From Eutreptiella sp. 'Long Island Sound 2002' (lineage: Eukaryota; Protista; Euglenida), in the NCBI GenBank assembly GCA_964036045.1, contig OZ038378.1:23002001-23066000 (forward strand): a stretch of 64,000 nucleotides of DNA. The letters run 5' to 3'. The position numbers and the translations under genes are program-made. The notes below the pieces were generated by a model that was not told the origin of the DNA, did no database searches, and was given only the letters and a program-made list of their open reading frames with translations. This document shows, piece by piece, positions 1-64,000 of this stretch. The first letter of the stretch is position 1. The number at the start of each line of letters is the position of its first letter.

Positions 1-189
1 GTGGGGGGTGACCGAGTGCCGAAACCCGAACCGCATGCCGAGCATGGCGGCGTGCCATGCTGACATAATTTTTCAGAGCAACTGTGTGATCCGGCATGCA
101 GTGAGGTGATAGTGAGCTCGGACATTGGCAGCCAATGTCGTTAGGTGGTGGTCCACATGCGATGAGCACGGGCAGCACACTGCACTCCA

Positions 190-715
190 CAATATGTCGG
201 CGAACCGCCCCCAAAAGGCCCCCAAAAGCCGAAGAATTTGTGCGCATTGGCCGCCGACAGCCCCAAATCAAAAGCAGACCATATCTTGGGCTACGTGGCT
301 CAAAACGCGATATCGAGCGCACCTAATCCACCCGCATGTTCTAGGGCGGTTTTGGGCAACAAAAAAAAGGCTGATTTTGGCCCTAAATTGCAGATTTTGA
401 AATGGAGGTCCGGCGCTTGCGACGCCCGTTCCCGACCGCCACCGTTGAGTTTCTGGCTCATACTTTGTGTGGTTGTCCCTCACGCGCATAGGTAGCATCT
501 ACCAAAATTTTGGCCGAATCCGAAGCACCACGACGGAGCTGTGGTTTTTCCCCATTTCGCGCGTGTTTGCTGCTTGCTGCTTGCTTGGTGCTTGCTGCTT
601 GCCTGCCAAACCTATTGGGTCCACCCTAGACACTAACTAAAGACTAAAGAGGGTTATAAAACCAAGACCGGTTCCACCAGCTCGGTGACTCTATCCCTAC
701 CCCTAACCCTAAACT
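190..715. repeat. Dispersed diverged copy of modules of the 40.6-48.4 kb foldback repeat family, with (TGCT)n-like run and short telomere-like tail
   Basis: Near-colinear with 44190-44270 and 42560-42890 (e.g. catactttgtgtggttgtccctcac, aaaattttggccgaatccgaagcaccacgacggagct, ccagctcggtgac); followed by ccctacccctaaccctaaa at ~697-715. Confidence 0.8.
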
Positions 716-802
716 CCAGCGCCTGGGCAGGGAGGGGTGCCACGTGGGCAAGGGGGGGTGCCTCCCATCCACGCTCCAGTGCCTGGGCAGGGAGGGGTGC
801 CA

Positions 803-1572
803 TGTACCCTTCGTGAACCGGCCGTTTGAATCCGAGATTCACGGTACCGTGAATTTCACCAATTTTTGCTTTGTTTTGCTCGTAACTTGGCGCCATCGTT
901 TGCGTTTCTTGTGCCATCTTCGCCAAAACGTTGTCCTTAGAAATGTCTTGAAATTTGATGTTTAACCTTGTTGGTAGCTTGATAATGTTGGGCTCAATCA
1001 CCGTGAACGCAACGTGAATTTACCAAATTCACGCATGCGTGAATTTGCGTGAATTTCACGTGAATTTGGGTGATTTTTTGCTGAGATTTGGAAATTTCGG
1101 AAATTCGTACGAAATTCGTACGAATTTCGTGCGAATTTCGTACGAATTTCGTACGAATCTGGAGATTCTGGTGAAATTCGCAGAAAGCGCGCGCGACATT
1201 CGCACGAATTTCGTACGAATCTGCCAAATTCGCACGAATTTCGTACGAATTTCCTACAAATTCGTACGAAATTCGTACGAAATTCGTGCGAATTCCTCAA
1301 ATTCAGGCCCAACGGGCCGGGGAAGGAATTCCCGGATTTTTGTTCGGCGCCGTTTGGGCCTGATGGGTCCGTTTGGGATGGGACCTTCATTGAATCATGG
1401 GGACTGAAAATGAAACTTGACTTTTGCCCCCTCTAATGCGTCATATTGGAGCTAAAATGTAGTGTTTTCTCAAAAAAAAAAAAACACCAAAAATGGGTCA
1501 AATTCGCGTGAAATTCACGACCGTGAATCTCGGATTCAAACGGCCACTTAACGCCCGTTCACGAAGGGTACA
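803..1572. mobile_element. Non-autonomous TIR element (MITE/foldback-like), TG...CA termini, apparent 2-bp CA TSD
   Basis: Left end tgtacccttcgtgaac-cggccgtttgaatccgagattcacggt is the reverse complement of the right end accgtgaatctcggattcaaacggcc...gttcacgaagggtaca. Removing the element plus one CA restores gtgccatgtgggcaagggg, matching the adjacent uninterrupted repeat copy at ~737-755. Confidence 0.8.
1095..1295. repeat. Array of ~11-bp palindromic units (W)TTCGTACGAA(W) inside the MITE
   Basis: aaattcgtacgaaattcgtacgaatttcgtgcgaatttcgtacgaa... seen directly in the sequence. Confidence 0.9.
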
Positions 1573-1623
1573 CATGTGGGCAAGGGGAATGAAAAAAATT
1601 TAGACGCCCCTGGCGCCACCATA

Positions 1624-3024
1624 CCCCCCCCCCCCTTGGCTAAAGTACGCCAATGTACAGAATGATTACGGTCCGTACGCCCACTGTAGCTTGGGCAAGG
1701 GCGCAGCTTGCGCTCAACACATACAACTACCGACGCGAAATCTTAGTGCACCAGCAGGGGCCACATGTGCTGAAATTGGCAATAGAGGACCTATGGGATG
1801 CATCGGAAATACCTTTGTGTAAATGGAAGGAGGTGGTCTTCACTTGCACTACGGTAGGAACTCACGCTCCGTGCAGAAATCCTGCGCCTCAGGCGGAACG
1901 CGGCCCACCATTCCTCCAACTGAGTGGCTGTGAGTGCACGGATTGTAGCACTCACCTCCTTGGCCCTCTTGATCATGATCTTCTTCGTGACTAGAATTTG
2001 GCGGCCGGGGGAGCCGTTGCCGAAGGGCGCCCTCAACTTGATGATATTGAGAGCGCTTCGCGGGGTGGAGTGTCTTCCGGTGCCCACCCTTCATGTGGGC
2101 CATCTTCTTCAACGCCTCCTCTTGGTCCTCCCATTCCCCAGTGTTCTTCGGGGACTTGGCGCGATACTTTTGGGCTACGCGCCGCAGTCCATGTTGCCTC
2201 GCGTAGTTGATGATCTCCACTTTTTCGTGAGCACTTCAAAAACGACGAAGAGGGGCAGCCGCGACCTCGGCCTTTGTGCAGCACCGGGTGGACTTCACCT
2301 TGGTGCAGTCCATGGCCAAAACCGTAGAATTGGAGGCATTCGTGGCCTACACGCACCGGTACTTGGTGGGGGGCTCATCCTCCTCCTCCTCATCCTCGGA
2401 CGGGACGGGGGCGAGCAAAGAAGTGCTCCATGGTGAGTTGCCACCATGATGCAGCCTTGGGGGGACCTTCGTGGTGTGCCCGGGCTTCGGACACGGCTCG
2501 GCCATCACCTCTAATTCATGAGGAACTTCAGCAACGGTGGGAGGCATTGGCGGTGTGTCCGGTTCGGGGGAGGGAGATGGGGACCGGATGAAGAAATTGA
2601 TTCTTGGGAGAGGGGCATAAGGGTGTGTGACCATCAGCCCACCCTTCATGTACTCCGACACCGCAAATTGGTCCCCCTTCTCTGATGGTTCCTTCATTGT
2701 AGCATCCACACGGTCACCGGTGGAACGTGTGAAAATAACTAGAGGCCCAAGTTCAAAAAGAGAAGATTGCGTGGTGAGCTCATGCAAGAAAGAGGAACAT
2801 AAAGCACAAATACTCCCAAATTCAGCCCCATGTGGGTTGAAATGGGTAAAGACTGACAACAAATGTGTCCATGGCTCCATGTAATTGGCAAATGTGACGA
2901 CAAACCCATGTCTTATGTGGCCGCACTACATTTCGTATGTAATTAAAACTACGTACACAATTATTACGGTCCCTACGCCTACTGTACCTTGGACAAGGGC
3001 GTGGCTTATACAAGATGGGGGGGG
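1624..3024 (-). mobile_element. Defective pogo/Tigger-like (Tc1/mariner superfamily) DNA transposon
   Basis: TA flanks both ends; TIR poly-C-cttg..taa..acgcc / ggcgtggcttatacaagatgggggggg; frameshifted HTH-coding region inside; 45-bp subterminal direct repeats at 1665-1709 and 2963-3007. Confidence 0.7.
1791..2880 (-). pseudogene. Frameshifted N-terminal part of a pogo-like transposase (Brinker/psq-like HTH plus CENP-B/Tc5-type HTH); no DDE domain seen
   Basis: KVEIINYARQHGLRRVAQKY resembles the first HTH of pogo-family proteins; ILVTKKIMIKRAKEVSA...EEWWAAFRLRRRISAR resembles HTH_Tnp_Tc5. The pieces lie in different frames. Confidence 0.6.
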
Positions 3025-4754
3025 TATGTATGGCCGGTGCCTATTGACCCTTGGCAACTAAGTGGGCCCAAAGGGTAGGGAGGGGGGGGGGGGTCGCATA
3101 CCAGAACTGAGGAGATTCCCCCCCCTCGGAAAGAAAAATAATTCTACAAGGGGCTAAACCAACAATGCAACGCCTTGGTGTATGTGGCATTTTCCCACAT
3201 GGTTTTGATCTAAGGCGATTTTCAGCCGACTCATGGCGGCCTGAAAGGTTCTAGTACACTTTTGTGATACCAATGCACAATGTCCGATACCCCTTACACC
3301 ACTGAACCTAGAGACTGAGGTCTTGAGTGTACGATTTAGGTTTCAATGTGGTACTAAAACCGCATCTTGTTTTCCTCGTGTGCATGATGTCTTGACACTT
3401 TGTCTTTATCATTTCACTCTGTTTTTGGCCTGGTTGTGCTTGTTCGGGCCGACTGTCTCCTCAGCTCCCACAAGCACACAAACAACTCTGTGCAATCCCC
3501 CCCCCAAAAAAAGGCCAATAATGAGCTGAAATATTTTGTGTGGCATTGCAAAGGACCCAGGTCCCAAGTCCATCAACATATCACATATACTTTTCTCTTT
3601 CCCCCCTTGCCTTCCCTGTGGGTGGCACCACGTTTTAGGGGGGAGGGTGGGGGTGGGGGTGGGGGGTCAAAACTTGGTTTGGCCTTTTGCTGCCACGGTG
3701 CGTCGATTCGGACCCATTTCCTGTTCCACTTTTTTCGGCTAGATGGACCCCTAACCAATGACAAAGGTCTTGGGTGCTACCTCCGACTTTCCAAGATCGG
3801 CCCCTGTATGGGGCCCCACTGGTGAGAACTTAGCCATTTTCAGGCTTTTCCTCTTGTTTTACAGCTCCAGCATCAAATTGTTTCTCGTGCATTTGCTCAG
3901 TGCCCGCAATGGTGCATGCAGGTGTTCGTCGGCTGCCAGCATCAGCACTTTATTGCCATTAGACTGCAAATAGCCATAACTTCACTCCAAAATATTTTCA
4001 AAATTCAACTCGTTTTGGTTTTACTCAACCTATGTGTGCGTGTGCGCGTGTGCGCTGTACTATTCACGAGGGTTGATGGCTTTTAATGTCCTGGCCGCTC
4101 TTGCGACGGGAGGGTTAGGGGTTAGCGGGTTAGAGCCTGCCTGAAGCCTGCCCTATCCCTCCCCCGGCCCCCCGGTATGTCGCGGCGCGGCGGAAGGACG
4201 TCCGCCCTCGACTCAGGTCACCTCACTGGAGGCTCTCCCGTGCGCCATCACCGGCACCCTGCTGCCCCCCTGGTGCGCCGGAGCCGGCGCCTCCTTGCCT
4301 CCTGCTGGGGGGGCGTGCCCCCCTCCTGGGCTGTGCCCCAGGACCACCCGTGCCGCTGCCTGCGGCCACGAAGGGGGGAGGGGGCGGTCCGGAATCCCCA
4401 CCCCCCATGCCTCTTCCGCTGGGCCGGCAGCGGTTGAAGCCGACGTCCCCTCATGTACCTCCTCCGGGCTGGCGGTTGCCGAAACCGACTGCCCCAGCTT
4501 CAGCGCCGGTGCTGCTGGATGCTCCTGTGGTGGGAGGGGGTGATTGTGATCCCCCTCCCCCCATGTACGCACCTTGTGCCCTGAGCGCGGGCTCGGGTTG
4601 CACGGGGGGGGGGGGGGTTCCCTAGCCTGTGGCATCACTGGGCTAGCTGAAACGAAAGCCAGCTGGGCCCCACAACTAACAGAGAGGCCGGCGGCTCTGG
4701 CAACCGGCTGGGCCCCTCCGTTCCCACCGCTGGTGGGCTGGGCCAATGGCCCCC

Positions 4755-6980
4755 TCAAAGATGGCGGCAGAGCCGCCACGCCCCCCTCCCCTGGCCCCGT
4801 GGTCTGGGGGGCAGGAGGCTGGGGTGAGGGCAGTGGAGGGGGGGGGTAAGGCCCCATTCCCCGCCAGAGCATACGGCATCTGACCCCCAGGGCGCCGCAC
4901 AGGGCAGGCGGCCCGGGGGCGGGTTAGGGCTTAAATTGATGGGGGAGGGGGGGGCAGAGCGCAGCCCCCCCTCCCGAAACCTACCCATCAGGAGCCCCAG
5001 CGTCGCCACCTGGAGCTCCTCTATGCACGAGCGAGTGCACAGCTCATCCTCTAGCATCTCCTGCTGCCACCCCCCTCCCTGTGAGACATCCTCAAGAACA
5101 ATGCAGCCCCCTGATGCCTTAGGGCATTGGGTCAACGCCACGGGGGGGCTGGTCGTGACCACCTCCACCCCCCTCCCCCCTGGGTGCCCAGATAAGCGGG
5201 TAAGGGCCGTGGGGTTAGCACAGATGGCGCCCTGGGCGCTGGGGGATGTGTCCCCACCAGCCCCAGGCGCCCCGGTAGCGCCACAGACAGCGCCATCGGC
5301 AGCCTGCATGCTGCCCGAAAAGCCAGAGATGGCGCCCTGGGCGCTGGGGGATGCTTCCCCACCAGCCCCAGGCGCCCCGGTAGCGCCACAGACAGCGCCA
5401 TTGGCAGCCTGTGGGCTGCCCGAAGAGCCAGAGATGGCGCCCTGGGCGCTGGGGGATGCGTCCCCACCAGCCCCAGGCGCCCCGGTAGCGCCACAGACAG
5501 CGCCATTGGCAGCCTGCAGGCTGCCCGAAAGGTCACAGATGGCGCCCTGGGCGCTGGGGGATGCGTCCCCACCAGCCCCATGCGCCCTGGTAGCGCCACA
5601 GACAGCGCCATTGGCAGCCTGTGGGCTGCCCGAAAGGTCACAGATGGCGCCCTGGGCGTTGGGGGATGCGTCCCCACCAGCCCCAGGCGCCCCGGTAGCG
5701 CCACAGACAGCGCCATAGGCAGCCTGCAGACTGCCCGAAGGGTCACAGATGGCGTCCTGGGCGCTGGGGGATGCGTCCCCACCAGCCCCAGGCGCCCCGG
5801 TAGCGCCACAGACAGCGCCATAGGCAGCCTGCAGGCTGCCCGAAGAGTCACAGATGGCGTCCTGGGCGCTGGGGGATGCGTCCCCACCAGCCCCAGGCGC
5901 CCCGGTAGCGCCACAGACTTCGCCACTGGCAGCCCGCATGCTGCCAGAAAAGTCACAGATGGCGCCCTGGGCGCTGGGGGATGCGTCCCCACCAGCCCCA
6001 GGCGCCCCGGTAGCGCCACAGACTTCGCCGTTGGCAGCCTGCGTCGCGTCATATAGGGGGCAGGGCTCATCCGCCCATACCCCCACTGGGCCCCACAGGT
6101 TCAGGGGGTCCTTGCACTGCAGACATACCACGGCCCCCTGCTCGATGAGGCCCAGCCCGCTGCACGTTGCCGCCGTCGACTCCACGGAGTCCAGGGCGGC
6201 GTCGGCTGCCGATGCCGCCGCCCGTGTTGTGGCGGAGACCGACACTGCGATGGCTGCTGCTGCTGCCACTGCTGCCGCGGCCGCTGCTGCCACGGACGCG
6301 ACCGCTCGACGCGCCCAAGTGCGGGCACGCCCCTGGGCCCTCCGCCCCGGCACGCCCCGGGAGGGCGTCGTGGGCGGGGGCACGCATGTTGCCAGCAGCT
6401 CTGGCCACTCCGCCGTGGCGGCCGCTTGCCCTGGCGGGGCCCCGGCGCGCGCGATGCGCACGATAGCCTCCTTGTCCGCGACTGCCTGCCGCACGGCTGG
6501 CGTCTCGTTGCTGTCTTCCTTGGTGTCGTCGCCGCCGCCACCGACCGTGCTGCTGCCCATGCCGGAAACATTGTTGCCGACCGCCGGCCTGGTTGCGCCC
6601 CGCGGGAGGCCCGCCAGGCGCTCGATGTCGTTCGTCACGGCCGGCAGCCAATCCCACATCAGCCCCGCGAATATGCCCCAGTCGCGGCGGCTTAGGTGGG
6701 GCAGAGAGCGGTGATAGCCCTCCAATGTGGGCTCCGCGCGGAGGCGCCTTGTGAGGGCCGCGCGATGCCGCCATAGGGCCTCCTCTATGGCCGCCATAAG
6801 TGGCCGCGCGAGCTGGCCGGGGTCATCCAGCTGCTTCTTCCCGCTGCCGACGACGGTGGCGGCGGCGGCCCGCGACGGATGTGCGCGGGGCTCGGCCCTG
6901 CGTGAAGGCCGTGGGTGGCCCTCAATGCTGGGAGACGGCCGGCTCTGGCATTTTGTGGGTAAGCGCCCAACCACGGTCAA
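4755..6980 (-). CDS. 741-aa low-complexity gag/ORF1-like protein of element A with 35-aa repeats; probably continues by frameshift into 4872-4213
   Basis: Long open frame. Motifs EWPELL..PGRRAQGRAR, CLQCKDPLNLWGPVGVWADEPC and ELCTRSCIEELQVATL are conserved in element B. No enzymatic domain recognised; the translation start is uncertain. Confidence 0.55.
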   Translation of the reverse strand: MTVVGRLPTKCQSRPSPSIEGHPRPSRRAEPRAHPSRAAAATVVGSGKKQLDDPGQLARPLMAAIEEALWRHRAALTRRLRAEPTLEGYHRSLPHLSRRDWGIFAGLMWDWLPAVTNDIERLAGLPRGATRPAVGNNVSGMGSSTVGGGGDDTKEDSNETPAVRQAVADKEAIVRIARAGAPPGQAAATAEWPELLATCVPPPTTPSRGVPGRRAQGRARTWARRAVASVAAAAAAAVAAAAAIAVSVSATTRAAASAADAALDSVESTAATCSGLGLIEQGAVVCLQCKDPLNLWGPVGVWADEPCPLYDATQAANGEVCGATGAPGAGGDASPSAQGAICDFSGSMRAASGEVCGATGAPGAGGDASPSAQDAICDSSGSLQAAYGAVCGATGAPGAGGDASPSAQDAICDPSGSLQAAYGAVCGATGAPGAGGDASPNAQGAICDLSGSPQAANGAVCGATRAHGAGGDASPSAQGAICDLSGSLQAANGAVCGATGAPGAGGDASPSAQGAISGSSGSPQAANGAVCGATGAPGAGGEASPSAQGAISGFSGSMQAADGAVCGATGAPGAGGDTSPSAQGAICANPTALTRLSGHPGGRGVEVVTTSPPVALTQCPKASGGCIVLEDVSQGGGWQQEMLEDELCTRSCIEELQVATLGLLMGRFREGGLRSAPPSPINLSPNPPPGRLPCAAPWGSDAVCSGGEWGLTPPLHCPHPSLLPPRPRGQGRGAWRLCRHL
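5221..6045 (-). repeat. 105-bp coding tandem repeat, ~8 copies (GATGAPGAGGDASPSAQGAICD..SGS..AA.G.VC)
   Basis: Eight GG[DE][AT]SP units in the ORF; DNA period 105 bp. Confidence 0.9.
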
Positions 6981-7444
6981 GGCGCCAGAAAAAGAGCGTG
7001 TACTATTAACGAGGGTTGAAGGCTTTTAATGTACTATTTCATGTACTATTAACGAGGGCAAGGGCCGATTAAAGTCCTTCACGCTGTGCGACGGGTCAAG
7101 CGAGGGGGTTGTGGGTAACGGACTGGCTGCGCCCCCCCCCCCCCCCCCCCCGGCCACCGCGACGGAAGGACTGGGCGTCTGGGGTCAGCTGACCTCATCA
7201 CTGGCCCTCCCATGCGCTAGGTCCGGCGCCTTGCTGCCCCCATGGTGCGCCGGAGCCGGCACCTTTGTCACACCTGTGGGGAGTGAAGCAACGGATACTC
7301 AGCTACCATATGACCCCCGTGACACAGGTCATAGGTCATCGCCAACTACATTGTCCTGCTGCACTGCAGCACTGTTTGTTCAGTAAAGTATTTAAAGCAA
7401 AGTCTCGGCAGGTCACCTCACTCTGCCCTCCCCATGGGCCCCGA

Positions 7445-10400
7445 TTAGGTCAACCGAGGTTGCTTGGGCCAGTTCTCAGGGCTGTCCTCATTTGACTCCT
7501 CTGAAATGTGAGATCCCCCGGAGCAGTTTGAGTCGGTGTCATAAGAGTCGGGCATCTCCTGCAGCCCCAATTCCCCCCAAATATCCTGCACTAATTTTTG
7601 GTTCATGACACATTCATACGCCTTTTTTGCTCCCTTGGACGCCTTGGCGTCTGCGTGTTCATTGCCCGTCACCCCCACATGTGATGGCACCCACAGAATG
7701 TCCACGCTGTCCCCCAGTAGCTGCCATTGCCCCCACAGGTCCTCCCACAGGTCTGCATGCGCCAGTGGTCCTCTGGACCCCACCCACTTGTGCCTGGACC
7801 ACTTGTTGCATTTTCCTGTTAACCCTTTATACACCAGTTCCGAGTCGGTCACCACCAGGAGAGGCCGACCTGGACATTTGTGATACACAGCCCGAAGGGC
7901 CGCTTTCAGCTCCGCTCTAGTTATAGATTGCCGCTCTGTGTTCAACAGCGGCAACTCCTCATTGCGGACATCATTGTCCCCAAACCACACACCATAGCCT
8001 GCATGATGCACACCCCCTGTCTCCTGCTTGGACCCATCGACAAAAGCCACATCCCATCCTTGCTGAGTCTTATTTTTAATGCGCTGTAACAGTGCGGGCA
8101 AAATCGACTCCCATTGGGCCTTTTTTGGTACTTGTATCCCCCGTCCTCTGACAACCGCACCCTGTGGCTGCATGGAGGGAAATGGCTGATCTCCGTCCAA
8201 AAATTTTTTGAGACAAGTGCACAGATGCCTGGCCTCTTGTCTCACAAATGACGACTGTGGCGCTGATGCCCTCACTTCTACAATTGTCATCCAGGCTACC
8301 ACAAAGTCAGGCACTGCCACCGACAGTGATCTAAATTTTGCATCGCATCGTAGGACCCACGACGCTCTAGCCGCGGCCCATAGCGCCAATCCCTGTGTGG
8401 TTCGCAGCGATAACAGTGGCTGAGCCACCAGCAACGTATCCATGGGGCACATGACCCCGTCGCGGCCCCAAACCGGGCCAAAGGCTTTACGCACAATATC
8501 AACGTCCACTGGCCAGAATTTGCACGCCGTAAGCACATGCTTGATGGTTTCCAATACAGAGCATAAAATGCAGTTGGGCTGATGATATGCGTGCTGTGTG
8601 CGCGCTCCCACTGCTAGTTTTTTCCACATCGCCCTTCGCATGAAATCTCGTTGCGCCCCCGGCAGCTTGAGTCGCGCTAGCTGTTCCCACACCTCTGGCT
8701 CCTGCCGCTTTTGTGGCGGCTCCAGCGGGCAAAGCACCGCCAGCATTTTTTGATTTGGTTGCGCCCACTCTCTGGGCAAGTCGTGCACCGGTAAAGCAAG
8801 AACTTGCGGTATCTTTGTCCGATACAGTGGCGCCCATGTTGGGGGGAGTTTCACCGCCGCCTGCAACTCTCCTCCCTCCACAATTTGCGCCAAAGTGCTT
8901 ATCCCCTTTCGCACGAGACTCGGAGAGTAATAGGTATGCCCCAATTTGTTTCTGAAAAGCACATTGTGCCACAGTGGCATGTTGCTGGGTGTTCCCACCA
9001 GGGGCGGGGCCGCCGCCCGCTGGCGCAACCGCGAAAACATGTGCACCGACGCTTGCAGCCACGTTCGCGCGCACATTTTCACCACCGCTAGCTGCAGATA
9101 TGGCAGGAAGGAGGGTCTCAGCGACAGCCCAACCGAGTCCGCCCACTGTTCGAAGTCCGCTAGCCAATGGCCTGAGAAGCACACTTTATCCTTTAGGACA
9201 GTCTGAAACAAGCGCCCATATTGAAATCGCACCCAGACAGCCAGTGGGTACGTCCACACTCCACCCTGGCTGTACGGCAGAGCCAACATCGCCGGGCTGA
9301 GATCCCACGTGGAGAACCCCAAGGCAATTTTGAAAATGATATTGAGAGTCGTCAACACTTTCTGCGACGGCTCATACACCTGTGCCGTTAACTGCACCAC
9401 AGGCTGCACCCAAGTCTTGTAGATCTGTGCACGTTCTGAAAGGTCCAATGGTAGTGTTTTTAGAAAAGCTGCCCTGGACTTCATTTTTGCCATGGGGCCT
9501 GCATAGGCCTGCTCTGCATTCACCTGCCCGATTAAAACACCCAGATATTTGACTCTTTCCCGCACCTCCAGTCCAACGTAACGTTCAGGCAATGGTCCGG
9601 ACACCCGTTTAAGTACCGCAAAAGATTTAGACGGATTGACATGTAGTCCCGAGTACCTCCCGAATTCTCTCAAAAGACGCATAGCTCGCTCTGCCTGCTC
9701 CATAGCTTCTTCATCCCCCCCAAGTATCCAGATCAGCAAGTCGTCCGCATAAAGCATTAGCTGTGCTCCCGGACACCGTGCCCGGAACTGATACACCAGA
9801 AAGATTGTGAGTAAAGCAAAAATTGGTGGGGATAGTGGATCCCCTTGTCGTATCCCAGACTCCGGCACCATTTGCAAAGTCTACTGACAGAAACGTGCCC
9901 TCTATCGCCGAATGCCACAGGCCTTTGGCATTGATTATGTGCTGCAGCATTTGCCTATTGTTCAAAAAGCCCTTTTGAGCTGGCGGGACAGCCACCTGTA
10001 ATGCGTCTTCTATGAGGACTAGAATGGTTGTAGCTATCCATTTCCATATCACTGTCTGCAAAGCAATAGGTCTCATCTGGTCAACCGTGTCCGCAGCCCG
10101 ACCCTTTGGTATATTCCGCTGCAAGCTCACTAGCCATTGCGCCGGAACCTGGCGCTGCTGTAGACAGCTCTTGACCGCCATGGTCATAGGGGGCACGAAC
10201 ACCTCCGCAAATGCTGCATAGACCTCCACCGGGATCCCATCTAATCCCGGCGACGACCCCCTCTTCATGCGCTCGAGAGCAGCGTGCACCGTGTCCTCAG
10301 ACACATCCTTAGTCACCTTTGGCAATGCCTTGCGCACCCTGCGCGCTATCCCCAGCCCTTCCATCCACTCTTTGCACTGCTCAACCGACTGGTCTGGTTT

Positions 10401-11743
10401 TTTCATGACTTGCTCCCAGAATTCCTTAAACGCAATAGCAATGTCCCGCGGTCGTGTGCAGTACCCCCCTTCTTGATACCATACAACTGCCTCTTGGCCT
10501 GCAACTCCCTCAATTGCACATGTACTTTCCTCCGGCGTTCGGCCTGTGCAGCAGCCTCGTGCTGCTTGCTAAGAAGCTCGTCCTTGAGCATATGACACAG
10601 TGTGCGCTTTTGAGAGTCTTTGACCTCCTGGTCAGCATATACCACGAGCAACTGGTACGCCTGGGCTGATGCTTCAGGGCAGACCCCTTTGTCTGCCAAA
10701 TACTCCCACCCAGCCGGGACAACTCTTCCGGGCGACGACAATCGCAGAATGCCCTGTATCGGCAAGTGGTCTTGCTCTTGAATGATTGCCCCTGCATCAT
10801 CCCACCACTGAAGTACATTTTGCGAGTCTGGCGCCTGTAAGCCCTGCAAAAGGCCTCGTAGGTTGTCCACTGCTGACTGATCACTTAACATTTCTGTAGG
10901 GAACCGCTGACGCGGTTGCACCCTGCGCAGCGGTGGTTGCTCGAATTGTACCACTACTGCCTTGTGGTCGGAAGCTACTGCTGTTGTGGTGTACACTCCT
11001 TGAATATACTCCCGCAGAGAGTCTGCCACATGCACCCTGTCAAGACGCCTGGGCTTCCACTTCACCCCGGGCTTTTGCACCCACCCGTACGTGAACCCAT
11101 TCGGGCGTTCATCACACTCTCCATACAAGACATCCCACGCATCATGCAGTTTGCACTTTTCCAGTATCTGAACCTCCTGCTGCCTAGCCTTGGCATTGAG
11201 CTGTGTTTTTAACTTACTTTCCTTCATTCCTTCGCTGTCCACTCCCGGAATTATATGGGAGTTGTGGTCGCAAAGTGCGATCAGTGGGGCTCCTGCTGGG
11301 CTCAATCGCCTTCCCAGTTGCTCCCATTGTTTTTGTCGTTGAGGCGCATCGTGATGTAGATGCCCCGCCAACACTTGTATGGAGTCCCCCGACACATGCC
11401 TGAGCACAGCTACAATGAGCCGATGTCCAATGTACTCCGCCGACTGCAATTCCCAAACTGGAGTCCTCCACATCAGCAGTACCCCACCACGCATGTTAGT
11501 CGGGGTCGGCACAGCCGCCAACCCATACCCCCGCTTCTCCGCCCACAGCTTTTGAGAATCTAGCACCGGCTGCGTGGTGATATGGTGCTCCTGCACTGCC
11601 GCTATGTCCACATGATGTTGTCTCAGCATGCGGATCAACAGAACTTTACGCATTTCCGTCTTATCCGGTGGCTTCCTGTGCCACCCATTGACGTTGGTGG
11701 TTACCGCCGCCCAACGCCGGCTCATCAAGGAAAGGGAAATCAT
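7445..11743 (-). pseudogene. LINE ORF2: APE/EEP endonuclease - reverse transcriptase - zf-RVT - RNase H, broken by 2 frameshifts and an RT deletion
   Basis: EN motifs TNVNG, AVQEHH, LCDHN, RRLDRVHV, SDHKAV. RT motifs SSPGLDGIP, MRPIALQ, AQKGF, LSVDFA, GIRQGDPLSP, YADDL, KYLGV. zf CILCSVLETIKHVLTAC. RNase H motifs FVDGS, RAELKA, VTDSELV, WVPSHVGVTGNEHAD. Frameshifts near 10465 and 9875; the usual ~50 aa between DFA and GIRQG are missing. Confidence 0.92.
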
Positions 11744-12205
11744 CGCTTTCGCTTGTTGAACTTCAGATCCACATCACACTCCATGGCTGCTGACGACGCC
11801 ACCGATGTTGAGGCACCAGACGACGCCACCGAACTGTAGCTACGCGTCGAGGTCACAGATGCATTACTGGAACCGGCTCCCCCTTTGCCTTCTCCTTTGC
11901 CTCCGCCCTTGGGATTGACTCGCTCCCTACGCATGGCATACTCGGGTTGAGAAATGACCTGCATCAGAAAATCTCCTTCGGATCCCCGAAATACTGATCC
12001 CAGAATTTTGGGCGTTTCCGCTTGTGGTACACACACTTTCCACGTGAGGGTGCGTATCTCACCCACTGACCATCTCATGCGTCGTACAATGAGATTCTCC
12101 ACTTCAGAGGTTTGCAAGATCGCCATGACCGCCTTTTCCCCCCACCATGGTGGCACGTTGATCAGGAACAGGTTGTCTGCCGGTCCCCACTCGGCTGGCA
12201 GCTGT
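11740..12205 (-). CDS. C-terminal fragment of LINE ORF1 (RRM-like start, basic/Ser-rich tail)
   Basis: GVQLPAEWGPADNLFLINVPPWWGEKAVMAILQ...KFNKRKR*; its stop overlaps the ORF2 ATG as ATGA (11743-11740). Confidence 0.6.
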
Positions 12206-13299
12206 ACACCTATGGGGGGGGGGGGGGGGTGTCCCCCCTCCCTTGTCGCCCTTGGGGCCCCGCCGGTGCCGCCGCCCGCGGCTGCTTGATGGGGAGGGGG
12301 CCCTCAGGCACTTCCTTCCCCATCGCATTCCCCACATGGCCGGCGGCTACCAGAGTGGGGAGGGGGTGACTGTGACCCCACTCCACCCACGAGAACGCCT
12401 TGTGCCCCGGGCATGGGCCCAGGCTGCGCGGGGGTTCCCTTGCCCGCAAGACCATTGGGCCGGCGGCTGTGGGAGCCGGCTGAGCCCCACAGTGCGCGGA
12501 GAGGCCGGCGGTTCCGACAGCCGGCAAAGCCCCTCCATTCCCACCATTGGCGGGCTAGGCCAGTGGCCCCCTCAACGAAGGCAGCGGAGCCGCCACTCCC
12601 CCCCTCCCTCGTCCCTGTGGTGTGGGGGCAAGGGGTGGGGGGCCGGGCATGGGAGAAGGGGGGGCAGGCGACCCAATGCCTCCTCGCCAGAGATAGGGCC
12701 ACCACGAGGGGCTGCTGGGCGCCCCCCTCCTTCCAAGCAGGTCAGCAATGCAGGCACAGGGGAGGGAGGGGCTTGAAAAGCGCAGCCCCGCCTCCCGAAA
12801 ATCCTCAAAAGAAACTGTCCCCCAAAGCGCCGCACAGGGCGGGCCGTCTGGGGGAGGGTTAGCGCATAAACTGATGGGGGTATTTCCGTGTGTCCCTGCC
12901 CGCACCCCACCTAAGGGCAAAGCACAACAGAGGGAGGGGGATACATATTGCAGCACCCCCTCCCGGAAATCCTGCAGCGGCAGCTCGAGCACTGCCACAT
13001 GCAGCTCACCAATGCACCTGCAGGTGCATACCTCCTCCTCGTCCAGCCTCCCCGGCAAGGGGTGAGGAGGGGGGGCAGAAGTGTGCCGCCCAAAGCTGAC
13101 CGCGGGACTGGCTGGGCCTTCCAAGGCCACAGACGTATGAACGCCCCCTACCGTCCCTCGGTTCCCCAAGTTGCAGTGGTGGTTGGGGGAGGGGGCTACT
13201 TTCAGCAGGGGGGGGGGGGTCAGATGCGCGCACCCCCCCCAAAAAAAACATAGACAACACTGCTCAAGGCGGGGACCGAGTGCTCCCCCATTGACACTA

Positions 13300-13770
13300 C
13301 GGCTGCAGCTAGCAGTGCCTGAGCGTTGGGGAATGCGTCCCCACCAACACTCACGGGAGTCGACACTGTGGTTGCAGGTGACGGCGCCTGAGCGCTGGGG
13401 GATGCATCCCCACCAACACTCACAAAGGCAAACACCGCGGCCGCAGCTAGCAGTGCCTGAGCGCCTGAGCGGGATGCGTCCCCACAAGCACTCACAGAAG
13501 TCAACACCGCGGCCGCAGCCGGCAGTGCCTAAACGCTAGGGGATGCGTCCCCACCAACACTTACATAAGTCGACATTGCGGCTGCAGCTGGCGGCGCCTC
13601 AGCGGTGGGGGACGCGTCCCCACCAACACTCACAAGAGTTGACACCGCGGCTGCAGCAGGCGGTGCCAAAGCGCTGGGGGATGCGTCGCCACCAGCACTC
13701 ACAGAAATAAACAACGCGGCTGCAGCGAGCGACGCCTCAGCGGTGGGGGACGCGTCCCCGCCAACACTCA
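13300..13770 (-). repeat. 69-bp coding tandem repeat, ~7 copies (VSVGGDASP.A.A..AAA.....) in element B
   Basis: a[tc]gc[ga]tcccc-like cores at 13333, 13402, 13474, 13543, 13612, 13681 and 13750. Confidence 0.85.
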
Positions 13771-14829
13771 CAGGTGGCTGCAGCAGACGGTCCGCTAGCC
13801 GCTCATGCAACCACTCAGCCGCCTGCTCTACGGCCAGCCCGCCGCCTTGCGACGCACTCCGCACCCCCTCTAGGCCTGGCAGACCACAGGGCTCGTCCGC
13901 CCATTGGCCCACTGGCCCCAATAGTCCCAGCGGATCCCCCCAGAGGGCTGAGGGCAGCCATATCTCGACCCCCCGCTCGCTGACGCCTGGACAGCACATC
14001 GCTGCAATCCCCGCTGGTGCCGCCGCGGCTACCCCCGCCGCTCCTGCTGCCCCATCCGTCGCCGCCCGCTGCAGCCGCTTGCGGGCCTTCGCCCGCGACC
14101 TCCGTCCCGGCATCTGTTGTAGTGTCTACGGTCGCGGCGATGGGGCCAGCGCCGGTGCGAGAGCCGGCCACTCCATCTCCACTGTGTTTTCCATGTCCCC
14201 TACGGGCACTGCCACATGCGGGGGCGCTGCCAGCGTCGGCTCTGCTGCCTATGCAGGCTCCTCGGTCCCCAAGGCTGCCCGGGCCGCCTCATGGATAGCC
14301 GCCAGCAGCACGTGGAGCTGCCCCATGAGGACTGCTACCGTGGCCGCCTCCGGGTCTTCCTCCTCGTTGAGTCCCGCCCTGATGTGTTTTACATTGACCG
14401 CCATGTCGATGAGGGCGGCTGCCGCAATTGACTAGAGGTTCACCCCACGTGCCGAGAGCGCCTCCACCGTCTCCGGGGCGTTGTTGGCGAAGACGTTGGC
14501 TGCGGCGGTGGCGGCGACCTCGATGGCGGCCGCCAGCGCTGGTACATCGACCCCGCATTCGGCGAGGCCGCCAGAGGTAGCGGAGTGCTTCCAGCCGCAG
14601 CTGGCGGGGGCGGGGGCATGGGGCCCCTCGAAGCGCAGCCAAAGGCTGCGGGCAGCACTCGGCCAATGGGACCACCGGAATGCCCCTTCGGTGGGTAAGC
14701 CCCTTAGCACGACAAGCAACACATACAAATGGGTACTATCAACGACGGCAAGGGCCGATTAAAGTAGTGGACGCTGTGTACTATGAACGAGGGAGACGCA
14801 TATGTGGCTGCGAGTTGGATGTGCACTAA

Positions 14830-15606
14830 CCCCCCCCCCCCCTTGTATAAGCTACGCTAATGTACGGAATTATTACGGTCCCTACGCCCACTGTAGCTTG
14901 GACAAGGGCGTAGCTTGCGCGCAACACATACAGCTACTAGCACACACGTGCGCATGCCCATGGTATGAGTGCACCTTGACCTCCACCCACATTTCCAAGT
15001 GCATGTAAACACAAGAGAGCCTTGGGAACATGAAAATTTCAGGTTCACACCCATGTTGGCGCAAGCAATGAAGAATGCGAAGCCTACAAATGTTCGGCTT
15101 GGAAACCCTTCTTGCGATCATACACCATGCGGAACAATTGCACATGCTCACCACTTGGAGATGCCTGAAGTCAATTCTTGGGAGGGGGGCACAAGGGTGT
15201 GTGACCATGCACCGGTACACATCTGCCCACCCTTCATGTACGCCAACAACGCAAATTGGTCCCCCCTCTCCAATGGTCCCTTCATTGTACCATCGACACG
15301 GTCACCGGTGGAACATGTGAAAATAACTGGACGCATAGATTCAAAAAGAGAAGATTGCATGGTGAGCTGATGCAAGAAAGAGGAATATAAAGCACAAATA
15401 TTCCCAAATTCAGAGCCAAGTGGGTTGAAGTGGGCAAAGACTCACAAATGTGTCCATGGCTCCATGTAATTGGCAAATGTGACGACGAACCCATGTCTTA
15501 TGTGGCCGCACTACATCTTGTACGTAATTAAAATTACGCACACCCTTAGTACGGTCCCTACTGCCTACTGTAGCTTGGACAAGGGCGTAGCTTATACAAG
15601 GGGGGG
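14830..15606 (-). mobile_element. Internal-deletion derivative of the pogo-like element at 1624-3024
   Basis: Perfect TIR ccccccttgtataagctacgc / gcgtagcttatacaagggggg, followed by TA; same 45-bp subterminal direct repeats; 15230-15540 aligns with 2640-2950. Confidence 0.85.
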
Positions 15607-16711
15607 TACAGGGGGGGGGGGGGTAGTAACCCGGCACGTGGGCAGGGCTGGTTGACATGCACGCTGCTTACTCTTCTAGTCAGAACCTCTGCGCGTGGGC
15701 TTTGCTTACGTTGTCTCCTGTGTCGCCCTTCCATGCCCCTATCCGAACAGGGGGCGAGCCACGTCCATCCCGTCATCTTTCGACATTCCCTACGGCACGG
15801 CAGGGCGGCCAAAGGCGGGGGGGGGGGGGTCTTGGGTCTTTGTCGCTTGGGGACTGGCGGTGTGAGGGTGATGTGTGGTGAGCGCATCAGTGGGTAGCGT
15901 GAGGGGCCTAGGGAGCGCAGGCATTGGCGTTTGCGTGGGCCTTCTGGCGGTGCCGCTGGCCTGGCGTGTGTTGGTGCTGGCTTGCACACTTTGTGATGCC
16001 CGCGGGCACAACAATGCCGCACGCCTCTCTGCATGAGTGTGCAACGAGGGCAGGGCGGGAGTCCGTGGAGGGCGCATGTTTTCGAGAGCGGCCACCGGTC
16101 CACGTGACTCGGGATGTGGTGTCCCATGCTGCAGCATAGTGCTGCCGGGATTCTCGGCCTCTTGCATGTGGAACACGCTGGCAAACAGTGCGTAGGGCAA
16201 ATTGAGTGAACATGCGGCATGTGTGTGACCGATGTCGGTGCGCTGGCTGCCACCTTGTGGCGCACGGTGACAGAGTATGGCGCCTGTGGCACGCGGCCGG
16301 ATCCAATGACCAGCAAAAGGGCACTCGCAAAGGTGGTGGAAACCCCCTTTGGCGCATAGAGACGAGGACGGCATCGGGCCCGTATTCAGGCAGCCTGCCA
16401 GTGCACGCTGCAAGTGTGCCTCTTCCACCTCTGCGGATGTGCGCCGCACACGGTAGACATATGGTCGTGGCGTGTGTGTTCGTGCATGCTTGCGCAATGT
16501 CCATGTGGATTCACAGTAGCGTGCCAGCTGTTCCATGTGGGATATCATGGCTGAGCGGCAGTTGAAATATGGTCTTCTATTCAGTCCTGCCAGCACCGGG
16601 CCCCCAATTGGGACCAGCGCTGTTGAGCCTGTGATGATCTTGGCCGGGTGTAGTGTGCCTGATTTGATGATGTGTATGTGCGCGTGTGTGCCCGAGCACC
16701 GCACGTACGTA

Positions 16712-17118
16712 CCCTCCCCCCCCCTTGCACAAGCACGGGCTTGTCCAAGCATGCATCGGGCATTGAACCACCGTTTTCAGGATTTTTTGGGACAGCTCTT
16801 TTAGTGGTCTTGAATGTAGGATAGGGTGTTTGTGACGCACTTGTAGAGGCAAAGAGGGGCTCATTCATGTCTGTGATTGTGCATTCTGTTCATAACAACA
16901 TTGTACCACACATGGCAACCGAATGCTGTTTTTTTTCATGTGGTTTTCGGCCATGCCTAACATTGTTGTTCTCGGCATGGCTGTGAAGTACCGTGCTTTG
17001 CTGTTGTGTGTGTCGTCCCGCGCAAGCACGGGCTTGTCTAAGCACGGGCTGGGCGTTGACCCGCTGTTTTGCCTGGGCTTTTGGGACCGCGGCCGTGCTT
17101 GTGCAAGCGGGAGGGGGG
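16712..17118. mobile_element. MITE with TA flanks and C-rich-CTTG TIR
   Basis: ta|ccctcccccccccttgcacaagcacgg ... ccgtgcttgtgcaagcgggagggggg|ta; internal repeats of aagcacgggct. Confidence 0.7.
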
Positions 17119-17749
17119 TACGTGTACATGTGCATGTGTGTGCGTGCATGCACTTGGTGTACTGATGCAGTGCACCCTCCTAATGCAGTGTCACCGTTTT
17201 GCAATGCTGCCCCAAGTACAAAGTACGAAAGCCCTTCCCGCCTTCAAACCTGAACCCAAGCGGCTCCTAAGGACTTAATGAGTCAAGGCTGCCTTGAAAT
17301 TGAATTGAGAAAACCAGATTACACAAAACTGAGAATCAAATGCTTTCTTCACTGCATTTCATTTGTGTGACAGCGAGGGGATAATGGGGCACTGATTAAC
17401 AAATGGGCACAGCAGCGCCAAAGCAAACAACAAAAGATAAAACAAAAATCACTGCAGGTCATTCGGTCCATACATTCTACAAACATGCACCAGCTGAACT
17501 TCACCCACAAGCGCAAACAAATGGCGAACAAATGAACACACTCACACACCCACACGCACATGAAACATTCACCTGCCCTCCAGCTACACGGCCAAGCAAT
17601 CGAACATCATTGAAGGTCGTTCGGTCCATACAATGTACAAACATGCACCCACTGGACTGCACAGAGAAAAAAAGGGACAAGCAAACCCACACACTCATAC
17701 ACGCTGTGGGGGCAGACAGAAAGGGGTTTGAGATCAGTGCCGGACACAA

Positions 17750-18230
17750 AGCTGCCATGCGCTGTCTGCGTTGCCATGGCCTGACATGGGGCTTCCGACA
17801 GATGTACATGTTCAGACAACATAGACTGGGCATAGAATTCACTGGACTGCAGGCCTCGGGGTGGAGTGTGCAGGTTGGATGTATCAGTGCACCCACTGAG
17901 CATCAGGCCTGTGCTGCTGCTGCAACAGGCGTTTTGTACTAAACTCGTGCAGGCCCAAGTGATGGGACGCAACCCAAATTTGCCTCCTGTCGCCTTGGTC
18001 ACCCTCAGCACTGGCTGTGGCCAACAACACACAGCCTTCATCGTTGCAGTGCAAACCCTGGGGATTGGCACCGGAACCGGTCAGCACAATGGCCTAAATG
18101 ATGTCCCTCTTGCGCATCACATACAGCAGCCGGCAAACCACACAGCACACTACCAACACAGACTACACACTACAGAGCGCCCCGTAGACTTCAGGGCAAT
18201 ACTGGATACCGTTAGCCACATACTACGCTT
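17750..18230 (-). pseudogene. Decayed ORF fragment with WD40/beta-propeller-like words
   Basis: One frame reads LLYDVRKRDII*AIVLTGSGANPQGLHCNDEGCVLLATASAEGDQGDRRQIWVAS, with in-frame stops; resemblance judged by eye only. Confidence 0.25.
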
Positions 18231-18693
18231 GCTTATGTACAAAAGTCAAACTGCACACACACAACCCTCTCCCGACTAAATTTCCACCTTTATTCGGCCC
18301 TGAGGCAATGCATGGGGCCGGTTTGGAGGGGGTAACAGACAAATACCCCTCCGCCGACCTCAAGAGGAAACGGTCATGTTCCGCTCACACTCATTACATG
18401 TCACTTTCTGTGCCCCCAGAGGCAACCACCAGTGTCAAACCTCTGGCGCGACTCCACAGCCCCTGCTGGGGGTTTCGGGTGGTGTTGAGCGGCCTGGGCT
18501 TTACTTCTGGGGCCATGGGACCGGGCGAGTAGTCGTGCCCGACCTCGGGTTCCATCGCGGGACCTTGGCTGCAGAAGCCAGGCACTCAAACCATCCTCCC
18601 AGCCGGAGTCACTTCAACCGCCATCGTTTCAATGCCAACCACCGTCGGTTGGTCCGTGCCTCTGGTCCCCCATCACGGGCCCCTCACATCAGC

Positions 18694-19101
18694 CTAATCC
18701 TCCTCACCCTCCTCACCCTCCTCCTCAGGCTCGTCAGCTTCATCCTCCGAGTCGCGCTCCGGCACCTCTTCACCCCGCAGAAGCAGCTTCTCCTTCATGG
18801 CCGACGGGTCTTCCTGCTCCCGCAGGTCGTCCGCCTCCTTCTGGATCTCCGTCGCTGCCAATGGGGCAAACTGCCGTGCGGCCGCCTTCATGCCGTTGCC
18901 GATATACAGTGTACCCCAGTTCTTGCCACCGTCTGCCGCGTAAGCAACGGCGCCAGGCCAGCGCAGGGACCGCACCATAACCACCCCATGGTTCTTGTAC
19001 AGGGAGTTCTTCAGCCGCAGCACCCACGCGGGCACCCGCTTCTTGTTCGGATCCTCCTCTTCTTCCTCCCCTTCCTCCTCTGCATCCGAGTCCTTCTCTT
19101 C
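18694..19101 (-). CDS. RSP4/6: RSP4/6 exon 6 (last)
   Basis: Acceptor ctatag|gaa; VRSLRWPGAVAY...YIGNGMK; ends at the stop codon. Confidence 0.92.
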   Translation of the reverse strand, partial: EEKDSDAEEEGEEEEEDPNKKRVPAWVLRLKNSLYKNHGVVMVRSLRWPGAVAYAADGGKNWGTLYIGNGMKAAARQFAPLAATEIQKEADDLREQEDPSAMKEKLLLRGEEVPERDSEDEADEPEEEGEEGEED

Positions 19102-21394
19102 CTATAGGCATGTGCCACGGAGGCGGGCAGGCAGGCGGGTTGACAGGCAGGCAAACCCCTTGGCATGAAGACACATACTACCCATATTTCATTGAACAAT
19201 CACATTTTCACTAATACCTACGTCGATTTTGCACACTATGCGCGGGCTGCGCGGTAGGACTCAGATTGGCATGCAAAGCAAACACAGGGAAAATTCAGAG
19301 CTACTCCCAATTTGTAGACAAATCCATTCCAAAAGATTCACTTGCCTTCATGGGTAAATGTTTGCAGTTTGTTCGGACTTAAAGACAGAACACACAAAGG
19401 GTACTCTGACACGGGTGGGTGCATCAAATGACACTATGAAGATCGTGACTGACTGGCCCTGATCTGCTTTCTGGCAACCTTAGCACCAACTAAATTGACT
19501 GTATCTCTACGATTGTGGTCTGCCGATCACCTTCCGCAGGTCAAGTGTCTTAATGATCATTGGTGCACATCCCATCGTCATGTTTGTCACGGTCTGAATC
19601 ACCTTTGGCATTGCATCATCGAAGACCATGGCTTAAAAGGCTGTACCAAGGATCGTCCTGAGGCACAGAAAGCAAGCAACTTGCCTACTTGATCACTCGT
19701 TGAATTACACACATGTTCAACACCCCAATGGCTAAGCCCAGGTACGCAGGCAGACAAGCAGGGGTGCTTTGCGAATGCTCAGATACACTAGAGCCAACAA
19801 TGTAAAATTCTCTGCCGATATCCCGGCCCCAGATTGCAAAGGCCACGAAATCTGAAGTACAAAATGGGGCTTGCGGGTGCTGATGCTCGCCTGGGGCTGA
19901 AATTCATACCATGGCGCAACGAAGCCCACAGGAAACATGAAGACCCCGCCAAGGGGACTAGCCCACAGCATGTACACATGCAGCGAGGATGTTGGGGGGT
20001 GTACCTCCTCGCCCTTCTCCTCTTCTTCCTTCTCCTCAGGCTCCTCCCCATCCTCACCCGGCTCCTCCTCCTTCGGGGTGATAATCTTGTCATAAATCTT
20101 GTCCTTGGCAATAGGCTCCAGCAACTCCTTTTCCTCTTCTTCCTGTTTGGGCTCTTCCTCCTCCTCCTCCTCGGCCTCCTCCTCGTCCTCGTTAACCTGG
20201 CATGAGCAAGGTGAGGGACAGTGTCAGGGCAAGGAGACGTGTCAGCAGCATTACCTCCTGTTTGAATGGGAACCACAATATTTTGGAGCGCAGAAATGTG
20301 AATGGTTGCGATTGACTCAGTGGCACTACTGGACTCGTTTGTCTGCACAGACACAGCGCACTTTCCCAATGAGCAAATATGGCAACGGCATCAGGAAATA
20401 GGGCTTTCAACTTTGGGTGTGTGGGGGCAAAATCTCCCTAAAATGGGAATTTTGGCGCAATCATGATTCACAGCTGCAACAGTTTGGGAGTCTTTGGGAT
20501 GCTATGTACACTGTGGTTCTCATAAACACATCTGAGAGTTCATCTCATGCCATATGTGTGCATCAACCCGTTTGTGGCACAGTGCATAATCTGCAAACGT
20601 TGAGCGTCCTCATGGTGCTGTGCAACAGCTCAACTCATCTACTCACTATCTGCATACTAACAAAAACGCGCTACCATCTATCTCTGTTGGCACACGCCGG
20701 CACTTCTTTGGCCATGACAGAGCTAGTGGCCCTAAAATGGAGGAAAACTGGAGACTGCAGGGGGGGAGGTTGATTGCAGAAAATGACAGGGTCATTTTCC
20801 AGGACCCTCATCCCTCACTTCCTTTTGTTCGGAGGTCCTGCCAATTCAGCCCTGTTTGAATGGAGCCGAGGAAGAGACTCTCCCTCCACCTTGCTGCCTC
20901 CAGCAGGAATAATACTCCAGCAGGAACCAGGTGTATCACAAATCTTGGCAGGTCAAGTTCGTGGTCCGCTAAGAACGACGACGCCACCCTGCCCCAGGCA
21001 ACCTCAGCCCACCCAATCCAAAGCTAAAAGCCTGGTCGCTCTCCCTCTATGCCGTAATCAGTGCCATAACCACATATTGAGCAAACAATCACGGTGTGGC
21101 CCATTCAACGACAAATACAAACATCTTCAGCGCACCATCATTACAAGAGTGGACAGATGGTAAACAACTAAACGATGAAAGGGCAAATTACCATGTTTCT
21201 CGTGTTACAAGTGATATTGATCTTTGGTGGTTTTTGCGTAGACCAAATGCTTCGTAGCAAGCAGAGAGACTGACAAATGCAATGAAAGGCACAAAGCAGA
21301 TACAGCACAAGAGCAGGCACAGCGGCAGGGCAGGGGCAACACAGGAGTTGGGGCAGGAACAGAGACCGAGACAGAATGAGACAGACAGACAGAC

Positions 21395-21444
<50 letters not shown>

Positions 21445-22084
21445 GGAGAAGAGAGAGATTGACAGTGACAAGAGCAGGGGCAAGGACAAACCCAGGGGCA
21501 GGGCACAGAAGGCAGCAGAGGAGGCAGCGGCAGACACCTCCTTCTCAGGCACTTTGGTGGCACGCCCGGTCTTGTACAAGTACTGGAAGTGATGCACCCA
21601 GTTCTCCCTGTTTGCAAGGGACTTCATCCCCTCCTCGAGCTCAGGGACCTCCTCCGCAGCATCCGTGAGGGGGCGGGTCTTCTCCTCCTTGGGCTTAGGG
21701 GGCACGCCCTCCTCCTCTTCCTCCTCCTCCTCCTCCTCCTCTTCCTCGTCCTCGTGTTTAGTGAGAACTCCCGCTGGACTGATCTGCGAGCCGGACGCAA
21801 TACGCGCGATCTGGGCACGCAGATAATTGATCTCTTTGCCCGGGAACTCCGGGTAGCTGCTCACGTTCGCATCCAAATTCCCGGTGAAATACTTCTTGAT
21901 GTTGCGGGCAGCATTGATCTGCTGCGGGGTCACATCCGGCAGATGCGTCCACGGGGCGTTGGGGTATGAGCAGACCCAGTACGAGTACCGGTTCAGCCCC
22001 TTCCCCATGGGCTCAGGCTGCACGTCCACTGGAACCTGGGAAATGCAGGAGGAGAGGCGTGGCTGTCGGCAGGAAGGGGGCGTG

Positions 22085-22123
<39 letters not shown>

Positions 22124-25100
22124 CAGACAGGGCGGCACGACTGCAGGTCGGAGGGGCAGGGCAGGAAGGAGCAGGGGGTGGGCTTTTGAGAGGCAGGAGG
22201 GGGTTTGTGGCCGGGGTTGTGAGAAAAGCAGAGGTGGTGGTTTTTTGGAAGGATGCGCCATCAAGGCTGAAAGAGTATGCCGGTTGGTACTTCCCCGTGT
22301 ACGTACATGTGCACCTTTTGAGGAGAGAATCCTGCACTCATGGTTTGGGGGACGGGGGCAAATTTGGTTGGTTGGCAGTTGTGCATGGGGGTCTTGGGCT
22401 AGAAAAAAGTTCGCCTGCCACACATCCCGGCAGCCTCAGACTGGCGACTGGCGTATGATGTCTTCCGTTGGGGGCTTGAAACGCAGCCCCAGCCAGAGCT
22501 TTGAGACTGCAGTGGCCTTGTCGATTCACATCGCCCCCCCCACTGTCCCGCCTCGTCTTGCTTCTGGGCAATCAAGCAAGAACCTCAGCTTTCGCTATGG
22601 GGGAACCGTTCACACCCCCAAATTGCTGCCGCTGCAAACGATCCAGCTCACCCACAGCAAGCCGCAGGTGACACAGACCCCACACTCGCACAGCACGCAT
22701 TCCCTGAATATGCAAATATGCTGTGTCCCCATTGTCCATCCCCATAGTCAATCCACATTGCCCATCCCAGTTGCCAGTCCCCACTGCCAATCCCCGTTGC
22801 CCCTTCATCACCACCCGTCCACACCACACGAGCACAACCCTCAACCGCCCATGCATGCTACCAGTCCGCACCACAAGGCCGGCAGCTTTCATCTCTGTTG
22901 CTGTCCTCTTTTTAGTTCTGTTGTGAAGAGGATGAGGGGAGTGGCTCAGCGCCCAGGCAGGGTCGATTAGCCACAACCCCCGAAGGCTATTTCGGAGCTG
23001 CGGATGTCGGCTTGGCCATCCATGTGCTTACCTTCCCCGCAGCAGGCTTGCAAGCGGAGGGCGCCCCCCCCCCTTGCAAGAACAACAGTAAAAGCACTGA
23101 AAATGACGGCAACACCACCTCTTATTGTTCCGACGCGGGCGTTGATTGCGTGCACCCTGAGAAGACACAAGCGGCAAATCAATGCATCATTGAGGCTCAG
23201 ACAGCCATGCCTACAGAGGTGTGTATTGAATGGGGCGGCAAAAAGTGTCCCTGAAATACCATCCCCAGCCCCGAATCACAGGACAAACTTGTTCTTCATG
23301 GACCACCAGAAACAGGAACCGCCAAATACCACAGTTGGATAAGTTGCGGAAACAACACCTTGCGTTGTTCTGACAAGGGTGTTGTTCTCGCGAAAGGGGG
23401 GGGGGTTGGCACAAGGCCTCGGTATCTGATCGAAGAGGGGGGGGGGGGTGTAGCTGGAATTACGCCAGTGGGGGGGGGGGGTCTTTTGAGGAACAGGTTC
23501 CTTGGTTGAGGTCAAACCCAGAACCTGGTGTCTGGGGGCGTTGACCACTGAACTCCCGCTGGATATCCTGGGCTCGAATCCGGCAAGCCCCACTGAGTGA
23601 CACGCGGGCAGGTCCTTAGACAGGTCGTGTAAGGACCCAGAGGGGCCACCCCAACAGCGCCATTGAGCTCCCAACGTACAACCGGTACCCGGGGCCTATA
23701 ACCAATGAGCTACAGGGGCACCCCTTTGCAGTCCCGTAGGCCAACGGGCGGGCCGCCGCAGTTGCTCTGGCGCACAGGGATGGCCAGGGCTGTTGGGGGC
23801 AGGGGGGAGGGCATGGCTGTGGGTCCGAGGGCCAGGCAAGGGAGCATGGGGCAGTTGCAGGGGCAGCAGACCTTCTTGCGTGGGGGATCCGGCATATTGT
23901 GCTTCTCCACGTAATTCTTATGGTCCTTGTCTGGGTACCAGCGCTGCGACTCAACGATCAGGTAGTCCCCCTGGAGCCCAATGATTTTGCCGAAAAACCG
24001 GATATCCTTCAGCTTCTTCTCGGCGGCCAACTTTGTAATGCACAGATCGATCAAGAGAGCCTCTTGGCCTGGCAGCCCCATGCCTAAACACACATGGGAA
24101 GCGGGGTCCTCCAAGCTCCTTTGCGTTTGCGGACAGGCCTCGCTTTACCGGAGGGACGGGTCCGGGCATCTTATTCAACCCACGCACATGTGGGGTTCGG
24201 GGTGGGACAACTGCTGCATGTGGCTCGGGAAGAAGGGGGTGCAAATGCAGAGGCAGAGGGGAAGAGGAACATGCAACTGCACAGCCCGGAGGCAAGAAAA
24301 GAGTGCCGGTGGAGAGGCCTCAAGGAAGAAGCGAGTAGCAAAGGAGGGGCCGGAGGGAAAAGGAGACCGCAACTGGAGAGGCTCTATGGAAGAGGAGTGT
24401 GCAAAAGTAGAGGCCACAGCAAAGAGGAGACTATTGGAGAGGAGGAGACGAGAGGACACCGCAAATGGATACACTGGGGGGAAGAGGATAGCACAAATGA
24501 ACAGGCCAAAGGGAAGAGGACCAGGTCAAGCACAGGCCGGAGGGAAGTCAGGAGTGAAGATGGCAGGAGGGGTGCAGGCCCAAGACCTCTGAGTCACGTG
24601 TGAGACACCCAGACGCGACTGATCTGAAATCAGTGCTAAAAATGCGGTGTTGCTGCATTTATGAGGGGGGTCACGTGCACACCATGTCTCTGAGGCCATT
24701 GATGGAAAACAAAAGGCCTGGCATCAGTCAATGCACATGCTTATGGCGGTGCTGTCATACAGCACGCTGCCCTGCAAGAAAAGCCCGGTTCCAGATCCAC
24801 CCCTTAAAAGGGTGAATGTACGGCCCTGGGAGCTCAGAAAGCGAGAGAGAACAAAAATTGTTGACTTGAGAACCGTAATTTGACGTAATACTCAAAGCCA
24901 CAAATTTTGCATTGCCCTCCAAACCACTGGCAAACATACAACATGTGTGGCTGAGGGTTCCGTGCTCAACGTCTAATTTACCCAGGACACGCTTGCCCCC
25001 TTGCAGATGGGTGGTGCGCGCACTATGCGTGCAGCACCCAGGCGTGAGCAGACTTTGTGCATCGGGTGAAGCGCCGGGGTTGGACAGGCGGTGGGCAGCA

Positions 25101-27600
25101 CTGAGGCACAAAGCGGTGAGTAGGCCTGTGCACTGAAGCACAGGGGCGGCTCTCAGCCTTTTGCATTTGTGCGCACACGGGACTGAAACGCGGCGTACAG
25201 CAATGTGCTCTGGCACACAGGGCACTACCACGCAGCGAGCAGCCCTGTGCACTGAGGAACGAAGGTGTGAAAAGTGGCGATCAGACTGGCCAGATCAGAC
25301 GTGATCAGGAGGGGCAGGTTGCTATCGAGGCAGAACACAGGACGCAGCAGATCCGACTGCGTTCCGGGTACAGAGTGCCCAGGAAAGCCAGTGCCTTTGC
25401 CGGACACTGATATCATGTCCGGCGACGAGCAAGCGTTGGCACTGACACACAGGGGACTTGCTGGCGGTGATCAGGGCGTTGGGTGACGGGGAAGCACCTA
25501 TGAGCTCAAAGTATCGGCTCTCCATGGCCACCGAGCGATACGTAGGGGCCTTTCGGGGCTTGACCGTCGTGGTCGTCACGGTGACGTTGGGGGTGGGCTT
25601 CTCGACGGTGGTGCTCACTTTGGGCGGCGGAGTCTGAAACAGCGTTGCAGTCTCGGCGGCACGCTTCACGACGCGCGGTGCTGGGGGCACGTTCTGGGCG
25701 TACACCTTGTCAGTGCGCTTGGGGTGGGGGCGGAAGGCCGTCTTCTTGTGCTCGTGAGAGAATTGTGGCAGGCTCTTGGCGTCATTGGCGATGTTGTTCG
25801 GGTTCTTCTCCAGAGTCTTGTAGACCAGCTCCACAAGGTGGTCATAGAGGGACACACCTGAGGCAAGAAGATGGATTCACAACAAAAAGTAGGACTGAGA
25901 ATGGGAGAAATTCCAGACCTGTTGTTCAGAGGGTTCTCTCTGAGAGCAAAAAAAAAAAACAAGCATTTGTGGTCTCTAGATTGGCTGATGGTGCTTCCTA
26001 ATTACAAACAAGAAAAAGGAAAGTCGGTGACCGTACAGTGAGGCATATTCACTGACAGTGGTTGGGCGGTAGCCGACGGCAGTTGGACGACGGTAGTTGG
26101 AGGGCAACCAACAGCAGTTGGAGGGTAAGTAACGGCGGTTGGGCAATTATTGTAGAGGCCCTCTAAGGGCAGTCCTTGGTGCAAAAAAAAGAACCACAGA
26201 AAAGATGGGGTTATATAGGAGCACCCTGGACTGACCGCCAATCGACGGGTTGGCGGTTACCCGACAGCGGTCGGCAATCAAGCTGACTGTGCACAAGGTG
26301 CGGGGCTCAAGGTGGTAGGATCACAAAGAAAAAAGAAAGACAGCACCTCTCAAAGACTCCCCCTGCTGTGCAGACCCTCCGCCCCCCTTAAGCAAGGGGC
26401 GGCCAGGCCCCAAATCAATGCAGTCCATACGCCCAGCACTGTAGACAAAGCGTACGTTGCACATGGCGGTAACAGAATGCACCATGCAACAGGAGGTATG
26501 GACCTCCAGCCACGCACTGGTGACCAGGGACGGTGGTGTGGCCCAAAACAGCATACCAACGCCACGTTCTGGTTGAGCTCCAGTAGATGTTAAATGGGAG
26601 TGCGGCCCAGCTATTTTCTGCTGCAAAGAGGTATTCTGCTTGTGGGCAGTTGGCGGTTGCTCCCCCACCCCCACCCAACTCCTGAGCATGTAGGTGCAGC
26701 CCCCGCACGTGCGATAAACCCCTCCATGCCACTTCCTTGAGGTGCAGGTCAGGTGCTGCACAAACTCCACCTCAGACAGCAAGACAGTCGCCCTCTTTGT
26801 TTCGAAGCCTTCGTGTTGCTGGTCCGTTACCATCGGAGGAATAATTTCAGGGGTTTTTTGTGGGGAGGGCCAAAATTAGGGGGAGGGGATTTGGTATTAC
26901 TCCGTAGAAATGAACGAAAATTTTGGTATAGGGCCCCTTTCTGATGCTTCCTAGTGGTTATTTCTTGGTGGATTCTGGGTGGTTACTGTTATTTCCTGAT
27001 GGGCTCAGATGGTTGCTAGATGGGCTGAGGTCCTACAGAGAACACAGTATCAGTTGAAATCTCTATGTTGCACATTCACAGTGCATGTAGCACACAGAAA
27101 TCCCTGCTTGCAGCCCGTGTCTGGTGTGCACATTGTGGCACATACCAAGCTTCAAATTGAAGAAAATAATTTGGTACGAGGGAGGGCCTCGGAATTTGTC
27201 CACATCGATTTTGTCCGCTTACAATTTTTTCCTCCCACTGTATCAGAAGATACACGGACACATCCTTGGCTGGCTGGCTTGGGTGACTCTGGCCCAAACG
27301 TCACCAGCGATGCCCACCTTACGTCCCTCACGTCCCTTACCCACCGCCACGCATCTGCCTCGTGCCCCGTAAAGTACACCACCCTCCCTCCCCATCACCC
27401 ACAACAATGCCCCGCTTCCGTCGCTTCACACAAACAGCCATGCCACCCTCCAGCCCCTCACACCTACAACCATACCACCCTTCTGCCGCCAATAGGCCCC
27501 TCCGGTGCCACACGTGCACAGTCATCGGAGATAAAAGTGACACACCACTGGGGTCAGTCTTTTGGAGGTAGGCCTTGGCCTTGATCTCTGCTTCAGTCAT
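18694..27600 (-). CDS. RSP4/6: Radial spoke head protein RSP4/6 (RSPH4A/6A family), 6 exons: 27600-27546, 25857-25498, 24083-23872, 22035-21538, 20196-20005, 19101-18694; 574 aa
   Basis: Five GT-AG introns give one 1725-nt frame. Family motifs: [117 protein letters not shown]. Confidence 0.93.
20005..20196 (-). CDS. RSP4/6: RSP4/6 exon 5 (acidic)
   Basis: gccag|gttaac ... gaggag|gtacac; 192 nt, phase 0. Confidence 0.85.
21380..21445. repeat. (GACA)n/(GA)n microsatellite; another (GA)n at 22087-22119
   Basis: Seen directly in the sequence. Confidence 0.9.
21538..22035 (-). CDS. RSP4/6: RSP4/6 exon 4
   Basis: cccag|gttcca ... aaggag|gtgtct; contains the conserved core motifs. Confidence 0.92.
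23064..23405. mobile_element. Probable MITE with poly-C-CTT terminal inverted repeats
   Basis: ccccccccccttgcaagaacaaca ... tgttgttctcgcgaaagggggggggg; no clear TSD. Confidence 0.45.
23490..23719 (-). mobile_element. tRNA-derived SINE-like sequence (not a complete tRNA)
   Basis: The minus strand starts gcccctgtagctcattggttatag, like a tRNA 5' acceptor strand plus D-arm/A-box. B-box-like ggattcgagccc lies ~140 nt later, then a second A-like (gttcagtggtcaacgc) and B-like (gggtttgacc) pair. No anticodon arm or 3' acceptor strand found. Confidence 0.4.
23872..24083 (-). CDS. RSP4/6: RSP4/6 exon 3
   Basis: tttag|gcatgg ... aagaag|gtctgc; [14 protein letters not shown]. Confidence 0.92.
25498..25857 (-). 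CDS. RSP4/6: RSP4/6 exon 2
   Basis: ctcag|gtgtgt ... catag|gtgctt; SLYDHLVELVYKTLEKNP. Confidence 0.9.
26050..26290. repeat. Degenerate ~21-bp minisatellite (cggcagttgg/cggcggttgg units) in RSP4/6 intron 1
   Basis: Repeated cgacggcagttgga / caacagcagttgga / aacggcggttggg. Confidence 0.55.
27546..27600 (-). CDS. RSP4/6: RSP4/6 exon 1 (MTEAEIKAKAYLQKTDPSG)
   Basis: ATG at 27600; donor g|gtgtgt; joins exon 2 in frame to give the conserved AKAYL...GVSLYDHL. Confidence 0.88.
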
Positions 27601-27656
27601 TGGATGTTCGGTTGGCACGATCTCACACAATTCGGGGACTACTCTGTCAAAAATAC

Positions 27657-27680
27657 CTGGAAAAGCAGGTTTGTAGGACA
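27657..27680 (-). promoter_or_regulatory. Candidate trans-splice (or 5'-UTR intron) acceptor upstream of RSP4/6
   Basis: Pyrimidine-rich cctgcttttccag, 56 nt upstream of the ATG. Confidence 0.4.
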
Positions 27681-27870
27681 CAGGAGCCACCACCTCAACT
27701 TATGACTTTCTGTGTGCTTTTGGGGTTGCTAAGAAGGTTAAATATGCCACAAGATAGGTTGTATGTGGCGTGAGTGCCCATCCAGAACAGTCTCTGGAGA
27801 CCATTTCGGCCATGTCAACGACGCACAAAGCAATTGAAATATCAACCAGCAGGAATGCACCACTCTCAAA

Positions 27871-28721
27871 ATGCAGCTGCCCAATCTGGTTGGAGTGCAG
27901 ACACCCAATTACAACATAACCGGGTGTCCACCACACAGACATGACCCCAAAACTGATCTACGCCATTTTCGCTCCTGCATTGGCATTCAAATGGGTTTGG
28001 GCCGAATAAGGGAAGGGCTCCCAGGGTTCGACCTACTGACCTCTCCAGCCACTGATGTGTGCACGATGCCTCTTTTTGCGTCACTGGTACTGGAATATCT
28101 CGGTGCCGTTGAGTTTTGTGCCGGCTCGGTGGGTTTTTGGGGGTCAATGCCATTGTTGCCTCATTTGTGCCCACTGAGTGTTCCGGAGGTGGGGTATGTG
28201 GGGTATATTCGGAAAGCCCTTGAAAAGGGCTATTTGGAACACCCGGGTCTGCATGCTGTACTGACGATATGTTTGAGATATTCGTCCGTTTTGGACGGTG
28301 CCTGTGTTCCTTGCTGCCTCCTTTTGTCAACAGGAAGCTACCATGTCTTCATACAAATCCACGCCATGCGCTGTTGCATCCCCATATGCACCACAGAAGC
28401 CCTTGATTCACAAAGCGGCATGCTCTGGGGGTGCAAACTGGGTGCAAGTTACTCGCCAGATGTTCCCTAGCAAAGCATAAAAGGCTCGAACAGCCGGTCA
28501 GCCAGCAGCAACCAGCATGCACCCACAAGGAGCACCAGATTTTGACGTCCGCTGAGGCCACTGCTTTTTCATCCCAATTTTGGGATCGAAATTGGGATGG
28601 GGATTGGGAAACATTGAAGAAATATGTTCCCATTCACAAACATGGGGACGTCTACCCCAATGGGGTCCCAGCCCTGGTGGAGAGGGGCAATGATGACGAC
28701 GATTCGGACTCGGAATCATGA
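27871..28721 (+). pseudogene. Decayed ORF of probable transposon origin
   Basis: A 199-aa frame plus a frameshifted tail (SQFWDRNWDGDWETLKKYVPIHKHGDVYPNGVPALVERGNDDDDSDSES*) with protein-like composition; family not established. Confidence 0.3.
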
Positions 28722-31700
28722 GTGTTCCAAACTATGCGGTGCATGCTCTGTGTGCATTGTCCCATTCGCTGCTCTGTGCTCAAATATACAAAATTCACAG
28801 TGGCTGATGGTAAGTGGCCAGAATCATATTCCCCAAAACCATGGCAAGCAAGCCACCCTGTGTCTATGTTGCATTGGTCTCTAGCCTCATCAGTGTGCTC
28901 AGGGTGTTGTGTTTTGGCATTGTATCCTTATGAGCCATGTCTTCGGTGTTTGGGTAAGATTTGCCTGTGGTAAACGATATTTTCCTTTTGCCGTGCTGTG
29001 TCCTAGTGGTCGCATGGGAAGCAACCCTCCTGGGTTGGTTGCTTCTTTTGCCAGTATGTTACCTTGAATGTCTAGGCAGCCGACGTCTTTTAGTCCAGTT
29101 GTGAAAGTTCTGGATCCTACGTACTTACTGACATGTGTTTCTGGTGTTGCCGCAAAATATTGTTGTTTTGTATGGTGTATATTTGCAACACATGAATTTT
29201 ACTTCTGTCTTGTCCATCCCTGGATGGACAAGTGGTATGTTCGGCCCTGTAAGTGTTGGCAGCATGCTTCTGACAAAATTTTTCGTTTAAACTGGAGCTT
29301 ACCACTGTGCAAGGCAAACGGTATCTCCGTTAGGTTGGAAATTATATCGGCTAGTTCAAGGCAGTGGTTTGCTGTGATTTGTATGTCTTCGGCAGTTGGC
29401 AATTGTTGATGTGTTCAATGTAAAAAGACAAATCACAAAGTTGTCCACCAACTTGCAGTGAGTTTGTGCAGAATTTGTTGTGACTGAGCCGAATTAATTG
29501 GAAATTATTGCTACAACTCTTTGTTCTCACCATGCAAATTTGCAGGTGCCTTGCAGATGCAACCAGTTTCCCCATAATTCATATCTCTCGGGGGCAGTTC
29601 ATAATGTGCCAACTCGGTGGGTTTTGGCACTTTTTCCAGGTTTTCTGAACTTTTGGTCCAATGCGCCAAAATATCGTTCATTTGGCAGGGGGGTATGTGT
29701 ATACTTTTTGAAATCTGTGAGAGAAGGCCGTTTCAGAAATGTATGGGGTAAGAGGGGGGGGGGGGTAAGTGGTCACATATTGTATAGTGTCTTGGCTTGG
29801 TATGATGCATTCTCTTGACCATAGCAAGGCTTGAGTGGCCAATTGTATGCCAACCCCCAATTCTCCCACAATGCACTACACCCCTGCCCTGTGCCACAGG
29901 GCACACCAAACCCCATGAGAATTATTGTTGGCCCAACCCCAAAAAGGTGCTTGTCACCATTTCACACTTCAACAGGTGGAGATGGGACAGAGCCATTGGC
30001 CGTGGGCATAACAAGGTGCTTCTCAGCAGTTTGAGCCTCAACAAAGTGGAGGTGGGATAAACTGTTGGTCTTGAGCCTAACAATGTGCTTCTTGGTGCTT
30101 TGCAACTCATAACCCCAAAATACCTTTCAAGATCCGGATTCAGTGTCACATGTGGTGGACCACAATCCAGAAATGCACCTTGGAAGATGGGTGATCATGA
30201 GTGGAAATGACGACCCCATCCTTGTGCGAACAGCGTGGAAGCCCCCAAGTTATACCAAAAATGTGTACTGATTGTTGTCATGCACCAATCCCGACAAATC
30301 ACATGCATCCTTGGATACAAGCAAACAGTTCCACCAACTTGCAGTCTGCGGACACACCAGCAAACAGTCAAACTGTGAAACCTCACCAAACATTAATCAA
30401 TAGGGACTTAATAACGGTGTTAACAAACCATACAGTGTTGGCACATTCTGTAGCTTCTGCTGCAACCCAATTTTTGTGATTTGTTCCAATACAATAGTTT
30501 CAGAATTCACATGTTTGAGGCCCCAAACATATGGCACCGGCCTCCATACACGTCACCCCAGATGTTTGAGGTCCCAAACGTCCGGCATTTGAGGCCCCAT
30601 CCATCGCCTCGTGTTGCACAACATGTCTCAGGCCTCAAACATCTGGTGTTGGTCACTATACAAATATCACTTGATTTTTTTTTGAATTTGAATTTTTGAA
30701 TCTAAATGTAGTGCCATGTGCCCCTAGCACCACATAATTGAGGTCCCAAACATTTGAAGCTGTGTACTAAAAAGCCACAACCTGACAAAATCTTTTTCTT
30801 TGTCGTGTTCGCAAATACCAAAAACTTGAGGAGTAGTAGTAGCCAAGTAAGGACATACAAAACGGGGCCTACTAGGCTTGGTGGATGAGGGCACACGTGT
30901 TTGCGTGGATAAATTTCGTAGTTATAGTGTGTGTGGCTGGTGGTTGCTTTGGGCGTTACATATATTGCCACTGCATGCGCACCTGGTTCAAGGAACACTT
31001 TATTAGCTTATAGCCGCCACATGCTCTCGAGACCACCACCTTCTACCCCTTGTTCATTGCGGCCCCAAGTCGCCTTGCCACGTGTGCGGAGAGGGGTAGG
31101 GGCCCCTTTAGCCCAGAGAGGAGATGTCCAATATACTATGAATCGACTAAGACACATCCAGAATTTTTGTCTCGCTCAAAATGACCGGCTCGATGAGAAA
31201 CCTCAGAAAATCACCTACGTTTGCTCTATGTATGATCGTTTTGAAGAGTTAGCGGGGTTTTAAGCAGTTTTTCAACTAGTCTGGGCAGAATTTCGGCTAA
31301 ATTTGGCGCACATCGCTATGTGTCGATTTGACCCATGTTGTAGCCCCTTAAAATGACCGACTCGAGCCAAAACGTCAAAAAATCATCTTTGTTTGTTGAA
31401 TTTGGTGCAGGTTTGCAGAGTTACAACTATTTTTGTCATGTTGTTGGGCAGCTTTTGGCTCCCTTTTTGGACAAACTTGGGCATGTGCAAATTGAATACT
31501 TTGATGGAAGAGTAGCATACACGGCCAAGTAAAGACACGAAAGGGGGTCTGCTTGGCTTGGTTGATGAGGGGTGTACCCCTCATCACCAAGTCTAGCATG
31601 TGGCCGGATGGCCACCGGAGTTTTGTGTATAATTTGTGTGTAGTCTGTACTTTATATGCTGTATTTGTGGAATGTGTTGCATGCTCTGCGAGCATGCTTT

Positions 31701-33029
31701 TCGCTGTGCCCTCTTGCGTTCCAGACCCCCGCCTGCTACCCCTTGTTGATCGCCCCCTCCCTGGGGGTTGTTTTCTGTTGGGGTTCGGTTTAAGAAGCAC
31801 CAAAAAGGTAAATTGTGGATTCAATACCTTCTTATGGTACTGTTGTAACTGGCACATAACCAAACTCAGCATCCAATTGAACACAAAAAACCACCATATC
31901 AGAGTATCATGGTATTCAAAAACTACCACATGTGGGCATGAGTCAAGTGAATGATGATGTCACCATCTTTGCATATGACAAATCAGAGCACCTACCTGCA
32001 GCCCAAGACACTCCTACTAGCTGCCTGCCTGTCCATTTGTCTTGAACGGCTATGACTCTTCTCCCGCTCAGACCCCACAGCCCTGACCTCCTCAACTAAA
32101 GGCAAAGGAGGAATGTAAGGCACAGGTTTAGGAGTAGGCTTTTTGTAGATTTTGAGATGTGATGTTGCTTCTGACGAAGCCTTGATTGTTCAATCAAGTG
32201 ATACTCAGATAGTGCTTGCTTTTTCAATTCGGCAACACTGGGGGCTGCGGATTTTTGTGATTCACATCAACAGTATTCTTGAGGCCGGGCGGAGGGGCAT
32301 GATCTGCAAGAAATGTGTGAGACAGAAAAGAGGCAGAAAAAAAGCGGATAAACAATCGCAGCAAAGATGCACCACATATTTGTGTCCCTCCATCGGTCCC
32401 AGTGAACAAACTAGATTGCTTTTTCAGTCGTAATTTGTCAGTGTACACTACCTGGAGAGAACCTCGTCATGCTGTGAAAACTGCATGCCATCGCGGCTAT
32501 ACTGTCGACTTTGCTGGTGAATCAGGGTTTAAGGGCAGGCCCATACAGCCGATGTCCTCTGCTCAGCTTCAATGTCTGGTGACCATCTGCTGTTGCTGTG
32601 CAACCCAATGCTGTGCCAAAGAGGGGGCCAGTGCCAGACCCTCCATGGGCTACGTCAGTGTGTGACACACTTGCTTAGGTAGGTCAGGTCAAGCGGAAAT
32701 TTCGTCCCACACCCATCAGACATGGCCATGCCCCTGAGGCAGCCCGGAGGCAACCAAATGCTCTGTGCCCTAGACATGACCAACAGGTCCCACCGGGGCA
32801 CACCCAAACAAAATCCCAAGGCCAATACATCACACTGACAACAGCAGCAGAACATGGTGATATTACAAGGAACGGCATTGCAAACTTTTGGGCGTTGTGA
32901 AGGAGCAGTGGCCGATGCAGAGTTGCCCGCGACCTCGGCCACCAATGTCAGGTAGTGCCAGGCCAACAAAAGGGACCACCAGCCAAAAGGCTGGTGATGG
33001 TTTTGCTGTTGCACGTATTTACATATCCC

Positions 33030-33650
33030 TCTGTTGACGTTTCGTGCCTGCATTTCGCATCACACCCTGATTAAGCAGATAACCAACAACCTCCCCTCCC
33101 GCAAATACTTCCTCCGGGGGCACTATGAAATCGAGGTTGGTGGGCTGGCCCAATTATTGAGGGGGAAGGGGGTTATTTTGGATGCACCAATGCTTTGTGG
33201 TCCGCAACAGTGCAATGAATATTGATCTCCCTGGTGCATTGTGCAATGATGATGAGGATCCTGGATTTGCGTCCTCTTCTGATGACAACTTGTCAGAACA
33301 TGACCATCTTGACCTTGGAGAAGGCTTTGCATTGCTTACTACAGATGGCATGAACATTCTAGTGGCCGTAGTGCTGATGAACACCGTGCTGATGGCCAAC
33401 CAGAAGACAAGCAGGACACAGATGAAGAAACTGTCAACGAATCTGTGACAACAGTGCGTCGCCCTGACCGAAATGCCAGACAGAAATATGCTATTCTGAA
33501 ACTCAGCACAGGTGGGCTGACAATGCTGATGAGCGAATTGCTGCGTGTGCTGATTGCCAACAGCCCTCTCCGACTACTTCATGCAATGCATGTCACAAAA
33601 ATTTGTGTGATGACTGTGCAGTGGAATAAGGCAAATGAAACGGTAGTGTG
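33030..33650 (+). pseudogene. Decayed ORF with an acidic region, unknown origin
   Basis: Frameshifted pieces KYFLRGHYEIEVGGLAQLLRGKG, DDEDPGFASSSDDNLSEHDHLDLGEG and DEETVNESVTTVRRPDRNARQKY. Confidence 0.25.
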
Positions 33651-34571
33651 AACAGAGCGTCAAAAAATCCTTTGAGCATCCGATCACGTTGCCTGGCTTG
33701 CCGCTCTTTGGTTCATTTGTCACCACCATGTGGATTTTGTGGAATCAGTTCCAATCTGGAGGGAATCCTGGGGGGGGTGAGACCTAATTAAGGTGAGCTA
33801 AACGAAGGTGCAGGCGGAACCTTTGGTAGACTCACCTTGTTTAACAAAGTAACCTACCAACTTTGGGGGGGGTTATTTTTGTAGCATTCCAGAGGCCCTC
33901 TGACTAGTTCGCAGCAAGTGACACAGTGCCCCGTCTTACCCTGCTCCATCCCCCACCCCCGTGCTTGCCTGCAGCTGGCCTCCCCTCCATGCATCCCTCC
34001 CCCAGCTTGCTCGCTGAGTGGTCGATGCTCATTTGGTGGACCCCAATTGAATATCCAACAACGCCACAGCCCCCTTTGTTACCGGGGGATATCGCAGGGC
34101 TGGTCAACCTTGGATGGGTCGGACCCGTCCAGCGTACCAAGGGAACTCACATCACCTCACCTCAACTCACTCGCCGCTGAGTGAAGAAGATGCCACGACT
34201 GTGCCATTTAGCGCGTAGGTAGCCCAAATACAAACTAAATCGTCAAAAGAGGCAGGTCTTCAGTCACAAGCAACAGGCGTCTTCCAGCGAAGAAGAGTAG
34301 CAGCCCAAGAACCTCTCACAAGCCCCAAAGGGCACAGCAGTCTGCGTAGCTCCCAAATCCCCGAGCAACAAATGGTACTCCAACCAGAACGCGATGGCGC
34401 CACTCTGTCGATTCCGAGCATCTGCGGCCGTTTGTGTCCTCGCGCTTGAGTGGCACCCGACCTCCCACCCCCATCACATCCTCCCACCCGTTTGGAGACG
34501 GCAAAGGCGTGGTGGGAGGCGTACAAGAGCGGCGGATGAGCCCTCACGTGTAGTACCTATGCACCTCCGTC

Positions 34572-35405
34572 TCACCACCCGTCGCCATAGTCCTCCGCGT
34601 GGTCCTGCTGCTCCACCGCCCTTTCAGCACCGGGACGCGTGGGCGGGTCGGCGTCCCCGCCGCTGGAGCGCGCACCCGATTTCATCACATTTGCCTTGCC
34701 AGGCCCCTTGTGCACATGGTCGCCCTCCGGCCCCTCAGGCGCCTCCCAAACATGGAAGCCCCCCTCCATCTTCCAGCCCCCCAGCTGTGCCTCTCCCCTT
34801 CCTCCCGTCCCTCCCCGCCCTCCGGCCTCCGCCCAGCGGCCCCCTCCGTCCCGACCCCCCCCCTCCGTCCCACTGTCCCCCATCCCGTCCTCATTCCATC
34901 CGAGCCCTGTCTGGGCCTCGCCCCCCCTCTCGCCCTCCGCAGCACCGTTCAGGTCATGGCGGCGGCGCGGGCGGTCACTCTTGGCAGCCGCGTGCGCCTC
35001 CCATGCCCGCGGCCTCGACCCTGGCTCTCCACCATAGCCCCAGCGCTCCGCCTGTGCACCTCCGTACCCTCCATCTGCACCTGTGCCCCAGTCTACGTAG
35101 CCCCAAGCGGCGCGAGCGCCAGTCGCAGCCCCAGCGTCAGAGGACCACCCGTCAGCGTTCGACGGCGCGGGCGCAGGCCCTAGCACGCTGTAGGAGGGCA
35201 CGAGAACGCCCTGTTCCTTCCCAAACCGCAGGTACTCGCGGAAGATCTCGTTCCCACGCATCGTCGCGGCATCGGCCACGACAATGAAGCCGTACTGCGC
35301 ACGGGTCATCATGACATTCAGGCGCTTCCAATCCTGCGTGAACCCGGTGTTCTCCCACTTGTTGCTGCGGACCATGGACACGATGATGATCTTGGTGTGC
35401 CGCCC
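34572..35405 (-). CDS. Helicase last exon (motif VI plus Gly-rich low-complexity tail)
   Basis: gtgcag|gggcgg; RLNVMMTRAQY; stop at 34572. Confidence 0.9.
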   Translation of the reverse strand, partial: GRHTKIIIVSMVRSNKWENTGFTQDWKRLNVMMTRAQYGFIVVADAATMRGNEIFREYLRFGKEQGVLVPSYSVLGPAPAPSNADGWSSDAGAATGARAAWGYVDWGTGADGGYGGAQAERWGYGGEPGSRPRAWEAHAAAKSDRPRRRHDLNGAAEGERGGEAQTGLGWNEDGMGDSGTEGGGRDGGGRWAEAGGRGGTGGRGEAQLGGWKMEGGFHVWEAPEGPEGDHVHKGPGKANVMKSGARSSGGDADPPTRPGAERAVEQQDHAEDYGDGW

Positions 35406-38400
35406 CTGCACGACGGCGCATGCACGTGGCCCCTTGTGGACCCGCCACGGCGTGCACCGTCCGTAACGTCACACAGAACCAACTGCTCCGGTACCCTTCA
35501 CGCAAGATCAAAGGTCCACTCAATTAGGGTGTACAGAGGTTCGGTATCTCACCAATGCGAAGGCTTGGAGGTGACAACCCATGTCCCTTTGTGCAAGAAG
35601 GACGCACGGGACGGCCGTCGACCAACCGCGCCAGAGCAAGAGGCCAAACAGGAGAGACAAACAGAGAGACCGCGGAGCAGACTACATCGGCGTGGGATGG
35701 AGAGATGGAAGGCAGGCATGCGACACCAGAGAAGGAGGGACACGGCGGAGGCCGGCAGCACTGATGCAGCAAAAAGGGGACGAATCAACAGCGACAGCGC
35801 TCCCACACATCCTGGCCTCAGATTGGAAACACCTGGGGGCACCGAATTTATGGAATACCCTTCCTCCCCCCAACCAGGCCACGTGCCGCGATCACGCGGG
35901 CACGCCCCCTCCCCTTGTGTTGAGGCCTAGGTACCTCCAAGAAGGCGTCGGTGGAAAATTGCCATGTCGATTGGGGTGGCATCAACGGGCGTAAGGGTGT
36001 GTGGGGTACCGCTGTGCAGACTTACAGAATACCGTTATTGGTCGTTTGTTTGGTTTTAGAAGTCCGAATAGCCACAGCTCTGGATGAACTTCAAGTCACG
36101 CCCGCCAGGGGGGCTTTCCGTGTGAAGGACGTGGGATCCAGACCCGTGAAGCACACACCGATGTTACACGCCTCACATGTTGATGTTGATGTTTTCCAAT
36201 GCTACTTGCTGCTCTAGGTCCCAGGCTTTCCGCTAATGCCTGCTGTCTGAACTTAGCTGCAGGGGCTATTTGTTTCTTCTGGCATTTGGGACGCGGATTT
36301 GAAGCGATTGTTGACAACGCCCGTCCCGACAATGTTTGACTGTGTTCCTGCCACTCGTGTTTCTTGCCGTTCTTATTGTTTTCCCTGCCTGATTCCTGTC
36401 GCTTATGCTACCAAGTCGGGGCGGACCGGGAGAAGGGGGCCCCGGTTTGGAGGGACTGGACCTGAAAGCTGTCAATGGTGCGGACCCCGTGCGGCAGCAA
36501 GTCCTTGATCCGCTGGTGGAGGTGGTAGGTCTGGCCTTGGTATGGCGAAATGATGGCAATGTCTCGGGGCCGAAGCCCGCCGCCCCGCAGGAGCTGGATC
36601 ACAGCCTCGCGGACGATCTCGACCTGCTCCAGATTGTAGTAGGACGCGCGCGCGTCGCGCTGCTCCGCTTTGCGGCCGGAGTGCGTAATGATGGCGACCG
36701 GGAACTCAGGGCGGGGCCACCGGAAAGAGGAAAATGGGAGGGGTCGATCCAACTCTGTGACGCCGTTGGTGATGCGGGCCCCGTAGAACTGGGCCATTGG
36801 GAAGGCAGCGATGGCGGGATGCATGCGGTACTGTACATCGAGAAGGACTGGCACGGAGCCGATGTCCAGCAGGTGGTGGTACACAGAGCGGATCAGCTTC
36901 CGCTCCTGGGCCTCCTCGGAGTGGATAGTTGGGGGCAGCTGGTTCTGATCGCCCACGAGCACAATGTGCTTCGACTGCAGGTGGATGTGGAACGCGTTTG
37001 GAGGCACTGGTGGTGTGGTGATGTGGTGGGGCCAACAATGTGCAAGAAAAGGAAGTGTTTTGGGAGTGAAATGCACGTGCGGGATATTTGGGGTGGGAAC
37101 TACGCGTGGAGAAACCAGACGATAGGGGGTGCAGTGCGGATGGAGGAACTCAAACATATTGGGGTCAGAGAAAGGGCAAGAGCAGCGGATAAGAGAGAAA
37201 AGCATGGCAAGAAGAGATGACGGATGAAGATGACACGGGGACAGAGTTGATGAGAGGCATGACGAAATACAATGCGGAAATGAGACAAGGAGGAAGCGAA
37301 AATCGGATGAGGAAGACAACACACAAATATGTAAGGAAACACTGAAGCAGGGGGATGCAAAACATTGGGAGCCCCTCGAAGATGCCATGCCTGCTGGGAC
37401 CTGAAAATGGAGCCTGGTGGGCTGCCCAGGTGGCGGATGTAATGACCTACTGGGCCTCGTATGCAGCATGCCACCACAAAACCACAGAGGTAGAAGACTG
37501 GGAAACCAACTAGGCACTGCGGATCCCTTGTGCGATGACGCATAAGGGCCAAAAACCCGCGGTAACTTCGCAGCGGCCTTTTTGCCCTATTGCCACCAGA
37601 TGACCATGACTCGTGCAACGTGACTCATTACATGATAGCAGAAGTGCGTATTCGGACCGGGCTGGTGGCGAAGGGAACCCTGCACAACGCACACGAGGCA
37701 GTCAGCACACCACAACTCACAATAGTGGTGCGCATTTTGCAGTGTGCACAGTGTGCTGTGTGCAGAGCACGCGGTCTGCAGTGTACAACGTGCGAAGTGT
37801 GCTGTGTGCGCAGTGCGGAGTGCGCGCAGCGCGTTGAGTGTTCCGTGTGCGGTGCAGTGTGTAGGATGCGTGGTGTGCAGAGTGCGCAGTGCACGGTGCG
37901 TCCAGTGAGTAGTGTGCATTGGGCAAAGTGCGCAGCGCCCGTCCCCCTACCCATTGGCCCATTATTCAGATACCCCGCCTGGTGCTCGTCGTCTTCTGGC
38001 CTGTGGTGCAGGGACGAGTTCTTGTGCCACAAAAATTGTCCGCCTTGTGGCACGCATCCTGTCGGTGAGAGGCGTGCCATGGCATTTACTTGAAAGGAGT
38101 CACGTTGTGGAGTGGTGCTGCCAAAGGTGGTAGTATGGGTAATTCTGCACACAGCTCCCTTGCCGCTACCTGCGTCGCACTGCTGCGTCACCGCGCCCAC
38201 CGTCCTTTACTGCTCCTCCTGCGACATTACCCCTGAACCGGTGCTCCTAACATCCCCCAAACAACTGCACAAGTTCTTCCGCCCAAAACCAGAGTCATGC
38301 TGTTCGCTGCTGCGTGCCAAGAACAACCTGCAAGATGAACACAGGGAGCGCAAGCGGTTCCGTGCACTGCGACACTTCGTCCATGATAACCATGTCGATC

Positions 38401-41400
38401 TCCGCACGCTTGAGGATCGTTGAGAGGCCGTACAAGGCTGTCGCCGTCATGCAGATGATGGACGCACGCATTACACGTCCAAATATATCGGGGTCCCATT
38501 TCTCGGCAGACATTTCTTCCAGTGATGCATCTTGTGGGGCCCCAATGCGCAAGATCCGCTGGGGGTCAACCCCAGTGTTCAGCACCTGCACAGGGGACCA
38601 TGCGTTAACAATTCTGAGGCATCAAAACAGAGGTGCATGTTTCTCAGCGCTTGTGGGCTTGGGGTGCACTATTCGCATACTTCCCGGGAGTCCCCTCAAA
38701 AAGGGGGGGGGGGCGCCGTAAACGATGAAAAAACGTACGAAATTGCGGGCACAGCGTCTGATATTGGGGGGTACGGGCAATGTGTACGCAATGTCGAATT
38801 TTACGGCGCTCGCACTATAAAAAAAAAAACCGTCCCCAAAAACGAAACGTGGCCCAAAACACATCGCCTCTCCATTCACTAAATCCATCCAAACCAGGTG
38901 TAAAAAGAGAACCCGCATACCAATTCAGCATAAAAGGGCAGGGTGTAGATTGATGTTTGCCTGGTGCAGCACGCTGTCACACTCCACCTCCAACACAGTT
39001 AATTTTCACCGAAGGGGAAAACAAGTTCCAAAACCCCCAAACCCTTAAAAAGATAAGCAGGTCTCACCGCCAATCACCTGGTCTTTGTCGCTTCAGACTT
39101 AAAATAGAGCCTGACAATGTCAATTTATTCAATGGAGACCAACGACCCTCGCAGTTTAAGGCAGAAGCGCCGTAAAATTTACAGACAAGCGCCAAAAATT
39201 GGACCATGGGCACACAGACCGTAACATGAGATGCAAGCATTGTTCAACATCTTACCATGCATAAGCCTTAAAACCAACAAGGACCTGGGCAGAGTGTGTA
39301 TACCTGTCACGTATCACGTAAATATGCATCATGCAAGATATAGGGGTGAACTGAAAAGGTTTCCACACAAGCCCAACGAGATCCAGCTATTAGACTGTGT
39401 TGGAGGTGGTTTGAAACGGGTTGTAACAGCCAGCAATTCATCCAACTGGGGAAGCCCCCCAGTCGCACCGCAGTGCACCACATTGCTGAATTTCTTGTTT
39501 CCTGTGATCATCATGAAACTGGGGTTGTTGTGACACTGCCTGTCATTAGCACCAACAATACATGTGACCAGCATATGTTTGGGTGCACCTCGAGCCCATG
39601 TGTGCTGCAAGTGTGTGTGTGCATCTAGCTGAATCTGGGAGGCTGGCAGCTCGGATTTTTGATTGCACTCCCCTGCAGTCACACATTTTGCTAGAACAAG
39701 TGCACTTTTTGCAACATTTCATTGGTCTTTATGGATTTTTCTACTTGTAAAAGGGCCGCTGCACAGCTTAGTCCCTCCTATGAAATTGCAGTGATTTCAC
39801 AAGTGACCCATGGAGGTGGTGATCACATTTTCTCGCTGCTATTGGTGACGGGCCGTGCCACAAAAACCCCATTGTCATGATAGTCACGGGAAACAAGAAA
39901 TTCAGAAATGCAGTGCACTGCGGTGCGACTGGGGGGCTCCCCCAGTTGGAAGAATTGCTGCTGTTGTTTCAAACCACCCCCAACACAGTGTAACAGCTGG
40001 ATCTCGTTGGGCTTGTGTAGAAACCTTTTGAGGTTCACCCCAATATTTTTGAGACCCTTGCATATGGCAGCTTTGTACAGTTTGTATAGTTTTAACATTT
40101 GTCGCTCTGTTTAGATGCAGCCGGACGTTTTCGTTGGTGCCGGTGATAGGCAGTGCCACAAAAACCCCTTTGTCATGATAATAACTGGGAACAAGAGGTT
40201 CAAGAAAGTGGGGCACTGCAGTGAGACTGGGGGCTCCCACTTGGAAGAATTTTTGGTTGTTATAGCCCATTTCAAACCACCCCCATGACAGTGCAACAAC
40301 TGGATCCCGTTGAGCTTGTGTGCAAACCTTTTGAGGTCACCTTCATATTAGCCAAGGGGGGGGCGACTCCTCGAGCCAAGGGGTGGGGCGACTTATGGAC
40401 ACCAACTAAGCCCCCACCAACCGTTGGCGGAAGGCCCCTTGGGGGGGTGGGGGGGCTTGTGCATTGGGGGGGGGGGTTGGAGGGGGGGGGGGCGGGGCAA
40501 TTTGGGGGTTACATGCCCCCAAGGCCAAGCGTTGGGCCATCACAGGCTTCCCTTACCTCCCCTAGCACTACCATACCACGATTGAATATTGCGACCGAGC
40601 TAGTGGGGGAAGGAACATCATATGTGAGAGTTCAACAACAAATGAGGTACGCATTGGAAAGTGGATGAGAGCGGGTCAAAAGGGGTTCAAAATGGGTTGT
40701 ATTCATCCGTTTGGGCACCACAACTGAACTAGGATCATTTTTGGAAAACCATGGTTTTGACCCATTTTTGAGCCATTTGTGGTCCCAACTTGGCCCATTT
40801 TCAAGGCCCTTTCGGCCAGGGGTCATAGATATCGGTAATTTCGGACATGGTGATGATTCGCGTACTTTTGGGGGGTCCTAAAAAAGGGGGGGGTTATTTA
40901 AAAAATGACACCTAAAATTTGACCCTCGGAAAAAAGGGGGGGGGTTTCTCTATTGTACGAAAATTTGGACGTAAACCGGCAAATTTGGACGAAAAATAAG
41001 ACAAAAGTGGTTTGCACCCAATGTTCTATGCAACATACTCAAGGCAAGGACGTGGTGGCCTAAGGGGTAAGCATTTAGGAAGCGGGCTCCTCCACTCTAA
41101 GTCTTCACCAGGCTACAAAGCTAGTGCCTAAAGCCGCCCACACCCCCTGCCGGGAAGGGGGCCGTTTCCTCAATGGCATCGGCCATGCAGCCCACGGCCC
41201 CAAACAGACTGCATGAATTGGCCATACTTCATCAAGAAGTGCAGTGGCAGATCCTTCCGGGGCTAGGCATGGCCCCATACCCCCACAACGACCGTTTCCA
41301 GTGTACTTCATTTGAACATTACCGGATTCTATTAGCAGCTGATCCGGAAATTCATATGCAACATGACACAAAGGAAGATAGCAAGAGTACAAACAGGGTC

Positions 41401-44400
41401 GCCTATTAAGGGTTTACCTTTGTCAACACCGCCACCTAGCTCCTGGCTCCGAAAAAAGGGGGGGTTTTGTTGATGCGCATGTTGTCAGTTCTCACGAGTT
41501 TTGGGGGCTTGGAAAAGACCGGGGGGTTTGCCCAAACAATCATGATGTCCAACATTCCCGAAGTCGATGAACCCTGGTTTTGGCCTTGAGAGGGGCCAAA
41601 ATTGCTCCACATGGGCCCAAAATGAGCTCATTCCAATTGTGTGTGCACTCCAAATAGTCCAAAAGCATCTTTGGGAAAAGCACATTTTGGATCCATTTTT
41701 GATTGATTTTTGGTCGCAAAACAGCCCATTTTCAAGGCATCTTGTGACTTTGGAGAGACCAAAATGGCTTGCATTGGGCTTAAAATGGGCTCATCTCACT
41801 TGTTGAGGCCCTCCACATGTTCCAGGATCATTTTTAGAAAACCATGGTTTTGACCCATTTTTGACCCATTTTGGGTCGCAAAACAATCCATTTTCAAGGC
41901 ATTTTGTGACTTTGGAGGGGCCAAAATGGCTTGCAATGGCCTCAAAATGGGCTCATTTCACTTGCTTAGGCCCTCCAAATGGTTTGGGATCATTTTTGGA
42001 AAACACATTTTTGACCCATTTTTGACCCATTTTTTAGTGCAAAACGGCCCATTCATTTTCAAGGCATTTTGGGACTATAGGAGGGGCAAAACGGGCCACC
42101 ACGAGCTCAAAACGCACCAAAAACACTTCTTTTGGCATTCCATGTGGTCCAGCATCATTTTTGAAAAAAATATTTTTTTGCACCCGGTGGACCTTGTTGA
42201 CCCATTTTGGCACCCACCTCTTTGGGCTACCTCTTGCAGCATTCCGCGGCCCACTAGGCCTAGGTACGGGGGTCTAGGCGTCGGGTAGGGCAATTTTAAG
42301 GGGTGGAAACCACCAAAAATGGGTGGTTGGGTCGATTAGGTGCGCTCGAAATCGCGTTTTGAGCCACGTAGCCCAAGATATGGTTTGTTTTTGATTTGGG
42401 GCTGCCGGCGGCCAATGTGCACAAATTTTGGGGCTCTTGGGGGGGTTCGTGGACATATTGCGGAGTTAGAGGGCCCTAGAGAGCCCTTCGGCACGGGGAA
42501 GTCTAGCTGCATGTGTAGAGTAGTCACTATTTCCCTTCATTTGGCCGTTTTGAGCAGTATCTAGGGCGGTTTTGGGCAAAAAAAGGCTGATTGGACCTGA
42601 ATTGCAAATTTTGAAATAGAGGTCCGGCACTTGCAACGCCTGTTCCCGGCCGCCACCGTTGAGTTTCTAGCTCATACTTTGTGTGGTTGTCCCTCACACC
42701 CATAGGTAGCATCCGCCAAAATTTTGGCCGAATCCGAAGCACCACGACGGAGCTCTGATTTTTCCCCATTTCGCGCGTGCTTGCTGCTTGCTGCTTGCTG
42801 CTTGCTTGCTTGCTTGCCAAACGTGTTAGGTCCCCCCTAGACACTAAAGAGGGATATAAAACCAAGTTTGGATCCACCAGCTCGGTGACCATTACCCCAA
42901 AACATGATGGAATATTGGGACCGGGCTTGTGGGGGAGGGAACATCGTCTAGGAGACTTCAACGACAAATGAGGTACACACGGGACAGTGGATGAGAGCGG
43001 GTCAAAAGGGGCTCAAAATGAGCTGTATTCATCCGTTTGGGCACCACAACTGAACTAGGATCATTTTTGGAAAACCATGGTTTTGACCCGTTTTTGAGCC
43101 ATTTGTGGTCCCAAATTGGCCCATTTTCAAGGCCCTTTCGGCCTTGAGAGGGGCCAAAATTGCTCCACATGGGCTCCAAATGGGCTCATTCCACTTGTTT
43201 GTGCACTCCACGTTTGTAACACCACGTTTTTGATCAATTTTTGATTGATTTTTGGTCACAAAACAGCCCATTTTCAAGACATTTTGTGACTCTGCAGCGG
43301 CCAAAATGGCTTGCAATGAGCTTAAAATGGGCTCATCTCACCTGTTTGTGCACCCCAAATGAGCTAGGATGATTTTTTGGAAAAACACATTTTTGACCCA
43401 TTTTTGACCCATTTTGGGTCGCAAAACAATCCATTTTCAAGGCATTTTGTGACTTTGGAGGGGCCAAAATGGCTTGCAATGGCCTCAAAATGGGCTCATT
43501 TCACATGTTTAGGCCCTCCAAGTGGTTTGGGATCATTTTTGGAAAAACACATTTTTGACCCATTTTTGACCCATTTTTTTAGTGCAAAACGGCCCATTCA
43601 TTTTCAAGGCATTTTTGGACCTTAGGAGGCCCAAAACGGGCCACCATGAGCTCAAAACACACCAAAAACACTTGTTTTGGCATTCCATGTGGTCCAGGAT
43701 CATTTTTTAAAGGGCTAGGGTTGGGGTCACCGAGCTAGTGGAACCAAACTTGGTTTTATATCCCTCTTTAGTGTCCAAAGGGGACCTAAAACGTCTGGCA
43801 AGCAAGCAACAAGCAACCAGCAAGCAGCTAGCAAACAAGCAAGCAAGCACACGCGAAATGGGCAAAAATCACAGCTCCGTTGTGGTGCTTCGGATTCGGC
43901 CAAAATTTTGGTGGATGCTACCTATGGGTGTGAGGGACAACCACACAAAGTATGAGCCAGACCGTCAATGGTGGCGGCCGGGAACAGGCGTCGCAAGTGC
44001 CGGACCTCCATTTCAAAATTTGCAATTCAGGTCCAATCAGCCTTTTTTTGCCCAAAACCGCCCAAGATACTGCTTAAAACGGCCAAATGAAGAGAAATAG
44101 TGACTACTCTACACATGCACCTAGACTTCCCCATGCCGAAGGGCTCTCTAGGGCCCTCTAACTCCGCAATATGTCCGCGAAGCAACCCTACAAGGCCCCC
44201 AAGAGCCCCAAAATTTGTGCACATTGGCCGCCGGCAGCCCCGAATCAAAAACAGACCATATCTTGGGCTACGTGTGGTTGTCCCTCACACCCATAGGTAG
44301 CATCCGCCAAAATTTTGGCCGAATCCGAAGCACCACGACGGAGCTCTGATTTTTCCCCATTTCGCGCGTGCTTGCTGCTTGCTGCTTGCTGCTTGCTTGC

Positions 44401-47400
44401 TTGCTTGCCAAACGTGTTAGGTCCCCCCTAGACACTAAAGAGGGATATAAAACCAAGTTTGGATCCACCAGCTCGGTGACCATTACCCCAAAACATGATG
44501 GAATATTGGGACCGGGCTTGTGGGGGAGGGAACATCGTCTAGGAGACTTCAACGACAAATGAGGTACACATTGGAAAGTGGATGAGAGCGGGTCAAAAGG
44601 GGCTCAAAATGAGCTGTATTCATCCGTTTGGGCACCACAACTGAACTAGGATCATTTTTGGAAAACCATGGTTTTGACCCGTTTTTGAGCCATTTGTGGT
44701 CCCAAATTGGCCCATTTTCAAGGCCCTTTCGGCCTTGAGAGGGGCCAAAATTGCTCCACATGGGCTCCAAATGGGCTCATTCCACTTGTTTGTGCACTCC
44801 ACGTTTGTAACACCACGTTTTTGATCAATTTTTGATTGATTTTTGGTCACAAAACAGCCCATTTTCAAGACATTTTGTGACTCTGCAGCGGCCAAAATGG
44901 CTTGCAATGAGCTTAAAATGGGCTCATCTCACCTGTTTGTGCACCCCAAATGAGCTAGGATGATTTTTTGGAAAAACACATTTTTGACCCATTTTTGACC
45001 CATTTTGGGTCGCAAAACAATCCATTTTCAAGGCATTTTGTGACTTTGGAGGGGCCAAAATGGCTTGCAATGGCCTCAAAATGGGCTCATTTCACATGTT
45101 TAGGCCCTCCAAGTGGTTTGGGATCATTTTTGGAAAAACACATTTTTGACCCATTTTTGACCCATTTTTTTAGTGCAAAACGGCCCATTCATTTTCAAGG
45201 CATTTTTGGACCTTAGGAGGCCCAAAACGGGCCACCATGAGCTCAAAACACACCAAAAACACTTGTTTTGGCATTCCATGTGGTCTAGGATCATTTTTTA
45301 AAGGGCTAGGGTTGGGGTCACCGAGCTAGTGGAACCAAACTTGGTTTTATATCCCTCTTTAGTGTCCAAAGGGGACCTAAAACGTCTGGCAAGCAAGCAA
45401 CAAGCAACCAGCAAGCAGCTAGCAAACAAGCAAGCAAGCACACGCGAAATGGGCAAAAATCACAGCTCCGTTGTGGTGCTTCGGATTCGGCCAAAATTTT
45501 GGTGGATGCTACCTATGGGTGTAAGGGACAACCACACAAAGTATGAGCCAGACCGTCAATGGTGGCGGCCGGGAACAGGCGTCGCAAGTGCCGGACCTCC
45601 ATTTCAAAATTTGCAATTCAGGTCCAATCAGCCTTTTTTTGCCCAAAACCGCCCAAGATACTGCTTAAAACGGCCAAATGAAGAGAAATAGTGACTACTC
45701 TACACATGCACCTAGACTTCCCCATGCCGAAGGGCTCTCTAGGGCCCTCTAACTCCGCAATATGTCCGCGAAGCAACCCTACAAGGCCCCCAAGAGCCCC
45801 AAAATTTGTGCACATTGGCCGCCGGCAGCCCCAAATCAAAAACAGACCATATCTTGGGCTACGTGTGGTTGTCCCTCACACCCATAGGTAGCATCCGCCA
45901 AAATTTTGGCCGAATCCGAAGCACCACGACGGAGCTCTGATTTTTCCCCATTTCGCGCGTGCTTGCTGCTTGCTGCTTGCTGCTTGCTTGCTTGCTTGCC
46001 AAACGTGTTAGGTCCCCCCTAGACACTAAAGAGGGATATAAAACCAAGTTTGGATCCACCAGCTCGGTGACCATTACCCCAAAACATGATGGAATATTGG
46101 GACCGGGCTTGTGGGGGAGGGAACATCGTCTAGGAGACTTCAACGACAAATGAGGTACACACGGGACAGTGGATGAGAGCGGGTCAAAAGGGGCTCAAAA
46201 TGAGCTGTATTCATCCGTTTGGGCACCACAACTGAACTAGGATCATTTTTGGAAAACCATGGTTTTGACCCGTTTTTGAGCCATTTGTGGTCCCAAATTG
46301 GCCCATTTTCAAGGCCCTTTCGGCCTTGAGAGGGGCCAAAATTGCTCCACATGGGCTCAAAATGGGCTCATTCCACTTGTTTGTGCACTCCACGTTTGTA
46401 ACACCACGTTTTTGATCAATTTTTGATTGATTTTTGGTCACAAAACAGCCCATTTTCAAGACATTTTGTGACTCTGCAGCGGCCAAAATGGCTTGCAATG
46501 AGCTTAAAATGGGCTCATCTCACCTGTTTGTGCACCCCAAATGAGCTAGGATGATTTTTTGGAAAAACACATTTTTGACCCATTTTTGACCCATTTTGGG
46601 TCGCAAAACAATCCATTTTCAAGGCATTTTGTGACTTTGGAGGGGCCAAAATGGCTTGCAATGGCCTCAAAATGGGCTCATTTCACATGTTTAGGCCCTC
46701 CAAGTGGTTTGGGATCATTTTTGGAAAAACACATTTTTGACCCATTTTTGACCCATTTTTTTAGTGCAAAACGGCCCATTCATTTTCAAGGCATTTTTGG
46801 ACCTTAGGAGGCCCAAAACGGGCCACCATGAGCTCAAAACACACCAAAAACACTTGTTTTGGCATTCCATGTGGTCCAGGATCATTTTTTAAAGGGCTAG
46901 GGTTGGGGTCACCGAGCTAGTGGAACCAAACTTGGTTTTATATCCCTCTTTAGTGTCCAAAGGGGACCTAAAACGTCTGGCAAGCAAGCAACAAGCAACC
47001 AGCAAGCAGCTAGCAAACAAGCAAGCAAGCACACGCGAAATGGGCAAAAATCACAGCTCCGTTGTGGTGCTTCGGATTCGGCCAAAATTTTGGTGGATGC
47101 TACCTATGGGTGTGAGGGACAACCACACAAAGTATGAGCCAGACCGTCAATGGTGGCGGCCGGGAACAGGCGTCGCAAGTGCCGGACCTCCATTTCAAAA
47201 TTTGCAATTCAGGTCCAATCAGCCTTTTTTTGCCCAAAACCGCCCAAGATACTGCTTAAAACGGCCAAATGAAGAGAAATAGTGACTACTCTACACATGC
47301 ACCTAGACTTCCCCATGCCGAAGGGCTCTCTAGGGCCCTCTAACTCCGCAATATGTCCGCGAAGCAACCCTACAAGGCCCCCAAGAGCCCCAAAATTTGT

Positions 47401-50400
47401 GCACATTGGCCGCCGGCAGCCCCAAATCAAAAACAGACCATATCTTGGGCTACGTGGCTCAAAACGCGATTTCGAGCGCACCCAATCCACCCGCAACCAG
47501 CCACTTTAAGTGGTTTTCACCCCTGAAAACTGCCCTACCCGACGCCTAGACCCCCGTACCTAGGCCTAGTGGGCCGCGGAATGCTGCAAGAGGTAGCCCA
47601 AAGAGGTGGGTGACAAAATGGGTCAACAAGGTCCACCGGGTGCAAAAAGGAAAGGGGTACTTTTTTCAAAAAATGATCCTGGACCACATGGAATGCCAAA
47701 ACAAATGTTTTTGGTGCGTTTTGAGCTCGTGGTGGCCCGTTTTGCCCCTCCTATAGTCCCAAAATGCCTTGAAAATGAATGGGCCGTTTTGCCATTGCAA
47801 GCCATTTTGGCCCCTCCAAAGTCACAAAATGCCTTGAAAACGGGTTGTTTTGCGACCAACATTGGGTCAAAAATGGGTCAACAATGTGTGTTTCCAAAAA
47901 AATCATCCTAGCTCATTTGGGGTGCACAAACAGGTGAGATGAGCCCATTTTAAGCTCATTGCAAGCCATTTTGGCCGCTGCAGAGTCACAAGATGCCTTG
48001 AAAACGGGCTGTTTTGCGACCAAAAATCAATCAAAAATGGATCCAAAATGTGTGATTTCCAAAGATAATTTTGGACTATCTGGGGTGCACAAACAAGTGG
48101 AATGAGCCCATTTGGAGCCCATGTGGAGCAATTTTGGCCCCTCTCAAGGCCGAAAGGGCCTTGAAAATGGGCCAATTTGGGACCACAAATGGCTCAAAAA
48201 CGGGTCAAAACCATGGTTTTCCAAAAATGATCCTAGTTCAGTTGTGGTGCCCAAACGGATGAATACAGCTCATTTTGAGCCCCTTTTGACCCGCTCTCAT
48301 CCACTTTCCAATGCGTACCTCATTTGTCGTTGAAGTCTCCTAGACGATGTTCCCTCCCCCACTAGCTCGATCGCAGTATTCAATCCTCGTTACGGTTAGT
48401 GTTAGGGCTAGGGGTAGGGGTAGGTGTAGGGTTAGGACTAGGCTGAGGGTTGGGGTGGGCGTTGGGGTGGTCAAGGTTGGGTTTAAGGATAGCGTTGGGG
48501 TGCAAAGTGGACAAAAATTTCCTTTGGGCGCCTTTGGGGCCCATGCAGCGTCAGGCGCCTTTGACGCCCATGGACTCCTAAGGGTGGCACCTTTGGCAAC
48601 TAGCTGTTGGCCGGAGGCCCCCTCAGGGGGGGGGGGGGGGCGGGGAGGAGGGGTAGTTGGCGTCCTAGGACCCGCGGAGTGGACCCCAGGGATACCAGCA
48701 TGATGCATGTATGTTTACATGATACGTGACAAGTATACACGCTCCTCTGCCAAGCTCCTTGTTGGTTTGACAGCTTATGCACGGCAAAATGTTGAACTAC
48801 ATTTTACGTCCTATTTTACGGCCTGCGGGTGTGTGTGACCATGGTCCAATTTCTGGAGCTTTTTCTGTAAAATTTTAGGGCGCTTCCGCTGTACAAATTT
48901 CATGGCACTTCCGCCATAAAAATCAGTTGTTCCTAAACCCCTATCTTTTCCAAGAAACCTGATTTCAACATTTCAAGAAAGCCCACCGAGCAACTCACGC
49001 GTGCATACCTTTTCTTACCTTTTCTTTCCTCTGCTGTCATTTATCACTTCCGCCGTAAAAATTCTGGCCAAAAAAGAAGGATATTGGTGGAATACGGGGC
49101 TAGGGACCTTGGGACGCAAAAAGGGGCGACAGTGTGCTCAACGCGCGCACAGCACTCCCACAAAGCATGCAAATAGTGCACCCCAAGTGCATGTGGGGGG
49201 GTGGGGGGGCATGAGTGCGTGAGTGAGTCAATGCACAAGTGAGCGAGTGAGTGGGCGAGTGACAGGGAAGAGAGGGGGAGGCAGGGATGGAGGGAGCAAG
49301 GGAGGGATAGTTGCACTGCGGCTTCACGTGGTATGTTGTCCTGCGCCCAGGGGTGCATGGGGGTTGGGGCATCCGGGTTGTGTTAGTTGTGCTTCAAATA
49401 CAGGTGGGGGGGCTGCTTTCATGCAGGGATAATTGCGCCGGTAAAAATATACGACGCCCGCGCCTGCGCTTGATCTAACAACCTCTCTTCGAGGTGATTT
49501 CGCCATCCTTGCAAACCCTGAAGCTCACACTGCCTCACGCACACACTGCACTGCCAACACCCTTAGATTTCGCCAGGGGAAAATTTGCCATCTTCCTTGA
49601 CAAGAAATCTGCCAGCGAAATTATCCCTGCCTGAAATTAAACCCCCCCCCGTGTATTTTTTCAGCGGCTGCTGCACACTGGTGTGCCATTCGCACCATCT
49701 CCCTCTACTAGATGTCTGCAGTCAGAGCGTGAACAGCCTGCTGCACTGTGGCAGCAAAAAGATATGCATTGTGCGTGAAAAAAATTCGGCCGCACTGTGG
49801 GCGCAAAAAGACCTGCTGCAGAGCGTGTGTCCTGCCAGCACAGACGTACTCAGTCCACTGTGCTCACAGGTGCCTTCACCTTGCATCCCCACAAACAACT
49901 CCGTCACATCGTTGGCTGCTGCAGTGAGGTAGCGAAAAGAGCAGCTGCACTTTGGCAGCAAAAACCCCAGCAGTTCTTTGGCAGACGGCTGGCTTTGTAC
50001 CAACAATGAGGCCATGGCTATTTAGGTTGTATGCTGATGAAAGCGACCCACAGGAGAGTTGTTGCCATCAAGCACAGGGCACCACCTCTCAGCCAGGGGT
50101 GTGTTTCCAGGATTGTGTTGTCCCAGCGTGCCCATCATGCACAGGGGACACTGCTGACAACATGCTCAAGAGGGCTAAAAGGGCACGGGAGGGGGGGGGG
50201 GGGTCGGAGGAAGAGATTCTCGGGGTTCCCATCACGCCACAACCCCACCACACCACTGAAGGAAGCCTACATCAGGGAGGGTCAAAAATGGCAGGGGCTG
50301 AAGAGACCCGTGGGGCGTAAAGCAAAACAATCCAGCACCTGCATCAGGATGTTGTCCAATGCCACATTCTTGACTGCACACACCAGCACCTTCTTACGCT

Positions 50401-53400
50401 GCATGACCATCAGCCGGCACAGCTCTGCTGCCACGGTAGTCTTACCCGTGCCAGGTGGGCCCTGCACCAACGTTAGCCCCTGCGATGCACTCTGGAGCAC
50501 CGCCTCAGCCTGGCTGGCGTTCAGGCTGTGCCGGGTCTGGCGTAGCAGGCGTTCCAGGTACCAACGGTCCGCAATTGTCCCAGCCTCCGGCACTGCACTG
50601 AGATCTGTGCCTGGCAGTAGCAGCTCCGCCATCCCCTTGGGTGCAGTCACGATCTGGAGCAGGGACTTGAGGAGGCCCTCCATGTCGCTGTAGCCCTGCA
50701 GCGGAGGGTAGGCTGGGTAAGGGGGGGCACACTAGCAGCGGCGAGTGCGCCAGCAGAAGAAAAAAAGAGCACCAGATTGGGAGGAACGCACGCAGCAAAG
50801 CAACTGGGAACAAGGCCGCCCCACACACAATGGCGAGACGAGCCTCAGCAAGACGCAGAGCGATGCACATGGGGACCACGAGGAGCAAGCACCGCAGCAA
50901 CCACCAAATGCGGCGGACGCCGAGCAGGCCATCAGTAACCAGGCCCCCCCGTCCCCCCACGGGTGCCCGCAAACTCCACAAGGGCGGGGGCTGTGCCCCA
51001 CGCGCCAGGTGGTGCCCGCCACGGGGGTGGGCAATAGGGCCGTGACTAGCCCACTGCGCACGAGGGACAGTCAACGTCGTGCGGAAACGTGAAATCCTCG
51101 TGGGGGGGGGGGGGGCAGGCGGGTGGGACAGGAGTGGGTGCGCACAAGGGGCACCCAGGAGCGCCAACAGGCAGGGGAAGGAGCAACACAGCCACACAGA
51201 ACGCGGGAGCCACACCAGGAGGGATGAGGGCGAGTGCAGCAGACAAGGAGGAGGGGGGCAGCGAGGCATGGGAGGCAACCAGGACAGCGGAAATAGGGAA
51301 CCAGAAAGCAGAGGATGGGAGAGCATGCGCATGGGGGGCAGCGACAACATAGGGGATGGCCTAGCCAGCCAGCCCCGCCGCTACCGGGTGCTAGGGCAAC
51401 CCCTGCTCAACCGGCATCAGGTGGGGGTTGTCTCCCGCAACCCAGATGGGTTTTTTGCGCAGTAGGAGGGGGAGCCCACAAGGGGCACACCAGCCATGAG
51501 GGGGAAAGGGAGGACAAGGCCCCCCTAGCCCACACCTCACACCAACACCAGCAACCCACCGAGGGGCGCCCAGGCCCCCCGCACCCCACCTAGGGTCCCC
51601 CAGGCCAACCCAGTGTACCCCTGCACCACCATTTCGCAACAGAGGAACAGTGGCTGTTGAGGAGACCTAGTGTCCCCATAGGGTGGTAGGCCAGGAGATC
51701 GGACCTTTAGTGGCCCCCTGAGGATCTACGTGAAATGGTGAGTGCACACAGGGGATGGGGCACCTAGAGGGGTCTGCCCGTGCCCAGGGGACCTAGCACC
51801 CAGTGGGCCACCACTGGGCCCCTGAGGTGTCCTGCGGAGCCACCGGTGCGCGCAGGGGATCAAGCACCAGGGTGCCAACCCGGGGGCCTGCAGCATGCAG
51901 CCTATGTCCGTCCACGCTCAAGGGACCTTGCACCCAGGGGGCCACCACTGTCCCTTGATGTGTTCTGTGGAGCCACCAATGCACGCACACAGGGGATCAG
52001 GCACCCAGGGAGCCAACCCTGGCCCCTTGCGGCACAACGCCGTTGTTCGTCTGTGCCCAGGGGATCCAACACCCAGTGGGCAACCACCGGGGCCCTGAGG
52101 CACCCTGTGGAAAGGAATGGTGGGCTAGGCAAGGGAAGGAACCTTTGACAAAACCGGGGTGGGCAGAATCAAGGATGACGGCGCGGTCAAAGTGCAGCGT
52201 AAACCACCCGGGACACCATGCAGTGGCGCACGCCACCCGCGTCAACCATAACCAACAAGGAATGCGCCCTGCGTATGCGGGACCCACGGAGTGGGGGAGC
52301 GTATGTGGTGGGCGGCGGCGACAACGCATGGAGGAGCAGGGCACCTGGGCCTCACGCACACGGAAACGCAGCGAGGCAGGTTGTGGACAGCCTGAGGACG
52401 GAGGGTGGACAGGAAAACCAGTCAAACGACCCCCGCAACAACCAGCACAAGCCTAGTACGCCAACTACTGGGCGCCGCTAACACGCAAACGGCACAGCAT
52501 GCCACATCCATCACAGCACCAGCACACCAACCACTGGGCTCCGCGAACGCAGAAACGACACCAGCAGGAGCCCCGGCCGCAGCAGCCGACAGAAAGCAGC
52601 GACCCGACGCAACATGCGAAAGGAAGAACGGGTGACTGTCCAGGGCAACAACAACCAGACGGAATGTCACACAGGGGGGGGGGGGGGGACGGGGATGCAG
52701 CGATGAAACGCACCAGAAGAAGTTGGGTCCGCCCCGACTTGGTAGCATAAGCGACAGGAATCAGGCAAGGAAAACAATAAGAACGGCAAGAAACACGAGT
52801 GGTAGGAACGCAGTCAAACATTGTCGGGACGGGCGTTGTCAACAATCGCTTCAATTTCGCGTCCCAAATGCCAGAAGAAACAAATAGCCCCTGCAGCTAA
52901 GTCTACACAGCAGGGATAAGCGGAAAGCCTGGGACCCAGATCAACGATTAGCCTGTGCAAGGGACCAATCGCAACAGTCGAAACAGCTCCCTCCGATCCA
53001 ATCCTATCCAGTCCCACCCTGACAAAGGATGGATCAGCTCTCTTTCGGTGGTAAGGCGCATCAACGATGTGCGGCCCATTGCTCAATCTTGTGCTCATAC
53101 CTTGCCAATGTTCTTGGGCTGTTGGAGGACTTCTGCTGAAGGGCTCGGATGTTAATCTTGCACTATTTGATGTGCCGTGTTCTGACCTGGACGTTTGTTC
53201 ATGTTCGGCCACGTAAAGCAGCCTTTCATGGGATGCAGTGTTGTTTTTGAGATGGACGCAACTCGACCAAACACTTAAGACCGGTTGGGGAGACACAGGT
53301 AAGGAGGAGAGGAGGGGAGGGAGGGGAATGCCTGCATCTGCACCACCATCGGTGCGCTGCCAGCATCAGGTCCCCTCTGCCACTCTCTGAATGCTGCAGC

Positions 53401-53634
53401 ATCAGAGGCAGGAACCGTCACCAGCCCCATACGGTCCTTGAAGATTTTTGCAGACCAGGCCGGGTGCTGATCGTCGGGCCGTCCCACAGAGATGCCTTCG
53501 CCTGACCGCAGTCGCGGCGGCAGGCTGTCGAAGCGGAGCTGGATTGGACCCTCGTCCTCTGTCACGTCCTCGAAACGGGCATCATAGATCAGGAGCCCAA
53601 GGGAGCACAAGGCGTCAACATCGGCAGGGTCCAC
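34572..53634 (-). CDS. UPF1-like superfamily 1 helicase (DNA2/NAM7/Upf1 group), 5'-incomplete; exons 53634-53332, 50695-50339, 38585-38328, 36974-36462, 35405-34572
   Basis: Q motif LNASQAEAV, Walker A QGPPGTGKTT, Ia VCAVKNVALDNI, II VIMDEVSQ, III VGDQNQLPP, LDVQYRMHPAI, ISPYQGQ, V TIDSFQ|GR, VI KRLNVMMTRAQ. All four introns are phase 0 with AG acceptors. Confidence 0.92.
36217..36427. repeat. 211-bp dispersed repeat, copy 1 (helicase intron 4); GGTCC...GGACC ends
   Basis: About 95% identical by eye to the reverse complement of 52726-52936. Confidence 0.9.
36462..36974 (-). CDS. Helicase exon (motifs III-V)
   Basis: ctgcag|tcgaag ... tttcag|gtccag; GDQNQLPP, QYRMHP, TIDSFQ. Confidence 0.93.
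37690..37920. repeat. Degenerate GT-rich minisatellite (gtgtgcag/gtgcgcag)
   Basis: Seen directly in the sequence. Confidence 0.6.
38328..38585 (-). CDS. Helicase exon (Walker B, DEVSQ)
   Basis: gtgcag|gtgctg ... ttgcag|gttgtt. Confidence 0.9.
39345..40340. repeat. One forward (~39345-39560) and two inverted (~39830-40040, ~40120-40340) copies of a ~210-bp unit
   Basis: cacaagcccaacgagatccagct...ccagtcgcaccgcagtgcac...aatttcttgtttcc is matched by reverse-complement copies. Confidence 0.75.
40817..41576. mobile_element. hAT-type MITE nested in the foldback arm
   Basis: CAGGG...CCCTG termini with a ~38-bp imperfect TIR; 8-bp TSD ctttcggc/gttttggc. Removing it restores the arm consensus caaggccctttcggccttgagagggg. 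Confidence 0.7.
42681..47453. repeat. Three near-identical tandem 1591-bp units (42681-44271, 44272-45862, 45863-47453)
   Basis: Identical ORF-track entries are offset by exactly 1591 bp; the junction ctacGTGtggttgtcc uses a GTG microhomology. Confidence 0.95.
49395..49665. mobile_element. Small MITE with ~50-bp imperfect TIR
   Basis: aatacagg..ggggggg....tttcatgcagggataatt ... aattatccctgcctgaaa....cccccccccgtgtatt. Confidence 0.55.
50339..50695 (-). CDS. Helicase exon (Q motif, Walker A)
   Basis: ctgcag|ggctac ... atgcag|gtgctg; GPPGTGKT. Confidence 0.93.
51770..52110. repeat. Degenerate tandem repeat (gtgcccagggga...cacccagtgggc..ccac.gggcccctgagg) in helicase intron 1
   Basis: Recurrent blocks near 51780, 51925 and 52055. 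Confidence 0.55.
52726..52936. repeat. 211-bp dispersed repeat, copy 2 (helicase intron 1), inverted relative to copy 1
   Basis: See 36217-36427. Confidence 0.9.
53332..53634 (-). CDS. Most upstream helicase exon found (pre-helicase beta-barrel-like region)
   Basis: caccag|gtggac acceptor; 303-nt open frame LGLLIYDARFEDV...WSAKIFKDRMGLVTV; probable GC donor (atgcag|gcattc), although in-frame GT donors lie 9-12 nt upstream. Confidence 0.65.
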
Positions 53635-54669
53635 CTGGTGGGACAGTGGCAGGGTACGTAGGTGGCCGCATGATGTTGTTGATCAGACGTGGAATGGGTG
53701 GGGAGGTGTAGGTGTAAAGGGGATGTGCAGAAGGGTGTATCTGGGGAATTGGTTGGTGTCTGTGGGTGTGAAAGGCGGACGTGGAGAGTGAATGCAAGGG
53801 CACTCAGTAGGTCCTGGGGTGGCTGGCGGTGAAGGGGCTGAGAGTGTTTGCAGCAGGGGAGGGTGGGTGTGAAAGGGGTCCAGGCGGGGGTGAGAGCAGG
53901 TCTCAAGGGGTGGGGGTGGGGGTGAAGCGTGAGGGTAGGTGCGGGGGTGGGGTGGCTGGGTGTGAGGCAAGGGCAAGGGGCCGCGGAGGACCCTGACCCA
54001 GAGCCAGAAGGTGTGGGGTTTAGAGACCAGGCCATGGCAGGATCACACTGGGCCCTGGGGATTGTCTTTTATTGGGGTCGCTGAACGGGTCACGGTACCC
54101 CCAGGGCCCCAGGGCTACTGGACGACTCAAGCCCCTAGGGCAACACCACTGCCACCACTGCCAAACCAGGTGTGGGGACGGACACAGTGGCTGCATACAG
54201 TGTGTGCGTGTGTGGGTGTGTGTGGGTGTGTGTATGTGTGTGTGTGGGTGTGTGACGCCCAATCATTTCAATGAAAGCAATAGCATTCGCTATGATACAC
54301 CACCTCTCTGCAGCCCTGTTCGCACTGCAACAATGTTGGGTATCTCCCCCCGTTGTGGCCTTTCCTCCCTCTCCACACAACAGCAAGACTATGGGGGAAA
54401 CAAACGCACCGCGCGCACCGCACATAGCACCGCGCGCTTGTTTTTGCGTTGCTGTTTTACGCACTTCTGGCTGATTTTCAGTGTCGCAGAAACGCGGTGG
54501 CTTCAGGGGTTCACATACAACAAGGGAGGCCTCCACTCCATCCTCCTCACCATTGCAATGGTGGTTGTAGCTGCCCACACCCCCTGCCGGGGGGGGCCGT
54601 TGAGCTCAAAGAGACCTCCTCGGCACGGCCCACCACCGAAGAGGGTGCCCCGCATGGGTGCCCAAGCCT

Positions 54670-54870
54670 GCGGAGCATTCGTTTCGACATGTTTCGCGTA
54701 TCGAACCTCACGGGGTATCAATTCCCGCAAGGTGGCCCATAGGGTGCCCAATCCCATGAAGCGTTCGTTTCGACACGTTTCGCGTTTCGAACCTCACAGG
54801 GTGCTCCTTCCCGTGAGGTGCCCCATAGGGTGCCCAATCCTATGAAGCATTCGTTTCGAAACGGGGTGCT
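54670..54870. repeat. ~85-bp tandem repeat, ~2.5 copies (gcattcgtttcga..cg.ttcg....cgaacctcac.gg..cccatagggtgcccaatcc)
   Basis: Seen directly in the sequence. Confidence 0.7.
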
Positions 54871-54889
54871 CATTCCCGTAACGTGTCCA

Positions 54890-55360
54890 TCAGACGGAGT
54901 CCTCGTCCTCATCAGAAGTGAGGGACGTGCCCGACATTGATTCCGTGTCGGATGATTCCGAATCTAACGCCGGAGGCATGGTTGCCTTTGGCTGGCCGAA
55001 GATCTCTGGCGGAAAGTGATCCCATTCTCCGTAGGGCTCATATCGCACGTTGCGTGCGTTCAGGAGTTGTTGGATGTGCGCCACGGCTCACACCATCCAA
55101 TGCAATTTATGCATCCGGTCAGGCAAAGAAGCCCCATACTTCCGGAAGGTGTCGCAGCAGACTCCCCAGCAATGCAACTGCGTCAGCACATGCTCCGAAC
55201 GTGCCAGCATCAAACTGTGCCCATCATTGACCTTGGTCTTCCACTCAAGCATGTCTTGCTTCTTGGGCTTTGGGTAGGGAGCGATCCAAGGTCATGACAA
55301 ACTTGATGTCCCGTAGCCGCTCCCGCTTAGCCTTTTGACGATCACGATGTTGGGGCATTG
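54890..55360 (-). pseudogene. Small decayed ORF (basic N-terminus, acidic C-terminus)
   Basis: MPQHRDRQKAKRERLRDIKF..[frameshift]..DMLEWKTKVNDGHSLMLARSEHVL...WMV*AVAHIQQLLNARNVRYEPYGEWDHFPPEIFG...DEDEDSV*. Confidence 0.4.
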
Positions 55361-55899
55361 CACAAGAATAGCAAAAAAAGAGATGTGAGCTGTAATGCAA
55401 AGGACCAAAGGAGTGAAGGTAGCCAATCTGAAAAGTAGGATTCAGCACCTTGGTTTCTGCGGTGCTGGGCTTACAACTCCACACCCATCATCGTCAGGGG
55501 CAACGGTCTCCAGTGTGCCTCCCCTTGCCGAAGGAGGTGGGTGATCACAAATTTTTGATCCCGCTGCCCTCCCACAAGCTCTACTTATGCTTGTGGGAGA
55601 GTGGTGTTTACAGCCCGCAGTGACTAAATGAAAAAATGGTGGGTTAATAAAACAACGCGCACCAAACCGTGAGCACCGCGCGCGCACCGCACATAGCACC
55701 GTGCGCACCGCGCGTTCGTTTCCCTCTATATACAAGGTTGGCATCCCTACCACGCACTGCAGCCCACACATGCATGCACCACTCCTTGCGCAGGGGCTCC
55801 CACGGACAAGTGCACGGCGATTGATTGACCAATGCAACGCTTCGGTTGTGGACTCGGTTGTCATAGAAGAAGCCGTCTCTTTGCCCTTGGTCCGCAGCT

Positions 55900-57730
55900 G
55901 GATTCCCCGCCCAATGATTGGCTCCATCCTGGCACTCTTGGAGAGGCATTGACCGGCATTTTCCGACATACCCTTTGGTACTGGGGCTTCGGCTGTGCCT
56001 AAGTGGTCCGAAAGCGGATACTGTGGGGTGTGTCCTGACCCCCAATAAATGGAGGATTGTGGAGTGAGTTTTGAAACGTTGGAGGAAAGTGATGACTGGG
56101 GTGTGAGAGTGCGGACGTTGGAGTTTAGTGACGATTGAGGTGTAAGTGTGCAAACATTGGAGTGAAGTGAGGATTGTGGCGTGAGAGTCTTTTCACTTTG
56201 GAATACAATTTTGACTACAGTGATTGAGAATCCTGCTGTGTTTTGGCCTCTTGCTTGCCATGCATGAGCCTGAATTCTAGGCTGTGAGGTCACAAGGCCT
56301 GTACAGGCATGGCATCCTGTGTCGGTGTTGAGGGTGGGGGGCAGCCGGCGGGCCCGGAGTGGTCCCATCTTGAGAAGGTCTACAAGTTCCTTGTACCAGC
56401 GGTTCTGTTGGTCCACTATCCCCACTCTCCAGTGTACTCTTGATTCCCTATCACCCATTGCCTCGTGTAGGCTGCTGAGCGTGATCGCTCCCAGGACACT
56501 TGTCCCTCCAGGTGTTTCCAATCATTCAAGCGCCATGTGTCCAAGTTGACTGACAAGTTGGTGTGACACTGCAGCGAGCAAACAACATGCAAAGTGAATT
56601 CAGTCGGAACAATTTCAAAGAAACTACTTACAACAATATACTCTGCCTCTAGCGTCAAGATAGAATCTCCGGCTATTATGTGAAATTGTGGGGATGGGAT
56701 GTCCCAAAGGATGCCCCACATGCCACTCCATGGTTTGAGACATAAACTGCTACCCCAAGCTTCATGGGAGATTTTGGTGTCACCGCCCCCCCTCATGCCC
56801 CGTCTATCCCGTCGCTTTTTCCTCGCCTCTTTGGCGGTGTCAAACAAACAAGTCTAAATCACCCCCACGGGTGCATGGTGAGGCTTTCGAGTTTATCCCT
56901 CACTCGCAAAATGTCTTTGAGGCATTCACAAGTCGTGGCAATGACGTCTTGTGTTAGTGTCCCTTGTGGCAAGGTTTTCCATGACACCAGCACAACAAAG
57001 AACCTCTGCTGTACCGCCGTGGCCGTGTCTGATGGGAGTGTGCTTAGTGCCTCGCAGCAAACCAACTAGTGCATACACCACTGATCACACTACCCAACTC
57101 AGTATGTTCACCGTAGAAATCATGGAGTGATCGGAACGCATCCAAGATGGTTCATACCAGACATTGCCGCACACGTGCACTCCACTCAATCGCCGGACTA
57201 GTGCCAGTGTGTCCTACGGGTAGAAACATCTCCTAACACACATGCCTGTAATCTTGTAGCACCCCACACAAGGGACAGTCCTAAACCTGTACCACTTGGA
57301 ATTGTGCCAAGCGCTGTGCTACTGGTAGTTTGCGCCACAAAGAGATCAACACAAACTCCTTGAGCTCGAAAGGCACTTGATGCGCGAGCGGTGTTTCCCA
57401 TACGGACACCGGCTATCATTCCTCCACCTTCACATGCTGTCTGCATGCCTTCGGCACCCATGATAACCTCTACGCCTGTGGCGCGGGTGTGTGTGGTGTG
57501 TGTATTGTGTCCATCCCACAAGTGCCACATGCTTGCGTTACCGAACATTACGAGGAATAAGCTTTCTCCCCATGGGTTCCGGTTGCAACCAAAATTTGTC
57601 GGAGCATATGTGGACATGGGCCTTTTGGATGCGGAGAGAAATATTCTCCAAATGACAACTCGAGCCCCAAAATGAGAGAGAAATGAAATGAATGAGAAAA
57701 TGTGCATTGTCCTTTCCAACCCAAAGCCCA
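55900..57730 (-). pseudogene. Long decayed ORF of unknown family with a 13-aa repeat (LTPQSSLxSNVxT x4)
   Basis: Consecutive protein-like frames broken by stops and frameshifts; the repeat at ~56050-56195 shows synonymous codon variation. Confidence 0.4.
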
Positions 57731-60700
57731 AATTGCTTACTTGAGCTCACAAGAACAAATCCAAGCATTCCAAGACACAAAGTGAAACATGAGCGGTGCA
57801 ACATTGACGGTAGTCACACTTCAAGCAAGAAAATGATTGCATTCATCCCATCCGTTTGTGCCTCGCCCCTCCATTCTTCCCATACACATATACATACACA
57901 CGGAACGACAAAATGGATATGTACTCTTCTCAGCTTATGGTCAAAAATAGGTTGCATCAACATCAATGACGACTCAAACAACACTCGCAATGATGACATC
58001 AACATGCACATGCAAATGGGCATATGCAAAAAAAAAGTGTATCTTTGGCCAATGCTCTTTCCTTTGTCGTCGGACGAGGCGATGCGGCTGACAATTTTTT
58101 CCGTCTCCTTCAAAAAATTTAATCTATGCACCAAAAAATATTGCATGAATGTCTGCAAAGCAAAACTTGTATTCATGCCTGGCATGACTCAACAATTACA
58201 AGATGTTATTTATCCTATGGTATCGCATTGCAACAAAGTTCCTTGTTCTTGGCACTTTCTATAATATGTGTCACCCTTAGAAAGTCATAGAACCTTGGCT
58301 TTGGACCGAAGAGAACACCACTGTTGAGGACGGATGACACAAGTTCGACATGTGTACACCCAAGGGGGGGTAGCTGCAATCCCACACACCATGCTAGCAA
58401 GGTCCTACTGACAAAGACAAGCCCTTGACACAGTCAACACGCAAAAAAAGGACCAATAACATCACTCGCGAACGTCGGAACTCATGACAACGGACTTGGC
58501 TATCTGGTCGTTGTAGCTTGTTCCGGCGGTGTTCCGGTAGGAAATGTTCCGGGCCACCATCCGGAATGTTCTCACCGGAACAACCTTTGTGTTCAAGTGC
58601 ATGCCCAGGGTGTGCCTAGGTGTTGGGGGGGCTTTGGCAATGGGGGAAGTTCCCGCACCCTGCGAGGAGTCGTGTTCTCGCTCTCTTGAGCATTCCTCTC
58701 AAGCTCCTCTCAAGCTCCAAAGCCTCTCCATAAACAAATATGCCATTTCTACATTAGTAGACTATCCAAAACCGCATGTTCCAAAATACCACAAGTTTAC
58801 ATGCGCCCGGTGCATCCTAAGCTAAAGAACACGTCATCTCGGCCCCGGAATGCGCACCAATGACACATTGTCATGGGGTTGGATTGTGTAGCCTTGAGCC
58901 CACAACCATAGTTCCTTGGACACATGACATAGTGGTCTTAGGCAATCCAAGTCAACCAGTTTGTCCGTGTGGGTGCGATCATGCACTCAACGTTACAAAA
59001 TCACCCACGCCTAGCGTTGTGTGTTGTTGTTAGATCCGCCAAGTTGTGTGATGCCATGGCAGCCGTCCCAAATTTACATCAGCGCTATGCTAGTTGAATG
59101 GATGCGTTGCTAAAGAACATATGCGTCGAGCGCAACGGGACCTTTGATACCTCTATTCTACGGTCAAGCATCCTCCACAAGGCTGCACCCAAAATTGTCA
59201 TAACCTTTTTGCCGCTTGTAAGGAAACCCCCCCGCACCGCAACCAGCCCCCACCGCTGTGATGTCTTTTAAGGCTTGGCTTAGGGCCACATTCAGGGCCC
59301 ACCCACCTACCACTTCAAATTGGTACAGCGGATCCACAATCACTGAACACAAATGCATTCACGAGACGGTGGTTCGGGTTGTGTTGTCACGGTTGTCATG
59401 GCACAATCATGGATCAATAATCACGAACACAAATGCGATCACGAGAAAGACATGTCTCTGCACAAGGGTTTGGTGCAAGTTAGTTCGCCAAAAATTGGTT
59501 TGAAAAGATATGATGTTTCCCGTCACATTTGTGCCTTGCTGCCGTGCCTTGTGCTTCTTTTTAGTTGTTTTCTTCCTTACAAATGCTAGGTGGGTCCAAA
59601 AGTATCTTCCACTAGGGGTATGCATTTTGAAAATTGGTCTTCTGCGTTCTTTTTTGTGAGATCACCATGCCTGCAAAAAAAGACCCGGGTACGGGAAGTT
59701 ACCACCCACCTTGTCCATTTAGCGGATGCTCTCAGCCTTCACGATGGGAATCTCTTTGGGAAGCTCTTAGCGGAATGGGTTGTCTTGTCCCCACACGCTC
59801 GGCGCCAGTTTGCCGTGGCCATGCGTTTGGCCGAACCTAGTTGTGTTCAAGCAGGAGGCAATCGCTAAGTACACCTCTGAGGTCCTCCCCCTGGATGAGT
59901 GTTGCGAGCTTATCGTACACTTATGTGCGCCCACATCCTTGTGGCGTACACTCCCCGAGCTGTGAGGGTTGAAGTACACCGCAGCTACCGGGTTGCCATT
60001 AGCTTGCCCAATTTGCCTAGAGAGGGCTTTCTAGCAGCGCTAGCAAGAGCTATTGGCCCCGCTCGAGCTTGCCCCTCTGGTGAGCACATCCTACCCCAAG
60101 GCCACAGACGTCAACTGACCGTGGGCATAGTGGCTTCGTTACATTGCGAGCCAACCCCCGTTATGCCGCAGGATAGATTGGTCCTTCCCCTTGACATTCA
60201 TTGTTAGGGGGATCTATCCATGTGTTGGTGAGGAGTGGTTCCAATTGAGCGTGTCCTAGGCGAACATGGGCCTTTAGGGCCGTAACCCTGCATGTGTGTG
60301 GGTCATCAGGGTCACCATCTGCAGCAACAAAGCAATGGCCACTTTGGCAACCCTTTGGGAAGCCAATGTCAAGACAATGGTTCCGGCGGTGTTCCAATAA
60401 GTTGTTCTGGCCGTATTAGTCGTGTTCAAGCCTTTTGTTTGAATGCCCATTGGAACAATTTGGTTCTAATAATTTGCCTTTGTTTTTCTAAGCAATCTAG
60501 GGCGTTGTGAACACCAAACGGGTGGTCCACAACACCCGCGAGTAGCCGGATTATGTTTGGCTGGGTGGTGGCTTCCCATGGGGGTGTCACAACATTGGGA
60601 TTTCACTGGCCCCGCAAGTTGGGTCACTATACAATGAGGCCGTGTGGGACACCGTTGCCCGTGTTTGGCGGGGCAAAGATGTGGTCTAGACCACTGAAAC

Positions 60701-60789
60701 GGATCGTGCCCAGCAGACATCCTTCTTGTTGGGTACATGGTCCCTCAAAGAAGCTGGTTGCTCGGTGGACCCAGTGGTGGTCATCGGAC

Positions 60790-61330
60790 GCTGCCGGGTT
60801 GTCGTGTGCATTTTGCAATGTTGCATGGCAATGGGGCGGCTACAAATGGCCAACATCAAACAGCTGGCTAATGACCGCCTTGCCCCGGGTGACCGGGCAA
60901 CTCGCGCAGCCATACGGGCCACATTGCATGAACATCGCACGGGGTGCGTTCTAGGGAGGGATGCTTCCGCCGATGGTGAGGAGATGTCTCGCCTCTTTGC
61001 TGTGTGGCCAGATTTGGCCTTGTTATTGGCGGTTGCACCGGCTGAGCCGCTCCACATGGTTGTTATTGGTGTAGCATAAGTGCTGCTGGACCTTTACCAC
61101 ACTTATCAAGTGGCCCACGTCTCCAATGCCGGGTTGCGGTTGCTTCTTTCCGTGAGCATTGTGCGCTTGGTTCCGCATCCCACTACCTCTGTTTTTTACG
61201 AAAAATGCGTGTGTTGGAGGACATGTAGCCTTTTGGCATGGTGATAGCCTCCCACAACAATGTTGAGAGCCTCAATCGGTTCCTAAAGCAGGCCTTAACA
61301 AGCACACTGCCCAAGGCGGTGGCAAGCAAA
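60790..61330 (+). pseudogene. Decayed ORF, possibly the C-terminal part of a DDE transposase
   Basis: QMANIKQLANDRLAPG...SADGEEMSRLFAVWPDLALLL...*VLLDLYHTYQV...[frameshift]RKMRVLEDM*PFGMVIASHNNVESLNRFLKQ. Confidence 0.3.
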
Positions 61331-62249
61331 AGGTAACTGGGCAAAATTCTTGTGGACGCCCTGAGGTGTCTGTGAACTCGGACGACAACGCCCTGTGGCA
61401 AGTGCTGCAATGGGTGTTTCTGTTCTTCCACATTCACTTGCAGCAACACGATCTTGTTCGCCACGTTCCTTGTGCATGTCCCCATGGTTGCCCTCACTCT
61501 CCACCCCCCTTCCTTAGCTCACTCTTGTTCTTTGCTCCAAAACCTGGCCGGGCCCATCAGTAGAGATATGCTAGTCATATTGACGGCCTTGTTCAGGGGA
61601 CCGGAAATATGCAGATGCATCATGTTGTTGTGTGTATCATTGCATCCCATGTCACTCTGTGCATCATAGCGTGCCGTGTCATTATGTGCATCACATCGTC
61701 GTGTGCATTACAAAATGCCATGGCCCCAAGTGCCCTTCTGTGTGAACCATTGCATGCACTGGCCTTTCAAATTACGCTGTACCGCAAGTACTCATTTGGA
61801 TTTGATTTGACTTGATTTGAATTGTTAATTGCTGAATTTGTTAAGTGGCGCCCCACACCACGTGGACGAGGCGAAATACCACCGCCACGTCTAAGGATAG
61901 ATGCTATCCCGTGAAGTGTGGGACGGACACCCGGCGTGACCAGTAGGAGGTGCGGTAGAGGACTTTGTCCACACAGTTGCGACAAGCCTTGGCCGCCCTC
62001 AGAGAGGACTTGGAGATACCCGTGAGTGCGGACATCCGCCTTCCCCTCGTATCATAGGGGTGAATGGGTCCACAAAATAGTGTGCCGTCCTCCCCTTGAA
62101 CCTGTTCCGACGACATTCGGGTCACTTGTTCTGGCGGTGTTCCACTATGTAACAGGGGAAAACGCTAGAATGTTGCAAGAACATCGGCGGAACAACTTAT
62201 CGGAATGTCGCCGGAACACATTTTTTTGTTGTCCTCTCTTTCGGTTGGG

Positions 62250-63150
62250 GACGTGCAGATTAATCGCGGCGACCCAAGGCGGTGTGCCTCATCATGCGGT
62301 GGCCTAGTTGTGACCCGCGGCCAATGCATTTGACTGCATTGCTGCAGCTGTTGCACCCGCGGCCAATTGTATCACTCAAGGTGTTGACGGCCATGGGTCA
62401 TCGGCTAGCAGCAAATTGAGGGCTGGGGCGGCATCGATGACCCTTCCCCTGTGCCCACGCACCGGCAACAGCTGCCAGCGGAAGGACCCCCCACTCTAGC
62501 CCCCCCCCCCCTTGGTCCCCAAACCAAACCCCGACCCAAAGCCCACAGCCCTTGCCAAACACCCCCAAATGAAGAGGAAGCAGCTTCGTGGGGAGTGCTC
62601 TACACTACTAGCTACAGAGCCCTCCTCTGAGTCCTCAACGGACTCCTCCTCCACGGATTCCTCCCTTTCCTCGATTTCTTCCTCTTGTTTGCTGACCCCC
62701 CCCCCACACACACACGGTGCAAGACCTCCCCCGAGCCCCCAAAAGGGAGGAAAGCCCCCCGTGCCCCAACCCCCCAAGAAGGCCTCCAAGGCCACCGCCA
62801 AGGCACCACTTGTTTTGCCCCATCCCTCTCCCCAAACCCGAAGAGCCGACATGCCTACCAACACCCCACAGCCCAAGCCCAAGCCCAAGCCCAAGCCATG
62901 GGCAAGGGGGGGAGGGGGGTGCAAGTCCAAGACGGGGGAAATGTGTATGCCGTTTTTTGCCACAAGGGAGAGTGGGGGATTGAGAACGGCAAGGAGGCCT
63001 TTGCCCAGGGTGCCCCCCCTTAAGGGGAGACATGGTTGTGTTTTCCAGGGGACGAGGAACTTTTTACGTGCCGAAGCTCGTGCGTGGCAGACTCGAAGGC
63101 AGACCAAGAAAATTCCTCGAGAAGGAGAAGGAGGAGAAGGAGGCGAGTGA
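62250..63150 (+). other. Low-complexity Pro/Ser/Lys-rich frame, possibly a decayed element ORF
   Basis: 212-aa open frame with an upstream broken continuation; no domain recognised. Confidence 0.2.
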
Positions 63151-64000
63151 AGAGAAGGAGGGGGATGCGGAGCACGGACACGGACAACAAGGATAGGGAC
63201 GGGGATGGGAGCGGGGATGGGGGGGACCATGGGGATGGGCAAGGGGCAGGTAATGGTGCTCCCGAGGTTAGTGCTCACCGGGATGATGGTATGGGGGTAG
63301 GGTCGATGGGGTGGAGGGTGAAGGGGTGGTGGCTGGTAAGGGGGCAAGGGAGGGTAGTGGGGCCTGTGGGGAAAGCTCTGTGGCGCCCTACAGACCCCCT
63401 TACAACCCAAGACAACTCGGCGAGGGACGCGCAAAGAGACTAACCCCATGTGCCCTTGCCAGAACCTTGACCAACAATGTATGTGCCACTCACCCTTTAT
63501 CCACCCTTTACTCTTTGTGTGCTTTTTCTGGTGGTTTTCCGGTAACTGGTTCCGGCGGTGTCCCGGTGGTGTTCTAGCAAAAAATGTTTTTGAAACCAAC
63601 TTTTTCACGTGCGACAATGTGGGAAACGAAGGTACCAGTGGGCCGCCCCTCAGCAAGCAAACAACATATTTTCCTATCATGTATGGCTAGAGTTGGTTGG
63701 GGAGGAAATGGACTTCGAACTTTTTCATTCCGGCCACTTTCATTCGAACACCGGAACAATTTGGCCGGAACAACCTTTGTGTTCAAGTGCGTGCCAAGGG
63801 CATGTATGTGGGGCACAATATAGAGGTGGCAATGCCAGGGCTTAGGCCACATGGACCCACCCTCCCCTTCCCAAACCCGGGTCATACCTTTTCCCACTGT
63901 GACGTGCAATCTGCGGTGCATCCCACATTAGCCACCACTATGGGGAGTTTCCTCCATGCCATGTTGCAAAAGAGTTGGTGCTCATGTTCCACTGTGCACA

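Follow-up and report, generated by a model that had tools for sequence, protein, structure and literature searches.

Why are the units of a head-to-tail array in the genome of the euglenid Eutreptiella sp. 'Long Island Sound 2002' separated from each other by the same 17-bp sequence, and what process has placed them there? The array lies in the window analysed here (64,000 nucleotides of contig OZ038378.1, assembly GCA_964036045.1, positions 23,002,001 to 23,066,000), which had earlier been described, in a sequence-only reading, as a series of elements delimited by five copies of a 17-bp core.

Layout of the array and the elements A and B

When the whole window is searched for this core with up to 3 mismatches, exactly five matches are found, all on one strand, where 0.04 are expected from shuffled sequences, and the positions reported earlier are borne out, as is the earlier remark that no further copy had been noticed in the window (Table 1). 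On the minus strand the order is core5-a'-core4-A-core3-b'-core2-B-core1, where A and B are long elements and a' and b' are short stubs. The lengths of the two stubs had been exchanged in the earlier description, a' being 28 nt and b' 26 nt long. The array extends past position 14793 into a 5'-truncated LINE, referred to here as U, which reaches ~16670, and (CA)n-like DNA is present on both sides of the array. The cores flanking the two elements of the window are not identical, differing by 1 mismatch around B and by 3 around A.

Table 1. Features of the array and of its flanks (positions are those of the window)
Feature	Position	Strand	Remarks
Array downstream flank	4033-4055	-	degenerate (CA)n, gcgcacacgcgcacacgcacaca on element strand; sequence read directly
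core1	4056-4072	-	1 mismatch; CCCTCGTGAATAGTACA on element strand; 3' side of B
Element B, full length, 2926 bp	4073-6998	-	without RT
B ORF	6797-4755	-	contains 7.8 copies of a 105-bp repeat (5219-6042)
core2	6999-7015	-	0 mismatches; abuts B 5' end directly (CGCTCTTTTT...)
Stub b', 26 nt	7016-7041	-	partial core (aatagtaca) + last 14-17 nt of B-type 3' UTR, 'ccttcaa' variant
core3	7042-7058	-	0 mismatches; 3' side of A
Element A, 3' part	7059-7277	-	3' UTR ends ...ggactttaatcggcccttg; homologous to B 3' region
L1-like LINE, slightly 5'-truncated	7278-12206	-	small ORF1, then APE, RT, zf-RVT, RNase H (Pfam)
Element A, 5' part	12207-14731	-	decayed ORF (4 stops), collinear with B ORF
core4	14732-14748	-	3 mismatches; CCGTCGTTGATAGTACC
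Stub a', 28 nt	14749-14776	-	A-type 3' UTR; 5 mismatches/28 nt vs A's own end
core5	14777-14793	-	1 mismatch; original tag at 3' end of U LINE copy
Last 35 nt of U 3' UTR	14794-14828	-	...cagccacatatgcgtct; matches U ends at other loci
MITE-like insertion	14829-15627	not assigned	22-bp perfect terminal inverted repeats; splits U 3' UTR
5'-truncated U LINE	15628-16670	-	ORF2 C-terminal part + 3' UTR; tblastn with U C-terminal domain matches 16671-16074
Array upstream flank	16671-16693	-	degenerate (CA)n, gggcacacacgcgcacatacaca; sequence read

Element B belongs to a young family, for which 1429 candidate 3' ends, but only 82 candidate 5' ends, are found genome-wide, and the last 960 bp of the copy in the window show 99-100% identity to three other copies. 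The ORF of this copy carries a frameshift near its C-terminus. The B ORF is specific to the family, and its relatives are 683-980 aa in length; it has no Pfam match and no usable Atlas hit, its AlphaFold model has a mean pLDDT of 41, and a codon-position test on young B copies gives a flat or weak signal. We take this ORF as coding because other copies keep open frames of 815-980 aa and because its motifs are collinear with those of A. The 5' part of element A contains 6.8 copies of a 69-bp repeat (13300-13773), and its relatives (29 candidates) show 71-83% identity to it. As proposed earlier, A and B are diverged paralogs (72-83% identity in patches). However, the accompanying statement that they lack an RT and an endonuclease holds for A only after the L1-like LINE nested within it is removed. 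Other copies of this LINE (87-99% identity) stop exactly at 7278 and 12206, with unrelated flanks at these places, and it is thus unrelated to A and lies outside the core system. The possibility that A is a full-length LINE, of which B is a deletion derivative, was rejected, since the RT-bearing copies stop at these two positions and never run into A. Searches with Pfam revealed no known domain, including APE nuclease and RT, in the ORFs of A and B, and no recombinase (viz. no YR domain) and no GIY-YIG or RLE domain in A, B and the visible part of U. The non-autonomous nature of A and B is supported.

The core as the terminal tag of the LINE U

A genome-wide search for the core, as the sequence-only reading had suggested, recovers 1371 copies with no more than 1 mismatch, as against 2 for a control; these copies are clustered, and in each of 30 sampled loci all of them lie on a single strand. 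The string ATGGGTCT followed by the core is present in 343 copies and, at seven places, it is located 476-485 nt past matches to the C-terminal part of the U ORF. The corresponding U domain has 6835 candidate copies in the genome, and open frames of up to 1827 aa are present at U loci. The core is therefore the 3' terminal tag of the abundant LINE U. It was earlier considered a free-standing target; this is not the case, as it is the tag of a LINE which has in turn been inserted in (CA)n, and the result touches an observation which had been named as speaking against the earlier proposal, namely a mapping to the LTRs or ends of a known autonomous element.

The probable architecture of U is seen in a 35%-identical relative, P0085, which contains an N-terminal APE, an RT and zf-RVT followed by the U-type C-terminal domain of ~310 aa, for which no Pfam family was matched in P0085. 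The nearest solved structure to its RT is that of L1 ORF2p. By this comparison U would be an autonomous APE+RT LINE, and RT pieces are also found adjoining B copies. Truncated U copies with (CA)n upstream are present in the window and in five sequences from elsewhere, which represent four independent loci because two of them are paralogous to each other, and gNNc(AC)n is found downstream of the B and U tags. Thus, U lands in (CA)n microsatellites in a fixed orientation. When the ends of U, A, B and further families are aligned, conservation holds over the last 17 columns and is lost upstream of them, and between A/B and the last 1.4 kb of U there is no similarity outside the 17-nt tag. The tag was also considered as a folded 3' RNA motif, but this was rejected, as 13 diverse ends have no consensus structure; no known RNA family or ribozyme, including hammerhead, was matched near threshold in Rfam.

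Homing of B to the tag and its passage through RNA

Genome-wide, the 5' ends of 61 full-length B copies are abutted by the tag in 53 cases, by a spliced leader in 2 and by (CA)n in none, while on the other side gNNc(AC)n or (AC)n follows directly in at least 22 of 26 copies elsewhere in the genome. The junction positions shift by -2 to +1 nt. The 5' and 3' tags are the same in 20 of 22 B copies, across nine variants and with a non-consensus tag in 16 of the copies, and among six B copies whose bodies are 0-0.37% apart, 4 different tags are represented, followed by flanks of 3 kinds. Empty sites, which the sequence-only reading had proposed to look for in other strains or haplotypes, occur within this genome in at least 52 instances of U-tag-gNgc(AC)n without an insert. 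Empty and filled sites are thus both present at the family level, and the tags flanking each B copy form a matched pair that does not co-evolve with the B body. Based on the junctions with the tag, the matched tag pairs and the empty sites, the tag is the sequence to which B homes, and it is duplicated in the process, as is the target of R1. The earlier proposal of a non-autonomous family integrating repeatedly at one 17-bp sequence is in this respect supported, the core being duplicated at each insertion. Inheritance of the tags together with the element was rejected, since the tag variants do not track the B tree.

The difference between two paralogous loci consists of exactly one unit plus the tag. 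This difference might also be due to a deletion between tags, rather than to an insertion. Among the short units sampled, the flanking tags are identical in only 22 of 42; for some of these units, priming may have taken place within the (CA)n tail, or a template switch may have linked them to their neighbours.

The stubs had been understood as copies of each element's own end, similar to pseudo-LTRs. However, b' differs by one mismatch from the last 17 nt of B, whose own end reads 'ccatcaa' and not 'ccttcaa', a' likewise differs from the end of A, and of the units ahead of 48 full-length B copies, 36 are of the B type, 10 of the U type and 2 of the A type. The upstream short copy should therefore be interpreted as an earlier truncated insertion and not as a pseudo-LTR.

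The units of the array type form a truncation series, ranging from 14 to ~1350 nt, in which the start points differ and one 3' end is common to all. In addition, some B copies start with a spliced leader, a string that also appears in two publications on Euglena. Such copies are evidence of an RNA intermediate in the movement of B, and they also show that spliced-leader addition uses the AG within the tag (AATAG|TACA) as acceptor. Together with the large excess of candidate 3' over 5' ends and the truncation, they show that B moves via RNA.

Origin of the array and related systems

In the interpretation that we favour, with a probability of about two in three, the window contains a one-direction pile of retrotransposon copies inside a former (CA)n microsatellite, formed by the stepwise landing of A, B and the stubs in the tag of U, each of which duplicated the tag. 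The (CA)n-targeting U, in a 5'-truncated form, would have inserted first, its RNA ending in the 17-nt tag CCCTCGTTAATAG(T/C)ACA, followed by gNNc(AC)n. Two A/B elements and two stubs would then have been copied successively into the tag; as the tag is duplicated at each landing, one landing site becomes two. A and B would represent full-length events and a' and b' extremely 5'-truncated ones, with B as the youngest. The mobilising enzyme is inferred to be the ORF2 protein of U, which A and B would use, based on their co-location and common tag. Since plain (CA)n is entered by U but in no case by B, either one machinery has two specificities or there is a second, unseen LINE.

Within this interpretation, the site would be chosen through pairing between the target tag and the tag borne by read-through A/B RNA, and landing right after the tag would provide the promoter-less element with a trans-splice acceptor for its own ORF of ~900 aa. 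A more far-reaching proposal is somewhat unlikely to be correct. In this proposal the read-through RNA has the tag at both ends, and these two copies would pair with the target tag and set the first-strand priming as well as the 5' junction, such that homing is RNA-guided and two-ended, with the AG of the duplicated tag then acting as the spliced-leader acceptor for the element's protein of ~900 aa. If this is the case, it is the bound RNA alone that decides whether one and the same LINE enzyme reaches (CA)n or the tag, and A and B, which lack a promoter but encode a protein, would be parasites of another parasite.

If, however, all of the tags are derived from RNA, then a stub and its element would be products of the same target-primed event at a (CA)n site, in which the RT either hops from one RNA onto the 3' end of another or copies a read-through U-B transcript. 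The exact unit junctions with no (CA)n in between are consistent with such an event, as are the arrays with a visible start, which begin at U beside (CA)n, several short units with mismatched flanking tags, the recurrence of the variant GTTGATAG at unit 3' ends, and the presence at four loci of one and the same U stub, with the same variant of the tag and the same 'gatc' flank. However, near-identical B bodies are found behind U-, A- or B-type stubs, and the two tags around each of them match one another but differ from copy to copy. The loci L050 and L051 have the same stub, tags and flank, yet their bodies are >2% apart. Further, b' and the stub at L087 are unlike the own end of the element downstream, and A and B are not of the same age, because B is near-identical to other copies while A is decayed and contains a nested LINE. 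A single-event origin is therefore improbable.

Very improbable is integration at the DNA level, either by a tyrosine recombinase or similar enzyme using the core as its attachment site, or by unequal crossing-over amplifying core-flanked units: although core direct repeats flank the units, a B-B tandem (L047 and L056) has identical tags and tag-tag recombination could account for the paralogous-pair difference, the graded 5' truncation with a fixed 3' end, the spliced-leader-headed copies, the spread of copies across all chromosomes and the lack of any recombinase match in A, B and the visible part of U argue against it. Scarcely credible, finally, are Penelope-like or RLE-type (CRE/SLACS-like) elements with pseudo-LTRs or long target duplications as terminal repeats, of which the arrangement of the units head to tail, preceded by an incomplete copy, is reminiscent, and euglenozoan relatives do have SL-gene-specific RLE elements, since the sole tag-linked RT is that of a LINE with an APE nuclease (N-terminal in P0085), GIY-YIG and RLE domains and a hammerhead or other Rfam match were not found, and the upstream stub is often from another family and differs from the element's own end.

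The stepwise landing at the tag does not require a new class of elements. It was earlier stated that the array fits no class cleanly; however, it fits reasonably well with site-specific target-primed retrotransposition, with its fixed-length duplication and 5' truncation, and is a fresh twist on the known behaviour of site-specific LINEs. B shows one site and orientation, a fixed-length duplication and 5' truncation, as expected of site-specific non-LTR elements, but lacks its own APE and RT. R1Bm inserts in a 14-bp region of 28S rDNA, which becomes the duplication (PMC1919474). As here, R1-type APE LINEs have a fixed target and a single orientation, with nicks on two strands leading to a fixed-length duplication, and frequent 5' truncation. 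However, the target of R1 is a host gene, whereas the sequence entered here is the 17-bp tag that terminates a different retrotransposon, and unlike R1, A and B encode no RT or nuclease; the likeness to R1/Tx1 is one of behaviour. The SIDEs of R2 are RT-less, use the 3' recognition sequence of their partner and land at the partner's site (PMC3414825). A and B are similarly RT-less and carry the 3' terminal sequence of a partner, but SIDEs are internal-deletion derivatives of R2, whereas A and B match the visible 1.4 kb of U in the 17-nt tag only, have their own long ORF, and enter the partner's terminal sequence instead of the (CA)n target that the partner itself uses. U itself resembles the microsatellite-targeting APE LINEs, viz. 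MinoAg1 for (AC)n, and Kibi, Koshi, Waldo and Dong, in having (CA)n on both sides and one orientation, and the review of these animal elements describes no hitch-hikers homing to a tag (PMC3812793). It differs from them in its euglenid host, its ORF of 1700-1830 aa and its C-terminal domain.

In LINE/SINE pairs and ORF1-only derivatives (HAL1; trypanosomatid ingi/RIME and L1Tc/NARTc), the parasite has the 3' end of its partner and needs the partner's RT. The common tail here, however, is only 17 nt and doubles as the duplicated DNA target. Research on site-specific LINEs uses them as natural models of DNA insertion that is programmable and directed to safe harbours, with the question of how far their targeting depends on the nuclease and how far on RNA-target pairing. 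The entry of U into (CA)n and of its RT-less riders into the tag only provides a natural contrast, for which one genome offers more than 50 empty sites, hundreds of filled ones and very young copies. The landings also help to account for the growth of head-to-tail repeat piles in this 2.3-Gb genome. Lastly, the spliced-leader-headed copies argue for a trans-spliced Pol II RNA, unlike a Pol III SINE, and link retrotransposition to spliced-leader trans-splicing in a euglenid.

Composition of the array in the window

The tag-homing system described below is real and well defined, and it represents site-specific non-LTR retrotransposition in a variant form, and no new class of element. The 17-bp core (or tag) TGTACTATTAACGAGGG, which the sequence-only reading had counted five times in the window, was recovered by a pattern search (up to 3 mismatches) at exactly the five positions listed in the table, all of them on the same strand, and shuffled sequences predict 0.04 occurrences. 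The order on the minus strand is core 5, a' (28 nt), core 4, A, core 3, b' (26 nt), core 2, B and core 1, with each full element preceded by a stub of the same family (viz. a' before A and b' before B). The terminal direct repeats claimed for these elements are real; however, they are imperfect, because the end of b' (...acattaaaagccTtcaa) differs from that of B (...acattaaaagccAtcaa), a' and the end of A disagree at 5 of 28 positions, and cores 4 and 3 at 3 of 17. The further claim that the stubs are copies of each element's own end should be abandoned, as the sequences of b' and a' differ from the neighbouring B and A ends.

Features of the array and its surroundings in the window
Feature	Positions	Strand	Remarks
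Core 1	4056-4072		
B	4073-6998	minus	full-length; 105-bp tandem repeats at 5219-6042
Core 2	6999-7015		
b'	7016-7041		B-type 3' UTR stub
Core 3	7042-7058		
A	7059-7277, 12207-14731	minus	diverged paralog of B; 69-bp tandem repeats at 13300-13773
Nested L1-like LINE	7278-12206	minus	small ORF1, then APE, RT, zf-RVT, RNase H; three frames
Core 4	14732-14748		
a'	14749-14776		A-type 3' UTR stub
Core 5	14777-14793		
U remnant	16670-14794	minus	5' flank gggcacacacgcgcacatacaca
U C-terminal domain	16074-16671	minus	also at L030:14-961
MITE-like element	14829-15627		~800 bp, inside U 3' UTR
ORF	21205-22029	minus	

A and B were also said to be without RT, and this holds after removal of a LINE that is nested in A. 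Pfam places APE nuclease, RT, zf-RVT and RNase H domains at 7445-11743, and the possibility that A is a complete LINE and B its deletion product was considered and rejected, as the RT-bearing part is separable from A. When the segment 12700-11800 was used as a query its matches were split, with positions 495-901 matching LINE copies (88-98% identity), positions 4-479 matching different loci (74-84% identity), and no locus besides the window itself spanning both halves. At the other boundary the LINE homology ends at ~7278, and copies of the LINE at other loci share a 3' end (...GTTGCTTCAC(A/T)CCCC) and lie between unrelated flanking sequences. Based on the split query, the homology stop and the unrelated flanks elsewhere, the LINE, whose window copy is slightly 5'-truncated, is a later and unrelated insertion into A. 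Without it, A measures ~2.74 kb and B 2.93 kb. The family of the nested LINE has 1673 candidate copies (87-99% identity) and a 3' end without poly(A), and the flanks in the window (ccccaTaggtg / ccccaCaggtg) are likely a duplication of ~11 bp.

The A and B families and their reading frame

The last 960 bp of B has 1429 candidate matches genome-wide and its first 419 bp only 82; the B copies listed are gapless across the point at which an ORF2 would be expected, at 91-100% identity. The short array units are pieces of B-type 3' UTR with many start points and a common end, and varied starts with a fixed end are characteristic of target-primed reverse transcription that yields 5'-truncated copies. 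At their 3' ends, A, B and several other families share ~50 nt of homologous sequence. The U-type and the A/B-type 3' ends have the 17-nt core alone in common, and no RNA fold common to the U-, A- and B-type 3' ends was predicted.

The ORF of B has sixteen relatives among predicted proteins (379-980 aa), several uninterrupted over 815-980 aa and none with a Pfam domain, and A holds a decayed ORF collinear with it. The two ORFs share the motifs EWPxL, LWGPVGxWADEPC, GGDASPSAQ repeats and ELCTxxCIxELxVAxL...FREG, and at the family level the ORF appears to be real. Young B copies gave no usable selection signal, and structure prediction for the B ORF was uninformative (pLDDT 41). The internal tandem repeats of A and B keep the frame (23 codons in A, 35 in B), and the two sets of repeats have in common an imperfect palindrome around GGGGACGCATCCCC.

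The core as the 3' end of the U LINE

In the 2.28 Gb of genome searched, the core is present in 1371 copies with at most 1 mismatch, versus 2 for the reversed control, and these copies are clustered. The 30 loci sampled show a constant layout: a block ending ...cacatatgggtct, the core, from none to many core-ended units, and gNgc(AC)n. This block is the 3' UTR of a LINE (U) and is preceded by a conserved C-terminal coding region (~310 aa), for which the genome has 6835 candidate copies and open frames as long as 1827 aa. The string ATGGGTCT followed by the core occurs 343 times genome-wide, and in seven instances a match to the U C-terminal region is located 476-485 nt upstream of it. Truncated copies of U have (CA)n immediately 5' of them, and in the window the whole array is followed by gcgcacacgcgcacacgcacaca. 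Due to the (CA)n around U, inclusive of the window copy, and the linkage of the U end with the core, U, read here as its C-terminal coding region plus 3' UTR, is a (CA)n-targeting LINE with an RNA ending in the core. In targeting a microsatellite it resembles the (AC)n-targeting APE LINEs known from animals, e.g. MinoAg1 (PMC3812793). A relative of U in the public protein library (P0085, 1821 aa) has APE, RT, a weak zf-RVT and the U C-terminal domain at 1269-1546, and among solved structures its RT is nearest to human L1 ORF2p. The C-terminal domain has a cysteine-rich end (CPxHxLPACxTCKRLR...CCxKGHH) and 350 relatives in the same library, and it matched no family in Pfam.

Insertion of B at cores and a proposed history of the array

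A pattern search yielded 61 full-length 5' ends of B, each with 17 upstream bases. The neighbour was the core in 53 cases (with junction shifts of -2 to +1 nt), the spliced leader in 2 and other sequence in 6, and none of the 61 adjoined (CA)n. Among 22 copies whose 5' and 3' ends could be paired, the two cores are identical in 20, against about 15% expected under random pairing of the observed variants, and 16 of these 20 pairs have non-consensus cores, across nine variants. One variant, ACCTCGTAAAAAGTACA, was seen at one locus only, where it flanks B on either side. The two mismatched copies, viz. the window B and L046, differ by one base each. Core variants do not travel with B: six copies with 1.9-kb bodies 0-0.37% apart carry four cores and three kinds of post-core flank, and same-core pairs are no closer in their bodies than different-core pairs (4.3% versus 4.8% divergence).

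At least 52 empty sites of the form U-core-gNgc(AC)n exist, most of them with the AGCACA core variant and gagc, and exactly this core and flank are found around B at L036 (gggtct-CCCTCGTTAATAGCACA-B-CCCTCGTTAATAGCACA-gagc(AC)n), L039 and L041. On the simplest interpretation of these sequences, a core already in place receives B and would be duplicated by the insertion, as R1Bm duplicates its own 14-bp target (PMC1919474). Of 48 units that precede a full-length B, 36 are B-type, 10 U-type and 2 A-type, and two paralogous loci ~122 kb apart differ by one 45-nt B stub plus one core, after the last core. The flanking tags of short units are identical in 22 of 42, and for this reason units may also be added by template switching or by priming in the tail. 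The obvious candidate for the LINE mobilising A and B is U; however, U is found in plain (CA)n and B is not, and thus the choice of site would lie with the RNA, or a LINE other than U takes part.

The tag variant ...AATAGCACA accounts for about 40 of the 52 empty U ends. The variant ...AATAGTACA, about equally common among all U ends, is rarely empty, and riders may prefer the variant matching their own RNA, or these copies may be older. The pair L021/L024 (G000:C1, 150.52 and 150.65 Mb, ~122 kb apart) is collinear over 3-kb stretches (~99% outside gaps), which suggests that a U array was carried along in a recent segmental duplication.

The spliced leader of Euglena stands at the start of three B copies; one of them is headed by ACTTTCTGAGTGTCTATTTTTTTTCG, and the string TTTCTGAGTGTCTATTTTTTTTCG is present in two Euglena papers (PMC5654406, PMC6242988). 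Their junctions, TACA+CGCTC (n=1) and CACAG+CGCTC (n=2), are what splicing would give at the AG of AATAG/TACA, or of AATAG/CACAG for the core variant AGCACA+G, which is present at C12:52349469. The acceptor AG sits in the core just upstream of a source B copy. From leader-headed copies it follows that B RNA is a read-through product from upstream, that the core holds a working trans-splice acceptor, and that leader-bearing B RNAs are reverse-transcribed. At L086/L034 (G000:C13:25526600-25530918) a leader-headed B and a truncated follower have catcagaccgctagtacctaccagcaggcctact on both sides, and these flanks suggest that the whole unit was duplicated locally in tandem or was inserted into another repeat.

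For the window, the proposed sequence of events is that a 5'-truncated U would have landed first in (CA)n, and its tag would then have been the target of at least four insertions (a', A, b' and B), which would bring the number of tags to five. B is recent, the window copy being 99-100% identical to three other copies. A is old, because it has stop codons, carries the nested LINE and has relatives at no more than 83% identity. The best explanation for the same-family stub before each element is a hot site at which one family at a time was active in bursts. U was later split by the MITE-like element, whose terminal inverted repeats are perfect over 22 bp (CCCCCCCTTGTATAAGCTACGC) and are accompanied by subterminal direct repeats; its terminal sequence recurs directly 3' of the L1-like LINE in L074 and L081. 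Upstream of the array, the ORF at 21205-22029 contains a segment that looks conserved (…YWVCSYPNAPWTHLPDVTPQQINAARNIKKYF…) and, after it, low-complexity sequence that is acidic and rich in serine and leucine, and the ORF may be a host-gene exon.
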